DNA from: an uncultured Pelagibacteraceae bacterium
Lineage (GTDB): Bacteria; Pseudomonadota; Alphaproteobacteria; Pelagibacterales; Pelagibacteraceae
NCBI GenBank assembly: GCA_902634935.1
Contig: CACPMF010000006.1
Location: 521 to 64,520 of the forward strand
Reading direction: 5' to 3'
Length of the DNA: 64,000 nucleotides
The first letter of the stretch is position 1. The number at the start of each line of letters is the position of its first letter. Positions 1 through 64,000 of this stretch are shown piece by piece. The notes beneath the pieces are model-generated. The model was given only the letters and a program-made list of their open reading frames with translations, was not told the origin of the DNA and did no database searches. Position numbers and translations under genes: made by a program.

Positions 1-285
1 GCAAGCTTAGAAAGCATATTTAAAAATGGTTATCGTTATCAAAAAGCAGGAGTAATGCTTACAGGGTTGTCAAATGCAGATGGTAAGAAGAATTTGTTCT
101 CATCTGAAAAGGATGAAAAGATTAATAGTCTAATGCGATCTATGGATAATACAAATTATAGATATGGTAGAGCAACTCTAAGTCTTGCAAGTGCTGGTGT
201 TCATAAAAAATGGAATATGAGAAGACAGTACTCTTCTAAAATAGATACTGCTGATTTTTATTCCTTGCCAAAGATAAGGATATAA
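1..285 (+). CDS. umuC: Y-family DNA polymerase V subunit UmuC, C-terminal part (truncated by window start)
   Basis: Frame is open from base 1: ASLESIFKNGYRYQKAGVMLTGL...WNMRRQYSS, matching the UmuC little-finger and C-terminal (DUF4113-type) motifs. Confidence 0.85.
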   Translation, partial: ASLESIFKNGYRYQKAGVMLTGLSNADGKKNLFSSEKDEKINSLMRSMDNTNYRYGRATLSLASAGVHKKWNMRRQYSSKIDTADFYSLPKIRI

Positions 286-328
286 ATACTAATGGCACTA
301 TCATATAAAAATTAGGGATAAATATTTT

Positions 329-1201
329 TTATTTAGCCGTATCAATATTATCAATATTCGATAGAGCCTGATCAAATTCGTCCATATTTTCTCTTAAGGC
401 TAAGCTAGAGATTGAATAGATCATAAGTAGTAACAGCAAAAGTGGCATTGAGGTTAAAATTGAGGCATTGCTCTTAATTAAAAATATGTAAACAACAATA
501 AATAAGGCAGATCGAATTAAAACTGTTCTTCTGAATACGCTAATTATTGAAAGTGAGTGTTTTATTAAATTAAAAAAACTCATTTTTGATGGTCCATAAT
601 ATCTTTCACCTCTTATTGAGGGAATTTCTATTAAATCTTTTTCAAGTTTAGTTAATGATCCAGAAAAACTGTTCCAGGTTGCTTTTTCATTGATCATTTT
701 TTCGACTGTTGATTTTGGAAGACATGTGAAATTTCCAAACTTAATTGATTTTCCAGTAAAAGTGAAAGTAATGATTTTATGTAATTCGTAACAAATTTTA
801 AATATTAATTTTTCTGTTCTCTTTACTCTTTTTCCTACTATAGGTTTGTTAGTAAATTTTTTAATTTGGTTTGTGAACTCTATTATTTCTTCAGGCCTGT
901 CTTCGCCATCACCATCCATAGGAATAATATAGTCATAGTCTTGTTTTTCGTGAATATATTTTAAACCAGCTGCAATGCATCTTGCATGTCCTCTATTCTC
1001 TTTCATATTAATAATTTTAATATTTTTTAAACTATCTATATTTTCTAGATTTATGTTTTGCTGGTTATTTGACGCATCATTAATAACTATTATTGAAAAT
1101 TCTGCTTCAAGATCTTTGATGCAAAAATTTATTTCATTAATAAGTTTAGAGACAGATTCCCAATCATTAAAAATTGGGATTAAAATATAAATTTTATTCA
1201 T
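329..1201 (-). CDS. Glycosyltransferase family 2, polyprenol-phosphate glycosyltransferase-like
   Basis: LIPIFND, IVINDAS, NRGH, MDGDGED (DxD) motifs; two C-terminal TM helices. Confidence 0.85.
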   Translation of the reverse strand: MNKIYILIPIFNDWESVSKLINEINFCIKDLEAEFSIIVINDASNNQQNINLENIDSLKNIKIINMKENRGHARCIAAGLKYIHEKQDYDYIIPMDGDGEDRPEEIIEFTNQIKKFTNKPIVGKRVKRTEKLIFKICYELHKIITFTFTGKSIKFGNFTCLPKSTVEKMINEKATWNSFSGSLTKLEKDLIEIPSIRGERYYGPSKMSFFNLIKHSLSIISVFRRTVLIRSALFIVVYIFLIKSNASILTSMPLLLLLLMIYSISSLALRENMDEFDQALSNIDNIDTAK

Positions 1202-2610
1202 CTATTTTTTACACCAATCATACAAAAACCTTGCTTTTTAATTTTACCAAAATCACCTGGACAAATTTCTTTTAAAATATCTGCATTACCTGTATAAATT
1301 ATACCGCCATCAGGATCGAGTTCATGTGTTTTCCCTTTAATTGTTTCATACCAAATAGGTCTTGTGGAAATATGATAAGATAAGTTTCCAGCATGCCATT
1401 CATCTCCAACAACATATTTAATTTCATTCACAAAGTTTTTTCCCCATCTTCTCTCTACTAATTCTGCAATTTCTTTACCTGGATAGTCAGTTCTTTTATT
1501 GTCTTTTGATAAAGAAACATATCCATACAAAGCTGGAGATAGAAAAAATAGAAATAAAAATGATATCAAAAAAGTATTTATCTTTTTAAAATTTATTTGA
1601 GCTTGAAAAATGTAAATTAACAAAACACCCCAAAATAAATAAAAAGGTGTCATCCACATTGTTCTTATTTTAGATCCCAAAATTAACGATGTAATTAACA
1701 TCAAAAAAATTGGAACTAAATTAATTGCTAGTAAAAAAATAAGCTTTTTGTCTTTAAAATTTAATTTAAATTTTACTTTTTTTACTAAAGTCCAGATTAA
1801 GACAAAAAATGGTATCAAAATTGCTACTTGCTTAAATACAAAAACAATTGGATATTTTAAATGATTTATAATACTTGCGTCTTCAACACCTGTCCTTGAT
1901 AAACCATATTTTATAGTGACATAGTCATTGTTAAATAACCAAATTAGGTGTGGAATTAGAATAATTATAAAAGCCTCAAAAGTAATCAGGTATTTGAAAT
2001 CAAATTTCTTATGTTTTTTAATAAAAATTAAATAAATAAACAGAAGGTCTATTGAAATTAACAAATATATAAAAAGGTATTTTGAAAGAAAGCCAAAACC
2101 AGCAAACAATCCAACCAAGAGGCAATCAATAAAATTTATTTTATTATTCTTGTAAATTTTCCAAGAATAATAAACAGTTAATGACCAAAAGGGTAACTGG
2201 CAAACATTTACGTTAAATTCTGGGGTGGTAAAATTGTAAAAGTAAATCGACTCTAATATTAAAATAGATAATAAACCTAAAATTTTATTATTAAATATTT
2301 CAATAGAAAATTTATAAATAATAAAAAAACTTATAATTACAAAAATTTGACTTAAAAAATAATACGCCCAATCTTGTGGACCAAACATTTGATAAAAAAA
2401 TTCAAGAAATACTGCAACTAAAGGTGGATGTTTATCAAAACCCCAATCTAAATTACTTCCCCACGCCAAATGTTCAATGGTATCTAGTGGTAGATTATGA
2501 TTTGTAAACGTTGGAACGATTGTCCAAATTATTAGATGGGATGTAATAAATATGTAAAATAAATTATTTAAATTCTTTTTATTTAAAGGCATTTTTGACA
2601 ATCTATACAA
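1198..2610 (-). CDS. GT-C fold membrane glycosyltransferase (ArnT/PMT_2/RgtA-D-like); true start may be ATG at 2592
   Basis: Many TM segments; LAWG...WGFDKHPPL loop, GFLSKY and PHLIWL motifs; ATGA overlap with the GT2 gene. Confidence 0.8.
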   Translation of the reverse strand: MYRLSKMPLNKKNLNNLFYIFITSHLIIWTIVPTFTNHNLPLDTIEHLAWGSNLDWGFDKHPPLVAVFLEFFYQMFGPQDWAYYFLSQIFVIISFFIIYKFSIEIFNNKILGLLSILILESIYFYNFTTPEFNVNVCQLPFWSLTVYYSWKIYKNNKINFIDCLLVGLFAGFGFLSKYLFIYLLISIDLLFIYLIFIKKHKKFDFKYLITFEAFIIILIPHLIWLFNNDYVTIKYGLSRTGVEDASIINHLKYPIVFVFKQVAILIPFFVLIWTLVKKVKFKLNFKDKKLIFLLAINLVPIFLMLITSLILGSKIRTMWMTPFYLFWGVLLIYIFQAQINFKKINTFLISFLFLFFLSPALYGYVSLSKDNKRTDYPGKEIAELVERRWGKNFVNEIKYVVGDEWHAGNLSYHISTRPIWYETIKGKTHELDPDGGIIYTGNADILKEICPGDFGKIKKQGFCMIGVKNR

Positions 2611-2621
2611 TTAAACGTTCC

Positions 2622-2649
2622 TTGACACCCCAATATTCATGAATATATT
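2622..2649 (+). promoter_or_regulatory. Sigma70-type promoter of dksA
   Basis: TTGACA (2622-2627), 16-nt spacer, TATATT (2644-2649); implies the dksA start is ATG 2672 rather than 2639. Confidence 0.55.
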
Positions 2650-2671
2650 CACGAAATTCAAAAAACTAAGT

Positions 2672-3088
2672 ATGGTAAAGATCTCTAAAACTTATGTTCC
2701 AAAAGAAACTGAGAAATATATGTGTGCTAAGCATTTAGCATATTTCAAATTAAAATTAAATGAATGGAAAAAAGATCTAAAAAGATCTAATAATGAGGCA
2801 ATTGCACAAGCTTCTATGGATGATAACAGTGCATCAGCAGATATTGTAGATCAAGCGAGTTCTTATACAGAAAAGAATGTAGAAATGAGATCAATTAATA
2901 GACAAATCAAACTTATAACAAAAATTGATGGAGCTCTTAAAAAAATACAAGATGGAACATATGGTTTTTGTGAGGATACAGGAGAGCCAATTGGTTTAAA
3001 AAGATTAATGGCAAGACCAGTTGCAACTTTATGTATAGCTGCACAAGAAAAGCATGAAAAAGACGAAAAAGTTTATGCTGATGATTAA
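2672..3088 (+). CDS. dksA: RNA polymerase-binding transcription factor DksA
   Basis: YM-x-x-x-HL N-terminus, DIVDQA coiled-coil tip, GTYGFCEDTGEPIGLKRLMARPVATLC. Confidence 0.93.
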   Translation: MVKISKTYVPKETEKYMCAKHLAYFKLKLNEWKKDLKRSNNEAIAQASMDDNSASADIVDQASSYTEKNVEMRSINRQIKLITKIDGALKKIQDGTYGFCEDTGEPIGLKRLMARPVATLCIAAQEKHEKDEKVYADD

Positions 3089-3714
3089 GGCTTAGGTATT
3101 TCAGAATTTTTGTCTAAAAATTTATAACCTTTAACTACTGCTGGTCGATCGGCAATACGAATGTACCAATCACAAAGATTATTATAATTTTTTATACCTA
3201 TATCATGCCATTGATGTCTTGCTATCCATGGCCAAGTTGCAATATCAGCAATTGAATAATTTTCTCCTGCAAGATAATCATTTTTTGATAAATGATTTTC
3301 TAACACTTCGTATACTTTTTTTGTCATTTCAAAATATCTCTTTTCACCAACTTCACTTAATCCTTTATTAAATTTATAAAAGAAGTGATATTGACCAATA
3401 AAAGGACCGATTGACCCCATTTGTGCCATAAGCCATTGATCAATTTTAAGTTTATTTTTTTTTTCGTAAAATTTTCCACTTTTTTCAGCAAGGTAAATTA
3501 ATATGGCGCCAGATTCGAACACACTTTCTTTATGGTTTGAATGATCAATAATGGCTGGTATTTTTGAAAAAGGACTTATTTCTTTAAAATCTTCTTTGAA
3601 TTGGTCTCCTTTAGATAAATCCATTTTTCTAACAGCATATTCAAAACCTATTTCTTCAAGCATAATGCTTATCTTTTTTCCATTAGGCGTATCAGATGAG
3701 AAGAGATCAATCAT
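3085..3714 (-). CDS. Glutathione S-transferase, YfcG/Nu-class-like
   Basis: TPNGKKI, SKIPAI, FESGAILIYLAEK, YSIADIATWPW. Confidence 0.9.
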   Translation of the reverse strand: MIDLFSSDTPNGKKISIMLEEIGFEYAVRKMDLSKGDQFKEDFKEISPFSKIPAIIDHSNHKESVFESGAILIYLAEKSGKFYEKKNKLKIDQWLMAQMGSIGPFIGQYHFFYKFNKGLSEVGEKRYFEMTKKVYEVLENHLSKNDYLAGENYSIADIATWPWIARHQWHDIGIKNYNNLCDWYIRIADRPAVVKGYKFLDKNSEIPKP

Positions 3715-4725
3715 TTTTTAGACCAAGTCTATTTTGAACTGCTTTAGAAGTTGTCGTGAATTCAAAACGTAACTTTTCATCTGGTCTAGCATATTTAAAG
3801 CATCCCCTTGCTGCTAAGGCTCCTTCATGAAAGCCAGAAAGAATTAATTTTAATTTTCCTGGATACGTACAGATATCTCCAATTGCGAATATTCCTTGTT
3901 TATTTGTTTCAAATGTCTCGGTATTTACAGGAATTGTTTTTTTATCAATATTTAAACCCCAATCTAAAATAGGCCCAAGTTGCATTATTAAACCAAAAAA
4001 ACCTAATACATAATCAGCAGATATTAATTTTGAATTTCCATCATCATCTTTAATTTCAACAGATTCTAGCTTTCCATTTCCTTTGATATCTTTTATGGAG
4101 TATTTGGTAAAAATTTCTAATTTATTATTTTTTTGTAATTCTTTAACCTTATCAACACTTGATTGAGCTCCCCTAAATTCATCTCTTCTATGAATTAAAG
4201 TAACTTTTGATGATTTTGATAATTCAATTGCCCAGTCTAAAGCGCTGTCGCCTCCACCAAATATTACAACCGATTTGTCTTTAAAAATTGTTTTATCTTT
4301 AATTGAATAAAGTACAGTTTTTCCATCAAATTTATCTGCACTTTTTGTTGGAAATTTTCTTGGCTCAAATGAACCTACTCCACCTGCAATTACAATATTT
4401 GGAGTTAAAAATTCTTTTCCATTTAACGTTTTTACTCTCCAATTCTTTTTTTCTTTTTTTATTTCTTGAACTCTGTCGCTTAAGTGAAAATTGATATTAA
4501 ATGGTTTAATTTGCTCGATTAAATTATTTGTTAGCTCTTCACCAGTACATTCTGGGATTGCGGGAATATCATAAATTGGTTTATCTGGATAAAGTTCTAT
4601 ACATTGTCCACCAATTTTATCTAAGTTATCAACTATCTCACATTTTAATCCAATGATACCTAATTGATGTGCACAAAAAAGACCTGTGGGTCCAGCTCCA
4701 ATTATTAATGCATCAGTTTTAATCA

Positions 4726-4726
<1 letters not shown>
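3707..4726 (-). CDS. Ferredoxin-NADP(+) reductase, thioredoxin-reductase-like type
   Basis: GAGPTG, GGQCIELYPDKPIYDIP, GGGDSALDW, HRR, GDICTYPGKLKLILSGFHE; no redox CxxC. Confidence 0.9.
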
Positions 4727-5103
<377 letters not shown>

Positions 5104-5126
5104 GTATTTTTTAAAGCTTTAAGCTA

Positions 5127-5897
5127 TTATTTTGCTCTAGCTCCACTTTGTGAAACTGCAGCAGACCAGATTACTAGTCCAAATGCAATTTTGTTTATGA
5201 AGTCAGCTAAGTTGTAAATCACGTTTAGTGAGTTAGCGTCAACTCCACCTACTAGATATCCAAAAACATATCCTAGTGGGTAAATTGCCCAACCTACTGT
5301 TACGATCATTCTCATAGCGCCCCATGCAGTAGCTAATGGCTTATTGCCAGACTTAGCTGCTAATTTACCAGCCTCACCTGAGAATACTTCATATAAGATG
5401 TAGATCCATCCAGCCATACCGATAATGAAACCAAGCATTGCATTGATGTAACCTGCTTCTCCCATGTATCCACCAATTAACATAACTAGTGAACCAATTA
5501 GTAATCTCCAGAAGATAGCTCCTGGGATTTTTCTTACTGCTGCTAGAATTAAGTAAAATTCTATCATCTGTAACGGTACAGTAATTAACCAGTCAATATA
5601 TCTGTACACAGTTGGTGAGTCTCCTGTCATTACCCATACTTCTCTCATGTACATGTAATGCACGAATGCTACACCAGTTACTAGTCCAGCTACAGTTACT
5701 GACGTTTTCCAGCCAGGATGCACTGTTCCTCTTTCCATGAAGAAGAATACAGTTGCAGCTGCCATACCCATTGCGATTATCCAAAAAGATATCCCAACGA
5801 AGTCATCAGATGCTAGAAGGACTGTTTCTGCGTTTGCTGCACCTGAAAAGCCTAAGAAAGCTACAGTTGCAAGAGCAAACAATTTAAGTTTTTTCAT
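5127..5897 (-). CDS. Proteorhodopsin, DTE proton pump, blue-absorbing type (Gln105)
   Basis: Signal peptide plus 7 TM; His75 (FVHYMYMR), YRYIDWLITVPLQMIEF (D97/T101/Q105/E108), retinal Lys in LADFINKIAFG; strong SD GAGGGAG. Confidence 0.98.
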   Translation of the reverse strand: MKKLKLFALATVAFLGFSGAANAETVLLASDDFVGISFWIIAMGMAAATVFFFMERGTVHPGWKTSVTVAGLVTGVAFVHYMYMREVWVMTGDSPTVYRYIDWLITVPLQMIEFYLILAAVRKIPGAIFWRLLIGSLVMLIGGYMGEAGYINAMLGFIIGMAGWIYILYEVFSGEAGKLAAKSGNKPLATAWGAMRMIVTVGWAIYPLGYVFGYLVGGVDANSLNVIYNLADFINKIAFGLVIWSAAVSQSGARAK

Positions 5898-6110
5898 AAA
5901 AAACTCCCTCTCAGTTAGTTTTTTTTTAGTTTAAATTTAAACTACGGTCCGACTCGAAAGTCTTTCCAAAGTTAGGGCTACATAGCAAATATAGGGAGTT
6001 AATAGAAGACTTTTTGACCTCTAAAAAGTATTGATTTTACTAACTTTTTAAAATTAAATACAACCGAACGCGTAAAATATCAATAAAATGACACATCTAA
6101 ACAAATCACA

Positions 6111-8006
6111 GTGAAAAAAGATTTAAGTGCAATTTACAATCAATCTATAGAAAATCCTGAGGAATTTTGGGGTGAAGTCGCAAAAGATGTATTTTGGTTC
6201 AAAAAACCAACAAAAATTTTGAACAATTCCAAGCCTCCTTTCTATAAATGGTTTGAGGATGGAACAACAAATACTTGCTACAATGCACTTGATCTTCATA
6301 TTGATAATGGAAAGGGAGATAAGACAGCATTAATTTATGATAGCCCAATAACTGGCAACAAAGCAAAGTTCACCTATAACCAACTTAAGGACAAAGTATC
6401 AAAATTTGCAGGCGCCCTTGATAATCAAGGAGTTAAAAAAGGAGACAGAGTTATAATTTACATGCCAATGATACCTGAGGCTGTAATTGCTATGCTGGCT
6501 TGTGGAAGAATTGGTGCTATTCATTCAGTTGTTTTTGGTGGATTTGCCTCAAACGAGCTTGCTAGTAGGATTGATGATAGTCAGGCAAATTTATTAATTA
6601 CTGCATCGTGTGGTTTTGAACCTGGAAGAACTGTAGAGTACAGACCATTAGTTGATGAAGCTTTAAAATTAGCAAAACATAAAATTAAAAAGCTAATTTT
6701 ATTTCAAAGAAAAGATCATGAAGTAAAACTTAACGCTCCTTTAGAGATTAGTTGGGATGAGGCGTTATCAAATGCAAAAGATATAGATTGTGTTGAAATG
6801 GGCGCGAATGAGTATGCTTACATTTTATATACATCTGGCACAACTGGTGTCCCAAAGGGAATAGTTAGAGATATTGGCGGGCACATCGTTGCTTTAAAAT
6901 GGACAATGAAAAATATTTATAACGTCAATGAAGATGATGTTTGGTGGTCAGCAAGTGATATTGGTTGGATTGTTGGTCACTCATATATTGTGTATGCTCC
7001 GCTTTTCAAAGGATGTACCACTGTATTGTTTGAAGGTAAACCCGTTGGCACTCCTGATGCAGGTGTTTTTTGGAGAGTAATATCTGAGCACAAAATTAAA
7101 TCTTTATTTACTGCTCCAACGGCATTTAGAGCGATTAAAAAAGAGGATCCAGATGGAAAATTTTTTTCGAAATATGATTTAAGCTCTTTTGAGTCGCTTT
7201 TCCTAGCAGGAGAAAGAGCAGATCCAGATACAATTAAATGGGCGGAGAATTTATTAAATGTTCCTGTAATTGATCATTGGTGGCAAACTGAAACTAGTTG
7301 GGCAATTAGTTCAAATTGTACAGGAATTGAAATGCAAAAAACTAAATATGGTTCAGCTTGTAAAGCGGTACCTGGATATGATGTAAAAATTATAAAACCT
7401 GATCAGACAATTGCAAAACCAAATGAAATGGGAGATATTGTAGTTAAACTTCCACTTCCTCCAGGAACTTTTCCAACTTTATGGAATGCTGATAAAAGAT
7501 ATGAAGAAAATTATATGAGTAATTATAAAGGCTACTATCAAACTTATGATGCTGGTCACATTGATGATGATGGATATATTTGGATAATGTCTAGGACTGA
7601 TGACATTATTAATGTTGCAGGACATAGACTATCAACAGGTGCAATAGAGGAAGTTTTATCTGAACATCAATCTGTTGCTGAATGTGCAGTGATAGGAATT
7701 AAAGATCAGCTGAAAGGCCAATTACCAGTAGGATTAATTGCTTTGAAAGCGGGGGTTACAAAAGATAATGAAACAATTTCAAAAGAGTGTGTTCAATTGG
7801 TTAGAGATAAAGTTGGTCCAGTTGCTGCATTTAAAATTGCTATAGTTGTAAAAAGATTGCCAAAAACAAGGTCTGGCAAGGTTTTAAGAGGCACAATGAG
7901 AAAAATTGCCGATAAAGAAGATTATAAAATGCCAGCAACTATTGATGATCCTGCAATTCTTGATGAAATTAAAGAAAGTTTAATAGAAAATAAAATTTTG
8001 AATTAG
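6111..8006 (+). CDS. prpE: Propionate/acrylate-CoA ligase (acetyl-CoA synthetase family)
   Basis: NTCYNALD, YILYTSGTTGVPKG, DHWWQTET, LPKTRSGK. Confidence 0.82.
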   Translation: MKKDLSAIYNQSIENPEEFWGEVAKDVFWFKKPTKILNNSKPPFYKWFEDGTTNTCYNALDLHIDNGKGDKTALIYDSPITGNKAKFTYNQLKDKVSKFAGALDNQGVKKGDRVIIYMPMIPEAVIAMLACGRIGAIHSVVFGGFASNELASRIDDSQANLLITASCGFEPGRTVEYRPLVDEALKLAKHKIKKLILFQRKDHEVKLNAPLEISWDEALSNAKDIDCVEMGANEYAYILYTSGTTGVPKGIVRDIGGHIVALKWTMKNIYNVNEDDVWWSASDIGWIVGHSYIVYAPLFKGCTTVLFEGKPVGTPDAGVFWRVISEHKIKSLFTAPTAFRAIKKEDPDGKFFSKYDLSSFESLFLAGERADPDTIKWAENLLNVPVIDHWWQTETSWAISSNCTGIEMQKTKYGSACKAVPGYDVKIIKPDQTIAKPNEMGDIVVKLPLPPGTFPTLWNADKRYEENYMSNYKGYYQTYDAGHIDDDGYIWIMSRTDDIINVAGHRLSTGAIEEVLSEHQSVAECAVIGIKDQLKGQLPVGLIALKAGVTKDNETISKECVQLVRDKVGPVAAFKIAIVVKRLPKTRSGKVLRGTMRKIADKEDYKMPATIDDPAILDEIKESLIENKILN

Positions 8007-8338
8007 TGATCAAAACGTATCTTTTTTTGGTGGGAGCTATTATTTGTGAAGTCTGTGGAACAATGTTGCTTCCTGTTACTCAAAACTTTACCAAGATAAC
8101 TCCAACAATCTTTTTAGCAATTTTTTACTTGTCAGCTTTTTATTTGCTTACTTTTGTTATGGATAAATTGCCAATTGCAATAGTTTATGGGACATGGAGC
8201 GGTTTGGGAATTTTTACAATTGCAGTATTAGGATATATTTTTTTTAAACAAACATTAAGTTGGCAGGCTTTATTTGGTATGTTTCTAATCGTTATAGGTG
8301 TTACACTTGTAAATGTATACTCCAATAAAACAATTTAG
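8006..8338 (+). CDS. SMR (EmrE/Qac-like) small multidrug transporter
   Basis: 110 aa, 4 TM, membrane Glu in AIICEVCGT, YGTWSGLG. Confidence 0.88.
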   Translation: MIKTYLFLVGAIICEVCGTMLLPVTQNFTKITPTIFLAIFYLSAFYLLTFVMDKLPIAIVYGTWSGLGIFTIAVLGYIFFKQTLSWQALFGMFLIVIGVTLVNVYSNKTI

Positions 8339-8427
8339 TTTATAACATTATTTAAAAAAAATTTATTTTTGTATTGGGTTTTCTTAAAACTGATAAAGAT
8401 TAACTTTTAACTTAATATATCACAAAT

Positions 8428-8688
8428 TTAATCATGTATCGTAAATATTTTTGATTTTAGATAATCTTCAAACTCCTCTTTAGTCATTTCATCTGATCCT
8501 ATTCCAAAAACTCCAGTATCATCAAATTTTTTAGCTTTTTTAAAAACTTTTTCTTTTGAAATCATGCCCTCCTTTATTAAAAAAATTTGATTATCAATGA
8601 CTGATCTTTGTTTATCACTCACTCCAGCTATAGAAAAAATTATTAAAAAAATTAGAAAAATTATTTTAATTACTGATTTCACTTTCAC
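8428..8688 (-). CDS. Hypothetical small protein with N-terminal TM/signal segment
   Basis: 86-aa ORF, GTGA overlap with the pyrC stop, hydrophobic N-terminus. Confidence 0.55.
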   Translation of the reverse strand: MKVKSVIKIIFLIFLIIFSIAGVSDKQRSVIDNQIFLIKEGMISKEKVFKKAKKFDDTGVFGIGSDEMTKEEFEDYLKSKIFTIHD

Positions 8689-9995
8689 TCAAACTTCAAA
8701 GGGACTCCCTCTGGATCACCAATTATTTTACCATTTTCCATCTTAATTTTTCCATTCACGATAGTTGCTACTGGTGTACCTTTAAATTTGTCTCCATTAA
8801 ATGGCGACCATTTACATTTACTCTCAATCCTCTCATTTTGTATTTCAATTATTTTATTCATATCAACAATAGTAAAATCTGCATCGTAATCCTTTTTAAT
8901 ATATCCTTTATTTTGGATTCCAAAAATTTTAACTGGATTTTCACATAAAAAATTTATTAACTGGCTTAGAGATAATTTTCTGTCATTCACATGATTTAAC
9001 ATCACGGGTAGTAAAGTTTGGACGCCTGGCATTCCTGATGGTGAATTTGGATATTCTTTATCTTTATTTTCTTTTAGATGCGGAGCGTGGTCAGATCCAA
9101 TCGTATCATTAAAATTATTTCTAACGCCATACCATAATCTGTCATAATGTGACTTATCTCTTAAAGGGGGATTCATTTGAGCATAGGTTCCAAGTTTTTC
9201 ATAACAGTCCGGAGCATATAAAGTTAAATGTTGAGGTGTAATTTCAAATGTAACATTTCCTTTGTGTTGAGATAAAAAATCTACTTCCTCCTTAGTTGTT
9301 ATATGAAGAATGTGTGCTTTTTTGTTATATTTTTCAGCGATTCTTACAATTCTTCTTGTTGACGATAATGCACATTCCACACTTCTCCAAACCGGATGCG
9401 TGTGAACATCTCCGTTTTTAATAAGTTTTTTATTTGTATTTAATATTGCTTCATCCTCAGAATGAACTGCAACAACTTTAGAACTATTTTGAAAAACCTT
9501 GTCAATATCATCTTCTTCAGCAACTAATAAATTTCCAGTTGAAGATCCTGCAAATAATTTTATTCCACAGCATCCCTCTAATGTTTTTAAACTTGCTAAA
9601 TCATCAGCATTATCAGCTGTTGCACCAAAATAAAAAGCATAGTTGCAGTACATTCTATTTTTTGCAAGATCTAATTTTTTCTGAAATTCTTTTTTATTTG
9701 AAGTTGGAGGGTTTGTATTTGGCATTTCAAATACACCAGTAATACCTCCTACAATTGCTGCTCTACTACCTGAATGAAGATCTTCTGTATCTATAGATCC
9801 TGGCTCTCTAAAATGCACTTGGGTATCTAAACAACCAGGTAAAACAACTAAATTGTTTGCATCATAAATGTCCTTACTTTTTTCATTTTCAAGATTTCCG
9901 ATCTGAGAAATTTTGCTGTTTGATATACCAATATCTGTTTTAGTTAGATTTCCATCAATATAGCAGGACCCATTTTTTATTATTAAATCTAACAT
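8685..9995 (-). CDS. pyrC: Dihydroorotase (amidohydrolase superfamily)
   Basis: DTQVHFREPG, EMPNTNPP, MNPPLR, GSDHAPH. Confidence 0.88.
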   Translation of the reverse strand: MLDLIIKNGSCYIDGNLTKTDIGISNSKISQIGNLENEKSKDIYDANNLVVLPGCLDTQVHFREPGSIDTEDLHSGSRAAIVGGITGVFEMPNTNPPTSNKKEFQKKLDLAKNRMYCNYAFYFGATADNADDLASLKTLEGCCGIKLFAGSSTGNLLVAEEDDIDKVFQNSSKVVAVHSEDEAILNTNKKLIKNGDVHTHPVWRSVECALSSTRRIVRIAEKYNKKAHILHITTKEEVDFLSQHKGNVTFEITPQHLTLYAPDCYEKLGTYAQMNPPLRDKSHYDRLWYGVRNNFNDTIGSDHAPHLKENKDKEYPNSPSGMPGVQTLLPVMLNHVNDRKLSLSQLINFLCENPVKIFGIQNKGYIKKDYDADFTIVDMNKIIEIQNERIESKCKWSPFNGDKFKGTPVATIVNGKIKMENGKIIGDPEGVPLKFE

Positions 9996-10038
9996 TTTTT
10001 AAAAAAGTTATTATATTAATATATTAGATCAATCAATT

Positions 10039-10929
10039 ATGAATAAAAATAAAGTGTATATTTTAGAGGATAGAGGTTTACTATATGTAAGCGGAGATGA
10101 TGTAAAAGAATTCCTTCAAAATATTATTACGAATGATATTTATGCAGTATCAGAGAACAATTCATGTTTTGCTGGTTTGCTAAATCCTCAAGGAAAATAC
10201 TTATATGACTTTATAGTTGTAAAGCATAAGTCAGGTTATTTTTTAGATTGTGAAAAAAAAATTATAGATGAACTGTATAAGCAATTAACATTATATAAAC
10301 TAAGATCTAAAGTCGAAATTTTAAATCTCAGCAATGAGTTTGTTATAGCAGCACTTAATAAAGATAAATTTCTTGAGTTAGAAAATACTAAAGATCTAAA
10401 TGGATATACAACGAAATTTAGAGAGGACATTATATTTTTAGATCCAAGGCATACCGACTTGGGTGCTAGACTAATTATTAATCTTGAAAAGTTATATCTT
10501 TCTTTAAAAAAATTAAATTTACAATCATCAAATATTGATGAATATTATAACTTAAGTCATTCTCTTGGAGTTCCTCAAATAGACACGAAAGAACTACAAA
10601 ATAAATTATTTGGTATTGAATGTAATTTTGAGGAATTAAAAGGAATAGATTTTAAGAAAGGTTGTTATGTTGGACAGGAAAATACAGCTAGAATTAAACA
10701 TAAAAACAAATTGAGTAAAAGAATACTTCCTTTTACAATTCTCGAAGGAAATATAGATGATGGTGTCCTTAGAGTAAATAATACTGAAATTGGAAAAATT
10801 TTAATTAAAAATAGTAAGCCTTTTGCACTAATTAAAATTAAAGAAAAAGAATTTGAATTTGATAAAGAGCTTAGTTGTGAAAACGCAAAGGTGCTATTTA
10901 AAAAGCCACAATGGTTAAGTATTATTTAA
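10039..10929 (+). CDS. ygfZ: Folate-binding Fe-S cluster assembly protein YgfZ
   Basis: KGCYVGQE signature; LLNPQGK. Confidence 0.93.
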   Translation: MNKNKVYILEDRGLLYVSGDDVKEFLQNIITNDIYAVSENNSCFAGLLNPQGKYLYDFIVVKHKSGYFLDCEKKIIDELYKQLTLYKLRSKVEILNLSNEFVIAALNKDKFLELENTKDLNGYTTKFREDIIFLDPRHTDLGARLIINLEKLYLSLKKLNLQSSNIDEYYNLSHSLGVPQIDTKELQNKLFGIECNFEELKGIDFKKGCYVGQENTARIKHKNKLSKRILPFTILEGNIDDGVLRVNNTEIGKILIKNSKPFALIKIKEKEFEFDKELSCENAKVLFKKPQWLSII

Positions 10930-11293
10930 CAAATTTTGATAAATCTGGTTTGAAATAATTAGGTCCTTTCATTACTTTTCCAGCCTCATTATATATAGGT
11001 TTTCCATCCTCTCCTAATTTGCTCATATTAGAGTTTTGAACTTCCTCGAAGCATTTATCTAAATCGATGCCAAATGCTATACCTGCTCCATAAGTTACAT
11101 AAAGTATATCTGTAAGCGCATCAGCAATTTCTAATAGATCCTTATCTTCCATTGCTTGCTTTAATTCATCTAGTTCCTCTTTAATTAAATTATATCTTAA
11201 ATCATTTATTTTTTCTGTGCTAAGAGATGGTTTTGATTTTACTTCCTGGCCAAATGTTAGCATGAATGTTTTTACTTTTTGAAAGTTAGTCAT
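10922..11293 (-). CDS. MazG-like all-alpha NTP pyrophosphohydrolase
   Basis: KEELDEL...EIADALTDILYV, EVQNSNMSK, GKVMKGPNY. Confidence 0.85.
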   Translation of the reverse strand: MTNFQKVKTFMLTFGQEVKSKPSLSTEKINDLRYNLIKEELDELKQAMEDKDLLEIADALTDILYVTYGAGIAFGIDLDKCFEEVQNSNMSKLGEDGKPIYNEAGKVMKGPNYFKPDLSKFVK

Positions 11294-11354
11294 TTTACTC
11301 CTGTAAGATTATTAAAATCTAGTATATAAATAATTTGAAACTTTATTCAATTAA

Positions 11355-12743
11355 ATGAAAACAAGAAAAGAATTTGATAGCATTGGATACATAAATGTGC
11401 CTGATGATAGGTATTGGGGAGCATCTACTCAAAGATCAAATAAGTTTTTCAATATTGGAAAAATACTGGTTGATTTCTCAATAATTAAATCAATAGCAAT
11501 AATTAAAAGATCTGCTGCAATAGTTCATAAAAAGGATAAATTGATCTCAAGCAAAATAGCTAATGCAATAATTAAAGCCTCAAATGAGGTTATTGCTGGA
11601 AAGTTGGATAAAAATTTTCCTTTAAAAGTCTGGCAAACAGGATCTGGCACTCAAACAAATATGAATGTAAATGAAGTTATTGCGAATAGAGCAATTCAAA
11701 TTCTTAGAGGTAAAAAAGGATCAAAAAAACCTGTTCACCCGAATGATCATGTTAATAAATCACAATCTACAAATGATGTTTTTCCTACTGCTATGCACAT
11801 TTCAATAGCAAAAGAAACAATTAGAAAGTTAATTCCAAACTTAAAAATTTTAGAAAATTCTTTAAGAAAAAAATCTATTGAATTTAAGAGAATTGTTAAA
11901 ATTGGAAGAACACACCTTCAAGATGCAACGCCACTTACTCTAGGACAAGAATTTTCCGGATACCATGAACAAGTAAAAAAGAGTTTGGATAGAATAAAAT
12001 ATTGTCTGAATGATATTCTTTTTTTAGCGCAAGGTGGCACCGCAGTAGGAACAGGAATAAATACAAAAAAAAACTTTGACAAAAAAATAGTTAAAGAGAT
12101 AAGAAAATTTTGTAAGATCAAATTTAAAACTGCACCTAATAAATTTTCTGAACTTGCTGCACATGACGCAATTGTTAATTTTTCTGGAGCTTTAAATACC
12201 TGTGCTGTTGCTTTAATGAAGATTTCCAATGATATAAGATTTTTAGGTTCGGGACCAAGAGCAGGTTATGGTGAATTAATTTTGCCAGAAAATGAGCCTG
12301 GCTCATCAATTATGCCTGGTAAAGTAAATCCCACCCAATGCGAAGCTGTAACAATGGTATGCGCTAAAGTTATCGGAAATCACACAGGAATTACTGTTGC
12401 TGGATCTCATGGACATTTTGAATTAAATGTTTTTAAACCTTTGATTGCTCACAATATTCTTCAGTCTATCGATCTTATTGCAGACAGCGTAAAAAACTTT
12501 AGCTTATTTTGTGTGAATGGAATAAAAGCAGATAAATTAAAGATTAAAGAACATTTAGAAAACTCTTTAATGCTTGTAACTGCACTTGCTCCAAAGATTG
12601 GTTACGATAATGCTGCTAAAATTGCAAAAACAGCTTTAAAAAACAGAACAAAACTTAAATACGAGACATTAAAAACAGGACTTATCAATGAAAAAGAATA
12701 TGACCAAATTGTAAATCCTTTTTTAATGACCAAACCAAGTTAA
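11355..12743 (+). CDS. fumC: Class II fumarate hydratase
   Basis: QTGSGTQTNMN, GRTHLQDA, GSSIMPGKVNPTQCE. Confidence 0.97.
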   Translation: MKTRKEFDSIGYINVPDDRYWGASTQRSNKFFNIGKILVDFSIIKSIAIIKRSAAIVHKKDKLISSKIANAIIKASNEVIAGKLDKNFPLKVWQTGSGTQTNMNVNEVIANRAIQILRGKKGSKKPVHPNDHVNKSQSTNDVFPTAMHISIAKETIRKLIPNLKILENSLRKKSIEFKRIVKIGRTHLQDATPLTLGQEFSGYHEQVKKSLDRIKYCLNDILFLAQGGTAVGTGINTKKNFDKKIVKEIRKFCKIKFKTAPNKFSELAAHDAIVNFSGALNTCAVALMKISNDIRFLGSGPRAGYGELILPENEPGSSIMPGKVNPTQCEAVTMVCAKVIGNHTGITVAGSHGHFELNVFKPLIAHNILQSIDLIADSVKNFSLFCVNGIKADKLKIKEHLENSLMLVTALAPKIGYDNAAKIAKTALKNRTKLKYETLKTGLINEKEYDQIVNPFLMTKPS

Positions 12744-14107
12744 TTTAAAATATCTCTCAAAGTAGATTTGAGAACTAACATGTTATTTGTTTTAATTATT
12801 TCCTGTAATAGATTTTGTGAGTTTTTATCATTAATAAATATATTTGACAAAAACATATCCCCTGTATCTATATTTCTAACAAAATCAAAATATACTTTAT
12901 TAATGTTGTTAACCTTTTTAAAATTAAGTTGAAATTTTCGGGCTAATTCCCTGTGATTATTAACGTTAAGAACATTTTTAGTCTCAAAAAAAAGCTCACC
13001 TTCTTTAATCACATAATTATATGATGACTTTATTATACCTATTTTATCTATCTCGAAAAAGGAGTTTGCAGTTTTAATTTGTCCTTCATTTATAAATAGT
13101 GAAATTTTTCCGCTGCTTAAAATTTTGCTATCTAAATTTGATAAAGATAGTTTCAACTCTCCATTTAAGTTTTCTAATAATTTTTTATCAGCATTAGAAA
13201 TTGAGTTTAATATATAATCAGTGATAAAACCTACTTTTTTTTCTTCAAATATAATTTCTCCATCTAAATAAAATGGATTGAGTTCTATTATTGAGTTGAA
13301 TTTAATTTTTTGATTATTTTTTTTTTCTTGCGAATTTATTTCAATTTTAGAATCTTTATAATTGTAACTAAATGATATATTTTCATTTAAAAAATCAATT
13401 GAACTACTGCCTTTAAATTCATTTTTGTTTTGAGATTTAAATAAATTTTTAATAAAAATATTTGGATTTTTTAACTTTATTTCATTTAAAGATGATTTTG
13501 GATCATCATAATTTCTTCTCCAATAAGATTTGAAGTCGATATCGAAAATAGATCCTTTTAATTTAAACTCTTTTGCCGAAAAATTTTCATTTATCTGGTA
13601 ATTAACTTTTTTAATTGGTGCAATTAAAATTACATTATTTTTATTATCACTAAGAAATATTTTTATGTTAGTGATATTAATTGGTTTATTAATTTTGTAA
13701 TAAAAATGATTTCTAATATCATTAATATCATTTATTTTAAGATTTAAATTAATATTTTGAAACTTTATGTCAGTAATAATTATGTTTTTTTTTGAATAAA
13801 TTTTGTTGCTTGGAATAAAAAGTTTTAAATTTTCTACCTCCACAATTGCAGATTTTTCATTTTCTAAATTAAAATCAAGATTCGCCTTTTTAATCAATAA
13901 ATGTGGTCTTGGAAGCACTCTAAAAGAAATATTATCTAAAATTTTTAGATTAATCTTAAAATCTGAAAAAAATTTATTTTCTATTTCATTTTGTATACTT
14001 TTATAATTAAAAAAAACTGGTAATGATAAAAATATAATTATTGTAAAAACTACAATAATTGATGACAAAATAATTGTGGGAGAGTCTATTTTTTTTCTTT
14101 TCCTCAT
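12740..14107 (-). CDS. AsmA-like envelope protein (divergent)
   Basis: N-terminal TM anchor followed by an AsmA-type start (ISFRVLPRPHLLI); beta-rich body. Confidence 0.5.
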   Translation of the reverse strand: MRKRKKIDSPTIILSSIIVVFTIIIFLSLPVFFNYKSIQNEIENKFFSDFKINLKILDNISFRVLPRPHLLIKKANLDFNLENEKSAIVEVENLKLFIPSNKIYSKKNIIITDIKFQNINLNLKINDINDIRNHFYYKINKPINITNIKIFLSDNKNNVILIAPIKKVNYQINENFSAKEFKLKGSIFDIDFKSYWRRNYDDPKSSLNEIKLKNPNIFIKNLFKSQNKNEFKGSSSIDFLNENISFSYNYKDSKIEINSQEKKNNQKIKFNSIIELNPFYLDGEIIFEEKKVGFITDYILNSISNADKKLLENLNGELKLSLSNLDSKILSSGKISLFINEGQIKTANSFFEIDKIGIIKSSYNYVIKEGELFFETKNVLNVNNHRELARKFQLNFKKVNNINKVYFDFVRNIDTGDMFLSNIFINDKNSQNLLQEIIKTNNMLVLKSTLRDILN

Positions 14108-14141
14108 AAAATTTAATATGGCTTATACTATAAAAAATTAG

Positions 14142-16161
14142 ATGTTAAATTCAGAATATTTAAGCAATTTAAACGAAAATCAGAGAGAGGCGGTAGAATG
14201 TTTAGATGGTCCTCTTTTGATAGTAGCTGGTGCAGGATCAGGTAAAACTAAAGTTCTTACTTCAAGGATTGCACATATAATAAAAAAAAATAAAGCGTTC
14301 CCAAACCAAATTTTAGCTGTCACCTTTACAAATAAAGCTGCAAAAGAAATGCAATTAAGGGTGTCTAAATTGCTCAGGAAAGATGCTACGGGATTACCAT
14401 GGCTTGGAACTTTTCATTCAATTAGTGCAAAACTTCTTAGGAAACACGCTGATGCTGTTGGGCTCAAAAGTAATTTTTCAATTATAGACCAAGATGATCA
14501 GGTAAGACTTATTAAAAATATATGTAAAGCAGAAAATATAGATATAAAAAAAATATCACCAAAATTCATCCTGGCAATTATTGATAAATGGAAAAATAAA
14601 GGTTTTTACCCTCAAGATGTTATTTTGAAAAGAAAAGATCCATTAGAGAAAAATTTTTTAAGTATTTACAAAATTTACCAAGAAAAATTGATAAATTTAA
14701 ATTCAGCAGATTTTAGTGATTTGATTTTGCATACTGTAAAAATATTTAAAAAATATACTGATATTGCAGAGTTATATTCAAAAAAATTTAAATTCATTTT
14801 AGTTGATGAATATCAAGATACTAATTTTATTCAGAGTGAGTGGTTAAGGCATTTGTCAGATTTTAATAAAAATATTTGTTGCGTTGGGGATGATGATCAA
14901 TCAATTTATAGTTGGAGAGGTGCGGAAATAAAAAACTTTCTAGAATTTGATAAAGTTTATAAAAATACAAAAGTTATTCGATTGGAAAAAAATTATAGAT
15001 CAACACAAAATATTTTGAGTGTTGCATCTAAATTAATTGAAAATAACCAAAATCGAGTGGGGAAAAATTTGTTTACAAATCATGATGATGGAGAGCTGGT
15101 CAGTTTAAGTTGTTTTAGAAATGTTAAAGACGAGGCAATTGAAGTTGGTTCAGAAATTGAGAGACTTAAAAAAAAGTTCTCCCTTAATGAAGTGGCAATT
15201 TTAGTAAGAGCTATATTTCAAACTAGAGAATTTGAAGAGAGATTTTTAAAAATAGGAATGCCGTACAGAATTGTTGGGGGTATTAAATTTTATGAAAGAG
15301 CTGAAATTAAAGATTGTGTTGCATATTTAAAGGTTATTCATCAACCTTTTGATGACTTATCGTTTGAACGAATAATTAATGTTCCTAAGAGATCAATTGG
15401 AGATACAACAATCAAATTAATAAATGAATATGCAAAATTAAACAAAACATCTTTGGAAAATGCTGCGAGGAAACTTATCGAAGAAAATAAAATTAAACCA
15501 AAAACTAAATTAGGATTAAATTCATTGTTAAATCTTTTACAAAAGTGGAGAGAAGATTTAAGAAAAAAAATAAACCATAATAAACTTTTGCAACTTGTTT
15601 TGGATGAATCTGGATACAGTGAAATGTTAAAAAACAAAAAAGATTTAGAAAATGAAAATAGATTAGAAAATATAAAGGAATTATTAAATGCAATGAAAGA
15701 ATTTGATAATCTTGAAAGTTTCTTAGAACACGTCGCTCTTGCAACATCTTTGGATCAAGATTGGGAAACGGAAAAAGTAAATCTTATGACTATGCACGCT
15801 TCAAAAGGTTTAGAATTTGATGTTGTATTTTTGCCTGGTTGGGAAGAAGGTTTATTTCCTCATCAAAAAAGCATTGAGGAAAAAGGTGAAAGTGGTTTGG
15901 AAGAGGAAAGAAGACTGGCTTACGTGGGAATAACAAGGGCAAAAAAAGTAGCGAAAATATCGTTTTCTATGAACAGATTTTATCAAGGTGATTGGATAGA
16001 TAGCATGTCATCTAGGTTTATTGATGAATTGCCAGATGAAAATTTAAAAAAAAATAACAATTTTATTGATGAAAACGAGGATGATTTTGAATTTAACCAA
16101 GACATTGAATTTGATGAACCGATTAGAAGTCCTGGCTGGCTGAGATATCAAAAAAAATTAA

Positions 16162-16172
<11 letters not shown>
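14142..16172 (+). CDS. uvrD: SF1 DNA helicase UvrD/PcrA
   Basis: AGAGSGKT, VDEYQD, VGDDDQSIYSWRGA, HASKGLEF, EERRLAYVGITRA. Confidence 0.95.
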
Positions 16173-19863
<3,691 letters not shown>

Positions 19864-20703
19864 TTATTTAAGTAGATCTTTAAATTTTTGCAATATTGAT
19901 TGTTCTTTTTTTGAGTCTCCTTTTTTTGCTGTTTTAACATAATTCTTATTTAAAATTTTATAACTTTCCTCATACCATTCACTCGACTGGTAATTATAAC
20001 CTAATAAAGAGGCATATTTTTTAGACTCATCTACTAAACCTAACTTATAATGTAATTCAACTAATCTATGAAGAGCTTCCTCGACATAGATGGTGGTTTC
20101 ATAATCATTAATTACTGTTTTAAACCTGTTAATTGCGGGTATCCATTTTTCTCTATCTACATAATATCTTGCAAGGTACATTTCTTTTGAAGCAAGTATT
20201 TCTTGTATAAGTTCAAGTTTAAATTCTGAGTCTATAGCAAATTCAGTATTTGGATAATTTTTAATAATGATTTTAAAATATTTTTTAGATTTAATTATTT
20301 CTTCTAAATCTTTAGTTTCATCAATTATTAAATTGTAATGACTTAAAGCTAACAGGTAGTAAGCATAATCTCTTCTAGGATGATTTTTATATTTTTGTAG
20401 AAATTTTTCTAATTCTAATATTGTGTCATCATAATATAGTTGGGAAAAATAAGCATAAGCGGCCATCAATGCTGCTCTTGGAGCCCAAATAGATTGAGGG
20501 TAAAGCAATTCAGCTTCATTAAATTTTTTTGCTGCATAAATAACATCATTATTATTTAGCTCTTCAAGACCCTCATTGTAAGCATCGATCATTTGCATTT
20601 CTAAACTTTTTTCCTCTACTATTGAAATTTTTTTATCTTTTTTTGCACAAGAAGTAATATTAATTAAAATTATTATAATAAAAACTTTTAACAAAAAAGA
20701 CAT
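19864..20703 (-). CDS. bamD: Outer-membrane assembly lipoprotein BamD
   Basis: Lipobox ITSC, TPR repeats, AINRFKTV, EEALHRLVE, LGYNYQSSEWY. Confidence 0.93.
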   Translation of the reverse strand: MSFLLKVFIIIILINITSCAKKDKKISIVEEKSLEMQMIDAYNEGLEELNNNDVIYAAKKFNEAELLYPQSIWAPRAALMAAYAYFSQLYYDDTILELEKFLQKYKNHPRRDYAYYLLALSHYNLIIDETKDLEEIIKSKKYFKIIIKNYPNTEFAIDSEFKLELIQEILASKEMYLARYYVDREKWIPAINRFKTVINDYETTIYVEEALHRLVELHYKLGLVDESKKYASLLGYNYQSSEWYEESYKILNKNYVKTAKKGDSKKEQSILQKFKDLLK

Positions 20704-20741
20704 CTTTACTTTTTAGCAGAATTTTTGAAAATTTCTAATTA

Positions 20742-21662
20742 TTAGGCTATAGATTTTAATTGATTTCTGTCAGTGAATGAATGTGGTAAATTTTTTCCTT
20801 TAATTTCTATTAACGAGTAATTAGATCTATCATCAAACAATTTTTTTAATAATTTATTTGTTAGACTATGTCCCCCTTGAGAGCATCTTAAAGATCCTAT
20901 GATCCTATAACCCGATAAATACAAGTCACCCATGCAATCTAGAATCTTGTGATTTACAAACTCCAAATGGTTCCTTAAACCCTCTTTATTTAAAATTAAA
21001 TCATTCTTTACTACTATTGCATTATCTAAACTACCACCTTTACCAAGACCTAGTGTTTCTAATTTTTTAATATCTTCATACAAACAAAATGTTCTTGAAT
21101 TGTAGATATCATTTAAATTATCTTCGAAAAGACTAACTTTATTTCTTTGAGTTTTAATTACAGAATTATTATATTTTATCTCAAAATCAATTTCTGAAGA
21201 TACATTAGATTTATCGATCGATATTGATTTAGAGCCCTCACTTAACTCAACACTTGAATTAACTTTAATTAATTTTATTGGTTCATCATAATTTTTAAAT
21301 CCAGCCTCTATTATTAATTCTACAAATTTCTTAGCTGAACCATCTACAATTGGAACTTCCTGAGAATCTAACTCTACAATGACGTTATCTACCCCTAAGC
21401 CATAAAGAGCACCCATTAGATGTTCTATAGTTGATACCTTTACATTATATTCATTTGAAATTGTTGTACAAAGGGTTGCATCAACTACGTTTCTATAATT
21501 TGGTATCACAGTGTTATGTATTTTTAGATCTGTCCTTTTAAAAATTACCCCTGTATTTGCAGGTGCTGGAAGTACATTCATGTTCACTTTCGATCCAGTG
21601 TGAACTCCAACACCACTTATTGAAAATTTTTTATTAATAGTTTTTTGAGTTAATAAAGACAC
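20742..21662 (-). CDS. lpxC: UDP-3-O-acyl-GlcNAc deacetylase
   Basis: GVGVHTG, TIEHLM, PIVDGSA, HKILDCMGD, GGH. Confidence 0.96.
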   Translation of the reverse strand: MSLLTQKTINKKFSISGVGVHTGSKVNMNVLPAPANTGVIFKRTDLKIHNTVIPNYRNVVDATLCTTISNEYNVKVSTIEHLMGALYGLGVDNVIVELDSQEVPIVDGSAKKFVELIIEAGFKNYDEPIKLIKVNSSVELSEGSKSISIDKSNVSSEIDFEIKYNNSVIKTQRNKVSLFEDNLNDIYNSRTFCLYEDIKKLETLGLGKGGSLDNAIVVKNDLILNKEGLRNHLEFVNHKILDCMGDLYLSGYRIIGSLRCSQGGHSLTNKLLKKLFDDRSNYSLIEIKGKNLPHSFTDRNQLKSIA

Positions 21663-21725
21663 ATGGGTCTTATAATTAATACACGATTAATTAGACATAC
21701 ACGTATTATTACAACAAAATACAAT

Positions 21726-22904
21726 TCAAATTTTTTGGAACAAATTAAAGAATTTCTCAAAAATACCTTGTTTTTTAATGAATTTTTTTGAATTTTCTAT
21801 CTTAATGTTTTGTTCAGAACCATATTTTAAACCTAATTTACAAATCTCCATATCATTTTCCTCATAAAAGATTATATCTTTAAAATTTTCTATACTCTCA
21901 AAATTGAAAGAATTTTCATCAAATAATTTAGATCCTCTACCAATTAATACCAATAAAAGCTTTTCCTTTGATAAATTTTGTATTGAATTTTGGACATCAC
22001 TAAACAATAGGTTAAATATTTCATCTACTCTTGCCAAAATAACTTTTTTTAATAGATCAATTGAAATATTTTTACTAATTAATTTTTTATGAATCTTTTC
22101 TTCAGGGTAATTTTCATCTGAAAATGAAAAATCTGTTTCAGATTTGTTAAATATTTTTTTTATTTTTTCAGATTCGTCCACATTTAGCTTTAATATATAT
22201 GAGATGTCTTTTGTAATATTGTGACTACCAATTGAAACATTATTGATATATGCGAGTTTTTTTTCTTTATATAAAATTAAAGTACTTCTATTTAGTCCAA
22301 TGTCTAAAAATGCAGTAAATATTTCATTTTTAAAATAATTGAGATATGAATTTGATCTAACCAAACTTGAACAAAAAATATTTTTTATATTAACATTATT
22401 ATCTGTAAATACTTTTTTAATGTTAAATAGAGTATCGTTTGGCAAACATAAAATTTTGAATTGAAATATTATGTATGATTTATCTTTTAAATTATTTTTT
22501 AGCTCGTTTACCTCTATCTCATCTATAAAAATTTTATTAATTAAAAAATTTATTATTTTTTTATTTTTATAAGACTGAGTTATAATTTGATAACAATCTA
22601 AAATAGCGGATTGCTGAATTTCATCGGATGATTGAATTTGGTCAACTTTTTTTTTTATTGAAAGATCTATTATTAAAATATTTGATTTATCAATTAATAA
22701 TATAATATTATCAATATGGCTTGATATCTCTTTCTCAGATTTTCTAATAATTTTTTTTAAGGACTTTAATTGATTATTTTCTTCAGATAAATATTCTACT
22801 TCTTCAATTAACGAAAAAATATTTTTATTTTTTTCATCAAATATGGATAATCTTATTGCTGAATTTCCAAGATCTATGACTGTATTTATTTTTTTATTTA
22901 TCAT
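21726..22904 (-). CDS. ftsA: Cell division protein FtsA, highly divergent
   Basis: Follows ftsQ; DLGNSAIR, LDIG, GSHNITKDIS, ESEKIK, ARVDEIF; C-terminal amphipathic GIFEKFFNLF. Confidence 0.8.
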   Translation of the reverse strand: MINKKINTVIDLGNSAIRLSIFDEKNKNIFSLIEEVEYLSEENNQLKSLKKIIRKSEKEISSHIDNIILLIDKSNILIIDLSIKKKVDQIQSSDEIQQSAILDCYQIITQSYKNKKIINFLINKIFIDEIEVNELKNNLKDKSYIIFQFKILCLPNDTLFNIKKVFTDNNVNIKNIFCSSLVRSNSYLNYFKNEIFTAFLDIGLNRSTLILYKEKKLAYINNVSIGSHNITKDISYILKLNVDESEKIKKIFNKSETDFSFSDENYPEEKIHKKLISKNISIDLLKKVILARVDEIFNLLFSDVQNSIQNLSKEKLLLVLIGRGSKLFDENSFNFESIENFKDIIFYEENDMEICKLGLKYGSEQNIKIENSKKFIKKQGIFEKFFNLFQKI

Positions 22905-23586
22905 TCGTAATAATTATTTTATTTTTAATTCTAAAATCGATAATACTATTTACTTTTAATTGTTCTTTTTCTTTTAAAAAATTTAAATTTTTTAAAGATG
23001 CAAATTGATTATTCGAGGGTAGTTTGATGGTAATGTTATTTTGAATATCTAAGTCCCATCTTCCACTTTTAAAATAGAAATAATTATCGATTATATCCAG
23101 GTCAAAGTTAATCTCTTTTAAATTTTCTCGTAAATTTATAAAGCTTTCAATTGGAAAATTTCCAAATACAACAGGTAAATCTTGATCTAACATATAATTT
23201 TTAAATTCTATAAATTTTTTATTTTCTCCAATTAAATACTCCTTTCCATCTATTATAGTTTTTGCAATATACTCTGTTTTTCTTATTTCTATTTTTAATT
23301 TATATGGAAAGATCTTCTGAATTTTATAATCTTCAAACTCTTTGTATTTTATTAAAACATTTAATAATTCATCATCTTTGATAAAAAAAATATTTTTATT
23401 TTTAAGAATATTTAAGTTTTCTTTTAATCTAATTTGATCCTCAAGATTTAAACCAATTATATCAATAGATTTTACATTAAAATATTTTAAGAAGGACATA
23501 CTATAGTTTGTATTGATGGCAGTAGTAAGAAATACAAAAATAAAAAAATAAAGATAAATTTTTTTTTTATTTATTAATTGACGCAT
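22894..23586 (-). CDS. ftsQ: Cell division protein FtsQ/DivIB
   Basis: N-terminal TM, POTRA-like region (KIFPYKLKI), RWDL, IKLP, IIDFR; between ddl and ftsA. Confidence 0.82.
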   Translation of the reverse strand: MRQLINKKKIYLYFFIFVFLTTAINTNYSMSFLKYFNVKSIDIIGLNLEDQIRLKENLNILKNKNIFFIKDDELLNVLIKYKEFEDYKIQKIFPYKLKIEIRKTEYIAKTIIDGKEYLIGENKKFIEFKNYMLDQDLPVVFGNFPIESFINLRENLKEINFDLDIIDNYFYFKSGRWDLDIQNNITIKLPSNNQFASLKNLNFLKEKEQLKVNSIIDFRIKNKIIITNDK

Positions 23587-24487
23587 CTTTAATAATTTTA
23601 TTAATCAAATCTCCAAAAGAGATATTTTTATACCTTGCTATCTCAGGAACTAAGGAGAGAGATGTCATACCTGGTTGAGTATTTGTTTCTAGTAAATAAA
23701 ATTTGTTATTATAAAATCTAAAATCTGATCTAGTGACTCCACGACACCTTAATAATTTATGTGCTTTCAAAGCAATGTTGGTAAGTTTATCATAATTTTT
23801 TCTACTTAAATCTACAGGAATTATATGTTCAGTTTTAGCTTTAGGATTATATTTTGCCTCGTAATCATAAAATTTTCTCTTTGGCTTAAGTTCTATTGCT
23901 CCAAGTTTTTTATCTCCAAGAATTGCTACTTGTATTTCCCTCCCTGGGATAAATTTTTCAATTAAGATTTCATCGTAATCTCTTAAATTTTTCAAATTTT
24001 TTAAAAAATTTTTTTTTTGACATATAAAGACTTTTACACTTGAGCCTTCATTTATAGGTTTAATAACTACTGGAAAATTTAGTTTTTTTTCTACTATTTT
24101 TAATAGTTTAATTTTTTCGGGAGACTTAAAATTATATTTAATATATTTTGGAGTTAATATTTTATTCATTGCATATATTTTTTTTGAAATTTCCTTGTCA
24201 ATAGCTAACGATGATGAAAGTACTCCAGAATGAGTATATTTAACTTTTTGTGATTCTAATAAAGCTTGGATATATCCATCTTCTCCATATCTACCATGTA
24301 ACAAATTAAATACTACGCTAGGCTTAAAACTTTTAATTTTTTTGATAAAGTTTCCATCGGGCTCGACAAATTCAATTATATAATTTTTATTTTTTCTAAG
24401 TTCTTTATATACGCTTTTTGCCGTTTTTAGACTTATTTCTCTTTCGTTTGAATAACCACCTGCAACTAGCAATATTTTTTGTTTCAT
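23567..24487 (-). CDS. ddl: D-alanine-D-alanine ligase
   Basis: GGYSNEREIS, LHGRYGEDG, EGSS, FYDYEAKY, ETNTQPGMT. Confidence 0.96.
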   Translation of the reverse strand: MKQKILLVAGGYSNEREISLKTAKSVYKELRKNKNYIIEFVEPDGNFIKKIKSFKPSVVFNLLHGRYGEDGYIQALLESQKVKYTHSGVLSSSLAIDKEISKKIYAMNKILTPKYIKYNFKSPEKIKLLKIVEKKLNFPVVIKPINEGSSVKVFICQKKNFLKNLKNLRDYDEILIEKFIPGREIQVAILGDKKLGAIELKPKRKFYDYEAKYNPKAKTEHIIPVDLSRKNYDKLTNIALKAHKLLRCRGVTRSDFRFYNNKFYLLETNTQPGMTSLSLVPEIARYKNISFGDLINKIIKDASINK

Positions 24488-25389
24488 TCAACAATTATTA
24501 TTTCCGTATTAATTGCAACTCCTGTTTTTTTAAAAACTTTATCTCTTACTGTTGTAATTAATTTTTTCATGTCATTAAAGGATGCATCCTTTTTATTGAC
24601 AAAAAAATTTGCATGTTTTTTAGAAATAGCTGCATCACCAAAATTCAAAGAGTTTGGAACTGACTCTCTAATTAATTCCCAAGCTTTTTTTTCTGTTTGA
24701 TCTTTTGGATTTTTAAAAGTACTACCACCTGTTTTTACTTTAGTGGGTTGTGCATTCTTTTTTTGGTGTTTCATTTTTAACATGTTGCTTTGAATTGAAT
24801 TTTGATCTTCTTTTATTCCCTTAAACGTTGCACTTAAAAAAATTAAATCTTTTGATAAATCAGACCCTCTATATTCAAATTTAATATTTTCTCTATTTAT
24901 CATTTTTAAAGATCCATCTTGATCAATACACTGTATAGAAATTAAGATATCTTTGAATTCTCTTTCGAAACAACCTGAGTTCATTCGAATTCCTCCACCT
25001 ACAGAACCTGGTATGCATGATAAAAATTCCATTCCACTTAGATTATTTTCCATAGAAAATTCTGAGAGTTTTTTTTGAGTGACACCACATCCAGCATTAA
25101 TCATATTTTTATTAAAAATAGTTAAATTTTGAAAACTTTTGCCTAACTTAATTACTGCGCCACTGTAAATTCCATCTGTGATCAACACATTAGACCCAGC
25201 TCCCAGAACAAAAATTTTACCTCTTTTTTTATAAACCTTTAAAAAATCTATTAATCCCTTAAGAGAATTTGCTTTAAAAAAGATTTTTGCCTTACCTCCA
25301 ATATTAAACCAATTTAATTTTTTTAAATCATATTCAAATTGAATCTCTCCTTCAGTGGAATTTAAATTTTTAAAATCGTCAATTTGCAT
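24484..25389 (-). CDS. murB: UDP-N-acetylenolpyruvoylglucosamine reductase
   Basis: IGGKA, GAGSNVL, IPGSVGG, GSTFKNP, KHANFFVN. Confidence 0.95.
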   Translation of the reverse strand: MQIDDFKNLNSTEGEIQFEYDLKKLNWFNIGGKAKIFFKANSLKGLIDFLKVYKKRGKIFVLGAGSNVLITDGIYSGAVIKLGKSFQNLTIFNKNMINAGCGVTQKKLSEFSMENNLSGMEFLSCIPGSVGGGIRMNSGCFEREFKDILISIQCIDQDGSLKMINRENIKFEYRGSDLSKDLIFLSATFKGIKEDQNSIQSNMLKMKHQKKNAQPTKVKTGGSTFKNPKDQTEKKAWELIRESVPNSLNFGDAAISKKHANFFVNKKDASFNDMKKLITTVRDKVFKKTGVAINTEIIIVE

Positions 25390-26777
25390 TAAAATTTATT
25401 TAAATTTTTTATCCAACTTGATATGGTGCCTGCCCCCATTCCAATATAAATTTTTTCACCATACCCAGTTTGTCTTATTAATTTTTTTAGTTCATTTTCA
25501 TTTTCAATTTTAATTAAATTTACTTTTGAGTTTTTAATTATTAATTTTGCAAAACTTTCATAGGAGAAACCTAATCTAATATTTTCACTTGCTTTATAAA
25601 TTGGACATAGAATAACAGTATTTGCTTTTTTAAATGATTTTGAAAATTCTTTTTTAAGATGTTTAACTCTTGATATTCGATGAGGTTGAAACACACATAT
25701 TATCTCTTTTTTTTTATATACCTCTTTTACTCCATCTAAAACTGAAGATATTTCTGTAGGATGGTGAGCATAATCATCAAAGAATAAAGCCTTGTTCATT
25801 TCAAATATAAAATTAAATCTTCTCTCTACCCCTTTAAAATTTCTTAGACCAGACTTAATAACTTTCGTGTTTATTCCTATTAAAAAAGAAATCGCAGCAC
25901 ATGATGCTGCATTCTTAATATTATGAATGCCTATTAAAGGTATCTTAATTTTTTTAATTTCTTTTTTGTTACCAGGTATTTTAATTTTTAAATTAAATTC
26001 AGAGAATTTTTCTTTTTGTAAAATATTTGTAATATGAAAATTTGCATCTTTTGATAATCCATATGTATAAAAATTTTTATTGTTTGTTTTTTTGATTACT
26101 TCTTTAATATTTTTATCATCAATACATAAAAAGGTTTTCCCTAGTGAGGGAGTTTTTTCTATAAAGCTTGAAAAGTTTTTTTTCAAATTTTTAAGAGATT
26201 TATAAAAATCCAGGTGTTCGGCATCAATATTTGTAATTATAGAATATGTAAAAGGTATTTTTAAAAAGCTTCCATCAGACTCATCAGATTCAATTAAGCA
26301 CCAATTACTTTTTCCAAGTTTAGCTGAGTTACCAAATGAATTTAAAACTCCTCCATTAATTATGGTTGGATCCAATTTGGCGCTTCCAAATATACTAGAT
26401 AGTAATGATGTTGTAGTTGTTTTTCCATGAGATCCTGTGACTACAATATTTTTCATTAAAGAAACAATATGACCAAGCATTTCTCCTCTTGTATATATTG
26501 GTAACTTTAATTTTTTTGCTTGAACTAATTCAGGATTATTCTTTTTTATTGCTGTTGAAATTACAAGAACAGTACTATTTTTTAAATTTTTTTTATTATG
26601 ATTTAGGAAGATTGGTATTTTTTTTTGTTTTAATCTATCAATATTCTTATTTTCTGAAATATCACTACCTTGAACTCTGAAACCAAGACCGTTCATTATT
26701 AAAGCCAAGCCACTCATACCTATTCCGCCTATTCCAATAAAGTGAATTAGCTCTCTTTTTCCTAAATTAATTTTCAT
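25389..26777 (-). CDS. murC: UDP-MurNAc-L-alanine ligase
   Basis: GIGGIGMSG, GSHGKTTTT, ESDESD, DDYAHHPTEI, FQPHR. Confidence 0.96.
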   Translation of the reverse strand: MKINLGKRELIHFIGIGGIGMSGLALIMNGLGFRVQGSDISENKNIDRLKQKKIPIFLNHNKKNLKNSTVLVISTAIKKNNPELVQAKKLKLPIYTRGEMLGHIVSLMKNIVVTGSHGKTTTTSLLSSIFGSAKLDPTIINGGVLNSFGNSAKLGKSNWCLIESDESDGSFLKIPFTYSIITNIDAEHLDFYKSLKNLKKNFSSFIEKTPSLGKTFLCIDDKNIKEVIKKTNNKNFYTYGLSKDANFHITNILQKEKFSEFNLKIKIPGNKKEIKKIKIPLIGIHNIKNAASCAAISFLIGINTKVIKSGLRNFKGVERRFNFIFEMNKALFFDDYAHHPTEISSVLDGVKEVYKKKEIICVFQPHRISRVKHLKKEFSKSFKKANTVILCPIYKASENIRLGFSYESFAKLIIKNSKVNLIKIENENELKKLIRQTGYGEKIYIGMGAGTISSWIKNLNKF

Positions 26778-27831
26778 TGATAAGGTCTATCAATTTTTTA
26801 TTTACATTATTCCAGCTGTTTTGGTTAGTAATTTTTGACAAATTATTTTTTTTTTCTTCATGATCTTTCTTATCTTTAAATATATTTATAAAATTTATGC
26901 TGTTAAGATCGTTTTGTTTTATTAACCAACAACAATTATTTTCCTCGTATACCTTGGCGTTATAAAATTGATGATTATCTTTAGCAAATGGGAAAGGTAT
27001 TGCTAAAAAAGGTATGTTTAAATGTGCTAATTCTGCAATTGCAGAGGCGCCTGATCTTGTTATTGCGATATCTATATCATTAATTTTTGTATGAAGATTT
27101 TCATCAAAATCAAATAATTCATATTTAAAATTAGATTTTTGATAACAATCATTAATTCTTTTTCTTTCATTTATATTTAAAACTTGTTGCTTAACTGCAA
27201 TGTTTAGTTCTTTTGATAACTCCAAAATGTATTTTGTTATTTGTTTATCGAAAAAAATAGATCCTTGACTTCCTCCAACTATTAAAATTTTAATAACTTT
27301 TTTTTGTAAATGTTGAGGATTTTTTTCTGCTTCATAAATTTCTTTTCGCAAAATTGGAGCAATCAATGTAATTTTACCAAAATATTTTTTGGGAAATAAT
27401 TTCAAGTTTTTATCGTAACATAAAATCTTTTTTGCAATTTTAATCATATATTTATTTGACCGTCCAATCACACTATTTGGTTCAAATAAAACAATCTCAC
27501 AATTTAAAAATAAAGATGCAAAACAAAATGGAAAGGACATATACCCACCTGTGCTTATAATTTTGCTTATATTATTTTTTTTTAAGTAATTATATGACTC
27601 TAACATTACATAAATAAATTTAAATATTTTAAATGGTAGAGACCAAATATTACTAAATAAGTTTGGTACTTTTATTAAATTATATTCGTAATCTTGTTTA
27701 TTTATAAATTTAGTACCCCTTTCATCTGTGGCTATACGAACATCAAAATTATTTTTTAAATGATCAAAAATTGTAAGAGCGGGTATTACATGGCCACCTG
27801 AGCCACCCGTTACGATTAATATTTTTGTCAT
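26767..27831 (-). CDS. murG: Lipid II GlcNAc transferase
   Basis: GGSGGHVIP, TGGY, EPNS, GGSQG, RSGAS, HQFYNA. Confidence 0.95.
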   Translation of the reverse strand: MTKILIVTGGSGGHVIPALTIFDHLKNNFDVRIATDERGTKFINKQDYEYNLIKVPNLFSNIWSLPFKIFKFIYVMLESYNYLKKNNISKIISTGGYMSFPFCFASLFLNCEIVLFEPNSVIGRSNKYMIKIAKKILCYDKNLKLFPKKYFGKITLIAPILRKEIYEAEKNPQHLQKKVIKILIVGGSQGSIFFDKQITKYILELSKELNIAVKQQVLNINERKRINDCYQKSNFKYELFDFDENLHTKINDIDIAITRSGASAIAELAHLNIPFLAIPFPFAKDNHQFYNAKVYEENNCCWLIKQNDLNSINFINIFKDKKDHEEKKNNLSKITNQNSWNNVNKKLIDLINEN

Positions 27832-28940
27832 ACCTCTGACAATCTTCTTTTTGTTAAGTTAAGTATTATACCTGAAACTAAAGCTGTACTAATTATAGAT
27901 GAGCCACCATAACTTAAAAATGGCAGGGTCATACCAGTAGTAGGCAACAATCTAATATTTACTCCAACATGTACAAATGTTTGTAACAATATCAATGTTA
28001 CACATCCAATTAAGATCAATTTATTTTTTTCTGAAATAGTATTATTAATTTTTTTGATCACATTATAAGAGAAGACTAAATATAAAATCATTATCAAAAT
28101 TACAATAATAGCTCCAAACTCTTCTGATATAACAGAGATTATATAATCAGTGTGCGCTTCAGGAACTTTTGAATTTAATGTTCCTTCACCGATCCCTCTA
28201 CCAAAAAATCCTCCACCAGAAATTGCATCACTTGCTCGATCCGCTTGGTAATTATTTCCACTACTAGTATTCAAAAAAGATAGAAGTCTTATTTTTATGT
28301 ATTCAAACTTTGATACAAAAAATATTAAATATGTTGATATTGATATTGTAAAAATAAAAAACAAAAAGAATAAATATATGTTTATTCCTGAAACAAATAT
28401 TAGTGTTAACCATACCATGGTAATTAATAACGTTTGGCCAAGATCGGGCTGTGAGATTAAAAGAAGTATAACTGGCAAAAGAACAATGCCACTTAATAAA
28501 TATTTGTAAAAAATATTTTTATTTAAACAGAGCATAATTGAGACTAAAACTATAAAGTATGGTTTTAACAATTCTATAGGTTGAAAGCGTGGTAAAACCC
28601 CTAAATCAAGCCATCTTTTTGATCCTTTTACTTCTATACCCACAAATGGAACCATTAAAAGAAACACTAGTGTGATAAAAAAAAGAATTAATGAGATTTT
28701 AATCAAGATATCTTCTTTTAAAATTGAGAGAAAAAATAGTATTGAAGCTCCCAACCCAATAAAAATTAAGTGTTTGATAAAAAAGTAATATGAGTTCGTA
28801 TCAAGTTTGTCAGAAGCAATTAAAGATGTCGATACTAAAGAGAAGAAAAGACCTAAAAAAAATAAAACTGCAATAAGAAAAAGGATAAATTTATCTATAT
28901 TCTTCCACCAATCATAAAAATTTTCAAAAAATCTATGCAT
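27828..28940 (-). CDS. ftsW: SEDS peptidoglycan polymerase FtsW
   Basis: GSKRWL, QPIELLK, QPDLG, PEAHTDY, LPFLSYGGSS. Confidence 0.95.
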   Translation of the reverse strand: MHRFFENFYDWWKNIDKFILFLIAVLFFLGLFFSLVSTSLIASDKLDTNSYYFFIKHLIFIGLGASILFFLSILKEDILIKISLILFFITLVFLLMVPFVGIEVKGSKRWLDLGVLPRFQPIELLKPYFIVLVSIMLCLNKNIFYKYLLSGIVLLPVILLLISQPDLGQTLLITMVWLTLIFVSGINIYLFFLFFIFTISISTYLIFFVSKFEYIKIRLLSFLNTSSGNNYQADRASDAISGGGFFGRGIGEGTLNSKVPEAHTDYIISVISEEFGAIIVILIMILYLVFSYNVIKKINNTISEKNKLILIGCVTLILLQTFVHVGVNIRLLPTTGMTLPFLSYGGSSIISTALVSGIILNLTKRRLSEV

Positions 28941-30231
28941 TTATATATTTTTTAAGCAGTTGATTAAAATATCTTCCTCTTTCCTCAAAATTTTTAAACT
29001 GATCAAATGAAGCTGCTGCAGGACTGAATAAAATAGTTTTTTTTCCATTTTTATTTTTTTTAATATCTAAAAATAATTTAGAAAGAATATCCTTTAGATT
29101 TTTTGATGAATGCAATCTGCATTTATTTTTCAGTACATTTAAAAAAAATGCTTTGTTAGTTCCATAGATATAGGCTTTTATTTTCTTAAAATATTTTTTA
29201 TTTAAATTTAGCTTATCACCCTTCTTTGCTAAGCCGCCTAAAATCCAATAGATATTTTCGTATGATTGTAACAATGGCACTGTTGATGAAAATGATGTTG
29301 ATTTTGAATCATTAATTATCAAAAATTTTTTTTTATTATAAACAATCTGTTGTCTATAATTTAATCCTTTGAAACTATTTACTACTTTTAAAATTTTTGA
29401 TTTATCAAGTTTTAAGATGTTAGAAAGCTTTAATACAAATGATAAATTTTTTATATTTGATAAATTTTTAAAATAATTATTATTTATTCTTTTATAAAAG
29501 CTATTATATTCTTTAAAGTCTACTTTTTTTATTTTAGACTTAACCTTTTGTGATCTTAAAATATCTTTAATTAGCCCATTATTTTTTTCGATAAGCGCAA
29601 TTGATTTTTTGCTCTGTTTTTTAATTAATTTTAATTTAGCATTTATATAATTTTGAAAAGTTTTATGCCTTTCTAAATGATCGGGGGCAATATTCAAAAT
29701 TAGAGCTATATTAGTTTCAAAATATTTGCTGTAGTCGATTTGATATGATGATGCCTCAATAACAAAAATAGTATTTTTTTTTATATTTTTTTCTTTTAAA
29801 ATTGGGTTTCCAATATTACCAACCAATCTAACATCTTTTTTATGATATTTTAAAACTTCATAAATTAATTTAGATGTAGTTGATTTTCCATTGGTTCCTG
29901 TTATTGTAATTTTATTTAAATTTGGATATGTTTTATAAAAAATATCTAGCTCACTAATTATTTTGATTTTATTTTTTTTTAAAAACTTAGATAAAATACA
30001 GTTATTTATATCAATTCCAGGACTTAAAAAAATATAATCAAAATTTATTTTTTTTATTCTATCTGGAGAAAAAAAGTAATTACTATATTTTTTTTTTTTT
30101 ATTGAAAAATTATCATCAAAAACTAATAGGTTATTATTTCTATTTAAAAAGTCAAAACAAGCACTTCCAGATTTTCCTAATCCATAAATTAAAATTTTTT
30201 TTTTATAAAAAAAATTTTCTTTTAATTTCAT
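28933..30231 (-). CDS. murD: UDP-MurNAc-L-Ala-D-Glu ligase
   Basis: GLGKSG, TGTNGKSTT, GNIG, EASSYQ, DHLERH, NDSKST, SFDQFKNFEERG; start at ATG 30231 overlapping the mraY TAA. Confidence 0.95.
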   Translation of the reverse strand: MKLKENFFYKKKILIYGLGKSGSACFDFLNRNNNLLVFDDNFSIKKKKYSNYFFSPDRIKKINFDYIFLSPGIDINNCILSKFLKKNKIKIISELDIFYKTYPNLNKITITGTNGKSTTSKLIYEVLKYHKKDVRLVGNIGNPILKEKNIKKNTIFVIEASSYQIDYSKYFETNIALILNIAPDHLERHKTFQNYINAKLKLIKKQSKKSIALIEKNNGLIKDILRSQKVKSKIKKVDFKEYNSFYKRINNNYFKNLSNIKNLSFVLKLSNILKLDKSKILKVVNSFKGLNYRQQIVYNKKKFLIINDSKSTSFSSTVPLLQSYENIYWILGGLAKKGDKLNLNKKYFKKIKAYIYGTNKAFFLNVLKNKCRLHSSKNLKDILSKLFLDIKKNKNGKKTILFSPAAASFDQFKNFEERGRYFNQLLKKYINA

Positions 30232-31316
30232 TATCTTAATTTTAGAGTTGCAATTCCTATTAATGCTAAAATTATAGATATAATCCAAAATCTAATTACA
30301 ACAGTTGACTCTGGCCATCCTTTTTTCTCAAAATGATGATGTATTGGAGCCATTCTAAAAATTCTTTTTCCAGTCAATTTAAATGAAATAACCTGCACAA
30401 TTACAGATATAGCCTCCAAAACAAACAAACCACCCGTAATAGCTAAAACAATTTCATGTTTTGTTATTATTCCAACAGCCCCTAATGACCCGCCCAAAGA
30501 AAGTGACCCAGTGTCACCCATAAAAATTTTTGCAGGTGGTGCATTAAACCAAAGAAAACCAAGGCACGCTCCTATTATTGCACCACAAAATATTGAGGCC
30601 TCTCCAACACCCTCTATGTAAGGAATTTGCAAATAACCTGAAAAAACTATGTTTCCAGAAACATAGCTTATCAATGCAAAACATGATGCTACGAGTATTA
30701 CTGGAACTGTTGCTAAACCATCTAAACCATCAGTCAAGTTAACAGCATTAGATGAGCCCACAAGTACAAAAATATAAAATGGTATAAAAAACCAACCTAA
30801 ATTAATAACTAAATTTTTTAAAAATGGGAAATATAGATTTTCTATTTCATCTGATACACCTGAATAATATAAAATTAATATCCCAACAACTGCTAAAAAT
30901 ATTTGAATTGTAATTTTAAATTTAGAAGAAACGCCACTTGAATTGTTAAATTTTATTTTTTTGTAATCATCATAGGCACCTAACAGTCCAAATGTACCAG
31001 CAATATAAATAAGAAACCAATTATATGGATTTGATAAATCTCCCCATAAAAGGACACCCGAAAAAACACCAAACAATATTAATACCCCCCCCATTGTAGG
31101 TGTTCCAATTTTTTTTACTATATGTTCATCTGGTCCATCATCTCGGATCGGATTGTGTATTTTTTTTGATGAGAAATATCTAATAAATGGTCCGCCAGCT
31201 ATAAATACTACGATCATTGCAGTAAACATTGATAATACTGTTCGGACAGTCAGATATTTAAAAACATTAAAAAAACTAAAAGTATCAACTAAATTTGAAA
31301 ATAAAATATAAAGCAT
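30231..31316 (-). CDS. mraY: Phospho-MurNAc-pentapeptide transferase
   Basis: TPTMGG, NAVNLTDGLDG, FMGDTGS, MAPIHHHFE. Confidence 0.97.
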   Translation of the reverse strand: MLYILFSNLVDTFSFFNVFKYLTVRTVLSMFTAMIVVFIAGGPFIRYFSSKKIHNPIRDDGPDEHIVKKIGTPTMGGVLILFGVFSGVLLWGDLSNPYNWFLIYIAGTFGLLGAYDDYKKIKFNNSSGVSSKFKITIQIFLAVVGILILYYSGVSDEIENLYFPFLKNLVINLGWFFIPFYIFVLVGSSNAVNLTDGLDGLATVPVILVASCFALISYVSGNIVFSGYLQIPYIEGVGEASIFCGAIIGACLGFLWFNAPPAKIFMGDTGSLSLGGSLGAVGIITKHEIVLAITGGLFVLEAISVIVQVISFKLTGKRIFRMAPIHHHFEKKGWPESTVVIRFWIISIILALIGIATLKLR

Positions 31317-31319
31317 AAA

Positions 31320-34142
31320 TTAATTTAATTTTTTTATTATTTCATTTAATCCGGTCGAATTTGATCCTTTCACCATAAGATAATCATTATTATGAATTTC
31401 ATCATTTATAAATCTTAATATTTCACTATTAGATTTGAAGATTTTGCCTTTCTTTTGTGTTCTTAATTTGTTGAAAGTATAAATTATATCTTTGCCACAT
31501 ACATAAACTTTGGATATTTGAGTTTTATTAATATTATTTGCAATATCAGAGTGTAATTTTTTTGAAAATTTACCAAGTTCTAACATATCTCCAAGCAGCA
31601 AATATTTAGCATTTCGTGTTTCAATTTTATCAAATTTTTCAATAGAAAATTTCAGTGATAATGGGTTTGAATTATAGCTTTCATCAATTAATTGGATTGT
31701 CTTTTTTTTAATTTTAATTTTTTTTAAGTTACCTCTGCCTGATGGATGAATGTAATCTTTGAATATATTTTTATTTAATTTATCGATTTTTATGAAATTC
31801 GAAATTAATGCAACAGCTGCTGCTAAATTAAGCTTATAATTATATAAATCTTTATTTATTTTAAATTTGTATTTTTTATTATTTGATTTTATTTCGACAA
31901 TTTTTTTTATTCTATTTTTTTTATTATCTATAAATTGAAAATCTGATTTATTTTTAATACTAAAGGAAATTATCTTTAATCCTCTATTTAATGCCCGTTC
32001 TTTTAAAAAACTATAGAAAACATCATCTGCATTTAAGATGATCCTGCCTCCACTAGTGATATTTTTTATAATTTCGGCTTTTGCCTCTGCAATTCCCTTT
32101 ATTGATTTAAAGTTTTTGATATGCGCATAAGATATATTTGTTATTACTCCAATATCGGGTTTAATTAAATTAGACAACTTGTGAATTTCACCTTTCTTAT
32201 CCATTCCAATTTCAAACACTCCAATTTTATGTTTCTTATCAATATTAAATAACGACAATGGAACTCCATATTGATTGTTGAATGATTTTTTTGAATATGA
32301 AGTTGGTATTAAAGTATTAAGACTCTGACCAATTAGCTCTTTTAAAGAAGTTTTACCAGCAGATCCTGTAATTGCGACAATGGGTGTTCCTAATGATTTA
32401 CGTATTATACATGATAAATTTGAAAAAGTTTTAAGTGTATCTTTTACAAATATTTTTCTTGGATTTTTTTTTGAATAATTTTTTTCTAATATACAAATAG
32501 ATGCTTTTTTCTTAAGAGCTTCATCGGCAAACTTGTTTCCATCAATATTCTTTCCTTTAATACCAAAAAAAATATTATTTTTTTTTATATCTTTTGAATT
32601 AATAGATGCTTTATTAATTAAAAAGTTGTTATTAATTTTTATATTTAAGTATTCATTAATGATATTTACCTTTAAATTCTTAGATAATTTTTTATTTTTT
32701 TTATGAATAGCATCAATCATACAAGCTTTATCTGAAAAAAATTTCTTAGTTTTGTATTCTTGGTAATTTTCGTGACCTTTTCCTGCCACTATCAATATCT
32801 CATCAGATCTTAAATCTTTTATTGCCTTTTCAATTGCTTTTTTTCTTGAAGGAATTTCAACTAATTTTGATTTTAAAATCTTAGCTTTGATATTGTTTCT
32901 TATTTTTTTTGGACTTTCTGTTCTAGGATTGTCGTCAGTTAAATATATTTTATCACATAAATCATTAGCAATTTTGCCCATAATTGATCTCTTTGTTTTA
33001 TCCCTATCTCCCCCGCAACCAAAAACTAGATTTACTTTTCGATGTTTAAACTGCTCTTTAATGTTTAAAACACAGGTCTTCAGCGCATCAGGTGTGTGAG
33101 CATAATCTAAAATAGCTATTGAATTATTTTTAAATTTCCCTATTTCTTCAAAACGACCTGGTACAGCTTTAATATTTTCTACAGATTTAAGAATATTGTC
33201 TAATTTTATATTACTTTTATATGCAGCTAGAATTGACATTAAAAGATTTTTAATTTGGATCTTGCCAATCAATTGAGTTTTTAAATTATATTTTTTTTTA
33301 TTAAATGAAAATGTTAATTCTTGTTTGTTATCAACAATAGAGTATTTTTCAATTAATAAGTCGCCATTTAATTCTCCAATTGTAAATTTTTTAATTTTAT
33401 TTTTTTTACAAATATTTTTTAAAATTTTTGCATATTTTATGTCTTCATCAAAAATAGCAAAAGATCCTTTTTTCATCAATTTCTTAAACAAAATTAATTT
33501 TGCATTTAAATAATCTTTTAAGGTTTTGTGATAATCTAAATGATCTCTGCTTAGATTTGTAAATATTCCAACGTTAAATTTTAATCCATCAAGCCGATGT
33601 TGTTTTAACCCATGACTTGATGCTTCTAATATCACATTATTAATTTTTTTTTTTTCTAAATAATTTAAATTCTTTCCAATTTTTATTGGATCAAAAGTAG
33701 TATTTGATGTATTTTCGATTTTTTTTTTTCCGCTAATTCCAAGGGTACCGAAAGATGCTACCTTTTTTTTGTTTTTTTTTAAAATTTGATGATAAAAATT
33801 TGCAATTGAAGTTTTTCCATTAGTGCCTGTAACAGCAATTAGATTTTGTGGTTTTTTTTTAAAAATTTGTGAAGACAAATTAGATAATATTTGTCTTGGA
33901 TTTTTTTGTTTTAAATAAATAATATTATTTTTAGTTTGATTTTTAAATTTTGATGAAATAATAATTTTTGCTCCATTTTTGATTGCATCATTTATATAAT
34001 TGTTTCCATCAAACCTATCTCCTTTAATTGCAATAAATATGTAATTTTTTTTTATCTCTTTTGAATTAAATGCTAATCCTGAGAAATTTAAATTTTTAAA
34101 TTTTTTATTTATATTTGGAAGATAATCTTTAAGTAACATCAT
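31320..34142 (-). CDS. murEF: Bifunctional MurE-MurF fusion (meso-DAP ligase + D-Ala-D-Ala-adding ligase)
   Basis: One 940-aa ORF. MurE half: TGTNGKT, DHLDYH, DYAHTPD, DNPR, AGKGHE. MurF half: TGSAGKT, NNQYGVP, DESYNSNP, GDMLELG, KGS. Confidence 0.95.
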   Translation of the reverse strand: MMLLKDYLPNINKKFKNLNFSGLAFNSKEIKKNYIFIAIKGDRFDGNNYINDAIKNGAKIIISSKFKNQTKNNIIYLKQKNPRQILSNLSSQIFKKKPQNLIAVTGTNGKTSIANFYHQILKKNKKKVASFGTLGISGKKKIENTSNTTFDPIKIGKNLNYLEKKKINNVILEASSHGLKQHRLDGLKFNVGIFTNLSRDHLDYHKTLKDYLNAKLILFKKLMKKGSFAIFDEDIKYAKILKNICKKNKIKKFTIGELNGDLLIEKYSIVDNKQELTFSFNKKKYNLKTQLIGKIQIKNLLMSILAAYKSNIKLDNILKSVENIKAVPGRFEEIGKFKNNSIAILDYAHTPDALKTCVLNIKEQFKHRKVNLVFGCGGDRDKTKRSIMGKIANDLCDKIYLTDDNPRTESPKKIRNNIKAKILKSKLVEIPSRKKAIEKAIKDLRSDEILIVAGKGHENYQEYKTKKFFSDKACMIDAIHKKNKKLSKNLKVNIINEYLNIKINNNFLINKASINSKDIKKNNIFFGIKGKNIDGNKFADEALKKKASICILEKNYSKKNPRKIFVKDTLKTFSNLSCIIRKSLGTPIVAITGSAGKTSLKELIGQSLNTLIPTSYSKKSFNNQYGVPLSLFNIDKKHKIGVFEIGMDKKGEIHKLSNLIKPDIGVITNISYAHIKNFKSIKGIAEAKAEIIKNITSGGRIILNADDVFYSFLKERALNRGLKIISFSIKNKSDFQFIDNKKNRIKKIVEIKSNNKKYKFKINKDLYNYKLNLAAAVALISNFIKIDKLNKNIFKDYIHPSGRGNLKKIKIKKKTIQLIDESYNSNPLSLKFSIEKFDKIETRNAKYLLLGDMLELGKFSKKLHSDIANNINKTQISKVYVCGKDIIYTFNKLRTQKKGKIFKSNSEILRFINDEIHNNDYLMVKGSNSTGLNEIIKKLN

Positions 34143-34150
34143 TTACGCTC

Positions 34151-35767
34151 TTAATATTTTGTGGCTAAAATTGGCCCAATTTTATCTATTATTTGACCTG
34201 TAACCCAGACGGTAGTCCATCCCGCAGTGTTTCTCCAATTTCCTTTATAAGTTTGTCTTCCATCTCTATAATTATAAACAAACTCTTTATTTGGTTTCGG
34301 GTCATCTAACATTACTACTAAAGCAAACTTTGGATCTGAAGTAGGAAAGACAGAAGCAAAAGTATTAATTTTTTTCTTTGAATATCCACCATCTGCTGGT
34401 TGATCGGCAGTACCTGTTTTTCCTCCAACTTCGAAACCAGTTACATTTGCAAATCCAGCTGTTCCCTCTTTTGTTGATACTATTTTTCTTAATATTGGAT
34501 TAATTAGATTTGAAACATCTTGATTAATTAATCTTAGTTTATCGTGTTCATCTTTTTTTTTATTTATCAATGTTGGATTTATTTCATATCCACCATTAGT
34601 AATAATGGAGTAACCTTTTGTGAGTTGTAAAAGTGTAGTAGCTATACCGTGTCCAAATGCAACCGTAGCAAGCTTACATTTACCCCATTTTCCAATTTGT
34701 GTAGTTCCAATTTCATCTGTATCAAATGTAAGTTGGTTTAATATTCCAATTTTTACTAAAAAATTCTCAAAATTATCTATTCCTACCTTTTGGGCAATAC
34801 GAACAGATCCTATATTTCCAGATCTTATTAAAATTTGTTCTGCGGTTAAATTTGAAGGAATTTTATTGTCATACTCTTCTATAGAATTTTTATTACAAGT
34901 AATTTTTTTTTTTAGATTGGTGAATTCTGTTTCTGGGCTAACTACATCATAATTTATTCCAGCAGCTAAAGTGAATGTTTTAAAAACTGATCCAAGTTCA
35001 TAAACTCCCTTCGTTGCTCTATTTATATATTTTAAATCCTCAAGATTTTTTCTTTTGTTTAAATCAAAATCTGGAAGAGAAATCATTGATAGTATTTCTC
35101 CATTATGAATATTCATTAATATCGCTGCACTTCCAACGTTTTTGAAAATATCTTCAGCCTTTACCAGCTCTTCTCTTATTAAGTATTGCAGTTCTTTATC
35201 AACAGTAAGTTTTAAAGCTTCTTTTGAAGACCTTAACTCATAATCAAAACTTTTTTCTAATCCGGATATACCATTATTATCATTATCTATTTGACCTATA
35301 ATATGGCTAAACAATTCTCCGTTTGGATACACTCTTGCAATTTTTTCTTCTAATCTAAATGCCTTTTCTCCTAATTTCAAAACTGCTTCTAATTTTTCTG
35401 GTGATATTTTTTTTTTTACATAAAAAAATTTTTTTCCATTTATTTGATCTTTGAAGTTTTTATTAGGAAATAATAATTTTAGAGATAATAATAGTTTTTT
35501 TTTGTCGACAACTAACTTTGGATCTATTCCTAAGTTAGTTATTCTTACTGATTTAGCCAAAATATCACCTTCTCTATCAATAATACTAGATCTGAAATTT
35601 TCTTTTTTTTTTATAATTTTTTGATCAGGTAGATCATTATAACTAAGAAATAAAATTTTAGCTGAAAACAACAAAGAAATAATAAAAAAGATAAAAAATA
35701 TAAAAGCAATTCTCTCAAAGGAAATTTTTAAATTTGATTTCTTTTCAACAAACTTAAATTCACTCAT
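34151..35767 (-). CDS. ftsI: Septal transpeptidase PBP3
   Basis: SVFK, SGN and KTGT catalytic motifs; N-terminal TM. Confidence 0.93.
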   Translation of the reverse strand: MSEFKFVEKKSNLKISFERIAFIFFIFFIISLLFSAKILFLSYNDLPDQKIIKKKENFRSSIIDREGDILAKSVRITNLGIDPKLVVDKKKLLLSLKLLFPNKNFKDQINGKKFFYVKKKISPEKLEAVLKLGEKAFRLEEKIARVYPNGELFSHIIGQIDNDNNGISGLEKSFDYELRSSKEALKLTVDKELQYLIREELVKAEDIFKNVGSAAILMNIHNGEILSMISLPDFDLNKRKNLEDLKYINRATKGVYELGSVFKTFTLAAGINYDVVSPETEFTNLKKKITCNKNSIEEYDNKIPSNLTAEQILIRSGNIGSVRIAQKVGIDNFENFLVKIGILNQLTFDTDEIGTTQIGKWGKCKLATVAFGHGIATTLLQLTKGYSIITNGGYEINPTLINKKKDEHDKLRLINQDVSNLINPILRKIVSTKEGTAGFANVTGFEVGGKTGTADQPADGGYSKKKINTFASVFPTSDPKFALVVMLDDPKPNKEFVYNYRDGRQTYKGNWRNTAGWTTVWVTGQIIDKIGPILATKY

Positions 35768-36047
35768 TATTTATTATCTTATTATTTAAATCTTCTAAAT
35801 TTTTAATGTTGCTAATTTTTAATTGAATGAGGTTATTTTCAAAAAATTTTGTTTGATATTCCATTAATTTTTTTGGAGAAGTGAGAAAATTATAATCTAA
35901 AAGTTCCAGCTCTAGCCTATTTTCTAAGGCTCTTATATTTTCTTTTGTTTCAAATATTTTTTTATCTAGTTGCTTTGTTGAGTTTTTAGTTAAAGTTGTT
36001 GCCAATATTAAAAAAATAACAGGGATTAAAAAAATTAATTTTCTCAT
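35760..36047 (-). CDS. ftsL: Cell division protein FtsL (divergent)
   Basis: TM plus coiled coil ending in LTSP; between rsmH and ftsI. Confidence 0.7.
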   Translation of the reverse strand: MRKLIFLIPVIFLILATTLTKNSTKQLDKKIFETKENIRALENRLELELLDYNFLTSPKKLMEYQTKFFENNLIQLKISNIKNLEDLNNKIINNE

Positions 36048-37045
36048 GAATTATAACTTAAATTCTCAGTCTCAATTAAGTAATTAAATTTTTCATGCAA
36101 TTCATTAAAATTATCATTTTCATCAGTTTTAATAGCGTATCTAAGTTTTGCTGATCTTGATGCAGGATTGATCTTTATTTCGTCATTACTTGGAACAATT
36201 GGTTTATTATTTTTTAATTTTAAACAATTATTTTTTATTACATTTGGTGCATATCGTGAGGAATTTTTTTTGTCAGAATAATTTTTAAAAAAAAATTTTA
36301 CAATTTTATCTTCTATTGAATGAAAAGTTACTACAACAATCATACCTCCAACCGGCAGAATCTTGAATGAATATATTAATCCATTAATTAATTCACTTAT
36401 CTCTTTATTAATATAAATTCGTAAAGCTTGAAAAATTTTTGTTGATGGATTTGTTCTTGAAAATTTATATTTTTTAATTTCTGCTACTATATTAACCAAA
36501 TCTTCGGTTTTGAGTTTATTTTTATTTCTATTTTGAACTATTCTTCTTGCAATTAATTTTGAATTTTTTTCCTCTCCAAATATTTTAAAAATTTTATTTA
36601 GATTTTTCTCAGAAATATTTGAAATTACATCATCACATGAAAACTGATTTAAACCTAGTCTCATGTCTAATTTACCAATACTATTAAACGACAAGCCTTT
36701 TTTCAAATTCAAAATTTGATTTAATGAATAACCTAAATCAAAAATTACAGCTTTAAGATCATTATCTTTAATATTTAATTTATCAATTTCAGAAAATTTA
36801 CTATTAAAAAAATAAAATCGATTTTTATTTTGATTTTCTATTTTTTTCGCAATCTGTGAAACATCCGGATCTCTATCTAAAGCAATTACTTTATTTGATT
36901 TTGTTTTTAATATTTCTTTTGAATATCCGCCTTGACCTAAGGTGCAATCTATAAATGTGCCACCATAAAGAGGGGAAATAATGCTAATTAATTCATTTAG
37001 CAAAACTGGAAAATGGTTTTTTTCCAGATTTATGGTGGCATTCAT
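36044..37045 (-). CDS. rsmH: 16S rRNA m4C1402 methyltransferase
   Basis: HFPVLL, DCTLGQGGYS, DLGYS, FQALRI, FHSIED, RSAKLR. Confidence 0.95.
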   Translation of the reverse strand: MNATINLEKNHFPVLLNELISIISPLYGGTFIDCTLGQGGYSKEILKTKSNKVIALDRDPDVSQIAKKIENQNKNRFYFFNSKFSEIDKLNIKDNDLKAVIFDLGYSLNQILNLKKGLSFNSIGKLDMRLGLNQFSCDDVISNISEKNLNKIFKIFGEEKNSKLIARRIVQNRNKNKLKTEDLVNIVAEIKKYKFSRTNPSTKIFQALRIYINKEISELINGLIYSFKILPVGGMIVVVTFHSIEDKIVKFFFKNYSDKKNSSRYAPNVIKNNCLKLKNNKPIVPSNDEIKINPASRSAKLRYAIKTDENDNFNELHEKFNYLIETENLSYNS

Positions 37046-37063
37046 TTATTTTTTTGAAGAACA

Positions 37064-38491
37064 TTAATTTTTTTGTCTTCTCAAAAATGCTGGTATTTCT
37101 AGATCATCTTCTTCGGAAATTTGATCTTCTCCTGATTTAATTGAACTTTCTTCATTCATCTCCCCAGTATCAGAGTTAAAAAGTTCAGGAGTTTCTTCTT
37201 CATTAAATTTAAAATTTTCAAGACCATTTGATGAAAAATCATTCTCCGCTGTATTTGAACTGTTCTCTACTTCTTGACTTTGAAAAGTCTCTTTTTCACT
37301 TGAATTATCTTGATAAGTATCCATCTCATTTGCACTAACATCCAAATTTTCACTTTTTATCTCTTCTTCAATTTTAAGCGCATTCGCTCCATTAGTAATT
37401 ATTGAATTAGTTGGATTTGAAAATGTAAACGACTGCGATGAACCTGTATTAGAAAAATCTGTATAACCAGGATTTCTATTTTGTATTCTGTGTACCATAT
37501 TGATAACTGATTTCGGTTCAGGTTGTTGGCCATCAAGTGATGTTGCAACAATTGATACTCTCATTAGTCCATCTAGATTTTCATCTGTAATTGCTCCAAT
37601 AATAAGTTCTGCCTCTGGATCAACTTCAGCTCTTACTTTGTTTACAGCTTCGTCTACCTCAAACAGTTTTAAATCCTTTCCTCCAGTAATGTTAACAAGC
37701 AATCCTTTTGCACCTTTTAATGTGTAATCATCAATTAAGGGATTATTAATTGCCATTTCAGCAGCTTTTACCGCTCTACCTTCTCCTTCTGCTTGGCCAG
37801 TACCCATCATTGCTTTACCCATTGAACTCATAACTGTCTCAACATCTGCAAAGTCTAAATTTATTAAACCCGGTCTGACCATTAAATCTGTAATACTTTG
37901 AACCCCATGTAACAAAACATCATTAGATAGCTCAAAAGACTCTTCGAAAGTAGTTTGCTCACTTGCAATTTTAAACAAGTTTTGGTTTGGAACTACGATT
38001 ATTGTATCAACATGTTTTCTTAGCTCTTCTAATCCTTGTTGAGCTTTTCTCATTCTTGATGGACCTTCATATAAAAATGGAAGAGTAACTACACCTACTG
38101 TTAAAATGTTCAATTCTTTTGCAGCTCTTGCAATTACATGTGCAGCTCCAGTTCCAGTACCACCACCCATTCCTGCAGTTATGAAAACCATGTTTGAACC
38201 TTGCAATACATTTATTATTTCATTTAAGGACTCATCAGCTGATGCTTCACCTATATCTAACTTTGCACCTGCTCCTAAACCTTTTGTGAGATTTAAACCC
38301 ATTTGTATTTTTCCCTGGGCTTTACTTAGTCTTAAATCCTGTGCATCTGTATTAACAGCGATAAATTCAACACCTTGAAGACCAGCTTCAATCATCCCAT
38401 TAATTGCGTTTCCTCCAGCTCCTCCAACTCCAAGAACTAATATTCTTGGTTTTAGCTCTTTAATGTCTGGTGTTTTAAAATTTATTGTCAT
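37064..38491 (-). CDS. ftsZ: Cell division GTPase FtsZ
   Basis: [22 protein letters not shown], acidic linker, C-terminal [10 protein letters not shown]; strong SD GGGGGA. Confidence 0.98.
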
Positions 38492-38502
38492 TTATCCCCC
38501 TT

Positions 38503-38958
38503 TTAGTTATTAAGTTTTTTTTCCCATTTAAGGCTGTTTCTATTTATGTTTGATTTTTTTCTAGCGTTTACCCTAAATTTTTCAAAAGAAGTTGGTTCCC
38601 ATATTTGAAATGTTTTTCCTTGACCAACGAAAAGTATGCTGTTTCTAATTTTCGAATGTTTTAGTAATTTTCTTGTTAGTGCAATACGGCCTTCACTATC
38701 AAATTGTAGATTTATACTTTCTGATAAAATTGATGTTGCAAAATAATCCTTTTTTTCTTCAAAGGGATCTAATGAATCTATTGTATTTGATATTTTTTCT
38801 ATTCTATCTTGTGGCCAAGCCTCGATTGATGAATGATTAAAAGATGGGAAACAAACTATTCCATTATACCCAAGATTTGACAAATATGATCTAAACGGAG
38901 CAGGCACAGAAACTCTCCCTTTTTTGTCTAATTTGTTTTCGTAAGTAGATAGAAACAT
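38503..38958 (-). CDS. mraZ: dcw transcriptional regulator MraZ
   Basis: LDKKGRVSVP and FDSEGRI (DxxGR) repeats; FQIWEP. Confidence 0.95.
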   Translation of the reverse strand: MFLSTYENKLDKKGRVSVPAPFRSYLSNLGYNGIVCFPSFNHSSIEAWPQDRIEKISNTIDSLDPFEEKKDYFATSILSESINLQFDSEGRIALTRKLLKHSKIRNSILFVGQGKTFQIWEPTSFEKFRVNARKKSNINRNSLKWEKKLNN

Positions 38959-38986
38959 TTTTATATAATTTTAATAATTCCATATT

Positions 38987-39010
38987 TGGGAATATATGGG
39001 ATATTATGGG
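38987..39010. promoter_or_regulatory. Putative MraZ operator: three TGGG direct repeats with 10-bp period
   Basis: TGGG at 38987, 38997 and 39007 (+ strand), 29-52 bp upstream of the mraZ start. Confidence 0.7.
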
Positions 39011-39097
39011 TTTTTAATACAATTTTCAATAGAAAATAAACAATGAAAATCTCATATGAGACTTTTATAAATGCTATTTTTAGATTGAAATAATTAG

Positions 39098-39455
39098 TGC
39101 CAGATAAACTATAAGCCGGGTTCTGTCGTTTAAACTTATCATTTATCTAGGCTTTAAATCACTTTAAAGCTCAAGCAACTAACCCTGATGACTAGCCAAA
39201 GACTGCTTTTAGTTATTTCTAACAATGTCATCTCTACTCAGTCTTGCTCTCAGTGGGGTTTTCCATGCGCTAGCTGTTACCAACTTAGCCGGTGTGCTCT
39301 TACCACACCTTTTCACCCTTGCCTTGATAAGGCGGTTTATTTTCTGTGGCACTGTCCCTGGGGTCTCCCCCGCCAGTCGTTAACTGGCACTGTGTCTTTG
39401 TAGAGCCCGGACTTTCCTCTTTAATTTATTAAAGTGATAAGTCATTTATCTGGCA
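39098..39455 (-). ncRNA. rnpB: RNase P RNA (bacterial type A)
   Basis: GAGGAAAGTCCGGGC, AGTGCCACAGAAA, GGGTGAAAAGGTGTGGTAAGAGCAC, ACAGAACCCGGCTTA; terminal P1 helix TGCCAGATAAA/TTTATCTGGCA. Confidence 0.97.
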
Positions 39456-39504
39456 GTGTGAAAATATTAATTTTTAAAAATTTTTCAATAATTTTAAATG
39501 TAAG

Positions 39505-40242
39505 TTATTTAAGGGTTTTTGAGATGTTGAAGGTTTCAAGATCTAAAATACCACTTACTCTTTCAGGTCTGAATCTCATTTGAAATACTTTTATCAATTT
39601 TTTTTTTTCTGAATAATTTTCAAATAAAATTGAATATCCAAATTTTTTCATATTTAAAAAGAAAATTTTTTCTAATATTTTCGATTTAAGTATCTTAAAT
39701 TTATCTTCTTTATTGTTTTTATATTTATGCCAAATCCCTATATTTTTTTTATATAAAAAATGCCAAGGAAAATATTCACCTGGATCTTTTTTTCTTAATG
39801 GAGCTATATCTGAATGTCCTAGAATGTTTTTGTTTTTAATTGAATATTTTTTAATTAATTTTTTTGATAATTTAATTAAGCTCTCAATTTGTTTTTCGCT
39901 AAATTTTTTGTACTTATGATCATGACCTGGGTTTGAAATTTCTATACCAATAGAACTTTTATTTAAATTTTTATCTTTTTTCCAAAATGATTTACCTGCA
40001 TGCCAAGCGACATATAAATCTGGCACCATTTGAATAATTTGACCTTTTTGATCAATGTAATAATGACAGCTAACCTTTGATTTTGTTTTGGTTAGTTTTT
40101 CAATTGCAGATTTATCACATTTCATTCCTGTATAATGAAATATCAAATATTTGATTTTTGACTTTTTTCTTTTTATTAAATCGAAGTTCGGAGAATAATT
40201 TAAAGTCATTTTTTCAACAATATTTGGCATAAATTTAAACAA
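39505..40242 (-). CDS. N-acetylmuramoyl-L-alanine amidase (Amidase_2, AmiD/AmpD-like)
   Basis: SPNF, HYTG, VSCHY, AWHAG, SIGIEI, GHSDIAPLRKKDPG; C-terminal PG-binding-like FQMRFRP. Confidence 0.92.
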   Translation of the reverse strand: MFKFMPNIVEKMTLNYSPNFDLIKRKKSKIKYLIFHYTGMKCDKSAIEKLTKTKSKVSCHYYIDQKGQIIQMVPDLYVAWHAGKSFWKKDKNLNKSSIGIEISNPGHDHKYKKFSEKQIESLIKLSKKLIKKYSIKNKNILGHSDIAPLRKKDPGEYFPWHFLYKKNIGIWHKYKNNKEDKFKILKSKILEKIFFLNMKKFGYSILFENYSEKKKLIKVFQMRFRPERVSGILDLETFNISKTLK

Positions 40243-40284
40243 TTTAATGTTTATATTATTTAAAGTTATAATATAAATCGTTTT

Positions 40285-41082
40285 ATGAGAAAAATATTTA
40301 AAATCGTAACATTAATTTTTGTAAGCAATATGTTGTTTTCGATTGCTACTGCGGGCTCTGATGGAAATCTTGAAATAGAGACTAAATCAAATTCTGGAGA
40401 AATTAAAGATTGTTTCGAAAAAGTTAATAGAGGTATTTTTGCATTTAACCAAGGATTGGATAAAGTAATTTTCAAACCATTAGCAACTGGATATAGAAAA
40501 CTTCCTCAACCAGTAAGATCTGGAGCAAGTAATGCTCTTGGAAATTTGAGTAATGTTGTGACGATACCTAACAATGTTTTACAAGGTAATATTAAAGATG
40601 CGGGAGTGAATACTTTAAGATTTGTAATTAATACTACATTAGGAATTGGTGGTTTATTTGATGTTGCATCTTATTATGGTTTGGAAAAAAGAGAAAAAGA
40701 GGATTATGGTCAAACTCTAGGTACATGGGGAGTAGGTGAAGGATGTTATTTTGTTTTACCAGTATTAGGTCCAACAACTGTTAGGGACTCTTTGGGTTCG
40801 GTTGCTAACATAATGGGAGGTGATGCATGGTACAACGTTACAATAGCTAATGATACTCAATATTTTAATGAAGCAGATTATTATTTAAGTAGAGTTATGA
40901 GTGGTGTTGATTTTAGAGCTAAAAATTTAGAGTCTTTTGATAGTTTAGAGAGAACTTCATTAGATCTTTATTCCTCTGTAAGAAGTTTATACTTACAAGA
41001 TAGACGAAAAAAAATACAAAATCTTGATGAAATTACTGAGACATTGAGTGATGATGATTGGGAAGAAGTTGACGCCCAGTAA
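40285..41082 (+). CDS. mlaA: MlaA/VacJ outer-membrane lipid asymmetry protein
   Basis: FEKVNRGIFAFN, RFVINTTLGIGGLFD, EDYGQTLG, LPVLGPTTVRD. Confidence 0.92.
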   Translation: MRKIFKIVTLIFVSNMLFSIATAGSDGNLEIETKSNSGEIKDCFEKVNRGIFAFNQGLDKVIFKPLATGYRKLPQPVRSGASNALGNLSNVVTIPNNVLQGNIKDAGVNTLRFVINTTLGIGGLFDVASYYGLEKREKEDYGQTLGTWGVGEGCYFVLPVLGPTTVRDSLGSVANIMGGDAWYNVTIANDTQYFNEADYYLSRVMSGVDFRAKNLESFDSLERTSLDLYSSVRSLYLQDRRKKIQNLDEITETLSDDDWEEVDAQ

Positions 41083-41088
41083 AATCAA

Positions 41089-41679
41089 ATGAACTCTCTT
41101 AGAATAATATTTATAATCTTAATCTCTTTGATTATATCAAAGCCCACATATGCCAAAAATCCTAGTGATTTAATTAAGGAAATTGTTGATCAAGCTTCAA
41201 AGGTATTATCAAGTGATGATCCAGTTGAGTCTAAAATCATTAAACTAAATGATATTGCAGAAAGAAGTGTAGATATTAATGGAATAGGTATGTACACACT
41301 TGGTAAATATAGAAAGTCAATTTCTGCGGAAGATAAGTCAAAATATCAAAAATTATTTAAAAGCTATTTTCTAAAGAGTTTTTCTAGTCGATTAGTAGAT
41401 TACACTGATCCAAAAATTAATGTAGTCTCAGAGAAAAAAGTAAGTGATAAATATACAATAGTAAATAGCGTGCTTGAAGCAAGCAAAGGTAGACCAGAAG
41501 TAAAAATTGATTGGAGAATTTATACAAAAAATCCACAAAAACCTTTAATCAGGGATTTAATGGTAGAAGGACTAAGTTTGGCAAGAACTCAAAAAGAAGA
41601 ATTTAATTCAGTAATTCAAAATAATAATGGAGATATTAATTCTTTATTTAAGGTTTTAGAGGAATTTATAATCAAATAA
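41089..41679 (+). CDS. mlaC: MlaC/Ttg2D periplasmic phospholipid shuttle
   Basis: LGKYR, IDWR, DLMVEGLSLARTQKEEF; follows mlaA. Confidence 0.9.
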   Translation: MNSLRIIFIILISLIISKPTYAKNPSDLIKEIVDQASKVLSSDDPVESKIIKLNDIAERSVDINGIGMYTLGKYRKSISAEDKSKYQKLFKSYFLKSFSSRLVDYTDPKINVVSEKKVSDKYTIVNSVLEASKGRPEVKIDWRIYTKNPQKPLIRDLMVEGLSLARTQKEEFNSVIQNNNGDINSLFKVLEEFIIK

Positions 41680-42135
41680 TTATTTTTTGTTTGCAAGCTT
41701 TTGCAAAAGATATATTTCTTTATCAGTCAGTGTATTTCTATTTTCTTTAATTAAGTCCACAAGGCTAAACAACGATAATAAGTTTATTAAAGCGGCTATT
41801 CCACTAAAAACAATAAAGTGAATTAAGTTCAAATTCAAAATTATTAATACGATAAATAAACTTGACCAACCAATAAATATTCCTCTCAATATTGTACGGT
41901 GACTTTGAAGATCTTTTATTTTCATAAACTGAAAAAAAATAACAATTAATAAAAACATTATTCCAGCAAGCGCTGCTCTAAGAGAAACTAATATATCCAT
42001 CCCATCACCATAAAGTTCTTTGTGAATTAAATATGCAACGAAAGCTTTATAAGCAAATAAACAAAAGAAAATAAACGCTATACCAGAAGATACTAAATAA
42101 GCATATTTAGGAATTACTTTTATTTTTATATTCAT
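41680..42135 (-). CDS. Hypothetical 4-TM membrane protein
   Basis: 151-aa ORF with four hydrophobic segments filling the mlaC-tRNA gap. Confidence 0.7.
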   Translation of the reverse strand: MNIKIKVIPKYAYLVSSGIAFIFFCLFAYKAFVAYLIHKELYGDGMDILVSLRAALAGIMFLLIVIFFQFMKIKDLQSHRTILRGIFIGWSSLFIVLIILNLNLIHFIVFSGIAALINLLSLFSLVDLIKENRNTLTDKEIYLLQKLANKK

Positions 42136-42215
42136 AAATTATTGAAAGAATAATAAATTTAAAAAAGTTATTAAAGAAAGTAATTTAAAACTCTCAGTTG
42201 TATTTAAGTTTTAAA

Positions 42216-42292
42216 TGGTGGGCCCGCCAGGACTCGAACCTGGGACCAATACATTATGAGTGTACTGCTCTAACCAACTGAGCTACAGGCCC
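42216..42292 (-). tRNA. tRNA-Ile2 (CAT, lysidine-modified)
   Basis: GGGCCTG TA GCTC AGTTGGTTA GAGC A GTACA CTCATAA TGTAT TGGTC CCAGG TTCGAGT CCTGG CGGGCCC A CCA; acceptor stem resembles alphaproteobacterial Ile2 rather than Met. Confidence 0.9.
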
Positions 42293-42354
42293 TTTAATTG
42301 AGAAAACTAATTATACTATTTTTTTTTAGTTATCAATTGAAGATAAATAAGAAA

Positions 42355-42429
42355 TGGTGGGCCGTGTTGGTTACGCTCCAACTACCCCTGCAATGTCAAT
42401 GCAGTACTCTACTATTGAGCTAACGGCCC
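42355..42429 (-). tRNA. tRNA-Val (GAC) with non-canonical D and T loops
   Basis: GGGCCGT TA GCTC AATAGTA GAGT A CTGCA TTGACAT TGCAG GGGTA GTTGG AGCGTAA CCAAC ACGGCCC A CCA; all four stems pair and CCA is encoded. Confidence 0.9.
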
Positions 42430-42431
42430 AA

Positions 42432-44267
42432 TTAGCTTTCTAGGAAACTTTTTAATTGTTTAGATCTGCTTGGGTGTTTCAACTTTCTTAATGCTTTTGC
42501 CTCAATCTGTCTAATTCTTTCTCTGGTGACTGAAAATTGCAATCCTACCTCTTCTAAAGTATGATCAGTATTCATTCCAACACCGAACCTCATTCTTAAA
42601 ACTCTCTCTTCTCTTGGTGTTAAAGTTGATAAAATTTTGGTAGTTGCTTCACTTAAGTTAGATTTTATCGCTTGTTCTAATGGTGCTAGAGCTTTTGTAT
42701 CTTCAATGAAATCTCCCAAACTACTATCCTCTTCGTCCCCAACTGGTTTTTCTAATGATACTGGCTCTTTAGAAATTTTAAGAACTTTTCTAACTTTTTC
42801 TAATGGCATTCTTAATTTTTTAGCCAACTCTTCAGGTGTTGCCTCTCTTCCAAATTCACTCAAAATCAACCTTTGTGTCCTCACTATTTTATTGATTGTC
42901 TCAATCATATGAACTGGTATTCTAATTGTTCTCGCTTGATCTGCAATTGATCTTGTAATTGCCTGTCTAATCCACCATGTTGCATAAGTTGAAAACTTAT
43001 AACCTCTTCGATATTCAAATTTATCTACCGCTTTCATCAAACCTATATTTCCCTCTTGGATTAGGTCTAAAAATTGCAAACCTCTATTTGTATATTTCTT
43101 AGCAATTGAAATTACTAATCTTAGATTAGCTTCAACCATTTCCTTTTTTGCAATTCTAGATTCTTTCTCACCTTTTTGTACTCTACTAACCAATTTTTTA
43201 TAATCTGTTACTGAAATTCCAAGTTTATGACTTATTTCAATAAGTCTTTCTCTAATATTTTTAAACTCATCTTTATTTTTTTGAAAAAATTTTTTCCACA
43301 CTTCATTTGTATCTAAAAAAATTTTTAGATTAGGATTTATTTCATTCCCGATATAAAATTTAATGAATTCGTCTCTAGTTATTTTAGCATCAATTGCAAG
43401 TCTAAGAAGGTTTCCCTCAAGAGAAATAATTTTTTTATTTTCCACATAATGTTTTTGTACCAATTCCTCTAATACAGATGGTGATAACTGAAGTGATTTA
43501 ATATTTTCTAAAATATCATCAACAATTTTTTTATAATTTTTTTCTTTTGAGCTTGAAAAAACTTGTGTGTTTAAAATACAATCAAGTTTTTCTTTTTGAT
43601 ACTTAATAAGCTTATTGTAATCTTTTGTAAGATTATGAATTGTTTGCAATACTTTTGGTTTTATTTCAGTTTCCATTGCAGCCAAAGTAGGATTAAATTC
43701 GTCATCCTCGCTTGAATTTGTGCTCTGTTCTTCTCCTTCCTCATTGCCAGTGTCAGATTTTTTTTGTTTAGCACTTTGGCCTGTATCCTCATCTTCCATG
43801 TAATTCGTATCGATGTCTATGATTTCTCTTACTAAAATTTCATCATTCTGAAGTTTTGTATTCCACTCAAAGAATTGTTGAGCTGTAATAGGACTCTGGG
43901 AAAGCGCATTAAGCATTACGTCTTTACCAGCTTCTATCCTCTTTGCTATTGCTATCTCGCCTTCTCTGGATAAGAGTTCCACACCTCCCATCTCTCTAAG
44001 GTACATTCTAATAGGATCATCACTTTTTTCTATAGTTTTTCCCTCTTCTTTAGATGAAGGGTCTTTTTTTTTTAAAATTTTATAGTCGGATTTTTTTTCT
44101 ACTAAAATAATACTCTCATTTAAAATATGAATAAATGCCTGTTCTAGATTTTCGTTTGAAAGATTTCTTTTTCCCAAAGATTTGTTTAATTCTTCATAGG
44201 TTATAAAACCTCTATGGATACCTCGACCCATAAGTCTTGCAAATGATTTAGTAATTATTCGTTCCAC
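42432..44267 (-). CDS. rpoD: RNA polymerase primary sigma factor
   Basis: [52 protein letters not shown]. Confidence 0.98.
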
Positions 44268-44332
44268 AAAATAAAGTTAGGAAGATGTATATAATGCAGA
44301 TTTTAGAAAAATCTATGCGATTTTTTTAGTAT

Positions 44333-46108
44333 TTAGTTGATTTTTTGCTGTTTTTTTAACTCTTTTAACTCGTTGAAAGTTGTTTCACTAAGATCTTTTG
44401 AAAATTTCGATTCTAGCTCTGCAATTCTAAACTCTAACTCATAATTTTTTAGGTCTCGGATTATTTCTTTAAAAATTTCAATTATTTTTTGATCATCATC
44501 AAATTTTTTATCAAGAATGTGCTTAACAGATGCATACTTATAAATTCTATTAATTAATATTTCATCGATATTTAAATTTGAAATGTCTGAGGACTCAAAA
44601 TTATTAGTTTGATTGATTAATTCTTTGAAAATTAAATTATTCTCATTTGTAAATATTTTTATATCATTAATTAAATAAGAATTTTCTTTTATTAAGTTTG
44701 GTTTTTTCAAAATTATATAAAGTAAAGAAAACTCTTTCAACTCGACTGGTTTTAAAGTTTTAGTCTCATTATAATAATTTTTAGTTGACTGAAGAGATTT
44801 TGCTTTTTTTATAAAAGTTTTTTTATACTTATTGTTTATGTTGGGTGTCAGTTGACTTATTTTATCTAAAAAAAATTCTAAAACATATTTTTTTATATAT
44901 TCATCTTTTATCGTTGATGAAATTAATCTCAGCTTTTTCTCGAAAATAGCATAAGATGAAGGGTTTCCATCTGTTTGTTTAAAATAATGTTCAAAAATAA
45001 AATCATGTATTAATAAAGTATTATTTTTTGAGTAATTTATAAAATTTTCTTTACCATATTTATTGGCATAGCTGTCTGGGTCTTCATTTTTGGGTAGAAA
45101 AAGAAATGATATTTTTTTCTCAGGTTGAAGTTCAACTATAGAACTTTCTGCGGCTCTTAAGGCTGCTTTATATCCACTTTCATCTCCATCAAAACAAATA
45201 ATTATATGATCAAAAAATTGATTTAGAATTAAAATTTGTCTAGTTGTTAAAGCTGTTCCAAGATTTGCTACAGAGTTTTCAATACCTGCTTTGCTTAAGC
45301 CAATGACATCCATATAACCCTCAACTAAATAAATGAAATCTTCTTTATTTGAAAGTTTTCTAGCTTTATCTAAATTATATAAATTTGAACCTTTTTTAAA
45401 AAAAGGTGTCTCTGGTGAATTGATATATTTTGCAAGATAAGATGTAGATTTGATAGTCCTACCACCTAATCCAATTGGATCTCCTGATATATTATTTATT
45501 GGAAAAATAATTCGATCTTTAAATCTTTCTATAAATTTTTTTTTTTTATCGTCGAAGTAAAATAATCCAGTTTCTTTTAAAATTTTTTCGTCGAATTTTT
45601 TTGAAAATTCCTCAAAAGAATTTTGATTATTTGTGACAAAACCAATTCTAAATTTTTTAACTTCATCAACTGTTAAATTTCTGCTTTTGATATAATTTTT
45701 TGCTGCTTCAGCACTCGGATTTTTAAAAAGTTCTTCGTAATATTTTTCAACATATGTTGAATAAATACTTTTATATTCTTTCCAATTTTTTTCTCTCTCT
45801 TCATCTTGTTTAGAAAAAGTATATGGTTGCATACCTGCGAAATTGGCAAGAGTTTTTACTGCTTCCCCAAATTTGAGATTTTGGGTTTTCATTATAAAAT
45901 CAAATATATTGCCATGCTCACTTGTGCTGAAACAATGATAAAATCCTTTTTCATCATTGACTGTGAAAGATGGGGTTTTTTCATTTTTGAATGGAGAAAG
46001 CCCTACATATTCTTTTCCTCTTTTTTTTAAATTAACCGACTTTGAGACTACAGTTGAAACTTTAAGCCTTGTCTTTATTTCATCTAAATATTCTTTTGGA
46101 TATTTCAT
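44333..46108 (-). CDS. dnaG: DNA primase
   Basis: EKTPSF, KYINSPET, VEGYMD, LGTA, FDGD TOPRIM motifs. Confidence 0.96.
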   Translation of the reverse strand: MKYPKEYLDEIKTRLKVSTVVSKSVNLKKRGKEYVGLSPFKNEKTPSFTVNDEKGFYHCFSTSEHGNIFDFIMKTQNLKFGEAVKTLANFAGMQPYTFSKQDEEREKNWKEYKSIYSTYVEKYYEELFKNPSAEAAKNYIKSRNLTVDEVKKFRIGFVTNNQNSFEEFSKKFDEKILKETGLFYFDDKKKKFIERFKDRIIFPINNISGDPIGLGGRTIKSTSYLAKYINSPETPFFKKGSNLYNLDKARKLSNKEDFIYLVEGYMDVIGLSKAGIENSVANLGTALTTRQILILNQFFDHIIICFDGDESGYKAALRAAESSIVELQPEKKISFLFLPKNEDPDSYANKYGKENFINYSKNNTLLIHDFIFEHYFKQTDGNPSSYAIFEKKLRLISSTIKDEYIKKYVLEFFLDKISQLTPNINNKYKKTFIKKAKSLQSTKNYYNETKTLKPVELKEFSLLYIILKKPNLIKENSYLINDIKIFTNENNLIFKELINQTNNFESSDISNLNIDEILINRIYKYASVKHILDKKFDDDQKIIEIFKEIIRDLKNYELEFRIAELESKFSKDLSETTFNELKELKKQQKIN

Positions 46109-46569
46109 TTTTTGGAAAGAAGATCTTTAATTAAAGCTCCAGCTTTTGAAAAATCTATGGTGTCAGAGTGATTTTGTTTTAATTCACCCATAACTTTTCC
46201 CATATCTTTAATTGAGATAGCTCCTGTTTTTGCAATAATTTGTTTGCAAATGCTTATGGTCTCTTCTTCAGACATTTGTTTAGGTAAATATTCAGATAAA
46301 ACATTAACTTCATTCTCTTCAATTTCTAAAAGATCGCTTCTATTATTTTTTTTGTAAACCTCTATAGATTCGGATCTTTGCTTGATCATTTTTTTTAAAA
46401 GTTTTTTAACATCTTCGTCGTCTGTTTCTTTTTTATTTGGTCCTGACCTATTGTTTATATCTAGATCTTTTATACCTGATAAAATTAACCTATAAGTTGA
46501 TATTTTATTTTTATCTTTAGATTTTAAAGCATTTTTATAATCTGCTTCAATTTTTTCTCTTAAGCTCAT
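46105..46569 (-). CDS. yqeY: GatB/YqeY domain protein
   Basis: KQRSESI, YLPKQ, KDMGKVMG. Confidence 0.9.
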   Translation of the reverse strand: MSLREKIEADYKNALKSKDKNKISTYRLILSGIKDLDINNRSGPNKKETDDEDVKKLLKKMIKQRSESIEVYKKNNRSDLLEIEENEVNVLSEYLPKQMSEEETISICKQIIAKTGAISIKDMGKVMGELKQNHSDTIDFSKAGALIKDLLSKK

Positions 46570-46691
46570 ATTTGTAATTTACTGGATAGATGAATTTCTT
46601 CAAAAGATAAATTGTTTTTTTACATAAATACATTAGAGAGGTTGAGGAAAAAGAGGTTTTATTGTATTAACCTTTAACTCAAGAGTTGTAA

Positions 46692-47885
46692 TTGTATCTA
46701 AAACGAAAAAAAAATTTATCAATTAAATCTCAATTTGTCCCAGCTGTTTTGGTCCTTGAAAATAAGACAATTTTTAAAGGAATAGGCTTGGGTTATCAAG
46801 GTGAGGTAACTGGAGAAGTTTGTTTTAATACATCGTTAACTGGTTACCAAGAAATTATTTCTGATCCGTCTTATGCGGGTCAAATTATAAATTTTACTTT
46901 TCCACATATTGGCAATGTTGGCACAAATAATGAGGATTTAGAGTCTGAAAAAATTTGGACTAGAGGAGTTATTTTTAACTCAGAAATAAGTAATCCATCA
47001 AATTATAGGTCTCTGCTTGATTTAAATAATTGGCTAAAAAAAAATAAAATTGTTGGAATTACTGGTTTAGATACCAGAAGTTTAACTAATTATATTAGAG
47101 ATAAAGGCGCTCCCAAAGGAACAATTTCAAATAATAAAACAGGTAAATTTAATATAAACAAATTAATTAGAACCTCTATAAAATGGCCTGGTTTAAATGG
47201 AATGGATCTTGCTGAAGTTGTTACAACCCAAAAATCTTATATTTGGAAAGGTTTAAAAACATGGAATAAAAAAAATGGATACTTAAAAAATAAAAAAAAA
47301 CTTTTTAAAATAATTGCAATTGATTATGGAATAAAAAAAAATATTTTAAGATATTTTTCTAATTATAATTGTGAGGTAAAAGTCGTTAATTGTAAAACAA
47401 CAGCAGACGAGATATTAAGACTGAAGCCTCATGGAATTTTTCTTTCAAATGGTCCTGGAGATCCTGCGGCAACAGGAAAATATGCAATTCCAGTTATTAA
47501 AAAATTAATTAAATCAAACATTCCAATATTTGGAATTTGTTTAGGTCATCAAATACTAGCATTATCTTTAAATGGTAAGACAAAAAAAATGAAACTGGGT
47601 CATAGAGGAGCAAATCATCCCGTGAAAAATCAAATTTCACAAAAAGTGGAGATAACAAGTCAAAATCACGGTTTTGAAGTCGTTAGAGAAAGTTTAAATA
47701 AAAACATAATTGTTACTCACACATCATTATTTGACAATAGTATAGAGGGTATTAAATTAAAAAATAAACCAGTTTTTTCTGTTCAATATCATCCAGAATC
47801 TAATCCTGGACCACAAGATAGTCATTATCTTTTTAGTGATTTTATTAAAGAAGTAAAAAAATATGCCAAAAAGAAAAGACATTAA
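46692..47885 (+). CDS. carA: Carbamoyl-phosphate synthase small subunit
   Basis: [29 protein letters not shown]. Confidence 0.97.
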
Positions 47886-50800
47886 AAAAATTTTAGTTAT
47901 AGGAGCTGGACCAATTATAATAGGTCAAGCCTGCGAATTTGATTATTCAGGCACACAAGCATGTAAAGCTCTTAAAGATGAAGGTTTTAAGGTAATTTTA
48001 ATTAATTCAAATCCAGCTACAATAATGACTGATCCAGGAGTGGCTGACAAAACTTATATTGAGCCAATCTCTATACAAATACTTGAAGAAGTCATTAAGA
48101 AAGAAAAGCCCCAAGCAATATTACCAACAATGGGTGGTCAGACTGCCCTTAACCTTGCGATTAAAGCAGAAAAGAGTGGTCTATTAAAAAAATATAAAAT
48201 TGAACTTATAGGCGCAAACTCAAAGGCAATTGAAAATGCAGAGGATAGAAAGAAGTTCAGAAAGAATATGTCTGACATAGGTATCGATTTACCTAAATCC
48301 GAAATTTTAAATAACTTTAGTAATGCTAAAAAGTGCTTATCTAAAATTGGTCTTCCAGCAATAATAAGACCATCATTTACATTAGGAGGTTTAGGTGGGG
48401 GTATAGCAAGAACTAAAAAAGATTTTTTCAAAATTTTGAAAGAAGGAATGCACGAATCTCCACGGAACCAAGTACTAGTTGAAGAATGTTTAGATGGTTG
48501 GAAAGAATTTGAAATGGAGGTGGTTAGAGACAAAAATGATAACTGCATAATAATTTGCTCTATTGAAAATGTTGATCCAATGGGAATTCATACAGGTGAC
48601 TCTGTAACAATCGCACCAGCGTTGACACTCACCGATAAAGAATATCAAGTAATGAGAAATGCTTCTATAGCATGTTTGAGAAAAATTGGTGTTGAAACTG
48701 GCGGATCGAACGTTCAGTTTGCGATCAATCCTAAAGATGGAAGAATGGTTATCATTGAAATGAATCCAAGAGTCTCAAGGTCATCTGCTCTTGCCTCAAA
48801 AGCAACTGGTTTTCCAATTGCAAAAGTAGCTGCAAAATTAGCAGTTGGATATACTTTAGATGAACTTCAAAACGAAATAACAAAAGTAACACCAGCTTCT
48901 TTTGAACCAACAATTGATTATGTAGTAACAAAAATACCAAGATTTACATTTGAAAAATTTGCAGACACCAAAGCACTATTAGGTACCTCAATGAGATCGG
49001 TTGGTGAGGCAATGGCGATTGGAAGAAATTTTAAAGAATCCTTTCAAAAAGCATTGGTTTCCCTTGAGACAGGTTTATCTGGTCTGGATGATATATTTGG
49101 ATATTCTAAAAGTGAGATTTTAAAACAATTAAAAATTAATATTCCAAACAAATTACTTTTAATAGCAGACGCATTTAGAAAGAAAATACCTTTAGATAAA
49201 ATTTACAAACTATCAAAAGTTGATCCTTGGTTCCTAAATCAAATTAAAGAAATTATAGATGAAGAAAATAATATAATAAAAAAGGGGGTTCCAAAATCTT
49301 ACGATGAGTTTAATAGAATAAAATCAATTGGTTTTTCTGACAAAAAATTATCAAACCTTACAAAATTAAAAGAAGATATAATTAGATCTAAAAGAACAGC
49401 TTTAAAAGTATTTCCAGTTTATAAAAAAGTAGATACTTGTGCAGCTGAATTTAGGTCTTTTACACCATATATGTATTCTACATATCAAAGGAATTTTTCG
49501 ATTAAAACAGAATGTGAATCTGATCCATCGAGTAAAAAGAAAATTATAATTTTAGGTGGTGGTCCTAATAGAATAGGACAAGGAATTGAATTTGATTATT
49601 GCTGCTGTCAGGCAAGTTTTTCTCTTAAAGAAGCAGGATTTGAAACAATAATGGTAAATTGTAATCCAGAGACAGTATCTACAGATTATGATACGAGTGA
49701 TAGATTATATTTTGAGCCATTAGTTGAGGAGTATGTGCAAAATATAATTTTAAAAGAGAAATCAAAAGGTTCTTTGCTAGGAGTAATTGCACAATTTGGT
49801 GGGCAAACTCCAATTAAACTTGCTAAATTTTTGCACGATAACAAATTACCTATTCTAGGGACTCAATATTCCTCGATTGATCTTGCAGAAGATAGAGACA
49901 GATTTAGAGATTTGCTAATAAAACTTAAACTAAAACAAGCTGATAGTGGAATTGCATATAACTTTAATCAAGCAATTAAATTGTCAGAAAAAATTGCGCT
50001 ACCAGTAGTGGTAAGACCTTCCTATGTGTTAGGAGGTAGAGCTATGGAAATTGTTCATGATAAAAGTCAATTAACTAATTTTATAAATGAGGCATTTAAA
50101 GCTTCAGAGCAAAATCCAATATTAATCGATAAATTTATCGATAATGCGATGGAAGTTGATGTGGATGCAATTTCAGACGGCAAAGATGTTTATGTGGCTG
50201 GTATTATGCAACATATTGAGGAAGCAGGTATACATTCGGGGGACTCTGCGTGCTGTCTGCCGCCTGTTTCAATTAAAGAAAATATTTTAAAAGAAATAAA
50301 AATTCAAACTAGAAAGTTAGCATTGGCCTTAAAAGTAAAGGGTTTGTTAAATATTCAATTCGCAATCAAAAAGGATGAGATTTTTGTAATTGAGGTAAAT
50401 CCTAGAGCCAGCAGAACGGTACCTTTTGTATCTAAAGCAAACGGAATTCCTTTAGCAAAAATTGCTTCAAGAGTTATGGCTGGTGAAAAACTTTCTAGAT
50501 ATAAATTAAAATATAAAACAAATAAAAGATTTGCAGTTAAAGAGGCGGTTTTTCCATTCAATAAATTTCCAGATAGTGATCTTTTACTTGGACCTGAAAT
50601 GAAATCGACTGGTGAAGTAATGGGGTTTGATGATGATTTTGGTATTGCAATTGCAAAAAGTCAAATTGCTGCATCTAACTCTTTGCCAATCAAAGGTTTG
50701 GCTTTTTTATCAGTAAAAGATTCGCACAAACAGGAAGTGGTTGGTTTAGCTCAAAGATTAACAAAACTTGGATTTACGCTTTCTGCAACAAAAGGAACTG

Positions 50801-51093
50801 CGAAAGTTTTGGAGCAAAATGGAATGAAATGTAAAAAAATAAACAAGGTTAGCAGTGGTAAACCACATATAGTTGATATTTTAAATTCAAATAAAATATC
50901 GTTAGTCATTAATACTGGCGGTGGAAATAGTGAACACAGAATTAGTGATGCAAGAGCATTAAGAAGAGGGACTTTGGCAAACAAAATTCCTTACTGTACT
51001 AATATGTCAACAGCTTATGCTTTTATTGAGGCGATTAAGTCACTTAAAACAAAGAAATTAACTGTTAAATCTCTTCAAGATGCCAAAAAATAA
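47863..51093 (+). CDS. carB: Carbamoyl-phosphate synthase large subunit
   Basis: [10 protein letters not shown], duplicated ATP-grasp domains (EMNPR, EVNPR), MGS domain. Confidence 0.98.
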
Positions 51094-51211
51094 AAAAAAA
51101 AATATTAAAGATGAACAATTAAGTGTGCCGAAAATGTTTGCAAAAAAATATATATATTATTATTACGCTTTTTTTTGGTTTTTATTAATAATGGTACTTA
51201 TATTAAAGTGA
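51080..51211 (+). CDS. Putative 43-aa membrane microprotein (not in ORF track)
   Basis: Hand translation [43 protein letters not shown]; ATG lies within the end of carB. Confidence 0.5.
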
Positions 51212-51312
51212 GCAAAAGAATAATTTTTTTTGGAGCAATTATATTACTGATAGAACTATCAGGCCACGGTATTTTTGCCTCATTATATAGATTATTGATG
51301 TCAACAAACTAA
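51208..51312 (+). CDS. Putative 34-aa hydrophobic microprotein (not in ORF track)
   Basis: Hand translation (GTG start) [34 protein letters not shown]; GTGA overlap with the previous ORF; stop overlaps the stop of the convergent gene. Confidence 0.45.
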   Translation: MSKRIIFFGAIILLIELSGHGIFASLYRLLMSTN

Positions 51313-51971
51313 AAGACTTTCCAATCTGTCTCGAAACTTACATAATTAACTTGTAAACACCTTCTCTCTTTTACTATCTCTTTCTTTTCCATTCCATGCC
51401 AAGTATTTGGTCCACTTGAAAAAAAATATCCATAATTATCTTTGTATGGAAGTGTTTTTATTTTGTTTAATTTTTCATCATAAAAATCTGTGCCCAAATC
51501 TTCACTTTCATTAAATTTGTTAACGAATAATAAGCATGACATTTGTTTTTCTTTAATATCGCAATGAGGCTTGAGCCAGAAACCTTTTCTATCACAAATC
51601 ACTTCTACTCTTACGTAAGAATTAGATAAATCTTTGTTTATCAAATCTGAAATTATTTTATGTGTATCTTTTGATCTAAGCTCTTCAATCAATTTTGTTA
51701 AAAATGGAAATTGATGTGAATTTTCTTTTGTTACAAAGCATCTGAATTTGAGTGCCTTGCCTCCATTTGAAATTCCCTCTCTAAATATACCCTCACCACC
51801 ATCGATAGCTCTTGTACCATCATAGTTTAAACTGTGTTTAGTGGGGTCATCTATATCAGCTGTAATTATCTCATTAATTTGCTCGTCTGTTAAAGGTTTA
51901 TCTAATTCCCAATGTTGAAAAGGATCATCAAATTTTTTTGAATTATTTATTACAGAATTTAAAAATGACAT
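51309..51971 (-). CDS. 2OG-Fe(II) oxygenase superfamily protein
   Basis: HxD (LKPHCD), LGTDFY, distal His (TWHG) and Arg (RRCLQVNY). Confidence 0.82.
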   Translation of the reverse strand: MSFLNSVINNSKKFDDPFQHWELDKPLTDEQINEIITADIDDPTKHSLNYDGTRAIDGGEGIFREGISNGGKALKFRCFVTKENSHQFPFLTKLIEELRSKDTHKIISDLINKDLSNSYVRVEVICDRKGFWLKPHCDIKEKQMSCLLFVNKFNESEDLGTDFYDEKLNKIKTLPYKDNYGYFFSSGPNTWHGMEKKEIVKERRCLQVNYVSFETDWKVF

Positions 51972-52915
51972 TAAATATTTAATCTTTCTTTTATTATTTT
52001 AGCAACTCTGTTTGTTTCATCTAATGTTTCATAACTCCAATTTTTATGATTATCATCTAAATTTTTAATAATATTCAAATCTTTAAATAATTTTCTAAAT
52101 TTTTGAAATCTTTTATCTTTTCTTTTTGGTAAGATATTTGCCACATATATTGGCTTACCAGTAAGAGCTGCCTCGGAAATCATTGAGCTAGAATCGCATG
52201 TCACAACAATAAATTCAGATAATGCTAAAGCTGACAAATATGCTTTTTTATCTACTTGTTCAATTACAGTATGATTTTCACCAAAAAATTCTTTAGCAAA
52301 CTGTATTATGTGTTTTGGCGTTCTCATGGAGGGTATTACTACTAATTGAAAGTCTTCTTTTTGAATCAAATTCCTCAACTTATTAAATATTTTTTCAATA
52401 TTTTCTTTTGAATATTCATAATATTTCGTAGGACCACCTAAAATTAATGAAAAGATTTTTCTTTTATCTATTTTTATTAATGATTTAAGATATTTAGAAT
52501 TAGATACAATTTCGGATTTATTTAAATAGTGTATTGCTCCTTTTGTAGAGATGACGTTTGAACCACTAATTTCATCATGCTCAGGTGCAATAATAAAATC
52601 AAATAATTTAAAGTTTATTTTAGGGTCCTGGATGTGAATATTATAAATTTGTTTTCTTGAGTTTTGTTTGAAATAAATTGATGGAATTACACTTTTTCTT
52701 CCACAGGAGATAATTAAATCAAAGTCAGGTATTTCAAATTCTTTAAAAGAAATATTTGACCTTGGAGTTAAACTTGGTGGAATAAATTTCCAAAAACTTT
52801 TAAGTTCAACTTTTCGGTGAGTAAAATTAATATTTAGGGCTTTAGCTAAACCTTCAACTTGGCTTATCATTCCATGCATACCTTCTGTTAACAATAAACC
52901 TTTTAATTTCGACAT
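51971..52915 (-). CDS. ELM1/GtrOC1-family putative glycosyltransferase
   Basis: GMISQVEGLA, ISCGRKS, HIQDP, FIIAPEHD, LILGG, SMRTP, VTCDSSSMISEA. Confidence 0.88.
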   Translation of the reverse strand: MSKLKGLLLTEGMHGMISQVEGLAKALNINFTHRKVELKSFWKFIPPSLTPRSNISFKEFEIPDFDLIISCGRKSVIPSIYFKQNSRKQIYNIHIQDPKINFKLFDFIIAPEHDEISGSNVISTKGAIHYLNKSEIVSNSKYLKSLIKIDKRKIFSLILGGPTKYYEYSKENIEKIFNKLRNLIQKEDFQLVVIPSMRTPKHIIQFAKEFFGENHTVIEQVDKKAYLSALALSEFIVVTCDSSSMISEAALTGKPIYVANILPKRKDKRFQKFRKLFKDLNIIKNLDDNHKNWSYETLDETNRVAKIIKERLNI

Positions 52916-52936
52916 TTATTATTATATAGCTTTCAT

Positions 52937-53884
52937 ATGAGTGAAAATCCAACTAAACACACAAAAGTGTTAATAATTGGATCTGGCCCTGCCGGATACA
53001 CTGCAGCAGTTTATGCTGCAAGAGCAATGCTTAACCCGATACTAGTTCACGGAATTCAGCCTGGTGGACAATTAACAACTACAACTGATGTTGAAAATTA
53101 TCCAGGATTTAAGGATGTTATTCAAGGCCCTTGGTTGATGGACCAAATGCGTGGACAAGCTGAAGCTGTTGGAACAGAAATGATACAAGATCATATAAAA
53201 TCTGTTGATCTCAAAAAAACACCTTTTGCAGCAGTTGGTGATAGTGGACAAACTTATACTGCTGACACTATAATTATATCAACAGGCGCTCAAGCAAGAT
53301 GGTTAAAATTAGACTCCGAGCAAAATTTCAGAGGTTTTGGTGTTTCAGCCTGCGCGACATGTGATGGATTTTTTTTCAAAGATAAAACAGTGGCAGTTGT
53401 TGGTGGGGGCAATGCAGCAGTAGAAGAGGCAATGTTCTTAACAAAATTTGCTTCTAAAGTTCAATTAATTCACAGACGAGACTCTTTAAGAGCAGAAAAA
53501 ATGCTTCAGAAAAAATTAATGGAAAACAAAAAAATTGAAATTATTTGGGATTCTGTTGTAGAGGAAGTGTTAGGTGATAAAGAGCCAAAAAATGTAACTG
53601 GTCTTAAAATAAAAAATGTAAAATCGAATGAAATTAAAGAATTAAAGATTGATGGACTGTTTATTGCTATCGGTCATGATCCTGCTACTGAATTATTCAA
53701 AGATCAACTAGAAATGGACAAAGAGGGTTATTTGATAACAAAAGCCGACTCAACTTCAACAAATATTCCTGGAGTTTATGCTGCTGGAGATGTTAAAGAT
53801 AAAACATTTAGACAAGCGGTAACAGCGGCTGGAATGGGATGTATGGCTGCTTTAGAGGCTGAAAAACATTTATCTCATAGTTAA
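52937..53884 (+). CDS. trxB: Thioredoxin reductase
   Basis: GSGPAG, GGQL, CATC, GGGNAA, HRR, RQAVTAAG. Confidence 0.97.
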   Translation: MSENPTKHTKVLIIGSGPAGYTAAVYAARAMLNPILVHGIQPGGQLTTTTDVENYPGFKDVIQGPWLMDQMRGQAEAVGTEMIQDHIKSVDLKKTPFAAVGDSGQTYTADTIIISTGAQARWLKLDSEQNFRGFGVSACATCDGFFFKDKTVAVVGGGNAAVEEAMFLTKFASKVQLIHRRDSLRAEKMLQKKLMENKKIEIIWDSVVEEVLGDKEPKNVTGLKIKNVKSNEIKELKIDGLFIAIGHDPATELFKDQLEMDKEGYLITKADSTSTNIPGVYAAGDVKDKTFRQAVTAAGMGCMAALEAEKHLSHS

Positions 53885-53894
53885 TTATAAAAAT

Positions 53895-55094
53895 TTAACT
53901 TAAACTCTCACAAAATTCTTTAAGTCTTTTCATTGCAGTTTCTAAATTCTTCATTGATGTAGCATAAGAAATTCTAAAAAAACCATCTAGACCAAATGCC
54001 GATCCTTGAACAACAGCTACATTATTATTTTCCAACAAAGACTGAACAAAATCAGTATCATTTTCTAATTTTTTTCCTAATTTATCCTTTTTTCCTAAAA
54101 GAGCCTTGCAATTTGGGAAAACATAAAATGCTCCATCAGGTTTAATGCAGCTAATTCCATTAATTTCGTTTAATGAATTCACTACAAAATCTCTTCTTTC
54201 TTGAAAAGCCTTAGATCTAATTGATATAAAATCTTGATTACCATTCAAAGCTTCTACTGCCGCTGCTTGACTTATAGAAGATGGATTCGTTGTAGATTGT
54301 GACTGAATTTTTGCAATAGCTTTAATTAATTCTTTTGAACCTCCAGCGTATCCAATTCTCCATCCTGTCATCGCATAAGATTTACTTACACCATTCATTG
54401 TAACAACTTTGTTTTTTAATTCGGGTATCTGTGCCATTGTAAAAAATTTGAAATCTTCATAGACTACATGTTCATAGATATCATCACTTAAAATATTTAC
54501 GTGAGGATTTCTTTTTAAAACCATTGCTAAATTTTTTATCTCTTGTTCTGAATAGCAAGCGCCTGTTGGATTTGAAGGTGAATTTAAAATTAACCACTTA
54601 GTGTTATTGGTTATTGCGCTTTCTAAATCTTTAGCTGTAAGTTTAAATCCTTGATCCTCTGAGCATTCAATTACAACAGGATTTGCTCCAGCTAATAATA
54701 CTATATCAGGATAGGACACCCAATAAGGTGCTGGAATTATAACCTCATCGTCTTTATTTAATGTTGCCATCATTAGATTATAGATTACATGCTTACCACC
54801 AACACCAACTGTAATTTCATCAGTTTCATAATTTATGTTATTTTCTCTCTTAAACTTTTCTGAAATAGCCTTTTTTAATGCTGGAGTTCCATCAACTGCA
54901 GTATACTTTGTATCACCATCTTTTATTGCTTTAATAGCAGCATCCTTTACGTTTTCTGGTGTATCAAAATCAGGTTCTCCTGCTCCAAGACCAATTACGT
55001 CTTTCCCTGCCGCTTTCAATTCTCTTGCTTTTTGAGTTACTGCAAGTGTGGGTGATGGTTTAATTCTCTTAATACTGTCTGATATAATGCTCAT
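53895..55094 (-). CDS. aspC: Aspartate aminotransferase (class I PLP)
   Basis: GEPDF, NSPSNPTG, DDIY, SKSYAMTGWRIG. Confidence 0.9.
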   Translation of the reverse strand: MSIISDSIKRIKPSPTLAVTQKARELKAAGKDVIGLGAGEPDFDTPENVKDAAIKAIKDGDTKYTAVDGTPALKKAISEKFKRENNINYETDEITVGVGGKHVIYNLMMATLNKDDEVIIPAPYWVSYPDIVLLAGANPVVIECSEDQGFKLTAKDLESAITNNTKWLILNSPSNPTGACYSEQEIKNLAMVLKRNPHVNILSDDIYEHVVYEDFKFFTMAQIPELKNKVVTMNGVSKSYAMTGWRIGYAGGSKELIKAIAKIQSQSTTNPSSISQAAAVEALNGNQDFISIRSKAFQERRDFVVNSLNEINGISCIKPDGAFYVFPNCKALLGKKDKLGKKLENDTDFVQSLLENNNVAVVQGSAFGLDGFFRISYATSMKNLETAMKRLKEFCESLS

Positions 55095-55130
55095 TGAAAT
55101 ATTATATTATTTTATTACGCTGTTTAATAT

Positions 55131-57308
55131 ATGCAAAATACTTATCAAGATTTAATTACAGATATACAGAGCAAAAATCCTGAAATAAGTGGAAAACTTG
55201 AAGGTGGAAAAAAATTTAAAATTAAGTCTGAATTCAAACCCGCAGGAGATCAACCTGAAGCGATTAAAAAATTAGTTAAAGGTGCAAAAAAAAATGAATT
55301 TAACCAAGTATTGCTTGGTGTTACTGGCTCAGGAAAAACTTTTACTATGGCAAAAGTTATCGAGGAAACCAATAGGCCTGCTTTAATCCTCGCACCAAAC
55401 AAAACATTAGCAGCTCAACTTTATGGAGAAATGAAAACTTTTTTTCCTGATAATGCTGTTGAATATTTTGTTTCATATTATGATTACTACACACCAGAAG
55501 CTTATGTTCCAAGATCAGACACATATATTGAAAAAGAAGCATCCATTAATGAACAAATAGATAGAATGAGGCACTCTGCAACAAGATCTTTGTTGGAAAG
55601 AGACGATGTTCTAATTGTTGCCAGTGTGTCATGTATTTATGGACTTGGTTCTGTTGAAGCATATAGTAAAATGACTTTAACTCTTCAAAAAAATTATGAA
55701 TACAATAGAGAGCAAATCATAAAATCTTTAGTTGCTTTACAATATAAAAGAAATGATCAGAATTTCTTTAGAGGAACCTTCAGAGCCAGAGGAGAAAATT
55801 TAGAAATTTTTCCCTCACATTTAGAGGATAGAGCTTGGAGATTAAGTTTATTTGGAGATAAACTAGAAAAAATAGAAGAATTTGATCCTTTAACTGGAGA
55901 TACTGTAAGAGAACTAAATCTAGTAAAAGTTTATGCAAATAGTCATTACATAACTCCCAAACCAACAATAGAACAAGCAGTTATAAATATCAGAAAAGAA
56001 TTAGAAATTACTTTAAAAAAACACAAAGCAGAAAATAAATTGCTTGAGGCACAAAGGTTGGAAGAAAGAACAAAATTTGATCTAGAAATGATTGAGGCTA
56101 CCGGATCTTGCGCAGGAATTGAAAATTACTCAAGATTTTTATCTGGAAGAAGGCCTGGTGAGCCCCCACCTACACTTTTTGAGTATTTTCCAGATAACAC
56201 TTTAGTTTTTGTTGACGAGTCTCATGTAACTGTTCCTCAACTAAATGGGATGTTTAAGGGGGATAGATCAAGAAAAAGTACTTTGGCTGAATATGGTTTT
56301 AGACTTCCATCATGCATGGACAATAGACCGCTTAAGTTTGAAGAATGGGATTTAATGAGAACCCAAACAGTATTTGTATCTGCAACTCCAGGACCATGGG
56401 AACTAGAGCAAACAAAAGGTCAATTTATAGATCAAGTGATAAGACCCACGGGATTAATAGATCCTGAAGTAGAAATAAGGCCTGCTAAAAATCAAGTCGA
56501 TGACTTAATGCATGAATGCAAAAAAGTTATTGAAAATAATTTTAGAGTTTTGGTAACAACACTTACAAAAAAAATGGCAGAGGACCTAACGGAATATTTG
56601 CACGAAAATGGAGTAAAAGTAAGATATCTGCATTCCGACATAGACACACTGGAAAGAATAGAAATTATGCGAGATCTTAGAATGGGTGTATTTGATGTTT
56701 TGGTCGGTATAAATTTATTGAGAGAAGGTTTAGATATTCCTGAATGTGCATTAGTAGGTATATTAGATGCTGATAAGGAAGGTTTTTTAAGATCAGAGAC
56801 CTCTCTAATTCAAACTATAGGAAGAGCCGCAAGGAATGTTGAAGGTAAAGTAATTTTATATGCAGACAAGGAAACAAAAAGTATTAAAAAAGCTATCAAA
56901 GAAACAGATAGAAGAAGGCAAATTCAAATTGATTATAATAAGAAAAATAAAATTGATGCAAAATCAGTTAAAAAAGAAATCAGTGATATTTTAGAAAGTG
57001 TCTATGAAAAAGATTACGTAAAAATAAGCGAAGGATCAAATATTGGGGGAAATCTTAAAAAACATCTTAAAGCTTTAGATAAAAAAATGAAGGATGCAGC
57101 ATCGAATTTAGAATTTGAAGAGGCTGCTAAAATTAGGGATGAAATAAGGAAACTTGAAAGCACTGAGCTTGAAATAACTTTAAATCCTAAGATTAGACAG
57201 TACGATGTTAAAAATAAGCTATATCCAAAAGGTAGATCCACTATGGGAATGCCAGGTACAAAAGTTACTAAAAAAAGAGATAAAAAATGGAAGCACGTAA
57301 GATCATAA
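55131..57308 (+). CDS. uvrB: Excinuclease ABC subunit B
   Basis: [33 protein letters not shown] domain. Confidence 0.98.
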
Positions 57309-58042
57309 TTACAGGTGGAGCCACAAGAATCGGGGCAGCCATCGCAAAAAAGTTATCCGGTAAAGAAATTGAAATTTTAATTCATTACAATAAATCAAAA
57401 TCAAAAGCCGAAAACCTAAAAAAAGAATTACAAAAAAAAGGTTCAAAAGTTTTTTTGGTCAGAGGCGATCTAAGTAAAGAAAAGGATGTGAATAAAATAA
57501 TAAAATTTGCTAAATCTAAATTAAAATTCTTTGATTGCTTGATTAACAATGCTTCACTATTCGAAAATGATAAAATTGAGAATTTTACAACTGATAGTTG
57601 GGGAAAACACCTAAGAACAAATTTAAGAACTCCCGCACTTTTATCAAAAATGTTTGCAAGAAATATAAAAGGAAAAAATAACAATATAATTAATATTATT
57701 GATCAAAGAGTTTTTAAACTAACTCCATTTTTTTTCTCCTATACTATAAGTAAGACAGGACTTTATACCCTTACTAAAACAAGTGCTATGAGCCTTGCAC
57801 CAAACATTAGAGTAAATGGTATTGCACCAGGCCCAACTTTAAAAAATGAAAGACAATCTGAAAAACATTTTAAAAAGCAATATATGGCAACACCCCTTAA
57901 AAGAAAAGTAGATGTAGAACAAATATGTAGTGCTGTTGACTTTTTTATAAAAAATAGATCTATTACAGGACAAGTTATTTCTATTGATAGTGGCCAAAGT
58001 TTAAACTGGCAAACACCAGATATAATGGGAGGAAAAGAATGA
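57287..58042 (+). CDS. SDR oxidoreductase, pteridine reductase/FolM-like
   Basis: [21 protein letters not shown], YxxSK, NGIAPG; near folB. Confidence 0.82.
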
Positions 58043-58992
58043 AAAAATATTTAGGTATAGTTTTAGTTAGTTTGTTATTATGCACTAATCTTTATGCATC
58101 AAAGGAAAGTATAAAAAAAGATGGTTTTATAATACCGACAAATAAATGGAAAGATGAAATTAAAATTGAAGAAAAATTTGAAGTAAAGAGTCCTAAAGAT
58201 AAAATAATAATAATTTACAATCATGGTTCTAGTGTAAATGATGTTAAATCAAAAGATTGTTTTTGGATTCGAGAGCTTAGGAATTGGACTCAATTAGCAG
58301 GACAAAAAATTAATGATAAAGAAATTATGGTTTATATTCATTGTCAGGGCCAACTTGAGGGTGATTTGGGTGCTGAGTTGGGAAAAAGAGGAATGTGGAT
58401 GAAAAAATGGGAAGGACCTTATCCAGGAACCTCAAAAATGGATCGAAGAGTTGAAGGCAACTTGGAAGTTGTAAAAAAATTTGTAAACTTGGGTGTACCA
58501 AAAAAACAAATTTTTATATCTGGTCACTCTTGTGGTGGATGGACAACATTAAGATTTACAGCAAAATATATGAACGAAGTGGGTGGAGGCATATCACTAC
58601 TGCCTGCATGTTTTTGGAATTTATCAAAAAGATATAAAGTAAAAAAAGTTGGCTATGAAAAAGCTATGGAAAAATTTCATAAAAAGCATCCTGGTATGGC
58701 TCAGTGGAGGCAAGATCAGATTGATATAATTAAAAAGGGAAATGCACCAATTTTAATTTTCACTCATCCAATGGATCATTATGAGGGATTAACATCTGAC
58801 TGGATGGATAATGTTCCTAACTTTCAGAGAATTGTAATTTCTGAAAATAAAAAAATAAACGGAAAAAAATGTAATTTAGCTGGATCAGATTGGCAAGCAC
58901 CATTAGAGGAAGGTCATATTATCATTAAAGCAGATTGCTTTATGCATTATCACCCATTAATTAAAGAATATATTTCGTCAAGAATTCAATAA
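58039..58992 (+). CDS. Exported alpha/beta-hydrolase (dienelactone-hydrolase-like), substrate unknown
   Basis: Signal peptide, IYNHGS, GHSCGG nucleophile elbow, candidate Asp (HPMD) and His (EGH). Confidence 0.72.
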   Translation: MKKYLGIVLVSLLLCTNLYASKESIKKDGFIIPTNKWKDEIKIEEKFEVKSPKDKIIIIYNHGSSVNDVKSKDCFWIRELRNWTQLAGQKINDKEIMVYIHCQGQLEGDLGAELGKRGMWMKKWEGPYPGTSKMDRRVEGNLEVVKKFVNLGVPKKQIFISGHSCGGWTTLRFTAKYMNEVGGGISLLPACFWNLSKRYKVKKVGYEKAMEKFHKKHPGMAQWRQDQIDIIKKGNAPILIFTHPMDHYEGLTSDWMDNVPNFQRIVISENKKINGKKCNLAGSDWQAPLEEGHIIIKADCFMHYHPLIKEYISSRIQ

Positions 58993-58993
58993 T

Positions 58994-59419
58994 ATGAGAA
59001 AGAATAATTTAAAAGTTATTAAGATAAATAAAACTAAAAGCTTATTTAACTACGAAAAAAAAGTTTTAATTAAGGAATTAGTACTTGGATTAAAACTTGG
59101 ATATTTTGATTTTGAAAAAGAAAAACCCCAAAAAGTAAAATTTAATTTAGAGGTAAATTATCAAGATAAACAACCCTCAAATGACAAAGATATTAAATCT
59201 ATAGTTAATTATGCTAAGATAGTTAAATTAATAAAAAAGCTAGTAAAAAATAAACATTATAATTTTCTTGAAACATTGGCAGAAGATGTTTTTGATGAGC
59301 TATTCAAAGATAAAAGAATAGATAAAATTACTCTTCAAATAGAAAAATTAGAAATAATGAAGGATTGCAGCTCAGTTGGGATCCAAATTTCTAAAAAAAG
59401 AAGCCATGATCAGCTCTGA
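58994..59419 (+). CDS. folB: Dihydroneopterin aldolase
   Basis: [30 protein letters not shown]. Confidence 0.85.
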
Positions 59420-61241
59420 TATTGGTAAAGAAGTAATAAAAAAAGAATTACCCTTAGTCCCTAAGTTACCAGGAGTTTATCGAATGTTAAATTCAAAAGG
59501 TGACATTCTATATGTTGGTAAAGCAAAAAACCTTCCCAACAGATTAAAAAGTTATGTTTCAGAAAAAAATCATATCATTAGAACAGAGAGGATGCTCTCT
59601 CAAACAAAAAGTCTCGAAATTACAACTACTTCAAATGAGAGTGAAGCTTTACTTTTAGAAGCAAATTTAATTAAAAAATTCAAACCAAAATTTAATATTT
59701 TATTAAGAGATGATAAATCGTTTCCTTTTATTTTTATAGGTAACAAGGATAAATGGCCGCAAATTAAAAGACACCGAGGAAAAAAAAGTAAAGAGGGATT
59801 TTATTTTGGACCATTTGCATCTGCTGGATCTGCAAATTGGACTATAAAAATGATTCAAAAAATATTTCATCTAAGAATTTGTGATGACACTGTTTTCAAA
59901 AAAAGAGAGAGACCTTGCATACTTTATCAAATCAAAAGATGCTCTGGCCCTTGTGTTGGTTATGTAGGAGAAAGTGATTATAAGCAGACCGTAGACGATG
60001 CAATTGAGTTCGTATCAGGTAAATCTAGAAAAATACAAAAAAGTTTGTCTAATCAAATGGAAAGAGCTAGTGAGGACCTAGATTTTGAGAAAGCAGCAAT
60101 ATTAAGAGATCGAATTAAATCATTAAATATTATTCAATCATCGCAAAGAATAAATGAAGCTAATTTAATTGAAGCAGATGTGATCGCTGGATACAAAGAA
60201 TCTGGAAAAACCTGTATTCAAGTTTTTTTCTACAGATCCAAGCAAAATTGGGGTAATCAAGCATTTTTTCCAAAGCACGATCCAGACGAAAATTTAAATG
60301 AAATCATCAATTCTTTTGTCTCTCAATTTTATGAAAATAAAAGTGTGCCGTCATCAATAATTTTATCAAATGAGATTAAAGAAAAAGAATTAATTGAAAA
60401 AACACTCACCCAGAAAGAAGGTAAGCAAATTACTATTACTGTTGCAAAAAAAGGTACAAAATTAAAAGTAATAAATCAGGCAATAAGTAATGCTAAAGAA
60501 AGTTTAAATAGAAAACTCTACGAAAGTCAAAACAATAGAGATCTTTTCGATGCTGTATCGAAAAAATTCAATCTTGAATCTAATATAAATTTAGTGGAGG
60601 TATATGATAACAGTCACATTCAAGGAACAAATAGTGTTGGTGCTTTGATTACATACGGTGATGAGGGTTTTATTAAAAAGAGGTACAGAAAATTTAATAT
60701 AAAGATACAAAAAAATTCTCAAGATGATTATGGAATGATGAAAGAAGTCCTTAACAGAAGATTTAAAAGAGCTGTTCAAGAGAAAGATAACTACCTGACT
60801 TTCCCTGATTTAGTTTTAATTGATGGGGGCAAAGGTCAATATTCTGTGGCTAGAGAGGCTATGAATGAACTAGGTCTGCATGAAATCCCAATTATAGCTA
60901 TTGCCAAAGGTAAACAGAGAAATAGCGGTAATGAAACTTTTTTTCATAACGGAAAAGAATTTAAATTTGAAAAAAATGATCCAACTTTGTTTTTTCTTCA
61001 GAGAATAAGAGATGAAAGTCACAGATTTGCCATAAGTGCTCACAGGGCAAAAAGAAAAAAAGGAATAAGCAAATCTTTACTTGATCAAATTGAAGGGATT
61101 GGTGCTGTGAGAAAAAGGTCGTTATTAAATCATTTTGGATCAGCAAGGGCTGTTGAATCCGCCAGTTTAGATGAAATAAAATCTGTTGAAGGAGTTGAGG
61201 AAAAGGTAGCAAAAAAAATATATAACTTTTTTCACGAATGA
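59406..61241 (+). CDS. uvrC: Excinuclease ABC subunit C
   Basis: [34 protein letters not shown], HhH; start taken at ATG 59406. Confidence 0.97.
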
Positions 61242-61822
61242 GATTTAAATTTCCTAATTATCTAACAATTGGACGAATAATAATTGTTCCTATATTTGTT
61301 TTTACTTTCTATTTGCCTGGATTTTATGGAGATATTTTGCCATTTGCACTTTTTGTAATTGCTTCATTCACAGATTTTTTAGATGGTTTATTAGCCAGAA
61401 TCTATAAGGAAGAGTCTAAGCTTGGAGAACTTCTTGATCCTATTGCAGATAAAATAATAGTAGCTACTGCCTTATTACTTTTAGTCATGGATCAGACTAT
61501 AAAAAATTATGAAGTAATCGCAGCAATTATAATATTAACAAGAGAAATACTAATATCTGGATTACGAGAATTTCTAGCTAAAGGTAAAATTAAATTACCA
61601 GTTTCAAATTTGGCTAAACTAAAAACTTTTTTACAAATGTTCTCAATATCTTTACTTTTACTAGGTGATACTGGAAATAAAATTTTAAACTTTCAGGATT
61701 ATAATGCGCAAACAATTGGAATCATTCTTTTATGGCTCTCAGCTTTTCTTACTTTATATACTGGTTACGATTATCTGAGAAAAGGTATAGATCATGCCAT
61801 CTCTGAGGATAGCAAAGATTAA
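61238..61822 (+). CDS. pgsA: CDP-diacylglycerol-glycerol-3-phosphate 3-phosphatidyltransferase
   Basis: [18 protein letters not shown]...[20 protein letters not shown]. Confidence 0.95.
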
Positions 61823-62700
61823 GCGGCTTTCTTTTTTCTTACTACTTTTTGATAGCTATCAGAAAGATCTAAAATTGTGTCACAAACTTTAAAGTTATGC
61901 TGTGCTATTTGAGAGACAGGTGTAACTTCTGCAGCGGTACCCGTTAGAAAACAACCTACAAAATTTGACATCTCATCTGGTTGAATTTTTCTCTCATTTA
62001 CTTTTATATTTTTAGATTTTGCGATTTCAATGACTGTCCTTCTTGTAATTCCATCCAAAAATGAGTCTGGAATTGGAGTATGTAACTCATTATTTTTATC
62101 TTTAAAAAAAACGTTTGCACCTGTGGCTTCTGCAATGTTTCCCTCATGATCCAACATAAGAGAGTCTGTGTAACCTTGAGATTCCGCTTCATGCTTTGAT
62201 AAAGTACAAATCATGTATAGACCCGATGCTTTTGTATCCCATGGTATTGTGTTAGGAGCAGGTCTTCTCCAGTTAGATATGTTTAATTTAATTCCTTTTA
62301 TTTTTAAATTTGGATCAAAGTAGGAACCCCACTCCCATGTAGCTATAGCAACATGAATTTTAGTTTGTTGCGCCGAGATAGCCATCATTTCACTTCCTCT
62401 CCAAGCAACAGGTCTTACATAACCATTTTGAACCTTTTGAGCTAAAATTATTTTATTGCTTGCTAAATTAATTTCTTCTTTAGAATATGGAATTTTAAAA
62501 CCTAATCTCTCAGCCGAATAAAAAAATCTATCAGTATGTTCCTCTAATTTAAAAATACTTCCATCATAAACTCTCTCTCCCTCAAATACACAACTACCAT
62601 AATGTAATCCATGACTTAAAACATGAATCTTTACATCTTGCCAATCTACAAGTTCATTGTTATACCAGATTTTTCCAGAGCGTTTATCGTAAGGTATCAT
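61819..62700 (-). CDS. ilvE: Branched-chain amino acid aminotransferase
   Basis: LHYGSCVFEG, KASGLY, EATGAN, LDGITR, GTAAEV. Confidence 0.93.
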   Translation of the reverse strand: MIPYDKRSGKIWYNNELVDWQDVKIHVLSHGLHYGSCVFEGERVYDGSIFKLEEHTDRFFYSAERLGFKIPYSKEEINLASNKIILAQKVQNGYVRPVAWRGSEMMAISAQQTKIHVAIATWEWGSYFDPNLKIKGIKLNISNWRRPAPNTIPWDTKASGLYMICTLSKHEAESQGYTDSLMLDHEGNIAEATGANVFFKDKNNELHTPIPDSFLDGITRRTVIEIAKSKNIKVNERKIQPDEMSNFVGCFLTGTAAEVTPVSQIAQHNFKVCDTILDLSDSYQKVVRKKKAA

Positions 62701-62760
62701 TAAAAAAATATTTTTTTAAAATATATTTGTATATATGATATGTCAATATAACTTACCAAT

Positions 62761-63204
62761 ATGAAAAAACTTTTATATCTTAAAGATCATGAGCTCAAAC
62801 AATATATTGAAAAAATATTTATGGGATATAGAGAGACTGTATCAGACGCCAAGAAGGTATTGGATAAATACTCAATTGGAGTTGCTCATAATAAAGTTAT
62901 TCATTTAATTTCATTATACGAAGGTATAACTATTTCAGAACTTTTAAAAAAATTAAAAGTAACTAAACAAAGTTTAAATCGAGTTTTAAAAGATCTAATT
63001 AAACTAAAGGCAATTAATTACAAAAAAGATGGGAAGGATACTCGTATTAAACACGTATATTTGACTGAAAATGGAATTAAATTATTTGATGAAATTTTTA
63101 GTTCACAAAAAAAAAGGTTATACAAAGCTTTTCTTAATTCGGATTCAAATGAAGTAGTAAGTTTCGATAATGTTTTAAAAAAAATAATTAATGAAAAATT
63201 TTAA
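62761..63204 (+). CDS. MarR-family regulator (PetP-like)
   Basis: GITISELL, TKQSLNRVL wHTH, DTR, LTENG. Confidence 0.88.
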   Translation: MKKLLYLKDHELKQYIEKIFMGYRETVSDAKKVLDKYSIGVAHNKVIHLISLYEGITISELLKKLKVTKQSLNRVLKDLIKLKAINYKKDGKDTRIKHVYLTENGIKLFDEIFSSQKKRLYKAFLNSDSNEVVSFDNVLKKIINEKF

Positions 63205-63868
63205 TGCACATATATTAGTCGTTGATGATGATGATGGTATCAGAGATCTGGTCAAACAATATTTAGATCAAAATAATTTTTTAGTTTCAACGGCAAATAG
63301 CGCTGAAGATGCTTTAGAAAAAGTCAAAATAATTAAATTTGATTTAATTATATTAGATATAATGATGCCAGGTAAAAGTGGTTTGGAATTTACTATTGAA
63401 AATAAGCCAAAATTAAATACACCTATAATACTTTTAACTGCCAAGGGAGAGGCATCTGAAAGAGTTGAGGGACTTGAAGTTGGAGCTGACGATTATTTAC
63501 CAAAACCATTTGAACCAAAAGAACTGATCTTAAGAATTAATAATATCTTAAGTAAAACAAAAAAAGACAATCACAAAAGAGTAATCGAATTTGGAAGTAT
63601 TAAAATAGATCTAAATAAGTTGTTCATCTATAGGGGAAGTCAAAATCTAAAAATTAACACTACTGAAAAAATTATATTAGAAAAAATGATCAACTCGCCT
63701 GGTAAAATATTTAAAAGAGAAGAAATAGGAAGACTGATAGATTTAGATAAAGAAAGATCAATTGATGTTATTATTACAAGATTGAGAAAAAAGGTCGAGG
63801 AAAACCCAAAAAGCCCGAAATATCTTCAAACAATCAGAGGAGAAGGATATGTCTTATGGATTGAGTAA
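63191..63868 (+). CDS. OmpR/PetR-family response regulator
   Basis: VDDD, LDIMMP, LLTA, GADDYLPKPF, RSIDVIITRLR, QTIRGEGY. Confidence 0.93.
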   Translation: MKNFNAHILVVDDDDGIRDLVKQYLDQNNFLVSTANSAEDALEKVKIIKFDLIILDIMMPGKSGLEFTIENKPKLNTPIILLTAKGEASERVEGLEVGADDYLPKPFEPKELILRINNILSKTKKDNHKRVIEFGSIKIDLNKLFIYRGSQNLKINTTEKIILEKMINSPGKIFKREEIGRLIDLDKERSIDVIITRLRKKVEENPKSPKYLQTIRGEGYVLWIE

Positions 63869-64000
63869 TTACATAAAAAATTTACTTCCAAAAAGATTAT
63901 TTTATAGAGGTTTATTAATTGTAGCTGTGCCTATTGTAGTATTACAAGTTACAATATCTTTAGTTTTTTTTGATAGCTTATGGATCAAAACAAACACAGG
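63849..64000 (+). CDS. EnvZ-like sensor histidine kinase, N-terminus (truncated by window end)
   Basis: Hand translation MSYGLSNYIKNLLPKRLFYRGLLIVAVPIVVLQVTISLVFFDSLW..., overlapping the regulator's end. Confidence 0.8.
   Translation, partial: MSYGLSNYIKNLLPKRLFYRGLLIVAVPIVVLQVTISLVFFDSLWIKTNT

What the first reader, a model, noticed from the sequence alone, without database searches (positions are those of the whole stretch)
42355..42429. tRNA-Val(GAC) with a jointly rewired elbow: T-loop AGCGUAA and D-loop A18
Seen: acceptor (7/7), anticodon (5/5) and T (5/5) stems are fully Watson-Crick, the D stem pairs, and A73-CCA is encoded, which argues against a decaying pseudogene. Yet near-universal positions differ together. 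The T-loop is A54 G55 C56 G57 U58 A59 A60 instead of UUCRANY, the D-loop has A18 G19 instead of GG, and position 48 is A opposite A15. G19-C56 is kept. The changes look compensatory: U54-A58 becomes A54-U58 and G18-psi55 becomes A18-G55. The neighbouring tRNA-Ile2 is fully canonical. Inference: a natural alternative tRNA elbow that cannot carry m5U54, psi55 or m1A58. It may differ in recognition by RNase P and the ribosome, resist tRNA-targeting nucleases or phage integration, or have a role beyond translation.
Basis: partly seen in the sequence, partly recalled or inferred. Interest (0 to 1): 0.75.

Follow-up and report, generated by a model that had tools for sequence, protein, structure and literature searches.

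The report
Working valine tRNA, alternative elbow
This is the only valine tRNA with anticodon GAC in this small marine alphaproteobacterium, and it works with a differently built "corner": four near-universal bases are replaced by matched partners. The same design recurs in sister tRNAs and in many phage tRNAs, in a lineage that has also lost the enzymes that normally modify this loop.

Summary
The gene at 42355-42429 (minus strand) is a perfect cloverleaf tRNA-Val(GAC). Its D-loop is AAUAGUA (A18 G19), its T-loop is AGCGUAA, position 48 is A, and A73-CCA is encoded.

It is not private and not decaying:
- The two loops are invariant across about 250 species of the genus, while 15 of 21 stem pairs change on both sides.
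- Complete genomes hold no second GAC gene, and GUU plus GUC make up 57% of valine codons here.

So it is the working GUY decoder.

The changes are real covariation:
- G55 goes with A18 in every match listed in this family (tRNA-Phe, His, Thr, Val). The combination A18 with U55 was found in 0 of 341 genomes.
- In 501 unselected phage tRNAs, 18/55, 54/58 and position 60 all co-vary.
- The two swaps also occur separately, so they are two modules and not one obligate joint change.
- Positions 15/48 do not co-vary.

New context: truB is cleanly deleted in this genus, and no TrmA, TrmFO or TrmI was found in any of the five near-complete genomes tested, spanning both families of the order. The T-loop therefore has no known modifying enzyme here.

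This scan had already found the same tRNA in other SAR11 windows, and A18/G55 elbows in phages. I found no published description of the natural variant. Its special roles remain speculative.

The parts
42355..42429 (-). tRNA-Val(GAC) gene, 75 nt including the encoded CCA; the only GAC gene found
   Evidence: ARAGORN; Rfam 53.6 bits; cloverleaf is the minimum-free-energy fold; 189/189 stem cells paired across 9 variants
42410..42416 (-). D-loop AAUAGUA; A18 at 42413, G19 at 42412
   Evidence: Sequence. Same length as the canonical orthologue's AGUGGUA, so positions map one to one. Nearly invariant in the genus; one species each reads AAUAGAA or AAUAGUU
42395..42397 (-). Anticodon GAC, in loop UUGACAU (U33, A37)
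   Evidence: A35, C36 and A73 are the major valine identity elements (PMC9976931)
42371..42377 (-). T-loop AGCGUAA: A54 42377, G55 42376, C56 42375, G57 42374, U58 42373, A59 42372, A60 42371
   Evidence: Sequence. The only variants among relatives are AGCAUAA and AGCGUUA
42383..42383 (-). A48, the last base of variable region GGGUA, opposite A15
   Evidence: Sequence. A48 is kept in all alternative-type Val(GAC) genes, while 15 is A or U
42432..44267 (-). rpoD (611 aa). Its stop codon ends 2 nt before the tRNA 5' end, so co-transcription is likely
   Evidence: ORF list. RpoD homologues at 81-92% identity in relatives. No promoter or terminator signal above the shuffled background between the genes
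42216..42292 (-). Canonical CAU tRNA (probably tRNA-Ile2), 62 nt downstream
   Evidence: ARAGORN and Rfam 72.7 bits. In five other genera it follows rpoD directly, with no Val gene between

Best explanation
This is the housekeeping elongator tRNA-Val(GAC). It is very probably charged by ValRS and used on the ribosome to read GUU and GUC. Its elbow is held by an alternative, isosteric set of tertiary contacts. A18.G55 replaces G18.psi55. A54.U58 with a purine at 60 replaces T54.A58 with a pyrimidine at 60. The outer G19-C56 pair and purine 57 are kept. The L-shape, and the stacking surface used by RNase P and the ribosome, should therefore be preserved. The design is fixed in this genus. It has become possible, or neutral, in a lineage in which no enzyme needs U54 or U55 as a substrate: truB is deleted, and no TrmA, TrmFO or TrmI was found. 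The same two modules occur independently in other tRNAs of the family and in phage tRNAs of at least 16 anticodon types, so this is a general second way to build a tRNA elbow. Shown here: sequence, conservation, covariation, sole-copy status, codon demand and the enzyme losses. Inferred: aminoacylation, ribosomal use, the actual 3D geometry, and the causal link to the enzyme losses.
For: Conservation:
- 256 of 274 genomes of the genus carry a Val(GAC) gene matching the pattern. Every T-loop listed reads AGCGUAA, or rarely AGCAUAA.
- 23 of 30 fetched copies are 100% identical. The others keep both loops and change stems in a compensatory way.
- On 9 variants, 189/189 stem cells pair, and 15 of 21 pairs change on both sides, against 7.2 +/- 1.5 in shuffles.

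Function:
- Complete genomes G013 and G063 hold exactly one Val(GAC), of this type, plus one canonical Val(UAC).
- A canonical Val(GAC) was found in 0 of 201 genomes of the genus, with passing positive controls.
- Within genus g5, G061 has only a canonical gene and G062 only this type. The two types are therefore mutually exclusive alternatives.
- GUU is 50.8% and GUC 6.2% of valine codons.
- A35, C36, A73, G45 and a fully Watson-Crick acceptor stem match the valine identity set.
- The T stem is identical to that of the canonical sister-family orthologue.

Covariation:
- All 150 listed tRNAs with U54 G55 C56 have A18.
- A18 with U54 U55 C56 was found in 0 of 341 family genomes (pattern geometry checked).
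- In 501 unselected phage tRNAs, 18/55 reads G/U 369, A/G 72, A/U 10, G/G 1.
- In the same set, 54/58 reads U/A 444, A/U 39, A/A 5, U/U 1.
- Position 60 is a pyrimidine in 431/444 tRNAs with U54/A58 and a purine in 33/39 with A54/U58.

Enzyme background:
- TruB was found in 0/91 genomes of this genus, but in 8/8, 8/8 and 4/4 of three sister genera.
- The operon infB-rbfA-truB-rpsO-pnp reads infB-rbfA-rpsO-pnp in g1, g8 and g9.
- No TrmFO, TrmA-type or TrmI match was found in five near-complete genomes of the order.
Against: - There are no expression, charging or modification data.
- tRNA-Val(UAC) with an unmodified or cmo5-type U34 could in principle read all four valine codons. One near-complete relative (G148, 99% complete) shows no GAC gene, so the gene may not be strictly essential.
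- A54.U58 cannot copy the U54.A58 trans Watson-Crick/Hoogsteen geometry exactly, because that pair family is not symmetric. The real fold is therefore unknown.
- G55-type tRNAs also occur in genera that keep TruB (g5 His; g7 and G062 Val), so loss of TruB is not a precondition.
- The covariation counts include related sequences, so the P values overstate the support.
Confidence: 0.85

Rival explanations
1. Adaptive escape design. The A54/G55 T-loop is kept because it removes the UUC/U-turn site read by T-loop-directed nucleases, or by other enzymes or phage factors. The tRNA that serves the commonest valine codons would then survive an attack that destroys canonical tRNAs. This is a reason for fixation and is compatible with the main explanation.
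For: A published anti-phage Schlafen nuclease (CbCash) cleaves tRNAs mainly between U54 and U55, and single U54 or U55 mutations abolish cleavage (PMC13462974). The full module is enriched in phage tRNA arrays across at least 16 anticodon types, where escape from host nucleases is a plausible selective force.
Against: Only one tRNA in this genome is changed. Protecting a single tRNA cannot rescue translation. No such nuclease was looked for or found here. The drift-like toggling of tRNA-Phe between G18/U55 and A18/G55 within the genus looks neutral.
Confidence: 0.15
2. Phage-derived replacement. The alternative-type Val(GAC) gene came in laterally, ultimately from a phage tRNA set, and displaced the native canonical gene.
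For: Val(GAC) sits at five different loci in the order. It lies after rpoD only in this genus, next to tRNA-fMet in G062 and G252, and at three other sites for the canonical and intermediate genes. G062 (another genus) carries a copy identical to one allele of this genus. Phage tRNA-Val genes share exactly the D-loop, the GGUA end of the variable region and the T-loop.
Against: The best phage Val tRNAs are only 65-75% identical, and the identity lies mostly in the loops. An intermediate allele (A18/G55 with U54/A58 kept) exists within the genus (G288), which fits stepwise evolution within the cell lineage. The T stem equals that of the sister family's canonical gene.
Confidence: 0.3
3. Non-translational or specialised tRNA, like the staphylococcal non-proteogenic tRNA-Gly with altered T-loops, which donates valine to another pathway.
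For: The altered T-loop resembles the loss of the T-psi-C signature in those tRNAs (recalled from the literature, not tested here). tRNA-Val(UAC) could cover all the valine codons.
Against: It is the sole GAC gene. It is mutually exclusive with the canonical gene. 57% of valine codons are GUY. The T stem, which is the EF-Tu contact region, is identical to the canonical orthologue's. The same elbow occurs in many anticodon families.
Confidence: 0.04
4. Decaying pseudogene or assembly artefact.
For: It lacks four near-universal bases, and its Rfam score is lower than that of its neighbour.
Against: It is identical in many independent assemblies, including closed genomes. Purifying selection on the loops goes with compensatory stem changes.
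Confidence: 0.01

Closest known systems
Canonical bacterial elongator tRNA-Val(GAC), e.g. the orthologue of the sister family (G037/G040) and of genera g5, g6, g8 and g9
   Same: 75 nt with the same arm lengths. Shares U8, A14, A21, G19, C56, R57 and G53-C61, the anticodon loop UUGACAU, A73-CCA and the variable start GGGU. The T stem GUUGG/CCAAC is identical to that of the sister family's gene.
   Different: G18 to A18, U54 to A54, U55 to G55, A58 to U58, Y60 to A60, U48 to A48, G15 to A15. The genomic locus also differs.
Synthetic suppressor tRNAs selected in vivo from randomised D/T-loop libraries ('specific purine trap', Zagryadskaya, Doyon and Steinberg, NAR 2003). The reference is confirmed in the reference list of PMC7912444. 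The content is recalled from memory, because the paper is not held.
   Same: As I recall the paper, purine 18 must be G when 55 is U and A when 55 is G. That is the same A18/G55 rule seen here in nature.
   Different: Those were laboratory constructs that kept U54-A58. Here the rule operates in natural housekeeping and phage tRNAs and is combined with a swapped A54-U58 pair and R60.
Eukaryotic initiator tRNA T-loop (A54, A60; A54-A58 pair), described in PMC7912444
   Same: A at 54 and a purine at 60 in a T-loop that otherwise keeps C56 and G57. It is the only A54 exception named in that review.
   Different: The initiator keeps psi55, G18 and (m1)A58, and it is an initiator. Here 58 is U, 55 is G, 18 is A, and the tRNA is a bacterial elongator.
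Phage tRNA arrays, and phage tRNAs that evade tRNA-cleaving defences. The anticodon-loop variants of phage T5 are recalled from memory. The T-loop nuclease CbCash is described in PMC13462974.
   Same: The identical D-loop/T-loop module occurs in tRNAs of large uncultivated phages. A54/G55 removes the U54-U55 site that CbCash needs.
   Different: Here the tRNA is a single-copy chromosomal housekeeping gene of a free-living cell and not an accessory phage copy. No link to defence is shown.
Staphylococcal non-proteogenic tRNA-Gly (cell-wall donors)
   Same: Natural bacterial tRNAs that lack the T-psi-C signature (recalled from memory).
   Different: Those are extra copies beside proteinogenic isoacceptors, with weakened EF-Tu binding. 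This one is the only gene with its anticodon and keeps a canonical T stem.

Membership tests
tRNA (Rfam RF00005), bacterial class I elongator | Cloverleaf with 7/4/5/5-bp stems, 7-nt anticodon loop with U33 and R37, discriminator plus CCA | tested here: met
   The score of 53.6 bits exceeds the gathering score of 29.
tRNA (Rfam RF00005), bacterial class I elongator | Conserved core bases U8, A14, A21, G19, C56, R57, G53-C61 | tested here: met
   Read from the sequence. Invariant in relatives.
tRNA (Rfam RF00005), bacterial class I elongator | Near-universal G18, U54, U55, A58 and Y60 | tested here: not met
   A18, A54, G55, U58 and A60. They are replaced by covarying partners, so the tRNA works like a canonical one but departs from the consensus.
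Valine-accepting tRNA (ValRS identity set) | A35, C36, A73 (major); G45, G20 (minor); regular acceptor helix with no G.U at pairs 3 and 4 | tested here: met
   A35, C36, A73 and G45 are present and the acceptor stem is all Watson-Crick. Position 20 is U, as it also is in the canonical orthologue. The identity set is taken from PMC9976931. Charging itself was not tested.
Non-proteogenic (non-ribosomal) tRNA | An extra gene beside a proteinogenic isoacceptor with the same anticodon | tested here: not met
   It is the only GAC gene in complete genomes, and 0 of 201 genomes have a canonical copy.
Non-proteogenic (non-ribosomal) tRNA | T-stem pairs that weaken EF-Tu binding | not testable with these tools
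   The T stem equals that of the canonical orthologue. Affinity was not measured.
A18/G55 'specific purine trap' elbow (synthetic precedent) | 18 = A if and only if 55 = G, with purine 57 kept | tested here: met
   150/150 listed G55 tRNAs have A18. A18 with U55 occurs in 0/341 genomes. The phage table reads 72/10/1/369.
A18/G55 'specific purine trap' elbow (synthetic precedent) | Standard U54-A58 reverse-Hoogsteen pair under the trap | tested here: not met
   A54 and U58 here. The G288 allele and tRNA-Phe, His and Thr of the family do keep U54/A58.
tRNA pseudogene | Relaxed constraint: uncompensated stem changes and variable loops among relatives | tested here: not met

The most novel reading that the evidence does not exclude
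A18.G55 and A54.U58.R60 form a general second architecture for the tRNA elbow. It needs no T-loop modification and cannot be read by enzymes and nucleases that recognise the U54-U55 site. It circulates in phage tRNA sets. In the SAR11 lineage it has replaced a housekeeping tRNA, in step with the loss of TruB and the absence of any recognisable TrmA, TrmFO or TrmI. Some of the most abundant cells in the ocean would then translate with entirely unmodified T-loops and with one tRNA that lacks four 'universal' bases. That gives a natural system for asking what the universal T-loop is actually for.
Probability: 0.3. Interest if true: 0.8.

Novelty: new variant of a known kind. Interest (0 to 1): 0.64.

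Why it matters
G18, T54, psi55 and A58 are textbook invariants of tRNA. Here a free-living bacterium with one tRNA gene per anticodon relies on a valine tRNA without any of them. The replacement bases co-vary in exactly the way expected for isosteric tertiary pairs. This gives natural rules for the elbow: 18/55 is G/U or A/G, and 54/58/60 is U/A/Y or A/U/R. It shows that the elbow's shape is the constrained property and its sequence is not. It also links sequence freedom in the T-loop to the loss of the T-loop modification enzymes. In practice, gene finders score such tRNAs lower than canonical ones (53.6 bits here against 72.7 for the neighbouring tRNA) and miss some of them: ARAGORN failed to call several in the phage arrays. 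The design also suggests tRNAs that T-loop-directed nucleases cannot cut.

Tried and rejected
- **Private mutation or assembly error:** rejected.
- **Pseudogene:** rejected.
- **A second, canonical Val(GAC) in the genus:** 0 of 201 genomes, with working positive controls. An earlier scan note that a canonical allele survives at the same locus in a few sister species was therefore not reproduced in this sample.
- **15/48 as a compensatory pair:** not supported. A48 is constant, and 15 is A or U.
- **Obligate joint rewiring:** rejected, because each module occurs alone.
- **Recent transfer from the phages sampled:** not supported. The best identity is 75% and lies mostly in the loops.
- **Orthology by position with the sister family's gene:** rejected. 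rpoD adjacency is specific to this genus.
- **truB in the window's own assembly:** uninformative. The whole infB-pnp region is unassembled, so complete relatives were used instead.
- **Literature:** ten full-text searches found no description of natural A18/G55 or A54/U58 tRNAs. The key synthetic-selection paper is not held and is cited from memory.
- **Microcoleus hits in the genome-wide scan:** ARAGORN did not call them as tRNAs, and they were left unresolved.
- **Organism names:** the tools did not show names for the relatives.

Full report
**1. What is there**

ARAGORN and Rfam both call a tRNA-Val(GAC) at 42355-42429 on the minus strand.
- a 7-bp Watson-Crick acceptor stem;
- a D stem of G10-U25 plus three Watson-Crick pairs;
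- D-loop AAUAGUA;
- anticodon loop UUGACAU;
- variable region GGGUA;
- T stem GUUGG/CCAAC;
- T-loop AGCGUAA;
- A73 and an encoded CCA.

The cloverleaf is the minimum-free-energy fold (-28.6 kcal/mol, z = -3.74). The D-loop has the same length as that of the canonical orthologue (AGUGGUA), so A18 and G19 are assigned position by position.

The other 25 tRNAs of the assembly have canonical T-loops, and they include a canonical tRNA-Val(UAC). The gene starts 2 nt after the rpoD stop codon and lies 62 nt upstream of a canonical CAU tRNA, probably tRNA-Ile2. No promoter or terminator signal above background separates them.

**2. It is conserved and under selection**

- 31 of 36 sampled species of the genus (tool label g1) hold the gene. 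23 of the 30 loci fetched are 100% identical.
- In a sample of 401 genomes of the order, 256 of 274 g1 genomes match a Val(GAC) pattern that leaves the T-loop free. Every g1 T-loop listed reads AGCGUAA, or rarely AGCAUAA.
- The D-loop is AAUAGUA in all but two of the listed species, which read AAUAGAA and AAUAGUU.
- The stems vary and the loops do not. On nine variants, 189 of 189 stem cells pair, and 15 of 21 pairs show changes on both sides, against 7.2 +/- 1.5 in shuffles and 1-4 in slid controls.
- A genus g7 species (G252) has AAAAGUA with AGCGUUA.

The A57 variant is seen in the flagged unpublished genome G146, but also in the published genomes G220 and G101.

**3. It is the working GUY decoder**

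- Complete genomes G013 (100% complete) and G063 (99%) contain exactly one Val(GAC), of this type, and one canonical Val(UAC).
- A pattern for a canonical 75-nt Val(GAC) finds nothing in 201 genomes of the genus, while it does find all six known canonical genes.
- Other genera of the family (g5, g6, g8, g9) and the sister family f2 carry canonical Val(GAC) genes at other loci. There rpoD is followed directly by the CAU tRNA.
- Within genus g5, G061 has only a canonical gene and G062 only the alternative type. The two types therefore replace each other.
- In this genome GUU and GUC are 50.8% and 6.2% of valine codons.
- The valine identity elements A35, C36, A73 and G45 and a regular acceptor helix are present (PMC9976931).
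- The T stem, which EF-Tu contacts, is identical to that of the canonical f2 gene.

**4. The changes are true covariation, in two modules**

A pattern was used for class I tRNAs with U54 G55 C56 and an unconstrained D-loop.
- It hits 212 of 401 genomes of the order, all in family f1. The hits are tRNA-Phe (most), tRNA-His (g5), tRNA-Thr(GGU), and one Val(GAC) allele.
- All 150 listed matches have A18 G19 and none has GG.
- tRNA-Phe toggles within the genus. The window's own genome has the canonical form.
- The opposite combination, A18 with U54 U55 C56, occurs in 0 of 341 family genomes (pattern geometry verified).
- Outside the family, 2 of 397 other alphaproteobacterial genomes matched. One is a tRNA-Trp with A18/G55 and the other a tRNA-Pro with G18/G55.
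- G288, of the same genus, has as its only Val(GAC) an intermediate form with A18/G55 but with U54 and A58 kept.

**5. The same module is common in phage tRNAs**

- Two scans of viral contigs found the exact D-loop/T-loop module inside tRNA arrays.
- Of 530 unique well-formed tRNAs in those loci, the combinations are: canonical 354; A18/G55 only 52; both swaps 46; A54/U58 only 21.
- tRNAs with the A54/U58 T-loop (nearly all with A18 G19 as well) span at least 16 anticodons.
- The tRNAs that matched the scan patterns were then removed, leaving 501. In these, 18/55 is G/U 369, A/G 72, A/U 10 (mostly doubtful D-loop assignments) and G/G 1.
- In the same 501, 54/58 is U/A 444, A/U 39, A/A 5 and U/U 1.
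- Position 60 is a pyrimidine in 431/444 tRNAs with U54/A58 and a purine in 33/39 with A54/U58.
- A60 of the window's tRNA therefore belongs to the 54/58 module, as A54/A60 does in eukaryotic initiators (PMC7912444).
- Related sequences inflate these counts, but the pattern recurs across many tRNA identities.
- A scan of all species-representative genomes, with Val excluded by design, found the full module in tRNA arrays of Verrucomicrobia, Saccharibacteria, Solobacterium and Mollicutes assemblies.
- Phage Val tRNAs are at most 75% identical to this one, so a recent transfer from the sampled phages is not shown.

**6. Enzyme background**

- TruB (TIGR00431) is found in 0 of 91 genomes of this genus that are at least 90% complete. 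It is also not found in g8 (0/14) or g9 (0/2).
- It is found in g5 (8/8), g6 (8/8), g7 (4/4) and f2 (1/1 tested). The unpublished genome G345 is one of the eight g6 genomes, and the result does not depend on it.
- Synteny confirms a clean deletion. The operon is infB-rbfA-truB-rpsO-pnp in g6 but infB-rbfA-rpsO-pnp in three g1 genomes and in one genome each of g8 and g9.
- The window's own assembly lacks this region altogether.
- For TrmFO, only MnmG-like partial hits were found, far below the cut-off. TrmA-type and TrmI families were not found in five near-complete genomes of the order.
- By known enzymes, no tRNA of this genus therefore carries m5U54, psi55 or m1A58. This removes one reason to keep U54 and U55.
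- tRNAs with U54 G55 occur in 207 of 316 genomes of the TruB-less genera, against 5 of 81 in the lineages where TruB was found. This rests on few independent events. G55 and A54 tRNAs also exist where TruB is present.

**7. Comparison with what is known**

- The review of T-loop conservation names only the eukaryotic initiator A54 as an exception.
- The SAR11 tRNA study by Amrine et al. does not mention the elbow.
- No paper in the searchable library holds A18 with G55, or A54 with U58, in a tRNA context.
- From memory, Zagryadskaya, Doyon and Steinberg (NAR 2003) selected functional synthetic tRNAs in which 18 is G with U55 and A with G55. The paper could not be opened here, and only its citation is confirmed.
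- A T-loop-cutting anti-phage nuclease that needs U54 and U55 has been published (PMC13462974). This makes nuclease escape a reasonable idea for the phage copies, but it is untested here.

**8. Earlier notes of this scan**

The same tRNA was flagged in other SAR11 windows and followed up twice. A18/G55 elbows were also reported in phage arrays and in Patescibacteria. I reached the phage result independently before reading those notes. The nuclease paper was a lead from them, and I then read it. One earlier claim, that a canonical allele exists at the same locus in sister species, was not reproduced in 201 genomes.

**9. Verdict**

This is a real, functional, strongly conserved tRNA with an alternative elbow built from covarying tertiary pairs. 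It is a new natural variant of a known kind of molecule, in a lineage with no known T-loop modification enzymes. Still unknown are the 3D geometry, the charging state, whether the design is adaptive or neutral, and whether it came from phages.

Noticed in passing
Relatives: L088 (G072) against L092-L096 (G152, G190, G064, G063, G013): truB is cleanly deleted from the infB-rbfA-truB-rpsO-pnp operon in genera g1, g8 and g9 (TruB HMM: 0/91, 0/14, 0/2). It is kept in g5, g6, g7 and the sister family. No TrmA, TrmFO or TrmI was found in five near-complete genomes of the order, so the T-loop appears to be unmodified.
   Followed up: yes
Relatives, e.g. G063:C1:631577-631629, L049, L051, L064:1729-1805, G013:C1:1131488-1131541: tRNA-Phe (most species), tRNA-His (g5) and tRNA-Thr(GGU) of the family carry A18/G55 with U54/A58 kept. 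tRNA-Phe toggles between the two states within the genus, and the window's own genome has the canonical form.
   Followed up: yes
L112, L123, L156 and others (viral contigs): Some phage tRNAs seem to swap the outer elbow pair as well, with C19 in the D-loop (e.g. AGCGCAUA) and G56 in the T-loop (UUGGAAU). This suggests 19/56 covariation.
   Followed up: no
L099 about 2390-2470; L101 about 3160-3240; L105: tRNA-like genes with the full alternative elbow (Thr GGU-like, Pro UGG-like) that ARAGORN does not call. Gene finders miss part of this class.
   Followed up: partly
window 42430-42434: The tRNA 5' end lies 2 nt after the rpoD stop codon. RNase P cleavage would therefore define the 3' end of the rpoD message. 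In G013 a roughly 0.9-kb insert separates tRNA-Val from the CAU tRNA (L023), where this window has 62 nt.
   Followed up: no
window 39096-39453 (-): A canonical type A RNase P RNA (292.5 bits) lies 3 kb from the tRNA. The G19-C56 stacking surface that it reads is kept in the variant tRNA.
   Followed up: no
G148 (genus g7, 99% complete): The covariance model found no Val(GAC) gene of either type, only Val(UAC). The UAC tRNA may therefore be able to read all four valine codons in that lineage.
   Followed up: partly
L201-L203, L207, L208, L210, L211, L214, L224, L228, L231, L233 (Microcoleus genomes): The module pattern hits a conserved site in many Microcoleus species that ARAGORN does not call as a tRNA. 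It may be a tRNA-like element or a chance-conserved sequence.
   Followed up: no
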